From contig JAYWFD010000090.1 of NCBI GenBank assembly GCA_043778965.1, forward strand, positions 1-30,019: a stretch of DNA of 30,019 nt, written 5' to 3'. Source of the DNA: Candidatus Altimarinota bacterium (GTDB taxonomy: Bacteria; Patescibacteriota; Gracilibacteria; BD1-5; UBA2023). Within the stretch, counting starts at the first letter, position 1; every line of letters starts with the position of its first letter. The position numbers and the translations under genes were made by a program. The notes beneath the pieces were generated by a model. That model was not told where the DNA came from, did no database searches, and saw only the letters and a list, made by a program, of their open reading frames with translations. Shown piece by piece: positions 1 to 30,019 of this stretch.

Positions 1-678
1 GCTCAGAATCGAGAAAATCCTGATATGTGAGGATGTCATGACTATATGGTGATATTCTCCTGAGAACTTGCTGACGATATCAGCATCAAACAACGCGAAC
101 AGAAAGAATCACTCTGGATCGCGAAGAAAATCCGTGAATGAGTCGAAATCCTCTCGAATATCAAGGATAAGCACTTCATCCGCCGAGAGATCCTCACGGA
201 ACTCTCACGAGCAAGAAAATCCGTCTTCATCGAGCATGGATATATCACTGACTTTGCCATCATCCGCCGACTCAGGCAGATAAGCCGAAAGGGAGTGACG
301 GTGAAAGTCATCGTCCCTGATCGATCGGACTGAGTATATCATGCGAATATGTATAGTATCTATCAGTTCCTCCGCCCGAGCCTTCTCCATCCGAAGAAAC
401 CCAATACCAAACTCTCAGTCTACCTCTATCCTGGTCGCATCCATGCGAAAGCGATCGTGATCGACCGATGTACTGCGATCCTCGGATCTGCCAATCTCAC
501 CTATGGAAGTTTCGACCTCCTCTCGGAGACTAATGCGATCTTCCGAGGTTCAGACGGAGTCGTGCGTGACCTCCTGACGCAGATCGAAGAAGATATCACT
601 TATTGTACGAAGCTCACACTCAGTACTATCCCGCCTTATAAGAAGTGGATGGCATGGGTGCAGAAGATATTTATATAA
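1..678 (+). CDS. Phospholipase D / cardiolipin synthase family protein, C-terminal part (5' truncated by window)
   Basis: Frame +1 is open from base 1 to TAA at 676-678 with TGA=Gly. Contains the second HKD motif IHAKAIVID plus GSANL, and the typical preceding segment ARKSVFIEHGYI...GVTVKVIVP. Confidence 0.85.
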
Positions 679-718
679 AGGGAAAGTCCACGATCTTTCT
701 AGTCGAATCTTCTCTGAT

Positions 719-747
719 TTGACATAGATTTGATTTAATGATATAAT
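719..747 (+). promoter_or_regulatory. Consensus sigma70 promoter (TTGACA-17-TATAAT), -10 box 6 nt before ATG 754
   Basis: TTGACA 719-724 and TATAAT 742-747 with a 17-nt spacer. Confidence 0.8.
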
Positions 748-753
748 TACAAT

Positions 754-1425
754 ATGAGTTATTCAATAGATGAAATTAATAATCATCGACCTAAAAATCA
801 AACAAGATGAGGTCAAACACGGATTGACCTCATAGTAAGTACCGTCGGAATCTCACTAGCTCTTATAGCAAGTAACGTCGATGCACAATCACTATGACAT
901 CGTAACTTGGTACCCAGAATTCCATATACTCCAAGTGCAAATCAGAATTATCCGCAAACAACCGATCAAACAAGATGATATGATTCACTTACTAAACTAC
1001 TAGATGCTCGAAAGTCATATAGCTTATCATTCATAACAAAGCAATATTGAGAATATCTCAAGAAATCTAACCAAGAACTGACTCAGATAAATAGTGCTTT
1101 TGTAGAATACTTACAGAAAGTGGATGCTCTACAAAAAAGAGTAGATTTCGTCTCACTTCTTGAGCAGATGCTTGTGTTGTGAGCTAATCTGTGACTCAAA
1201 GATGAACAGACAACTATCTTAATTCAAGCATATGCATTTTTAGATTATCTCCCAAATACAACTTCCTCTCCAGACTGATCCGAAATAAGCTCATTAACTA
1301 TGAGAGAAATATTGGTCTCATGACATAATAATCTTGAGTTATCAAAAAGAATTAGAGTAGTTATAGGTCAAGGGAAGGAGTCAAAAATCTCAAAAAAAGA
1401 GGTTATCAAAGGACTCGCAAAATAA
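754..1425 (+). CDS. Hypothetical protein, 223 aa, with an N-terminal hydrophobic stretch (IDLIVSTVGISLALIASNVDA)
   Basis: ATG 754 to TAA 1423-1425, open only with TGA=Gly. Consensus promoter upstream and hairpin immediately downstream. No family motif recognised. Confidence 0.75.
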
Positions 1426-1456
1426 ATTCCCCCACTCTTTCGAGTAGGGGAATTTT
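1424..1456. terminator. Bidirectional intrinsic terminator between the hypothetical gene and tRNA-Glu
   Basis: AAATTCCCC-C-ACTC-TTTC-GAGT-A-GGGGAATTT stem-loop (GAAA loop on the minus strand), with A/T runs on both sides. Confidence 0.75.
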
Positions 1457-1465
1457 GATTATTTA

Positions 1466-1540
1466 TGGTAACGCCACGGAGAATTGAACTCCGGTCTACG
1501 GGATGAAAACCCGTTGTCTTAACCACTGGACGATGGCGTC
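1466..1540 (-). tRNA. tRNA-Glu (anticodon UUC), CCA encoded
   Basis: Reverse complement GACGCCATCGTCCAGTGGTTAAGACAACGGGTTTTCATCCCGTAGACCGGAGTTCAATTCTCCGTGGCGTTACCA: 7-bp acceptor stem, D-loop GG, anticodon arm ACGGG-TT-TTC-AT-CCCGT, GTTCAA T-loop. Confidence 0.95.
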
Positions 1541-1615
1541 AGAAAGCTTATTAGTATTTTAGATTTTTTGTTTTTTAGGTGATCAAAAAAACTATTACAC
1601 TAATAAACTAATAAA

Positions 1616-2047
1616 CTATTTCTTGAGATCCGTCGTGATACCCATAGAACGAGCAGATCCAGCTACGATAGACATAGCCATATCGAGGTCGTTTGCATTG
1701 AGATCAGGCATTTTTCCTTCTGCGATCACTTTGAGTTGATCCTTCGTGAGGTGCCCGACTTTGGTCTTATGAGCTTCCTTAGATCCAGATGCGAGTTTGA
1801 GTGCATCCTTGATCCACCAAGTCATAGGAGGTTGCTTCGTATAGAAGTCGAAGCTTCGATCGTCGTAGATATTGATCACTGTAGGAAGGATCTTCCCCAT
1901 CTGATCTTTGGTCTTGTCGTTGAACTGTTTACAAAATTCGGCAATTTGGATACCGGTAGGCCCAAGGGCGGTACCTACTGGAGGTGCTGGATTCGCCTGT
2001 CCTGCCTTAAGCTGGAGTTTGACGACTTTGGTTGGTTTCTTAGCCAT
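1616..2047 (-). CDS. rplK: 50S ribosomal protein L11
   Basis: [37 protein letters not shown]...GSARSMGI signature; 143 aa. Confidence 0.98.
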
Positions 2048-2229
2048 AAAAATAAAAAATTACATATTTCGTCTGTCACACGGGGCATGTTCCTGGAGAT
2101 AGATCCTGTTCGGGAAAAGCGAAGGATATATCCCAAGTAGATAAACGTTGAAGCTCGCGTATTATAGATATTTTGGAGAAAATGCAAGGAAAAAGTGACA
2201 GATTTTAACATATATGTTATATTGAATGT

Positions 2230-2943
2230 ATGGAATCCCTCTGAAATGAAAAAGACCGCGATATTATTTGTTCTATTCCTTGAAGATCTATAAAATCTAT
2301 TGAGGATTTGAGGATGAGTTTTACTTGATGAGGAAGAGAAGTTATTATTGAGTGAGATTCAAGAATCGGAAATATCATAAATATCGCCCAGATTCATTAT
2401 TATCCTGACTCTGGATTAGAGTCATATACAGATCCTATAAGATATAGACTTCTGGCACTCTACCAAAAAGCTATCTATGGTGAACTTTCCAGTAGAAAGA
2501 TAGAACATGTATTTATAGAATGATTTAAAGTAGAGGAAGACACCTCGAGTCTACAAATATGGAAAAAGCAGAAACAAGGATTACTCAGAGACCCAGAGCA
2601 TAGAGATGAGCTCTTCGTAAAATATGGATGAGCTATAGTCTACTTCTTAGAAAATCCGAAAGTCAGAATATATCCAACCGAGGAAAAAGATTCCCAAAGA
2701 CAACTCGATAGATACAATATTTCTTGTGAAGGTCAAGATCTAATTCACAAAAAAAGAGAGGACTTTACTATAAGAAGTGTGAAAAAACTCCTCTGACAAA
2801 AACCTGGATTAAATATTGCTATGGTCTATGGGGCAAGACATCTATTTTGAGATAATATAAAAGATATATTCTGACCTGATCTCCCCCGAATGGAACGAGT
2901 AACATTTCCAGGAATTGCAGAAAGATACCTAGAAAGAAAATAA
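2230..2943 (+). CDS. Hypothetical protein, 237 aa, possible TraB/TIKI/EreA/ChaN-superfamily metallohydrolase
   Basis: Open with TGA=Gly, from ATG 2230 to TAA 2941-2943. Motif order IAQIH ... VFIEG ... KRE ... MVYGARH resembles the H/E/R/GxxH pattern of that superfamily. The CDS is solid; the family is inferred. Confidence 0.65.
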
Positions 2944-2955
2944 AATTCTACAAAA

Positions 2956-3648
2956 CTATGGAATCCTCTGGAGATTATCTCTGATACTCTGACGATAACT
3001 ATCCCCTCAGAAATCGAAGTGCCACCACTCAGTATCGATCTCTTCGAACCCTCATACCTTCATCACTTCACGTAAGAGTGCACGATTGGTTCTCTGCTTT
3101 GGCGTGAGCTCATCCTCTCTACTTGTTCATGATAGATCCGAGAGGTCATCGAATCCTGTACCCATATCGATGGGTTTTCCTTTATACAAGATAGAGACAT
3201 CCAGAGCGCATCAGAAGCTATGAATCGAACCTCTTTTTGGATGAGCGAAGTATTCTGTTTTTTCATTTGATTCTGCCCATGTATACATCTCTTCCTGTAC
3301 GCTTTGCGGTCGTCCTGCATCATATACTATTAGAGAATACTGAGTTCATTTCTTCTTCCTGAGTACCTTATTCGCCTGCATAAGCCCGAGTGCGACTTCT
3401 CGACGAAGTAGGATAGGAGCATATTTCTGATAAAAAGCTTTCTGAGCAAAGTTATCTGTACTCGCGTACTTCATATCAAGACAGATGCTCGTACTTATAA
3501 GTTCTCTCAGGTTGATAAAAGGTGTCCTCGGCATGATGCGAGCTACTTCCATTTGCATCCTTTTCGAAAGACCCTCCACTCTTGGAACATTCTTAAGAGG
3601 ATAAGGAAGAGTTTCAGGGAAAAGATCAGACTGATTATCTTTATTCAT
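2956..3648 (-). CDS. ddpX: D-alanyl-D-alanine dipeptidase (VanX/DdpX, peptidase M15D), 230 aa
   Basis: With TGA=Gly: DMKYASTDNF, LIVYDAGRPQSVQ, GSIHSFGCALD (SxHxxGxAxD), DMGTGFDD, EWWHFD. Stop TAG at 2956-2958. Confidence 0.9.
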
Positions 3649-3780
3649 GAATGAATATTATCCTAATTGGAATAATTTTCAAAATTTCGTGAAAAACTTT
3701 AGAAAAATACGATACACTTTTTGCAAAATAATAAAATATATGTTAAATTAACTTAAGATACTATCTAATTATTTATTCAT

Positions 3781-4830
3781 ATGACAAGATTTGAATCATG
3801 ACCTCAGCAAGAATTAGATAAAGGGGAAGCTCCATCTACATACAAAGTAAAACCATGAGACACTCTCTGAATAATCGCACAAAAAAATGGTTTCAAAAAC
3901 TGGCAAGAACTTGCTAAGATTCAAAAACCATGATTCAATCCTAATAAGATATATCCTGAACAAGAAATATCTCTCAGGGGCAAAGAGAAGACTCTAACTG
4001 CTGTTGACTTTACTCGACCAAGAGTCGTCGATCAGAATGCTATAGCTATATCAATACGCACTGATACTGCTGAAGCTGAAGAGGCTATTGGAGCACTTGC
4101 TGGACTACTTCCTGGAATCGATAATCTAGCTCCCCCTTCTCTAAGGAGAGAACCGAGAAGAATAGACCAACTTTCTCCCTATGATATAAAAGTATGAAAG
4201 GATCTCATAGAAGTCCTCTCATGAAATGGAGATTCAGTGAGAATACCTACATTATTCAATATTACTCTTACAAAAAGTGGCGGAGTAGACGTCATGCCAC
4301 TCAGTCTTCTTCAGTGATGAGAGATTCTTAAAGGAATACAAGACTATCTTATTAAGAGATATCCTGAAATCAAAAGCCCTCTGGAAGTCGTATCCATAGG
4401 AAATAATAGTGATACTTCTCAGTCTTATAGAGACAGAAGTATGACAATTCGATGAGCAAATGGAGATATTTTTACCTTCTCTGCGAACAGTCTCGATAAA
4501 AAAATGGTATTAAAAAAACTCCTCTCATGAAATCCTGAATTTTTATGAACACCGAGAGAGTTAACTCTCCTAAACAATACAGGAAAAATCATAATGCCCA
4601 CTGGTATCGAAAGTGGATCTCTGACAGGAATACCAAAAAATATTTCCATAAATGGTGATACCTGGACACAAAGTGGTCCAACTTGGCCAAATGAAAATAG
4701 TTCGATTTTTGAATTTAGAGATTCTAGTGGATCTACGAAATATCTTCAGATGAGCCTATCCTCTTCGAGTCCTCGTTTTCCGAATTTTGCTGAAGTTACA
4801 AAACCACCTGAAGCTGTCAAACTCAGATAA
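3781..4830 (+). CDS. LysM-domain protein, 349 aa, C-terminal part unrecognised
   Basis: YKVKPGDTLGIIAQKNGFKNWQELAKIQKPGFNPNKIYPEQEISL LysM motif (Gly residues partly TGA). Frame open to TAA 4828-4830, absorbing track ORF 4594..4830. Confidence 0.85.
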
Positions 4831-4837
4831 AACATAT

Positions 4838-5785
4838 CTAAAAATATATCTCACTTTTTCTCCGCTCTAAGCGGAGATTTTTTATCTCTTTCATTGTCCC
4901 TCCATTTGCTGTAAGTATATATCGCAATATTTCTTCGATATTCCCTTCTGATAGTCCGATTGTTCCATTATTTGCTTTTTCGTAGAGATATCGGATGATC
5001 TCTTTCTGAAAAAATAAGGATTTCTTCTCAAATTCAGTGATGAGAAAGCTGATACCATCAGAAAGGAATACCTTCACTTCTTCATCGATCCAACACTTCA
5101 ATTCTCTAGTATATTCGATAAAGTTCTCGATCGACTGCCTATACTCTGGATTGATTTTTTCAAACTCCGGTAAGATATTTTTACGGAGATGGTTACGGAG
5201 ATAGTCTGTATCGGAGTTCGATGAATCTTCCCGAAATAGTATATTTTTCTCACGAGCATATTCGAGGATTTCTGATTTCGAGATGGAGAGAAGAGGCCGA
5301 AAAAGAGAAACTCAATCATCTATCTGAGAGACTTCTGATAATGCGTGTATACCACCTAGTTTTGTTCCACGAATCAGATTGAACATCGCTGTCTCGATAC
5401 GATCATCCTGATGGTGAGCTGTCAGGATATATTTCGCCTGATCTTTTTTTGCGATATGAAGGAAAAACTCATACCTATATTTTCGTGCGACTGATTCTAT
5501 ACTCATCTTTTCATCTTTTGCGAGAGTTGCAATATCCAGTTTTTCGAATTCGAAAGTGATATCTTCTTTCTTGCAAATATTCGCAACAAAATCACGATCC
5601 CCATCTGATTCAGATCACCGTAGACTATGATCAAAATGTGCAACGATAATCTTATTTCTATCGTGATATGCTCGCACCAAATCCAAAAGTACTATACTAT
5701 CAACTCCCCCACTTACTGCTAAAATGATGAGATCATCTTTTTGTATATATTTCGAGAATGAGGTGAGAAATACTTTTTCTGTCAT
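4838..5785 (-). CDS. tilS: tRNA(Ile)-lysidine synthetase, 315 aa
   Basis: LAVSGGVDS, ESVARKYRYEF, LTAHHQDDRIETAMFNLIRG, RPLL, EDSSN...YLRNHLR. Joins three track fragments through TGA. Confidence 0.95.
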
Positions 5786-5805
5786 TGCGAGGAACGAAGC
5801 AATCC
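5781..5805. repeat. Short CGTC/RPE-like palindromic element overlapping the tilS start codon
   Basis: GTCATTGCGAGGAACGAAGCAATCC. Shares its first 14 nt (GTCATTGCGAGGAA) with the element at 13025 and has an internal ATTGC/GCAAT stem. Confidence 0.7.
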
Positions 5806-5818
5806 ATGCTCCGATATA

Positions 5819-6139
5819 TTAAAAATTTCAAACTTTTTTATTCGCCTCCCTCACAAATCGCAAAATCTCATCATCTGGAGCGAGTATATTCACCATTTCT
5901 TTTCCGCATTTCGAGCATTTCTGACGTATCACTTCTCCCTTCCCTTTCCGATGATCCACACCGATGGGCTCCATGAGTCCATGACACACTGAGAGCCTAT
6001 CTCCTGGCTTCTCATCATCGACATGGAGCGAGTAGAGACAGTGCAGACAGTGATTACGAGCACTTCCAGAAGGATGCTCTGATACTTCTTTCCTGCATTG
6101 TACGCACGTGAATGATTCATTTCGCATGATAAATCCCAT
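5819..6139 (-). CDS. RNHCP-domain (zinc-ribbon) protein, 106 aa
   Basis: NESFTCVQC...ARNHCLHCLYSLHVD...PGDR...CHGLMEP...CSKCG. Extends through TGA at 5828 to TAA at 5819-5821. Confidence 0.9.
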
Positions 6140-6186
6140 ATTTTTATAATATATCTATTTTCTCTGAAAAGAAAAGTCCTCCTTTT

Positions 6187-6215
6187 TTGCAAAAATCAGA
6201 CTTTTCTGCTATCAT
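6187..6215 (+). promoter_or_regulatory. sigma70-like promoter for the PilB/GspE gene (TTGCAA-17-TATCAT), 6 nt before ATG
   Basis: TTGCAA 6187-6192, TATCAT 6210-6215, ATG 6222. Confidence 0.6.
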
Positions 6216-6221
6216 AGAGAC

Positions 6222-7733
6222 ATGCCTACCATCATCGCACCTACTCCCGAAGATCTCGAGATTCCAGCTATAATACCTGAAAAAAACTCAGGCACTGAAG
6301 CGATCGCCTCTAGAGATACTGCCATCAGTGCCAGGAAAGTAGAATCTATATCTGAAACTATAGAGCTACACAAAGATACTTCACCAGATAATCAAACCCT
6401 GACTTCCCCCCAGACAGAAGAAGCTCTTGCGATTCATAATGAAGAAGAATTCCATGAGAAGATCGAGGCCGTCCGAGAATGAGAGAAAAAACATGGAAAT
6501 ACCGCGAATTTCGATGAGCTCGTCAGACAGCTTCATGAGAAACTTAAGCTCCAAGACAGTGAAGCCGCTCTCACTCTGATGACTCGTGGTGCTCTCGGAT
6601 TCGGCAGCTCAGATATTCACTATGACACGAGCGATACGACGATAGCTATACGTATCCGTATCGATGGCGAGCTCGTGACGATCGGCACATTCGATAAGTG
6701 AGAATATAAACTTCTCCTTGAACGCCTGAAGTACAAGAGCAATCTGAAGCTCAATATCACTGAAGTTCCACAAGATGGTAAGTATCGTATCACTGATGGG
6801 GGTGATCGCATCGATGTCCGTGTCTCGACACTTCCAGTACGATATGGTGAGAATGCTGTATGTCGTATCCTCGACTCGACGAAATCTATCCCCACTGTCG
6901 ATCAACTTGGACTCATGTGGACATCGAAGCGACAGATCGATAAAAGCATGAAGAAGAAGAACGGTACTATCCTCGTGACCTGACCGACAGGATCAGGAAA
7001 GACGACGACCCTCTACTCACTCCTCACGACCCTCAATACTCCGGATCGTAAGCTTATCACTCTCGAAGATCCTATAGAGTACGAACTCCCTGGGGTCGTA
7101 CAGAGTGAAGTCGATGAGAAAAAAAACTATCTCTACTCTACAGGCCTGAAAGCCCTCATGCGACAAGATCCAGATATCATCATGATTGGTGAAGTCCGTG
7201 ATCTCGACTCAGCAACCATCGCGATGCAGGCAGCCATGACCGGACATCTCGTGCTCTCGACACTACACACGAAGAATGCATGAGAGACGATAGAGCGTCT
7301 CATGAATATGGGGATCCCGAGTTATATCCTCGCATCAGGACTCGACGTCATCATAGCCCAGCGTCTCGTACGCAGACTCTGTCCTCACTGCATAGAGAAG
7401 TATGAAGCTGACCAGAGCCAGAAAGATATCATCCAGTGGATGCTGAAGGATATCGGTATGGCATGACTCGCCGCGAAGCAAGATGGCTATACACTCTACC
7501 GATCGAAGGGATGTGAAGTATGTGGTATGACCGGATACAAGTGACGTATCGGCGTCTATGAAGTCCTCTCATTTACGGATGAGATCCGAGCACTCATACG
7601 TGGTGGAAGTAGCCCGAAGGAGATCATCGAGACAGCTCGTAAGTGAGACCTCATGCTCATGCGAGAGGATGGTATACTGAAGGCTATGCAAGGAAAGACG
7701 AGTCTGGAAGAACTCTTTAAAGTGATAGAATAA
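6222..7733 (+). CDS. pilB: Type IV pilus / type II secretion assembly ATPase (PilB/GspE family), 503 aa
   Basis: SDIH, NITEVPQDG, RVSTLP, Walker A G(TGA)PTGSGKTTT, TLEDPIEY, LMRQDPDIIMIGEVRD, AMTGHLVLSTLHT, zinc module LCPHC...GCEVCG, GYKGRIGVYEV. Confidence 0.9.
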
Positions 7734-8356
7734 TGATCGATCAAATAACCACATCTGAAATACTCACTTCATGGGCAACATTTCAAAAGCATGGTTGACT
7801 CAAGGGTCAGCAAGAAGTTATCGTTCATACGCTTGATATACACGCGTTACGTTTACAGCTTTCAAAAAAACTGGAAGAATTATGAGTATCTGAGTATACT
7901 CCTTGTACAGATGATGAAATCTATATTACGATATGTCTCAGTGAAGATAAAAAATCTGGGATTAGAATAACTCCAATTGATCAGAAAAATCACTCATTAA
8001 GAATTGAATATATAAAAGCTAAAAATAAAGGCTTATTATGTCTTTTTTGTGCAGTATACTATGCCCCAACTAATTGAGTTAAGTCCATCACACTCTGAGT
8101 CTGACCCGAAAAGAAGGAATGAATAACATCTAGAGAGAGCAAGCTAAAAGTCCGTAATATTTATGAAGCCTATGGGTTTATAAATATTAATCATCCTTTT
8201 GCCTTAAGATTTGATTATGCTGTAATAGACGGTGAAGTAAAAAGGGTAAACTATCGGACGGAAGCAGATCACAATCCTGGCATGTCACTTCATCTGGATA
8301 ATAGAGAAACTCTAAAGCATCTACTGTGACTTTCAGATCGCATACGCCAAGCATAA
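7733..8356 (+). CDS. Hypothetical protein, 207 aa, possible GNAT-like fold
   Basis: ATG overlaps the pilB stop (TAATG). Open with TGA=Gly to TAA 8354-8356. LRIEYIKAKNKG...GVKSITLGV...VRNIYEAYGF resembles the C-terminal half of GNAT proteins (inference). Confidence 0.7.
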
Positions 8357-8363
8357 ACAAGTT

Positions 8364-8404
8364 TTGACTCCATCATCCAAATAAATATAATTCTCGTATA
8401 TTTA
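8364..8404 (+). promoter_or_regulatory. sigma70 promoter (TTGACT-16-TATAAT) overlapped by an 8-7-8 inverted repeat
   Basis: TTGACT 8364-8369, TATAAT 8386-8391. Inverted repeat TAAATATA (8382-8389) / TATATTTA (8397-8404). Confidence 0.55.
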
Positions 8405-8415
8405 CATTTCCTTTT

Positions 8416-8544
8416 ATGGCAGATCAAAAAATTACATTCGATGAGGCAATAACATATTTCGATCATAGAATAGATACAGTTCATGTTCCTAATCTACAGA
8501 GAAAACTTCAAATTATCAAGAATAGTCCCGTATGAGCAAAATAG
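8416..8544 (+). CDS. Small protein, 42 aa (candidate antitoxin)
   Basis: MADQKITFDEAITYFDHRIDTVHVPNLQRKLQIIKNSPVGAK*. Lies behind its own promoter and overlaps the next ORF by 13 nt. Confidence 0.55.
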
Positions 8545-8867
8545 TAAAGATACTTTCGAAATCTCTCGATTCGATCGATAAATATATTGAGTTATTTCTC
8601 GATTTTTATGTGACTCTCTATTCGGATAGTGGTATATGGAGTGAGGAATTCATCATCGAAGATTATAGAGTGAAAGCGAAGAAACTCCACAGGAATATAC
8701 TCGACTATATCCAGAATCGTATGAGTGAAGAACTCCTCCCATATGAGCTTCTCGATTTCGGAAAGAGAAAATGCATCCTCACTATCGAACAGCGAAGACT
8801 CGAAATCATCTATGAGGAATCCGATACCGAACGAGTCATCCATGAGATCAAAATAGAACACAGATAA
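8532..8867 (+). CDS. 111-aa protein, RelE/ParE-like candidate toxin
   Basis: Track ORF. N-terminal VKILSKSLDSIDKYI and C-terminal RKCILTIEQRRLEIIYEESDTERVIHEIKIEHR follow the RelE/ParE strand pattern (inference). Confidence 0.6.
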   Translation: MSKIVKILSKSLDSIDKYIELFLDFYVTLYSDSGIWSEEFIIEDYRVKAKKLHRNILDYIQNRMSEELLPYELLDFGKRKCILTIEQRRLEIIYEESDTERVIHEIKIEHR

Positions 8868-8894
8868 TCCCCCACTTTCGTAGGAGATTTTTTT
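8866..8894. terminator. Bidirectional terminator between convergent genes, related in sequence to the 1424 hairpin
   Basis: AATCCCCCAC-TTTC-GTAGGAGATT followed by a T run. GAAA loop and G-U pairs on the minus strand. Confidence 0.6.
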
Positions 8895-8899
8895 AGAAG

Positions 8900-9565
8900 C
8901 TATTTCATCATATCACTTCCCGTCTTTGGCACTTCGAGCCATGTATCGAGAAGGCTACGGAGAATGACTGGATCACGAAATACTGAGTTATCGAGCTTCT
9001 TCCCATCAAGGAGTACTGTCGGTGTACCAGAGATGCCGAGCGTGTCTCACTCCTTCATTTCAGCGCGGACTTGATCGAGGTATCTATTGCCTTTGAGACA
9101 CACTGCGAGTTTCGCACTATCGAGTATATCTTTCCCTGCATTCACTCGTTCCTCATCTGATACTTTTGCTCCTGATTTGGCTGATTCCATAGCATAGAGA
9201 GACTTCTTATATTCCATATACTTCCCTTGTTCGGCACCACAGAGAGCAGCAAGTGCATCTCTTTCTGCATTTTTATGAATTGAAGTAAGTGGGAATTGTT
9301 TATATGTGATCTGCACATACCCTTTACTTACATACTCTTCGAAGATAGGTCCGACGATCTTATCCGTCGCGATACAAGCCGGGCACTGGAAGTCAGCAAA
9401 TACTGAAAGAGTATGCTTTCCTGATCCAAATGTTGGAGAAGGGATTTTTGCCTGAATTCATGATGTAGGAGCAGTAGTCGATCCTGATGAAGTTGTATCA
9501 GAACCTCCTGGAGTACATGAAGTAAGTACAAGGAGAGAAAGTACGATAGAGAGAGAAATACGCAT
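8900..9565 (-). CDS. dsbA: DsbA-family thiol:disulfide oxidoreductase lipoprotein, 221 aa
   Basis: Signal peptide with lipobox (MRISLSIVLSLLVLTSC), FADFQCPAC (CxxC), YKQFPL..IH.NA, GISGTPT (cis-Pro loop). Stop TAG at 8900-8902. Confidence 0.9.
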
Positions 9566-9672
9566 AAAGTGTAACGGTAAAGAAGTTATTTTGATATGAC
9601 CTCTTGTATTATAAGGATTTTTATAAGAGTGCAAATTTTGCTTTTTTTCATGGTTTCAGATACAATAGAAGT

Positions 9673-11283
9673 ATGCAGAAATCTGTTTTTCTTCTCACTC
9701 TCATCTCTTTGTTTTTTTATCCATTTTTCGTATTCGCGGAGGAGGGTTTTATCGGAGAAAATCCTGGATTTGATTTCTACTCGAAAATAGATGAATGAAG
9801 CTTCAAAGTTTTACAAAAGACTGTAAATAAGCGTCTACAAGAAAATCCTATGCTCAATCAGTTCGGGAAGAAATGTATAGCGGCTGAACTCCTCCTGAAA
9901 AATATACCCACGACAAGTGCTACACTCGATGCTATCGAGAATGGAGATTATACATGATTCACACAGAAGATCATAGAAAATATGAAGGCCAATCCCAATG
10001 CTTGAGGCTCTATATCAACTGAGATATTCTCAGATCTCACCAGGTGTATCACGAATGAATATAGAAATCTCAAGAAAGATGTACAAACCGAAACTGATAC
10101 CCGTGTAAATATATCCTATCTTGGGCTCTACATGGATGGCGATAAAAATAATTCTGAATATGATATCATCACAGATATAGAAAAAATAAATGGACTCATA
10201 TTTTCAGAAGATCTAAAATATCAAGGATCTCCGAATGCTGCAGGAAAGTGATTCAAGGATTTCATCTCAAGCAAAGCTATCGCACCACTCTTCCCTCTCG
10301 CAAATATAGCAGCAAATGGAAATATCCCGAATACTCCTCCTGCAAATACTACAGTAAGCTGAAGTGCTAATCCTAATCCGACGAGTAACACGAGTGCTGC
10401 GGAAAATCTCAAGGCTCTCCTCGGAGGGACTTGCAGTACTACTACGCCTATAGGGCCTGTCAGTGGGATCGTAGATGATGCCTTCCTTGCTGATCTTGCA
10501 TGAATACTCTCAACTGGTGGTGGAGGGTCTTCTGTCGGTGGTGGATATAGTGCGAGTTCATGATCTGATATTTCTGCTTCTGGATCAGCAAGTGGGAATG
10601 TGACACCCACTCAAACCAGTGCAGGAGACTTCTTCCATGAGATGCCATGTAGCTCTATATTTTGTATCAAGATAAAGATGGTACCCTGAACTACGAACGC
10701 TCTCGGTGGTGGGAAAAATGTATCGATAGAATGACTTCTGGATAAGCATATCAAGATCATGCAACCAATATCTGAAAGTGCTCTCGGTTGTGAAGTGATG
10801 ACGAATAATACTGCATCTTCTCCGAAGAAATGACTCAATCTACCAAGTACACTTGCAGGACTCAAGGTATTTCTCGATGAAAATCCTCAAAAAACTCGTC
10901 GAGATAAAAAAGAGGCAACTCCAGAAAGAGAAGCCCAAGAACTCAAGGATATCCAAAAATGTGGAAATGCTTCTGCTGGACTATCGACTGATGAAGCAAG
11001 AGCACGAAGTATCGGCGGTGCTGGATACAATAGGACATCCTGATATACGAGTGAAACAGTCTGAAATGGAGCAATCCCCCTCGGACCCCAAGAAGCTGCT
11101 GAAATAGTAAAATTCACCGACTGTGTGAACTCTCATATGAATACTGGAAGAAAATCTTACTATGACTCATTCTCTACTGATCTCACGGAGATACAGGCCT
11201 ATACCGCGAATATGCTCAACCAAATTAACAATATCATATCGAATCTCACAGAGATGAATTCCAAAAAAGATGCTTGTTCTTAA
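9673..11283 (+). CDS. Large exported hypothetical protein, 536 aa, about 9 Cys, with a central Ser/Gly/Thr/Pro-rich linker
   Basis: Signal peptide MQKSVFLLTLISLFFYPFFVFA. Continuous frame with TGA=Gly to TAA 11281-11283. Promoter TTGCTT-17-TACAAT lies 6 nt upstream. Confidence 0.85.
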
Positions 11284-11290
11284 ATATACT

Positions 11291-12544
11291 ATGCACATAC
11301 TTCCATCTATCATCTGAATTTTCAGTATCATACTCCTTTTTATACTCGCAGGAGTACAAGTATGAGTCGCTTGTACTATAGAGAAGTGACCTCCCCCACT
11401 CCTTCTCAAATACCAGAAAGATATCTGAGATAACCTCGGTAAGATCAAATCATTTGCATCAGGAAAGAATCTCTGTAGTGGGAAAAATGGAACATTCTCG
11501 AATGAGAATAGATTCGGAGAATTCTTCCAAACTATCGGAACAAGAGCTCTCTATTCTCAGGATCTTCTGACAGATTTTAAGTATACGATCATAGTGACGA
11601 GTGAGTGAAACTCAAAGTGACCCGTAGTCAACCAGTGAAAAATCCTCGAAAATATCGAAGCAAATCAATTCGTTCCTGCAATCAAAAATATCGTATGAGC
11701 TTGTACTCTCGATGAAGTTGATCCAGCTACGGGGATGAGCCCACGAACCGCTCTATCGAATATGCTCGAAGTTCATAGATCTCTCGTCGCATACTATAAA
11801 GCCGTAGTCGTATGAGAGAAGCGGGTTCCTGCGGGACTGGAGTGAGATATGCAAGCACTCTTCATGGAAATACTAGGTAACTATAACCAAGAGAGCACCG
11901 CGACTTGTAAGTCTGATGCGGGAGTCGGCAATATCCAAGATATCATGGAAAAGATCCAAAAACGTCTCCAAACATCAGCAAAGAAAACTGGTGATACTCA
12001 AGATGATTGGGGGAAAGCGGTCGACCTCCTCCTCGGGAAGTGAGCAAAAACCAAAGCATATGCAGATCTCCAAAAGCGTCTCTTATCTGCCGAGCTTGCA
12101 CGTCAATGAGTGACTCAGAAGGCCCGTGACTCCATGCTCAAGAAGCTCTCTTGCGTCCAAGGCAAAACTGATCCTGGAAGCAACCCTGAAGAACTCGGAA
12201 AAGCAAACTACGAATGTAGTGAGGTCACCTCGACTATAGCAGCAAATGTCACAAGCTTCATGAAGTGACTGATCTGGAAATCCAAAACAACTGATCAGTT
12301 CATCGAAAGAAGTCTCGCCTATGATACAGCAAAAGTACGACTTGGGACAGATATGTGAGCATTTTGGAAAGAGATCCAAAAAGCAAAAACCAATGATGAA
12401 ACTCTCAATGAAAAGATGATCACCGATCTCGTCAATATCCATGCACAGATAACTATTACCAATGATCTCCTCAAGAAGAAAACTCCAGATGCCTATAAGA
12501 ACTGTATGAAAGGTCAACCAGATATCGCTTGTCCTCAACCTTAG
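11291..12544 (+). CDS. Exported hypothetical protein, 417 aa, about 7 Cys, helical/coiled character
   Basis: Hydrophobic N-terminus MHILPSIIGIFSIILLFILAGVQVGVAC. Open to TAG 12542-12544, starts 7 nt after the previous gene, and its stop overlaps the convergent xth stop. Confidence 0.85.
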
Positions 12545-13413
12545 ATCGATATATCGAGATCTATCACTATAGGACAGTGGTCTGATCCCATATGAAGGGG
12601 AAGGTATTCGATATTTTTTGTATTTTTTTCTATACCTTCACTTCCCCACCAAGCATCGATCCTCCATCCGACATTTCGCTCACGAGAGCGAGTGATCACA
12701 TCCCACCATGAGTAGACTTCTGCCTGATCAGGATTTCGTACACGAAACATATCATGCCATCCATCTGTCACACGGCCATCGAGCCATGCACGTTCGAGTG
12801 GATGAAATCCGATTTTTCCAGCGTTCTCCTTCGGGCGAGCAAGATCGATCTCATGATGAGAACAGTTTAAGTCTCATCCCCAAAGTACATGATGTCCACT
12901 CTCCCTGAGTGCATCCATATACTGTGCAAACTCGGCATAAAATACGATCTTCCCCTTCCATGCATCTTCACTTTTCCCTCCATTCGGGAAGTAGATACCA
13001 AAAATATCGATAATCCCCTGCTCCGTCATTGCGAGGAAATTTTTCTGTTCGTGTGAAAAATCGACGTGGCAATGACTGATAGTAGCATTCTTCACTTTTA
13101 ATTCCACATGCGCGACTCTTCCTTCATTCGCAGTAGGATCATCAGGAAAGCTATCGAGAAATCTCACTATCGCTTGTTCATACACTCGATCATGGATCCA
13201 TACTCACGTCCCAGCATATCAGGCTTTCTCTGCAGGATTATAGTGAGCGGTATAACCTGGTGGTGAGAGGAGGTACGCCGACAGCTTATCGGGAGTCGCT
13301 TTGATCTCCTGCATGAAGAAAATATCTGGATCATGCGATGATATCAGATTTTGGATTTCTCACTTTTTTTCTGTAGCTCGGATGCCGTTTACATTCCAGG
13401 AGATGATTTTCAT
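12541..13413 (-). CDS. xth: Exodeoxyribonuclease III / AP endonuclease, 290 aa, carrying an in-frame insertion
   Basis: MKIISWNVNGIRA, MQEIKA, AEKAGYAGTGVW, EGRV, IYFPNG, YSWWD, NVGWRIDAWW, GSDHCPI. Confidence 0.93.
13025..13076. repeat. Palindromic CGTC/RPE-like element inside the xth coding sequence
   Basis: GTCATTGC-GAGGAA-ATTTTTC-TGTTCGTGT-GAAAAAT-CGACGTG-GCAATGAC: 8-bp terminal inverted repeat plus 7-bp inner inverted repeat. Reads SHCHVDFSHEQKNFLAMT in the xth frame. Confidence 0.75.
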
Positions 13414-13415
13414 AT

Positions 13416-15239
13416 TTATTCTACCGTTACGGATTTTGCAAGATTGCGTGGTTTATCGATATCACGGCCGAGAACGTTCGCCACGTGGTAGGAGAAGAGT
13501 TGGAGGATGATCACTTCGAGGAATACATTGAGTTCATCATGAAGTGGAGTGAATTCTATCGTATCAGAGTAGACAGATTTCTTCGGATCCGTCGATGCGA
13601 TAATCCCGATGACTTTTCCATTTCGAGCTTTGATCTCTTCGACGGAAGAGTGATTTTTCGCCATGAGTGGACCTCATCCATTCACGATGATCGTGGGGAA
13701 ATCTTCTTCGATCAGGGCGATACTTCCATGTTTAAGTTCTCAGGATGAGTAGGCTTCTGAGTGTATATACGTGAGCTCCTTGAGTTTCAGAGATCACTCC
13801 ATGGCGATCGGAAGTTCGAGTGAACGACCGAGATAGAAGAAGTTCTCATATTTCGCATATTTCTCAGCAACTTTACGGATCGCCTCTGAAGTCAAGAGAG
13901 TATCTTCTATACGTTCAGATAATACTGAAAGTGAAGTGAGGATGTCACGATATCGACGATAGTCGAGTCACTTTTTCTTCCCGAGATAGAGTGAGAGGAA
14001 GAGGAAGCATCCGACCTGTGCGACGAAAGCCTTCGTCGATGCGACACCGACTTCGACTCCTGCACGGATGAAGAGTCCTTGTTCCGCTGTACGAGCAATC
14101 GCAGAACCTGGAACATTCACGATCCCGAATACATGACCTCACTGTTCTTTCACGATTTTGAGTCCATCCAGTGTATCGATCGTCTCCCCTGATTGTGAGA
14201 CGAATATGTAAAGCGTCTCTTTGTTTATGAATTTTTTCTTATATTTGAACTCAGTCGATACGACGACATCAGTCGGAAGGCTTGCAAGTTCTTCAAGATA
14301 GTACTTCCCGAGAAGTCCTGCATGATAACTCGTCCCTGATGCTACGATGATAGCATTTGTAATACCAAGAGTCGATATTCTTGCGAGTGTATCCGAGTGG
14401 AGTTCTCCTGTTTCAAAATCGATACGTCCACGCCATACATTTTGAAGTACCTCACCTTGCTCGAATATTTCTTTGAGCATAAAGTGTGGATAATCTCCAA
14501 GATCGATGGGCTTCTCTGTCTCATCGATCGCATGATGAGATCGCTCGACTGGATTCCCTGAAGCACGAACGATATAATCTTCTGGGGTAAGCATGAACAT
14601 ATCTCCATCTTCGAGGATGATATAGTCATCGATCAGTCCTATGAGTGATCGATAATCCGATGAGACAAATCGCTCACCTTCACCAAATCAGAGCACCATA
14701 GGAGATCATTTTTTCGCACCAAATATACGATCTGGATGATCTCTATCGAGAAATACGAGTCCATACGCTCACTCGATACGAGCAAGAAGAAGGGAAAGCG
14801 CTTCCAGATGATCTCCAGTAAAGATATCCTCATAGAGTGCGACGACGACTTCAGTATCTGTTTGTGATTGGAAATTATATCATTTTTCTATGAGTTCTGA
14901 TTTAAGCTCACTATAGTTTTCGATAATACCATTATGAATCACGACAAATCTCCCATTCTCTGAAGTATGCGGATGACAATTGGCCTCTGTGACTCCACCA
15001 TGAGTTGCCCACCGAGTATGTCCGATCCCCGCATGGTACGATGCAAGATCATAGGTATCTGACTTTATTTTGAGTCCACTCACCTTCCCGATAGAGCGGA
15101 TGACTTCGATCTTTTTCTCATGATTGACGACACAGATACCTGCTGAGTCATACCCTCGATATTCAAGGCGCTGAAGACCTGCCAGGACTTCTTTATGAGC
15201 ATTTCCAATACGACCAAGATATCAGAAGATTCAACACAT
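13416..15239 (-). CDS. glmS: Glutamine-fructose-6-phosphate aminotransferase (isomerizing), 607 aa
   Basis: N-terminal M-C-G(TGA)-I-F-G(TGA), LEYRGYDSAG, GHTRWATHG, HNGIIEN, MLKEIFEQ, SQSGETIDT, VASTKAF, C-terminal DKPRNLAKSVTVE. Confidence 0.97.
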
Positions 15240-15397
15240 ATGAAACAAAATTAGAGAATATGAAAAATGGTACGGAAAAAGAGAGAAAAATCAAAGAAAA
15301 TACCGTATTTATTTGCTTTTTTACGAAGATTATGAGACCATTGAAAGATACCGAATGAAGAACACTTCATCTCATCTCTATTCCCTATCATTTTTCT

Positions 15398-16486
15398 ATG
15401 GACTACTCGCTGCTTTTTGCTGGACTCTGCCTCTTTCTCGTTTGTGCCTTCGAATTTATCAATGGCTTTCATGATACAGCGAATGCCGTAGCACCAGTAA
15501 TATACTCGAACTCTCTCGCACCGAAAAAAGCAGTGCTTCTTGCAGCATTCTTTAATTTTCTCGGGGTAGTCATAGGTGGAACATGAGTAGCTATAGGTAT
15601 TATGAAACTACTTCCTCTCGATAAGATTGCACATTCTGGAATGGCTTTTGGTATTTGTGCAGTGCTCTCACTTCTTATAGCGGCAATTATATGGAATTTT
15701 GGAACCTGGTATATGGGACTTCCTGCATCAAGTTCACATACTCTTATCGGCTCGATACTCGGAGTATCTCTTGTGATGTACTGGACTGATCCGAGTATAG
15801 TGCTTCCGACAAAGAAAACTATCGAAGTATTTGAGTCACTTCTTGTTTCACCTGTAGTAGGTTTTATGCTTGCATTTGGTGCGATGCACCTACTTCATCT
15901 CTATGTAAAGAATCGTGACTTCTTCCAGCACCCCGGACGATTCTGGAATAAATATCCAAAATCATGGATAAAAACAACTCTCATCACTTCCAGTGCATTC
16001 GTAAGTTTTGCTCATGGATCCAATGATGGCCAAAAAGGTGTCGGTCTTGCAATGCTTATCCTCATCGCCTTTTTCCCAAAAGAATATGATATTCCTGGAA
16101 TTATCTGAGGTACAGAAAAAATCCCATACTGGGTTATCATCATGATATCTATATCGCTCGGACTTGGAACTATGGTCGGCTGGAAACGTATCGTGATCAC
16201 TATCGGCGAAAAAATCGGAAAAGATAAGCTTACTTATGCACAAGCGACTGTAGCATCGATCATGACAGCTGTCACTATCCAGACAGCATCCCACTTCCAT
16301 CTTCCTGTATCTACGACACATATACTTTCTTCATGAGTCGCAGGTACTATGGCACACGAGCATGGAAAGTGAGGTCTTCAAGGCGGTACGATCAAGGCGA
16401 TACTCATGGCTTGGATACTTACCCTTCCTGTTTCGACTCTTCTTGCATGATCTATATTTTTCATATTAAAGAGTGTTTTCATATAA
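15398..16486 (+). CDS. Inorganic phosphate transporter, PiT family, 362 aa
   Basis: [11 protein letters not shown] and AHGSNDGQK signature pair, [24 protein letters not shown]. Open to TAA 16484-16486. Confidence 0.92.
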
Positions 16487-16574
16487 TAATACTATTGCTC
16501 TAAGCTGCTTCTTCCCTATACTCTCTCGGCTCAGATATAGGTAGATTTTTTAAAAACAAAATTCGCAGTAATAA

Positions 16575-17663
16575 ATGGATATCTTTATCATCTTTATCAT
16601 TTGTACTCTCTGAAGTATCGTTCTGACAGCGATTGTCTTTTTTGTGATCAATATTTTTTATGCAAGCAAGGGATATAAATGAATCATTTCGGATCACTTC
16701 GATGGAAAGCGGTTCTATAATATCGGATGGTCTCCGAAAGAATCTTACCGTATAGAAAGAAGTGATGATAAAAAAGGATGACTGATCTACTGGCTCCTCC
16801 ATCGAGAGAAAAATAAGTGGAAGAAAAGAGAGATTGCAACTACGATTCCCGTAGAACGAAATATGAGTGGTGAGGCAATAGTGACTTATATAGGGCATGC
16901 GACTGTACTCATACAAATAGCTGGACTCAATATCCTGACTGATCCCGTATGGTCGAATCGAGCAAGTCCATTTTCATGGACTGGACCTCGTCGGTTTACT
17001 GATCCTGGGGTCAAGATCGAAGATCTCCCAGAGATCGATATCATCCTTCTTTCCCACAATCACTACGATCATATGGATATTTCGACGCTGAAACAACTCA
17101 AAACGAAAGATAATCCTCTCATCTATACTGGTCTCGGGAATGTGAAATACCTCAAAGATCGTCATATCGATAATGTTATAGAAATGGATTGGTGGCAAGA
17201 AATAGAACATCAAAAATGAGAAATGACCGCAAAGATCATCTATCTTCCTGCCCAACACTTCTCCGCTCGTGGACTGACTGATAGAAATAAAACTCTCTGG
17301 TGAGGATTTCGTATGGAAGTGGGAGGAAAATCCATTTATTTTGCCTGAGATACTGGATATGGCCCCTTTATCGACAGCATATATGAGAAATACCCTGAAG
17401 GATTCGATATAGGCCTCATCCCTATAGGTGCTTATAAGCCTCGTTGGTTTATGGCTCCTGTACATACAGATCCTTTCGAAGGCATGTGACTCCAACGAGA
17501 ACTCAGCATTAGAAAGTCTCTCGGAATACACTATGGTACCTTCGATCTTGCGGATGATAACCAAGATGAACCCCTCGAAGATCTCAAAAAGGCAAAAGAA
17601 GATCCACGTTATAAAGACCAAATTTTTGAGATAGGACCAAGTGGAACGAGCTGGACTTGGTAA
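16575..17663 (+). CDS. Metallo-beta-lactamase-fold hydrolase (NAPE-PLD/RomA-like) with N-terminal membrane anchor, 362 aa
   Basis: SDHFDGKRFYN, YIGHAT, LTDPVWS.RASP, LSHNHYDHMD (HxHxDH), FAG(TGA)DTGY, PIGAYKP, IHYGTF. Confidence 0.88.
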
Positions 17664-17759
17664 TATTGCTCGTGCAAACATTTGCAATTATAAAAAATAT
17701 CACTATATTTCTGACCTTTGATCCTTCGTCCCTTTTTATCTCTATTTTTACAAGAAACT

Positions 17760-18125
17760 ATGCCCGCCTCTCGTATTACTATGTCACGTCGTCGGTTTGT
17801 CGAAGAGCTCCAGAAGTCCTCTCGTGTGACCTTTTCTGATCTTAGAAAATCCCTTGTCACGAGTGGACACATGAATCTCGCGACGCTCTATCGTATCGTC
17901 GATGCCTTTTCAGCACAGTGACTCATCCATGAGATGACGATCGCCTGAGAGCGAGTGATATTCCCTTGTCAGTGCGATAATCCCTCTGAGAACGATGCTG
18001 TGACCGTGAGCTTCTGTGAGAACTGTGGAACTATATATGATATCCATACGAAGCTCGCGAGTCCTTATATCTCGAGTACGACATACGCTCGTATGAAGAG
18101 TTGCAATGCTTGTGTGCTCAGATAG
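17760..18125 (+). CDS. Fur-family transcriptional regulator (paralogue 1), 121 aa
   Basis: Winged-helix segment NLATLYRIVDAFSAQG(TGA)LIHE, then FCENCG and C-terminal CNAC (two CxxC). Confidence 0.8.
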
Positions 18126-18143
18126 ATATCCTTCTTACTCTCG

Positions 18144-18177
18144 AAAAATCCTTCGAGATTATTTCGAAGGATTTTTT
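18144..18177. terminator. Intrinsic terminator after Fur paralogue 1
   Basis: 13-bp perfect stem AAAAATCCTTCGA / TCGAAGGATTTTT. Confidence 0.75.
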
Positions 18178-18252
18178 ATCTAAAATAATTTAGAAATATT
18201 TGCATTTGCAAAAATATGCATAGTATAAGGAAATACTGTATAAACCATACCC

Positions 18253-18594
18253 ATGCTGTCTACTGTCCATCGACGTCATATCCAGAGTCTTTTCGAGGAA
18301 CGAGAGTCTCTGACTTTCGATGAACTCAAAAAAACTTTCATCGATACCAAAGAGATGAATTCGACGACACTCTACCGCATCATCGATGCATTCGTCCGTG
18401 AGCATATCATCCACGAGATACGAGTCGGTGATGAGCGTATATTCACCCTCTGTCATGGACATAGAGATGAGTGAGTGAAGCTCTCCTATTGTACAAAATG
18501 TACGACCGTGAGCGAGTCCCACTTCCCTCTCGCACCCGAAGCTATGAAGTCTGAGTCTGTAGAGTTTTTGAAGTACTGTACTCAGTGTAAATAA
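18253..18594 (+). CDS. Fur-family transcriptional regulator (paralogue 2), 113 aa
   Basis: NSTTLYRIIDAFVREHIIHE, then YCTKC and terminal CTQCK*. Extends past TGA 18472 to TAA 18592-18594. Confidence 0.8.
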
Positions 18595-18616
18595 TACTAT
18601 CAGATAATTTTTTCTT

Positions 18617-18886
18617 ATGAAATTTTCAAAAATTGGACTCTCACTTATTTGAATATACTTATCGATCACGTTATCGTTATGGATTTATGCGGCCACCTGC
18701 AAAACTTTATACTGCTGACTGATAGTGCTTGTTTCGATCTTTCCATGGTTTTTTGTATTTGAGAATTTTATGGATGACTCTATTTTTAGTTATCTCTTAT
18801 CCATTGGCCTCAATCTCATTTTTGTATATACCGTTTGAATATGATTGAGTAAACTATGGTGAAGAATACATGGAAAAGGATCTTAA
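18617..18886 (+). CDS. Small integral membrane protein, 89 aa (missed by the ORF track)
   Basis: MKFSKIGLSLIGIYLSITLSLWIYAATCKTLYCGLIVLVSIFPWFF...GIGLSKLWGRIHGKGS*; five TGA=Gly codons and three hydrophobic segments. Confidence 0.7.
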
Positions 18887-18992
18887 ATTCGTCATAGCGT
18901 AAAGTTAATATTGTCTATATATGCAAAACCTTACGTCCTCTGAAGTTATCGTTCAAAAAACACAACAACAAAGTAAATTAAATAACTATCCT

Positions 18993-19781
18993 ATGTTCAC
19001 ACCTCTTCTTATCCTCACTCTTATCTCAGCTACTGGACTCCTCCTCTATGGTTTCAAAAGGATAAATCCTACACTCATAAATCTCCTCATCGCCCTCGGT
19101 GCTGGATCGATGCTCTCAGTATCACTCGTGCATATCCTTCCTGAATCTTTAGAGCAATCAGCAAATGCCATCTATGCATTTCTCACAGGATTTATCATCA
19201 TCTATATCATCGAGGAGCTCCTCACTCCCCATAAGCATGATCATGGTCATGGCGATCATATACATGAGGATCCCCATGAACACTCTGATCATGTCGCGAT
19301 CATATCATTTGTCACGATATTTGCCCATACTCTACTCGATGGGCTCGGGATACGAGCTGGTATGGGACTCTCAGAACTTGCAGGGTATGCGATCCTCTTC
19401 GGCGTTGCCATGCATCAGATTCCTGTCTCACTCTCACTTGCTGCGATACTTCGAGAGTCAAAGCTGAGAAAAAAAATCCAAATACCACTTCTTGTACTCT
19501 TCGCCCTTGCAGCACCTTTAGGATACGTGCTCTCAGATCTTATACTTTCGAATGTATCAGAGGTATTTGTAGGACTTGCTGCTGCTTTCGCCTGAGGTTC
19601 TCTTCTCTATGTAGCAACTTCTGATCTCCTCCCGATGATCCACTCTCAGTCGAGAAATAAATATCTCACTATATCAGTATTCCTACTTGGTACAATTCTT
19701 ATGACCCTCTTTGCAAGTCATAACCCTGAACATCACGAAGATAAAGAATCTCAACATGTACTCAGTCAAGATACGCATTAG
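18993..19781 (+). CDS. ZIP-family metal (zinc) transporter, 262 aa
   Basis: LGAGSMLSVSLVHILPES, His-rich loop HKHDHGHGDHIHEDPHEHSDH, TM4 AHTLLDG, TM5 MHQIP, LYVATSDLLP. Start chosen at ATG 18993 (the track starts at 18921). Confidence 0.9.
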
Positions 19782-19909
19782 CAAAGATTAATTCTTTATT
19801 AATTCTCCCATATATTGATTATAATTAAATAGCAATATACAAATAGGTAGTTTTGTTGACAAAATTTTGGTTCGAGATAAGAGAGTGGTATGATGGTAGA
19901 AATCGATAC

Positions 19910-22422
19910 ATGTACTCCAAAAAAATACAAAAATACATAACTATCATCCTCTTATGCTGTGAAGTATTATTTTTTAGTACTTCTAATGGTTATGGCCGAA
20001 TCGTGAGAAATTCGATAGATGCTCTTCCTTATGGTGATATACAAGAAACCTCAGAGAGATTCGATCTTCTCGATTCTCCACTCATAACAGAGTCAGTTCC
20101 AGATACTGTATCAGAAGAGCTCACTCTTCCTTTTCAAAATGGAGGTATCTGAACCCTCTCAAATGCTCTTATCGAAAAAAGGACAACTCTTCATGGCATA
20201 GTACAAAGTAGTATCATCACGAGTGAACTCCTCGAAAATACTCTCATCAGAAATGCTGCAGAACTCTCACTTAACATGGAAGGTTTCGGTATTTCAGAAA
20301 CTCATGGAATAGAGACAGATAAGGCTCGTTCGCATTTTCGTATGAAAGAGTGATGATCTGAGACTGAAATTATCACCTTCGAATATGGAATACCTGGGGA
20401 ACATATCATATTTTCGAAACCCGTACGACTCGAAATCAATACTCCAAATATTCCTCATGGGAGATTCGTGGATATTCTTGTACGACATTCCACTGATACT
20501 GAGTATAACACCAGCGGGCTTTCTACATCTTCTGATACCGAATGTACCTCAAGTGGAGTAGCAACAAAACCCAGTAATACGGGGATAGTACGGAACGGGA
20601 AAATAGTATTCTATACTTGTGGTGCATCCTCATTTGCCCTCGGATACACACCTATCATCGACCTTCCGAACAATATCGTCTGGACTACTACTCCCTATAC
20701 AACAGATAACAAGGTAATAATAGGATGACAGTTCACTACTATTTGATGAGTCGCGATGAGTGGTGTAGCAAGGATAAGTACCGGAGGAGCTTTAGATACG
20801 ACATTTGCGAATCCTCTCGTCAATAACATCGTCTATGCTTCTGCAATACAATCTGATGGAAAGGTACTTATATGAGGCTTATTCACTATTATAGGAACTG
20901 GTGCAATAGTACGTAATTATCTTGCACGACTAAGCACGGATGGAACTCTGGATCTGACATTTAATGCGAATATCACTGTAGTAGTTGCCAATGCTGTACG
21001 TGCTATCGTGGTACAAAGTGATGGAAAAATACTTATAGGATGAATATTTACTACTGTCTGAGGAGTAGCACGGAATCGTATCGCAAGACTCAACAGTGAT
21101 GGAACTCTTGATCTGACATTTAATGCGAATTCGAATAATATCGTATATACGATAGGAGTACAAAGTGATGGAAAGGTGCTCATCGGATGAACATTTACGA
21201 CTATGGGAGGAGTAGCACGAAATAGACTCGCTCGTGTCAACTCTACAGGCGCACTCGATACAGTATTCAATCCAAATGTGAATAATACTGTCTGGGATCT
21301 CAAGATCGATGCAGGGGGAATATCGTCTTCGGATGACAATTTACGACGGTCGGAGTCACGGCAAAAAATAGACTTGCAAGAGTGAGTAGTACCGGGGGGC
21401 TCGATGCGGGATTTGATCCGAATGTAAACAATATCGTTCAAGCTCTCACGATCGAACCAAGTGGAAACATCATATTCTGAGGGACATTTACGACTGTGAC
21501 GGCTACAGCAAGGAATAGAATTGCGAGGGTCACTTCTACGGGAGCATTGAATGGAAGTTTTAATCCGAATGCGAATGGAATAGTATATGCACTTGGGATA
21601 GACATAGACTATAATTTACTCGTCTCTTGAGCTTTTACCACACTTTGAACCAAGACTGTTCTATATTTTTCATGGATTGGGCTTCTTGTTCCAGATAGTA
21701 TTCCACCAATTATAGATTCTGTATCTATTGCCTCTGGTACACTATTGCCAAGTGGAGATTTTTCTTTTGTATCGACATATTCCGATGCTGGTAGTGGTAT
21801 AGACACAAGTTCTATCGATATTGCTATCCAAGAATGGAGCGGATCTACTTGGTGAGATGATATTTCTCCGCTCTACCTCTCTGGAAGCCCAGATATCACG
21901 TCCTCGACTGGTACTTGGCAATTCGTGGATATGCCCTATGGGAAACATCTCTATACATTCACAGTAAGAGATTATCAAGGGAATGGCACCATCGTATCCA
22001 ATGAATTCTATATCGATGAGATTGAATGGATACTCAATCAACCTACGGTCGATATTGGAAACATAACTCCATGAGTCCAGAAAACCTCGAATCCCAGTGA
22101 GCTTACCATCACTGTGAAGACTGTCTGAGCACCGTTTATATTGTCCATGTCGGGAACTCCCCTTTCTTATAGTGGCGAGGTTATAGTACACTGGACAGGA
22201 ACCGGTGGGTATGGATTCGAACAATATTCTGGTGGATACAGCAACATCATATCATCGATGAGCGGTTGAGTGACGATCGTCACTCAACCAGGAAATATCA
22301 ATACCAATGGAGATAAAAATACCTATACGTATCGTATACAATATGGTGGTCTCATAGATGTATATGCATTTTCATGAGACTATAGAAGCACTCTTCAGTT
22401 TGGATTAGACCTCACTTACTAA
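19910..22422 (+). pseudogene. Secreted delta-60-repeat (seven-blade beta-propeller) surface protein, about 837 aa if intact, split by a 1-nt frameshift at about 21314-21320
   Basis: Signal peptide and repeats QSDGKVLIGG.FT...RN.LARL.SDG.LD.TF. Frame +2 stops at TAA 21425-21427, while the repeat pattern continues in frame +1 from about 21320 to TAA 22420-22422. May be a true frameshift or an assembly error. Confidence 0.75.
20669..21681 (+). repeat. Seven tandem protein-coding delta-60-type repeats (about 140-160 nt each)
   Basis: Seven consecutive units with V-x(5-7)-DG/SG-K/N-(V/I)L-I-GG-x-FT ... R-x-A-R ... G-x-LD-x-x-F, counted by manual translation. Confidence 0.8.
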
Positions 22423-22494
22423 GCTCCGTATTATTACTTGCTATCTCTATGAGATTTTTTATACTCTAGAGTGATACTATCACTCTCTTTACTC

Positions 22495-22941
22495 ATGTCT
22501 GTCATCTACAGTTACCCTTGCACACATCTTGACGGAAGAAATGAAAAAATAACGATTTCTACAGGTCCAGTTATCAAAAGTAAAGTAGGATCAAGATTGT
22601 TATTGCATATCTCAAAAGAAACAAAAAAATACCAATTTATCGGAGGACGCTTCGACGATACCTTAAACTTTCGTGAAAATGCTCTTATACGAGCACAGGA
22701 AATCATATGAGATACTCCTATCTCGCTTTCTGATGATGAACCACTTGTACTTATTGGCATGATCAAACGCGATGGAAATGAAGAGAATATAGTACTTATA
22801 CACTACCTTGGGACCATCGAAGATGAAACAGCAGTCGGTGAAGCGAAGTGGTTCACTCTTCGGGAGATACTGCTTCTCGATGCGGAGAATAAAACTTCAT
22901 CAGAAAATATTCGAATTGCAAGTACCTACTTCCTGAGATAA
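22495..22941 (+). CDS. Nudix-fold protein with a degenerate Nudix box, 148 aa
   Basis: KYQFIGGRFDDTLNFRENALIRAQEIIG and EAKWFTLREI. Joins track ORFs 22471..22710 and 22759..22941 through TGA; an alternative GTG start lies at 22471. Confidence 0.7.
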
Positions 22942-22976
22942 TAGAATTCCTCTCATCAGAATTTTTCTGCCTCTCT

Positions 22977-23876
22977 ATGTTCAACCTTCCTACTACCCCC
23001 TCTTTTGGTATACGATTTGCACTCGTGATATCCATCATGCTTGCGATTCTTAAGGCGATTATCGGTTTCGCATCAGGGTCGCTTGCGATTCTAGGATCAG
23101 CACTCGACTCTCTTATGGATATGTTCGTCTCGGGAGTGAACGTGATCGCACTCAAACTCTCAGAAAAAAACCGTACAAAAAGATATGCATACTGACTTGG
23201 AAAAGTCCAAGGATTTGCTACAATATTCGAATGATTGATCATACTCGGATCATGAGTATTCCTTGGATACAATGGCATAGTGAATTTTCTTGCAAATAAA
23301 TCACCAACTGTCTCTCTTCCTGAGATTATCGCCATGATTGTAGCGATAATCTGAACATCGATCATCATGTGGAATTTTCTTCGTATTGCGAAAATCAATA
23401 GTTCTCTTCTTATAAGATCGGATGCTCTTCACTATTCTTCTGATCTTTTCATGAATAGTGGGATACTCATTGCACTACTTCTCACAAAATATTTTTCACT
23501 TTGGTGGGCTGACTCGGTATTTGCATTTGGGATTGCTCTCTGGATCATGAAAAATGCTATCCCAATAATCTGGAGTGGAATATCAATGCTCCTTGATCAA
23601 TCTCTCACAGAAGAAGAGGTAAGAGATATAGAGAAGATTCTCAAAAATGAAAAATGACTGGAATGATACCACTATCTCAAGACTCGAAAATCATGAGACG
23701 ATATCTTTATCGAGGCACATATCGTTTTCCGGGACAAAAATATCCTACTCTCACAAGCACATAGTCACTCTGAAAATATAGAATCCCGACTCTGAGCGCG
23801 TTTTCCTGGTGCCACCATAACACTCGACCTCGATACCGAGCCCGAACCAGAAACGTGTGAGATCACTAAACAATAA
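22977..23876 (+). CDS. Cation diffusion facilitator (FieF/YiiP-like) transporter, 299 aa
   Basis: SGSLAILGSALDSLMD (TM2 DxxxD), YAYGLGKVQG, DALHYSSD (TM5 HxxxD), WADSV, C-terminal cytoplasmic domain with HYLKTRKSG and AHSHSE. Confidence 0.92.
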
Positions 23877-23904
23877 ATATTTTTTACTTTCTCATTCTTC
23901 TCCT

Positions 23905-24369
23905 ATGAAAAAAATCCTCTTCTTTCTCTTTTTTCTTCTCTTTACGGGACTGTTATTTATCTGGGATGAAACTATGACGACTTTCTGGAAAGAAGGAGAG
24001 CATTTTTCATTTCTAAGCGAATGATTTCTCTCATGGATCCAAAATTATTCATACATATGAGAGTGAATTCTTGCCTATAAAAACTCTATACTCATATTTT
24101 CGGTACTATGACTTCTCATCACTGTACCCCTTTATTTTTATGGAAAGAAAAAAGAAAGAATACGAAGTAATCCCCTGACTCAGGGAAAAGCAGTCATAGA
24201 TGGGAACTCTATACTCTCCGCTGGAAGTCTTCCTGCCAGTGAGAAAAAACGAGAAAAAGAAACAAAAGTATGACCATTTATGCCGAAAGATGTCAATACA
24301 AAGAAAGAAGTGAAAATACCCAAAGATGTCGATCTTGATACTATGAAAACATTACTCAAGAAAGAATAA
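23905..24369 (+). CDS. Hypothetical membrane protein, 154 aa (two hydrophobic segments, Lys/Glu-rich tail)
   Basis: ATG 23905 to TAA 24367-24369, open with TGA=Gly. Confidence 0.7.
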
Positions 24370-24396
24370 ATGGAAATTCAAGCTCATTAAAAAAAA

Positions 24397-25275
24397 CTAT
24401 ACGAGATAGTAGAGGCTCACTATCGTCAGGAGAAAAGCGATTATTTTTTTATAGGTAACTTTTTCTCCTGAGAAAATTACAGAGAGAATAATCGGAACAA
24501 AGAGAGAATATGCTGCAATTTTTGTAATTATATTCATATTTCCTCATTGGAGATAGGCATTTAAAACTGAAATAGCTGAAATATAAACAAATATTGTAGC
24601 AATGATTCAGATAATGAGAGTATTTAAATTTTCTCTCCAATGAGTAAAGTATACTCTCAATGCTTTTCGATCGATGCTTACTGAAATGATCAACATTGTC
24701 ACTCATTGGTAAAAAAGCATTATTGGAGGTGAAAAATCAGAAGTTCCTTGTAGTTTTGCGAAGATTTGTATCCCAACTCCCGCTCCGATACTCAAAAAAA
24801 GAAATAAAATTGCATTTCCCCATTTTCTCGAATGTAGTAATTTTTTATCATCTTCAAACAGAAAGATAATAGCACTCGTTCAGAGAAATAATCCAAAATA
24901 TTGTGAATAGGAAATACTTTCTTTAAAAAATAGTACACCTAAGATAGTGAGAATTATCGTCAATCCAATTCGATAACCGATATAGTACTCTGACGAGGAA
25001 AGATAGTGCAATGCCCTAACTCGTAGGCGAATGTTACTAAATATGATAATAGCGATAATAACAGAGATAGCTATAATGGATGTTTCATCTTTTCACCAAG
25101 ATATCCGATCACCCATAAAAACTGTCTGAAGAAATCATCATATCAAATATGTCAAGCCCTGAAGAAAGGTAAAAATTGCCCCATCCACTTTTCTATCCGA
25201 GAGGAGCTTCACGAGATATCCATTGATCCCTATCGAAAGTGATGCGATGATGGCATAAAAAAACCATAGTTCCAT
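24397..25275 (-). CDS. EamA/DMT-family transporter, 292 aa (entirely missed by the track)
   Basis: MELWFFYAIIASLSIGING..., about ten hydrophobic segments, two half-repeats ending ILGVLFFKESIS and LSVIFSGEKVT. Confidence 0.85.
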
Positions 25276-25311
25276 ATTCGGATACTATAGTTTTTTGGAT
25301 ATGATGCAACT

Positions 25312-25935
25312 TTACTTTACCTCAGTAAAGAGTGACTCTTTCGTAAATCGAGATTTCGGACGAGGAGACTCATCGACTGCACGATAACCGATCGGAAGGA
25401 GTAAGACCGCCTTCTGAGAATCAGGAAGTCTGAGAAGTTCTCCTACTGCGACAGGATCGAATCCTTCCATAGGACATGAATCAATCTCGAGTTCCGCAAG
25501 AGCCGCCATAGCAAATCCTTGAGCTATATATGCTTGTCTCGCAGACCATCCGAGAGCATCTGTAGGATCAGCCTTACTCGCGACGAAACCTGCTACCATA
25601 TCTTCATATCCTTTCAGCTGCGCACGTACTTCTGGATTCCCACCAGAGAGAAGTACGAAGAACTCCTCTTTATTCTCAGGAAGATCAGTACGAGCCGTGA
25701 AGACGATCAGATGAGAAGATGAGCCGATCTGTGGCTGATTCCATGCTGCTGCCTGGATTTTATCCTTGATATCTTGACTCGATACCACATAGAAGTGATA
25801 TGGTTGCATCCCGAATGAAGTAGGAGTGAGTCGTATCGCTTCGAGGAGAGTATCGAGATTAACATCTGAAACTTTGCGAGTAGGATCGAATTTTTTCGTA
25901 GCATACCGCCAGTTGAGATTGGAGAGAAAAGACAT
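25312..25935 (-). CDS. Nitroreductase-family NAD(P)H-dependent flavin oxidoreductase, 207 aa
   Basis: LNWRYATKKFD, IRLTPTSFGMQPYHF, WNQPQI, EIDSCPMEGFD, LLPIGYR. Confidence 0.93.
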   Translation of the reverse strand: MSFLSNLNWRYATKKFDPTRKVSDVNLDTLLEAIRLTPTSFGMQPYHFYVVSSQDIKDKIQAAAWNQPQIGSSSHLIVFTARTDLPENKEEFFVLLSGGNPEVRAQLKGYEDMVAGFVASKADPTDALGWSARQAYIAQGFAMAALAELEIDSCPMEGFDPVAVGELLRLPDSQKAVLLLPIGYRAVDESPRPKSRFTKESLFTEVK

Positions 25936-26047
25936 ATAATTTAGTTTAAAATATAAAGTAATTAGATTCTATAGAGAACTACATGAAATGCAAATTATTT
26001 TGCTTTAGAAAAGAAATTGACTATTATAAAAATAACTTAGAAAAAAT

Positions 26048-26353
26048 ATGGTCAAATCTCCAAGCTGTGCCTGTCCGAATACGACTCATCTTTTTACTCT
26101 CCTCGGGAAAAAATGGAATATTTTTATCATGCATGCGATCGCCTCTGGTCATCATACCTTCACGACTATCAGAGAGCATACAGGTAAGCCCAATACGAAG
26201 ATCCTGACTGATCGACTAGCAGAACTCGTAGAAGCTAGAGTCCTCGAGAAATGTACAAATGAATGAAGTTATGGACTTACTCCCCTCGGAAAAGAACTTA
26301 CAAAAAAAATTATCGGACTTGGTGAATGGTGGGCAAGCACTTCGGAGAAATAA
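26048..26353 (+). CDS. HxlR-family winged-helix transcriptional regulator, 101 aa
   Basis: CACP...LLGKKWNIFIM...KILTDRLAELVEARVL...YGLTPLGKEL...EWW. Divergent from the nitroreductase. Confidence 0.88.
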
Positions 26354-26364
26354 TCTTCAGAAAT

Positions 26365-26850
26365 ATGGATATATACTATCGTATCGTCCGATATTTAAAT
26401 CGATATATCACCTTCACTCCTGAATTTCAGGAGTATGTTTCACGCGCGAATTTTATCGATTCAGCAAAAAAGTATCTCGACTATCCATACATACTCGGTG
26501 GGGATGGGTCAGATAAGACCAACTGAATCGACTGTTCTCATCTTATCTCTCGATCACTCATCGATACATGATGTATGAATCTATATTTTTATCGAACTGC
26601 TCAATATCTTCGGAGTATCACGAAAGAAGTACAATCAGAATCAGAAATCCGACCAGGAGATCTACTCTTTCTCTGGGATGATACCGTTGAGATCGGACAT
26701 GTGGCGATCATACTAGAAGTACTCGGATATGAAAACCTGGAGATTCTCGATGCATCTGGTCCATCTACAGGTATATGGTCGACGAAAATTCGAGGTATTC
26801 AGCTCGGATGAGAGAAGTATCTGATTGGAAGTCTTAATTTTATTAGATAA
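26365..26850 (+). CDS. NlpC/P60-family cysteine peptidase without signal peptide, 161 aa
   Basis: AKKYLDYPYILGG, G(TGA)IDCSHL (catalytic Cys), RTAQYL, IRPGDLLF, GHVAI (catalytic His). Confidence 0.9.
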
Positions 26851-26852
26851 TT

Positions 26853-26880
26853 TTGACATATTTTACTATATTTGTATAGT
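26853..26880 (+). promoter_or_regulatory. sigma70-like promoter for thrC
   Basis: TTGACA 26853-26858, 16-nt spacer, TATAGT 26875-26880. Confidence 0.55.
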
Positions 26881-26901
26881 AATTTTACTTTAAAATAATT
26901 T

Positions 26902-28521
26902 ATGTTCACATCTACAATCTCAAGAAAACTTCACTTCAATACTTTCTACAAACAATTTGTTGACTCTCGTGGATATGTCGATGCCGTGAACCTTCCTGAT
27001 GCCGTACAAAAAAGTCAGCCAGATAAGGGTGGTGGACTCTTTTCCTTAGAAGAGTGAGGTCTCCCTTTTTTCAATACTGACTATTTAAAATGAATGGCTA
27101 ATTTTGATTATAAGAAGCTGGCAATGGTTATACTCTGATCTTTTGAGTGGGGCATATCTCCAGAAGAATTTGAGAAAATTATCGACGAAGCCTATGCTGA
27201 ACAATGGCTCAAACCACACGGAGATAACTGGTATAGTAAGGATGTAACCCCTATAAAACATGTTTGAGAATGACTTTATTCTCTTCATCTTGGGTATGGT
27301 CCGACCATGGCATTTAAGAATGTAGCCCTCGAATTCCTCCCTCGCTTTCTCGATGCTATCATAACCAAGCTATCTCAGCGTGGTACAAAGATCAAAACTC
27401 GACATGTACTCGGAGCCTCAAGTGGTGATACCATCAATGCTGCACATCATGGAGTAAAGTGAACTCAGCATATCAAATCTATATTCATGCTTCCTGAACG
27501 TGATCCAAATACAGGCAAGTGACCATCTCAGGTTCAAGCACTCCAGGCGACACATGGACTGATGAATAATCCAAATGCTCTTACACTTCTTGTAGATGTA
27601 CCTTTTGATCCCGCTCAAGATATTATCAAAGCTCTTAATGGTGATAATTTTAGTTCGTTTAAGGAAGAATATGGCATCACGTCATTTAACTCGATTAATA
27701 TTGCTCGTATCCTTGCCCAGACTGTATACTACTTCCGAGCCTATACTGAGCTCGTAAAACAGTGAGTAATACCAGCAGGACAGGAAGTCGTCTTCTCTGT
27801 TCCTTCAGGAAACTTCTGAGATGCACTTGCTGGTATGTATGCGAAATATATGGGACTCCCCATCAAGATGATCCATATAGCTACCAATGAAAATGATGTC
27901 CTCGACGAATTTTTCCATACTGGTATATACCGTCCTCGCGATGAGAAAAATGTGAGAATCTCAAATGCTCCATCTCAGGATATAGCAAAGTCGAGCAACC
28001 TCGAACGAGCAATATTTCTGGCTTGTGGTGGTGATCAAAAAAAGATGAACCAATGGTATAACATAGATCTCAAGGAAAAAGGATATTTCGAAGTTGACAC
28101 TGAAACATTGAGAAATCTTCAGTCTACATTTAGCTCTTCAAAAAGCACTGATGCTGAACGTCTCTCGACTATACAAGGGATGCTAGATCAATACTGACAC
28201 CCTATCGAGACTCATACTGCTACTGCTGCTACACCGTGGCTTGATGGTACATTCGATGAGTATAAGAAAGCTGGTGTTCCAGTCATCATGCTTGAAACAT
28301 CACATCATGCACAATTTCGAAGTGAACTTACGAAAGAGTGAATTATCCTTCCAGAAGATGGGGAATTTATTGAGACGATAGAAGCGATGAAACAAGCGAA
28401 ACCTGAACAAGGCGTACACTTTTTACGACTAGACTTAAAAGATAGAACTCCAGCTCAAAGAATAGCAATAGTCCAGCAAGCAGTAGAGATGGCTGCTCGA
28501 GATATATTCCCAACCAGATAG
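26902..28521 (+). CDS. thrC: Threonine synthase (long, E. coli/yeast-type subfamily), divergent, 539 aa
   Basis: DKGGGLF, GPTMAFKN (PLP lysine), GASSGDT, NSINIARILAQTVYYF, VPSGNFG(TGA)D, IATNENDVL, DIAKSSNLER. Stop TAG at 28519-28521. Confidence 0.85.
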
Positions 28522-28531
28522 AATAATATTT

Positions 28532-28559
28532 TTGACTCTCATCACTTTCTCTCTATACT
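28532..28559 (+). promoter_or_regulatory. sigma70 promoter for the lysA leader
   Basis: TTGACT 28532-28537, 16-nt spacer, TATACT 28554-28559; leader ATG 7 nt downstream. Confidence 0.65.
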
Positions 28560-28566
28560 TAAATTC

Positions 28567-28617
28567 ATGTTCTCTAAAGTTATCATCATGAAGAAGATTT
28601 TCTCTCCACTCGGATAG
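28567..28617 (+). CDS. Putative leader peptide MFSKVIIMKKIFSPLG (attenuator control ORF for lysA)
   Basis: ATG 28567 to TAG 28615-28617. Three Lys codons including tandem AAG AAG at 28591-28596. Its 3' end is complementary to the 5' arm of the downstream terminator. Confidence 0.6.
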   Translation: MFSKVIIMKKIFSPLG

Positions 28618-28646
28618 GTTCTTTGTCGTGATATCCCAAACACTTC

Positions 28647-28680
28647 AAGCCTCTCCGAGAAATCGGGGAGGTTTTATTTA
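28647..28680 (+). terminator. Intrinsic terminator (attenuator 3:4 helix) 20 nt upstream of the lysA start
   Basis: AAGCCTCTCCGA-GAAA-TCGGGGAGGTTT, a 12-bp stem with two G-U pairs and a GNRA loop, followed by TATTTA. Confidence 0.8.
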
Positions 28681-28694
28681 ACTCTTTTTCTCAT

Positions 28695-29951
28695 ATGAAT
28701 ACTCTTCGATTTCTCACTCCAGATACTATTGCTAAAATTCGTGATAGTTATGCAACTCCCATTTTTGTCTACTCAGAGAGGATTCTCCGGGAACAAGCAC
28801 GGAAGGTTATAAACTTCCCTCACCATTTCTGATTGACTCCACGCTATGCGATGAAGACGAGTTCGAATCGAAGCCTTCTCCAGATTTTTCACTCCGAGGG
28901 ACTCCATATCGATGCCTCGAGTGGATATGAGGTGATGCGTTCCCTGAGTTCTGGGATCCCTGCGAGCCATATCCAGCTCACCGGTCAGGAAATGCCGAGA
29001 AATCTCGAAGAGATCGTGAATCTCGGTGTAGAGTTCAATGCAACGAGCCTCCATCAGCTCGAGACCTATGGGAATCTCTTTCCAAATACAGAAGCCTCGA
29101 TCCGAGTGAATCCTGGCATGGGATCTGGTGGGACCAATCGGACCAATGTCTGAGGACCAGGATCAAGTTTTGGAATTTGGCACGAATATTTAGACGATGC
29201 GAAAAAAATCGCAGAGAAATATCGTCTCACGATCACGAAGCTTCATACGCATATCTGATCAGGATCAGATCCTGAAGTCTGGAAAAAAGTGGCAAGCATG
29301 GTACTGGATATTGTAGAAAAACTCCCTGATGTAGAGACAGTATCACTCGGTGGAGGATTCAAAGTAGCTCGTATGGAGTATGAGAAGACTGCGAATCTCG
29401 AAGAAATCGGGAATCATGTGAAGTGACTCTTTTGGGATTTTTATGAGAAAACATGAAGAAAGCTGCATCTCGAGATCGAACCGGGAACCTTCCTCGTAGC
29501 AAACTCAGCAAGTCTCATAACAGAAATTATCGATATCGTCGATACCTGAGAGGATGGATATAATTTCATCAAGGTAAATGCCGGGATGACAGAAGTGACT
29601 CGCCCATCACTCTACGGTGCACAGCATCCTATTATTGTTATACCAAAAAAGGGAAATCCTTATAAAAAAGAGTATATTGTAGTCGGACATAACTGCGAAA
29701 GTGGAGATATCTTCACTCCCGCACCCTGAGATCCAGAGTGACTCCTTCCTCGAACACTTACAGAAGCATGTATCTGAGATGCTCTCGTGATAGAGTCAGT
29801 CGGATCCTACTGCGCCAGTATGAGTACTCACGGGTACAATAGCTTCCCAGAAGCAGGTGAGCTTCTCCTTCGAGAGGATGATGATATAGTCGAAATAAGA
29901 AAAAGAGCATGAGCCGAAGAATTATGGAGAAATGAGATAATGGTAATATAA
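28695..29951 (+). CDS. lysA: Diaminopimelate decarboxylase, 418 aa
   Basis: TPIFVY, RYAMKT (PLP lysine), DASSGYE, RVNPG.G.G....TNVGGPGSSFGIW, HTHIGSG, LGGGF, EPGTFLV, GHNCESGD, GSYCASMS..YNSFP. Confidence 0.93.
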
Positions 29952-30019
29952 TATTAATTTTACATTTGACAAAAATTATATTTTTCATAAGTTTCATACT
30001 AGATATTCTATAATATTAT

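Follow-up and report, generated by a model that had tools for sequence, protein, structure and literature searches.

Organization of the lysA locus

The window (the whole analysed stretch of DNA, 30,019 nucleotides) carries towards its end thrC, a short leader region and a lysA-like gene. The product of the latter is a PLP-dependent decarboxylase that matches Orn_Arg_deC_N and Orn_DAP_Arg_deC in Pfam and scores 251.5 bits against TIGR01048 in NCBIfam, which is under the cut-off of 297.9. Orthologues with about 80% identity, preceded by the same leader, are found in two other genomes (G001 and G072). The host is an uncultured CPR bacterium using genetic code 25 (TGA = Gly) and known only from a sediment metagenome. 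The features of the locus are the following.

28532..28559, + strand: sigma-70-type promoter, TTGACT (28532-28537), 16-nt spacer, TATACT (28554-28559)
28567..28617, + strand: leader-peptide ORF MFSKVIIMKKIFSPLG, 16 codons then stop, ATG at 28567, TAG at 28615-28617, predicted leaderless
28585..28632, + strand: P1 hairpin (extended 1:2 helix, 18 bp), -15.5 kcal/mol, present in the MFE structure
28591..28596, + strand: tandem Lys codons AAG AAG, proposed sensing site, the second AAG being the family-wide invariant Lys
28609..28620, + strand: segment 2 (CTCGGATAGGTT), which holds the stop codon TAG of the upstream ORF (uORF) and has segment 1 or segment 3 as alternative partners
28647..28679, + strand: intrinsic terminator with its U-tract (TTTTATTT), 28647-28658 paired with 28663-28674, 12 bp, GAAA loop
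28648..28659, + strand: segment 3 (AGCCTCTCCGAG), 5' arm of the terminator and 3' arm of the antiterminator
28695..29951, + strand: lysA-like PLP-dependent decarboxylase, 418 aa under code 25, diaminopimelate decarboxylase family, first regulated gene in the proposed scheme

The TTGACT/TATACT pair scored 10/12 in our promoter scan, and the leader ORF starts 7 nt after the -10 box. The terminator hairpin (-19.2 kcal/mol, RNAfold) lies 126 nt after thrC and ends 20 nt before the lysA ATG; a simple terminator scan omits it because the A-U extension of the stem consumes the T-run. No promoter-like site was found between the terminator and lysA by the promoter scan of the + strand (28600-28695). 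A preliminary description of this DNA had placed the promoter, the mini-ORF, the tandem AAG and the GAAA-loop terminator at these very positions and had argued that no promoter follows the terminator, all of which was confirmed.

A leaderless start of the leader ORF, as predicted from its position, fits the rest of the genome: the gap between -10 box and ATG peaks at 6 nt genome-wide (29 ORFs, against mostly 4-13 for other gaps), and hardly any ORFs have a Shine-Dalgarno-like motif (44 out of 652). The earlier caveat that codons for Lys and Ile occur often in AT-rich DNA was justified. Lys represents about 6% of the codons here, and two Lys in 16 codons are unremarkable alone; the case for an attenuator therefore rests on conservation and gene context. 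Within the window's own genome, neither BLAST nor the covariance model detected a second copy of the leader. The genes lysS, ask, asd, dapF and hom were not found in this assembly, which is 86% complete and in which the contig stops 68 nt past lysA.

We also compared the region 28300-28900 with Rfam using a permissive cmscan (to E = 10), which returned chance-level matches only and no L-box, T-box or known leader. The lysine riboswitch (RF00168) was rejected, as the region has no match to the five-helix L-box covariance model. The T-box leader (RF00230) was likewise rejected: its model has no match, and the leader of about 110 nt is shorter than transcriptional T-boxes.

Mutually exclusive RNA helices

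Three helices compete for the leader RNA. The 1:2 helix of the preliminary description (28601-28607 with 28612-28618, TCTCTCC/GGATAGG) is real, although it is the tip of the longer P1 hairpin, whose 5' arm consists of the I-I-M-K-K-I-F-S-P codons, Lys codons included. In the predicted fold, P1 sequesters segment 2. The 2:3 helix (28609-28620 with 28648-28659) pairs at 11 of its 12 positions, one pair being G-U, exactly as had been claimed, and the third helix, 3:4, is the terminator itself. The MFE of the leader has a z-score of -4.1 relative to dinucleotide shuffles. Moreover, the duplex formed by the terminator 5' arm and the upstream leader reaches -15.8 kcal/mol, against -7.0 +/- 2.1 in shuffles, and this energy was equalled by a single shuffle in 2000. 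The antiterminator has an energy of -13 kcal/mol in isolation and of -17 kcal/mol when extended.

Folding was then repeated with parts of the RNA masked by a ribosome, a check that the preliminary description had itself put forward. With the ribosome footprint at the -7 codon (a Lys) and segment 4 not yet made, the antiterminator is the MFE structure of the nascent RNA in 27/27 homologues, while with the footprint at the stop codon the terminator forms alone, with no antiterminator. In the footprint modelling, the Lys codons are the last stall positions that free segment 2 fully while covering the 5' arm of P1. The productive stalling window extends over codons 5-11, i.e. the conserved T-I-I-T-K-K-I block (V-I-I-M-K-K-I in the window). 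Before segment 4 is made, P1 is not favoured at equilibrium (-15.5 vs. about -17 kcal/mol for the antiterminator), and ribosome-masked equilibrium folding cannot alone separate the no-ribosome from the stalled-ribosome state at that stage. Since P1 is slightly the less stable of the two, the OFF state calls for a kinetic explanation, and we assume that the ribosome-free OFF state would depend on a kinetic trap.

Conservation of the leader in related Gracilibacteria

A covariance model (R1) detected 28 copies of the leader above 75 bits in 27 of the 89 genomes of the same Gracilibacteria family, in 4 genera. These copies are called type A (n=28); a divergent group of leaders, type B, scored 31-51 bits. 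Most of the weaker matches (30-45 bits) were rejected as leaders, since they are plain CTCTCC/GGAGAG-type terminators. The detailed comparison concerns 27 type-A copies, which are related by descent, and the counts that follow are not independent.

Conservation begins with the promoter. The 27 homologous loci, which differ in their more distant flanks, all carry TAnnnT and conserve TTGAC to at least 90%. In every copy (27/27), 6-7 nt separate the -10 box from an ATG whose frame ends at an invariant TAG. The ORF is 16, 17 or 19 codons long depending on the copy, so that its indels are multiples of three nucleotides. It contains no TGA. The entropy by codon position (0.33/0.53/0.73) is highest at third positions, and synonymous changes (ATC/ATT, ACN, AAG/AAA) are seen among the leaders. 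All this describes a reading frame with a shared peptide pattern, ...T-I-I-T-(K/I)-K-I-x-S-P-L-G, after which the same hairpins follow. A conserved Lys-containing uORF in relatives, one of the proposed checks, was indeed found: Lys occupies position -7 from the stop in 26/27 copies and position -8 in the remaining one.

The helices are conserved as well, in agreement with a further proposed check. Among the 27 sequences, 70-99% of the cells are paired in the P1 sub-helices and 95% in the terminator stem. For the 2:3 helix the figure is 81%, compared with 21-47% in slid controls. Both 2:3 and 3:4 are kept in 27/27 copies, and the CGGATAG core of segment 2 is invariant. The type-A copies resemble one another too closely to show more than weak covariation. 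Informative covariation was provided by L037, where G-to-T in segment 2 is matched by C-to-A in segment 3 and G-to-T in segment 4, and by leaders that share the design but have diverged in sequence: segment 2 likewise changes jointly with the terminator in type B, Ile, Thr and Pro leaders. In addition, the S-P-L-G codons are almost invariant at the nucleotide level, without synonymous variation, which is explained by each base serving two alternative helices. Judging from these comparisons, the lysA leader element is not a product of chance.

Genes downstream of the leader

The first recognisable downstream gene is lysS (11 copies), aspartate kinase (8), lysA (3) or asd (2), that is to say a lysine-related gene in 24 copies out of 27. 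One further copy (L029) is followed by the small ORF that precedes lysS elsewhere and then by the end of the sequence, and we counted it as the 25th lysine-gene case. Upstream genes differ among the 27 genomes, and the lysine-related genes are on the same strand downstream in these 25. The usual arrangement is a single leader-led operon per genome, for instance leader-lysA-NlpC/P60-dapF-hom-lysS in G001 and leader-ask-lysA-hom-lysS in G008, with lysS last in every operon examined. With lysS as a target, the charging of tRNA is a better fit for the sensed signal than free lysine. The lysA genes of two genus relatives (G007 and G009) have no such leader. Whether a leader is of the KK or the IK variant shows no link with the gene that comes first downstream, except for SKKSKK leaders, which contain four Lys codons and no Thr/Ile run and precede lysA in L037 and L082.

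Leaders of the same design with other codons

Leaders of the same design also precede genes of other pathways. In related genera, leaders with 6-7 Ile codons are located before the citramalate synthase gene. A P-(V/P)-P leader precedes proS in the window's genome and in at least eight genus relatives, and its helices show compensatory changes (CTCTCG/CGAGAG to CTTTCG/CGAAAG).

The type B leader is found in tandem, and its segment 2 also tracks its terminator (GAGCGGAT with ATCCGCTC). All type B leaders contain Lys. Their ORF crosses two in-frame TGA (Gly) codons and then its own intrinsic terminator, beyond which it encodes a conserved peptide, (K/R)-I-F-G-T-x-(F/Y)-x-(M/L)-I-V-F-E-K, that is under amino-acid-level selection. 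An ORF of this kind, extending past its own terminator into a conserved peptide, is a feature not seen in classical attenuators. Tentatively, the window leader might belong to a lineage-wide leaderless leader-peptide system (Lys with Thr/Ile, Pro, Ile) that would replace T-boxes and riboswitches for synthetase and amino-acid genes in code-25 Gracilibacteria; we give this broader proposal somewhat less than even credence. In such a system, the type B peptide may provide a second layer of sensing or coupling, acquired after TGA reassignment.

A probable leader-peptide attenuator of lysA

The locus has the parts of a classical attenuator. A short ORF, predicted to be translated, is present between the promoter and the first structural gene, and its Lys codons are placed so that a stall would free segment 2, although cognate codons are fewer than in classical leaders. 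An intrinsic terminator directly precedes lysA with no promoter behind it, a 2:3 antiterminator and a 1:2 protector hairpin are mutually exclusive, and the downstream genes in relatives are in the pathway of the amino acid presumed to be sensed (lysS, ask, asd, lysA, and also dapF and hom). From this anatomy and from the comparison of relatives, we consider it likely that a ribosome-mediated (leader-peptide) transcription attenuator controls lysA and, by synteny, probably a longer operon ending in lysS. The sensed signal would most likely be charged tRNA-Lys.

Transcription would start at or beside the A of the uORF ATG and give a leaderless mRNA. On the emerging RNA, P1 (28585-28632) would fold and lock segment 2, the terminator (28647-28674 plus the U-tract) would form, and transcription would stop 20 nt before lysA. 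With ample charged tRNA-Lys, the ribosome would reach the TAG inside segment 2 and cover this segment, leaving the terminator to form (OFF). With scarce charged tRNA-Lys, it would stall at AAG AAG (28591-28596) and cover the 5' arm of P1, so that segment 2 would be free to pair with segment 3 before segment 4 exists; no terminator would form and the polymerase would enter lysA (ON).

The identity of the sensed amino acid is less secure than the design of the attenuator, because conservation extends to just 1-2 Lys codons, and Ile and Thr codons outnumber those for Lys in the typical leader. Ile, and Thr in relatives, may be sensed together with Lys, because the whole T-I-I-T-K-K-I block falls in the productive stalling window; the earlier caveat that other leader codons could be sensed therefore stands. 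A stronger version of this idea, which refines the Lys-codon attenuator rather than competing with it, is a multivalent switch of the aspartate family in which stalling at Ile and Thr would be at least as important as stalling at Lys, on the model of the E. coli thr leader. The typical leader (MTQRNTIITIKTISPLG) holds four Thr, four Ile and one Lys, and its Thr and Ile codons vary synonymously, which implies that the identity of these residues is under selection; moreover, ask, asd and hom serve Thr, Ile and Met in addition to Lys. However, Lys is the sole amino acid common to every leader, including the SKKSKK variants and type B, and lysS, lysA and dapF are specific to Lys, the first of these closing each operon. 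The window leader also has Val and Met at two Thr positions of the family block, and related genera possess leaders dedicated to Ile, in which there are 6-7 Ile codons. We regard this version as possible but lean against it.

Alternative readings of the leader

Instead of being read by a ribosome, the leader could respond directly to lysine or uncharged tRNA-Lys, as a riboswitch or as an RNA binding tRNA or a protein, and its small ORF would then be incidental. Elsewhere, lysine genes are usually under L-box riboswitches or T-boxes, and the P1 and terminator nucleotides are highly conserved, even at the synonymous sites of S-P-L-G. That invariance is nevertheless accounted for by the two alternative helices in which each base takes part. 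An element reduced to a hairpin and a terminator, with no match to the lysine riboswitch and T-box models and no useful Rfam score, does not resemble these regulators. An incidental ORF is also at odds with an ATG in leaderless position and in frame in 27/27 copies, with indels of whole codons, with the third-position peak of variation, and with same-design leaders whose codons change with the pathway (Ile, Pro, Lys only). Direct sensing is thus improbable.

Even more doubtful is an arrest peptide, ...KKI-x-SPLG-stop, which like TnaC or SpeFL would respond at the stop codon to a free small molecule and not to tRNA charging. The near-invariant C-terminal S-P-L-G-stop and the position of the stop codon inside regulatory segment 2 would suit it. 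However, arrest at the stop codon would leave segment 2 masked by the ribosome and promote termination, so that only a sensor repressing upon ligand binding would be workable. Furthermore, this C-terminal conservation is at the nucleotide level, without synonymous variation, as predicted by RNA pairing and not by peptide selection, and the Ile and Pro analogues have different C-termini.

Finally, it is hardly credible that the locus has no regulatory role, with a hairpin that simply terminates thrC, or a unit that is a small RNA or small-peptide gene in its own right, and with a uORF and a 2:3 pairing due to chance. The position of the terminator 126 nt after thrC and the abundance of Lys and Ile codons in AT-rich DNA would allow it, but the comparative sequences already contradict it: the unit, promoter included, recurs in 27 genomes behind varied genes and before lysine-related genes in 25/27. 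In addition, the 2:3 pairing is matched in 1/2000 shuffles, and the promoter scan found no promoter-like site between the terminator and lysA.

Significance

The Lys-codon attenuator proposed here relies on a textbook mechanism, and its value is in distribution and annotation, not in a new principle. Gene regulation in CPR/Patescibacteria is poorly known, and our literature search found no described cis-regulatory RNA for Gracilibacteria. If the proposal is true, tiny uncultured bacteria with TGA = Gly couple transcription to translation and read tRNA charging via leaderless mini-ORFs. The leader would also delimit a lysine operon (ask, asd, lysA, dapF, hom, lysS) and help to establish which amino acids these reduced genomes still make or salvage. 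Rfam has no entry for the leader family, and a model of it could be contributed.

Comparison with known systems

The preliminary description had not known of any report of a leaderless Lys-codon attenuator in a CPR bacterium. Its attenuator reading is supported by conservation, gene context and the 6-nt spacing of the genome, but the design is not new: a Lys-codon leader-peptide attenuator has reportedly been described in Thermus, and leaderless attenuators have been published for mycobacteria (see below).

The lysine riboswitch and the Lys T-box have the same kinds of targets (lysC, lysA, lysine transport, lysS/lysK). They differ in sensing free lysine or uncharged tRNA via a large folded RNA, for which translation is not needed. 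The Gracilibacteria leader is too short for either, and neither model matches it.

The architecture is shared with E. coli thrL (Thr_leader in Rfam) and the trp, his, leu, ilv and pheA leaders: a promoter, a short ORF with regulatory codons that stops within segment 2 or close to it, a 1:2 helix, and exclusive 2:3 and 3:4 helices. In addition, thrL controls an aspartokinase/homoserine dehydrogenase operon and reads Thr and Ile codons. In contrast to these leaders, the Gracilibacteria leader, which has no sequence or Rfam similarity to them, is predicted to be on a leaderless mRNA without Shine-Dalgarno, contains only 1-2 (up to 4) cognate Lys codons, has an aminoacyl-tRNA synthetase among its targets and belongs to a code-25 CPR bacterium. 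The pheST attenuator with its pheM leader peptide is an established E. coli system, in which the attenuator governs the synthetase of the amino acid that is read, as would be the case here with lysS at the end of the operon. pheM, however, has five Phe codons in an SD-led ORF, whereas the Gracilibacteria operon adds ask, asd, lysA, dapF and hom to the synthetase.

A leader-peptide attenuator with Lys codons has reportedly been described for the lysine (alpha-aminoadipate) cluster of Thermus thermophilus. It shares with the Gracilibacteria leader the tandem Lys codons and the attenuation of lysine biosynthesis genes. The phylum is different, and the Thermus genes belong to the alpha-aminoadipate pathway whereas the lysA found here is of the diaminopimelate type. 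The Thermus leader is not known to be leaderless or to control lysS.

The polycysteine sORFs of mycobacteria are not known to possess a classical intrinsic terminator/antiterminator pair. These leaderless attenuators have been published (bioRxiv 10.1101/834739) and consist of a short ORF at the 5' end of a leaderless transcript acting as an amino-acid-responsive attenuator of the downstream operon, like the leader proposed here. They sense Cys instead of Lys, in a lineage unrelated to Gracilibacteria.

The lysA leader in the window

The window is read with genetic code 25 (TGA = Gly), without which its thrC-like and lysA-like genes are not open. Between these two genes, all the elements listed in a preliminary description, which proposed a Lys-codon leader-peptide attenuator, were found: promoter, mini-ORF, AAG AAG codons, helices and terminator.

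26902-28521: thrC-like gene
28532-28537 and 28554-28559: promoter, TTGACT and TATACT with a 16-nt spacer
28567 (ATG) to 28615-28617 (TAG): mini-ORF encoding MFSKVIIMKKIFSPLG, beginning 7 nt past TATACT
28585-28632: P1, an 18-bp hairpin (RNAfold)
28591-28596: tandem AAG AAG codons, inside the mini-ORF
28647-28674: terminator, a 12-bp hairpin with a GAAA loop, followed by TTTTATTT; it ends 20 nt before the lysA ATG
28695-29951: lysA-like gene

Four segments form the antiterminator (2:3), the terminator (3:4) and a 1:2 helix. The latter is real and forms the tip of the longer P1, whose 5' arm consists of the codons I-I-M-K-K-I-F-S-P. The whole-leader fold has a z-score of -4.1 (RNAfold), and the helix energies are -15.5 kcal/mol for P1, -13 (about -17 when extended) for the antiterminator and -19.2 for the terminator. 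The complementarity of the terminator 5' arm to the upstream leader (-15.8 kcal/mol) was equalled by only 1 of 2000 dinucleotide shuffles. A promoter scan detected no promoter-like site between terminator and lysA, in agreement with the preliminary description, and an Rfam search of the leader region returned no family match.

Conservation and probable translation of the mini-ORF

When 204 genomes from the window organism's order were searched at the DNA level, the 100-nt core of the leader (28581-28679) turned up in 27 other species genomes, at 73-87% identity. These genomes are all from one family, and several lack lysA. With a covariance model built on 27 copies, 28 copies score above 75 bits; they come from 27 of the 89 genomes of this family, in four genera and normally with one copy per genome. 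When GTDB species genomes were scanned with a pattern, matches came solely from MAGs of Candidatus Gracilibacteria, Peribacteria or Patescibacteria, plus one contig from a MAG labelled Thermodesulfobacteriales (JALSKZ010000075.1, locus L110). This contig, which carries the leader motif, is probably mis-binned.

Across the 27 copies, the mini-ORF with a Lys codon and the helices are conserved. In an alignment including the promoter, TTGAC of the -35 box is at least 90% conserved, TAnnnT of the -10 box and the ATG are invariant, and the first 4 or 5 codons are free to vary. The ACT ATC ATC ACN AAG AAG ATT block, TCTCCACTCGGATAGG, the P1 3' arm and the terminator arms are almost fixed. The peptide consensus is x(4-5)-T-I-I-T-(K/I)-K-I-x-S-P-L-G, with Lys at position -7 relative to the stop codon in 26 of the 27 copies (at -8 in the other). 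The sole tRNA-Lys found in the 86%-complete assembly of the window's genome is tRNA-Lys(UUU); the leader uses mostly AAG.

Four lines of evidence argue for translation of the mini-ORF. First, in 27/27 copies its ATG follows the -10 box by 6-7 nt and shares the frame of the invariant TAG. Second, its length classes (16, 17 and 19 codons) correspond to indels in threes. Third, column entropy in the conserved block rises with codon position (0.33/0.53/0.73), with synonymous changes ATC/ATT, ACG/ACA/ACC/ACT and AAG/AAA. Fourth, leaderless or SD-independent initiation seems to be the rule in this genome: among its 652 long ORFs, 29 have a -10-like hexamer exactly 6 nt before the ATG (most other gap lengths account for 4-13 ORFs each) and no more than 44 have an SD-like motif. 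The leaderless reading proposed earlier therefore suits this organism.

Downstream genes

Downstream of the 27 copies, the first gene that could be recognised is lysS in 11 cases (and probably in one more), aspartate kinase in 8, lysA in 3, asd in 2 and a GNAT-domain protein gene in 1; in the last case, the contig ends. Genomes of the genus each have one leader-headed operon, for example leader-lysA-NlpC/P60-dapF-hom-(137 aa)-lysS (G001), leader-ask-lysA-hom-lysS (G008), leader-ask-lysS (G006) or leader-GNAT-...-lysS (G004). The targets always include the Lys-tRNA ligase, which speaks more for tRNA charging than for free lysine as the signal. The window contig ends 68 nt past lysA, and the assembly (86% complete) lacks lysS, dapF, hom, ask and asd, so the operon may run on beyond the contig end.

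Conserved small ORFs of 63 aa (L039, L042, L044) or 75 aa (L027, L029, L031, L046) lie between leader and lysS, and one of 166 aa between leader and asd (L035, L038); these three families have no Pfam or NCBIfam match. In the window, an NlpC/P60 gene is located upstream of thrC (both within 26251-28521). Its G001 homologue (L148; 67% identical) lies between lysA and dapF in the leader-controlled operon, linking peptidoglycan-peptide cleavage with DAP/Lys genes.

Predicted mechanism and sensed amino acid

In the model used, a ribosome masks the RNA as far as 12-15 nt downstream of the P-site codon's first base. A ribosome stalled at the Lys codons would hide the P1 5' arm but not segment 2, and in this state 27/27 homologues have the antiterminator as the MFE structure of the nascent RNA. 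With the ribosome past codon 12-14 or on TAG, segment 2 would be hidden, and the terminator alone forms in the model. These constrained folds agree with the switch first proposed. As long as segment 4 is not yet made, equilibrium folding slightly favours the antiterminator over P1, so that termination without a ribosome would hinge on P1 forming first.

The productive stalling window of the footprint model, codons 5-11, is exactly the conserved T-I-I-T-K-K-I block; Ile, and Thr in relatives, could thus be co-sensed, plausibly for operons holding ask, asd and hom. Lys sensing is supported by the fixed Lys position and the lysine gene context, but Lys may not be the only signal, as the preliminary description had itself cautioned. 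Lys nevertheless is the best-supported signal and likely one of the sensed amino acids, because it is the sole residue common to all the leaders of the window's family (type A), their S-K-K-S-K-K variants and the tandem type B leaders, because lysS, lysA and dapF are Lys-specific, and because the window has Val and Met at the two Thr positions.

Leaders of the same design with other sequences

In two loci preceding lysA (L037, L082), S-K-K-S-K-K replaces T-I-I-T-K-K, and the four segments of L037 carry matching substitutions (T for G in both 2 and 4, A for C in 3). About ten genomes carry a type B leader in tandem after type A (L022, L024, L027-L031 and L033, directly after the type A terminator; L077, L089). 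Both the 3' arm of its terminator (ATCCGCTC-loop-GAGCGGAT) and its segment 2 read GAGCGGAT; segment 2 thus tracks the terminator sequence. The type B ORF (M..T-I-I-T-K-K..L-Y-E-R; 56-63 aa in most copies) passes two in-frame TGA (Gly) codons, then its own terminator (ATCCGCTC-loop-GAGCGGATTTTT). The part beyond, (K/R)IFGTx(F/Y)x(M/L)IVFEK, seems to be translated and selected at the peptide level, given its codon-position entropy (0.68/0.43/1.29) and its varying Gly codon (GGA, GGC, GGG, GGT, TGA).

In three genomes from two other genera of the family, citramalate-synthase-like genes follow leaders with 6-7 Ile codons (e.g. MYTKNIIIAIIILSCRRG), and two further Ile-rich copies precede genes without family identification. 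These Ile-run leaders, each with a terminator (L080, L152, L153, L154, L157; genera g10 and g30), encode, for example, MYAKNIIISIIILSTRRGLL or MKKQIIISIIILS; their segment 2, AGGAGAGG, matches their CCTCTCC terminators. A candidate Pro-codon attenuator lies in the window's own genome (contig C24, minus strand; L100:1300-1860; L130): a leaderless MISKLNFAYLVPPPLSTLGR ORF with a terminator, some 380 nt ahead of proS. At least 8 relatives from the genus share it, making at least 9 of the 12 genomes of the genus (L122-L132), with the consensus x6-AYL-(V/A/L)-P-(V/P)-P-L-S-T-(L/F)-(G/E)-R-stop and compensatory CTCTCG/CGAGAG to CTTTCG/CGAAAG changes in the antiterminator. Judging from these sequences, codon content shifts with the pathway and the architecture is constant, as predicted by a ribosome-stalling sensor and not by a ligand-binding RNA.

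The L079 locus (G108:C40) holds a Thr-run leader, MVAQLDTLTTTTLSPIG, that has a terminator of its own and a matching segment 2. Another contig of the window's genome (C105:144-330, L101) carries a promoter and, 7 nt on, an ATG mini-ORF, MKAISSLLVLILLPSQGGVGV, then a terminator; the 94-aa ORF downstream has no family match.

Comparison with known systems

The initial observation is confirmed and its interpretation along trp/his/thr lines is supported by the parts, their conservation, the gene context and fold modelling: the window leader is likely a ribosome-mediated attenuator. As for its novelty, our literature search yielded nothing on riboswitches or attenuators of Gracilibacteria or the CPR, but the design and leaderless attenuator sORFs were already known. 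The trp, his, thr, leu and pheST attenuators have the same design, and the lysine cluster of Thermus thermophilus is reportedly attenuated by a Lys-codon leader peptide. A bioRxiv paper describes leaderless attenuator sORFs in mycobacteria (bioRxiv 10.1101/834739). Absent from Rfam, the window leader is a known kind of regulator.
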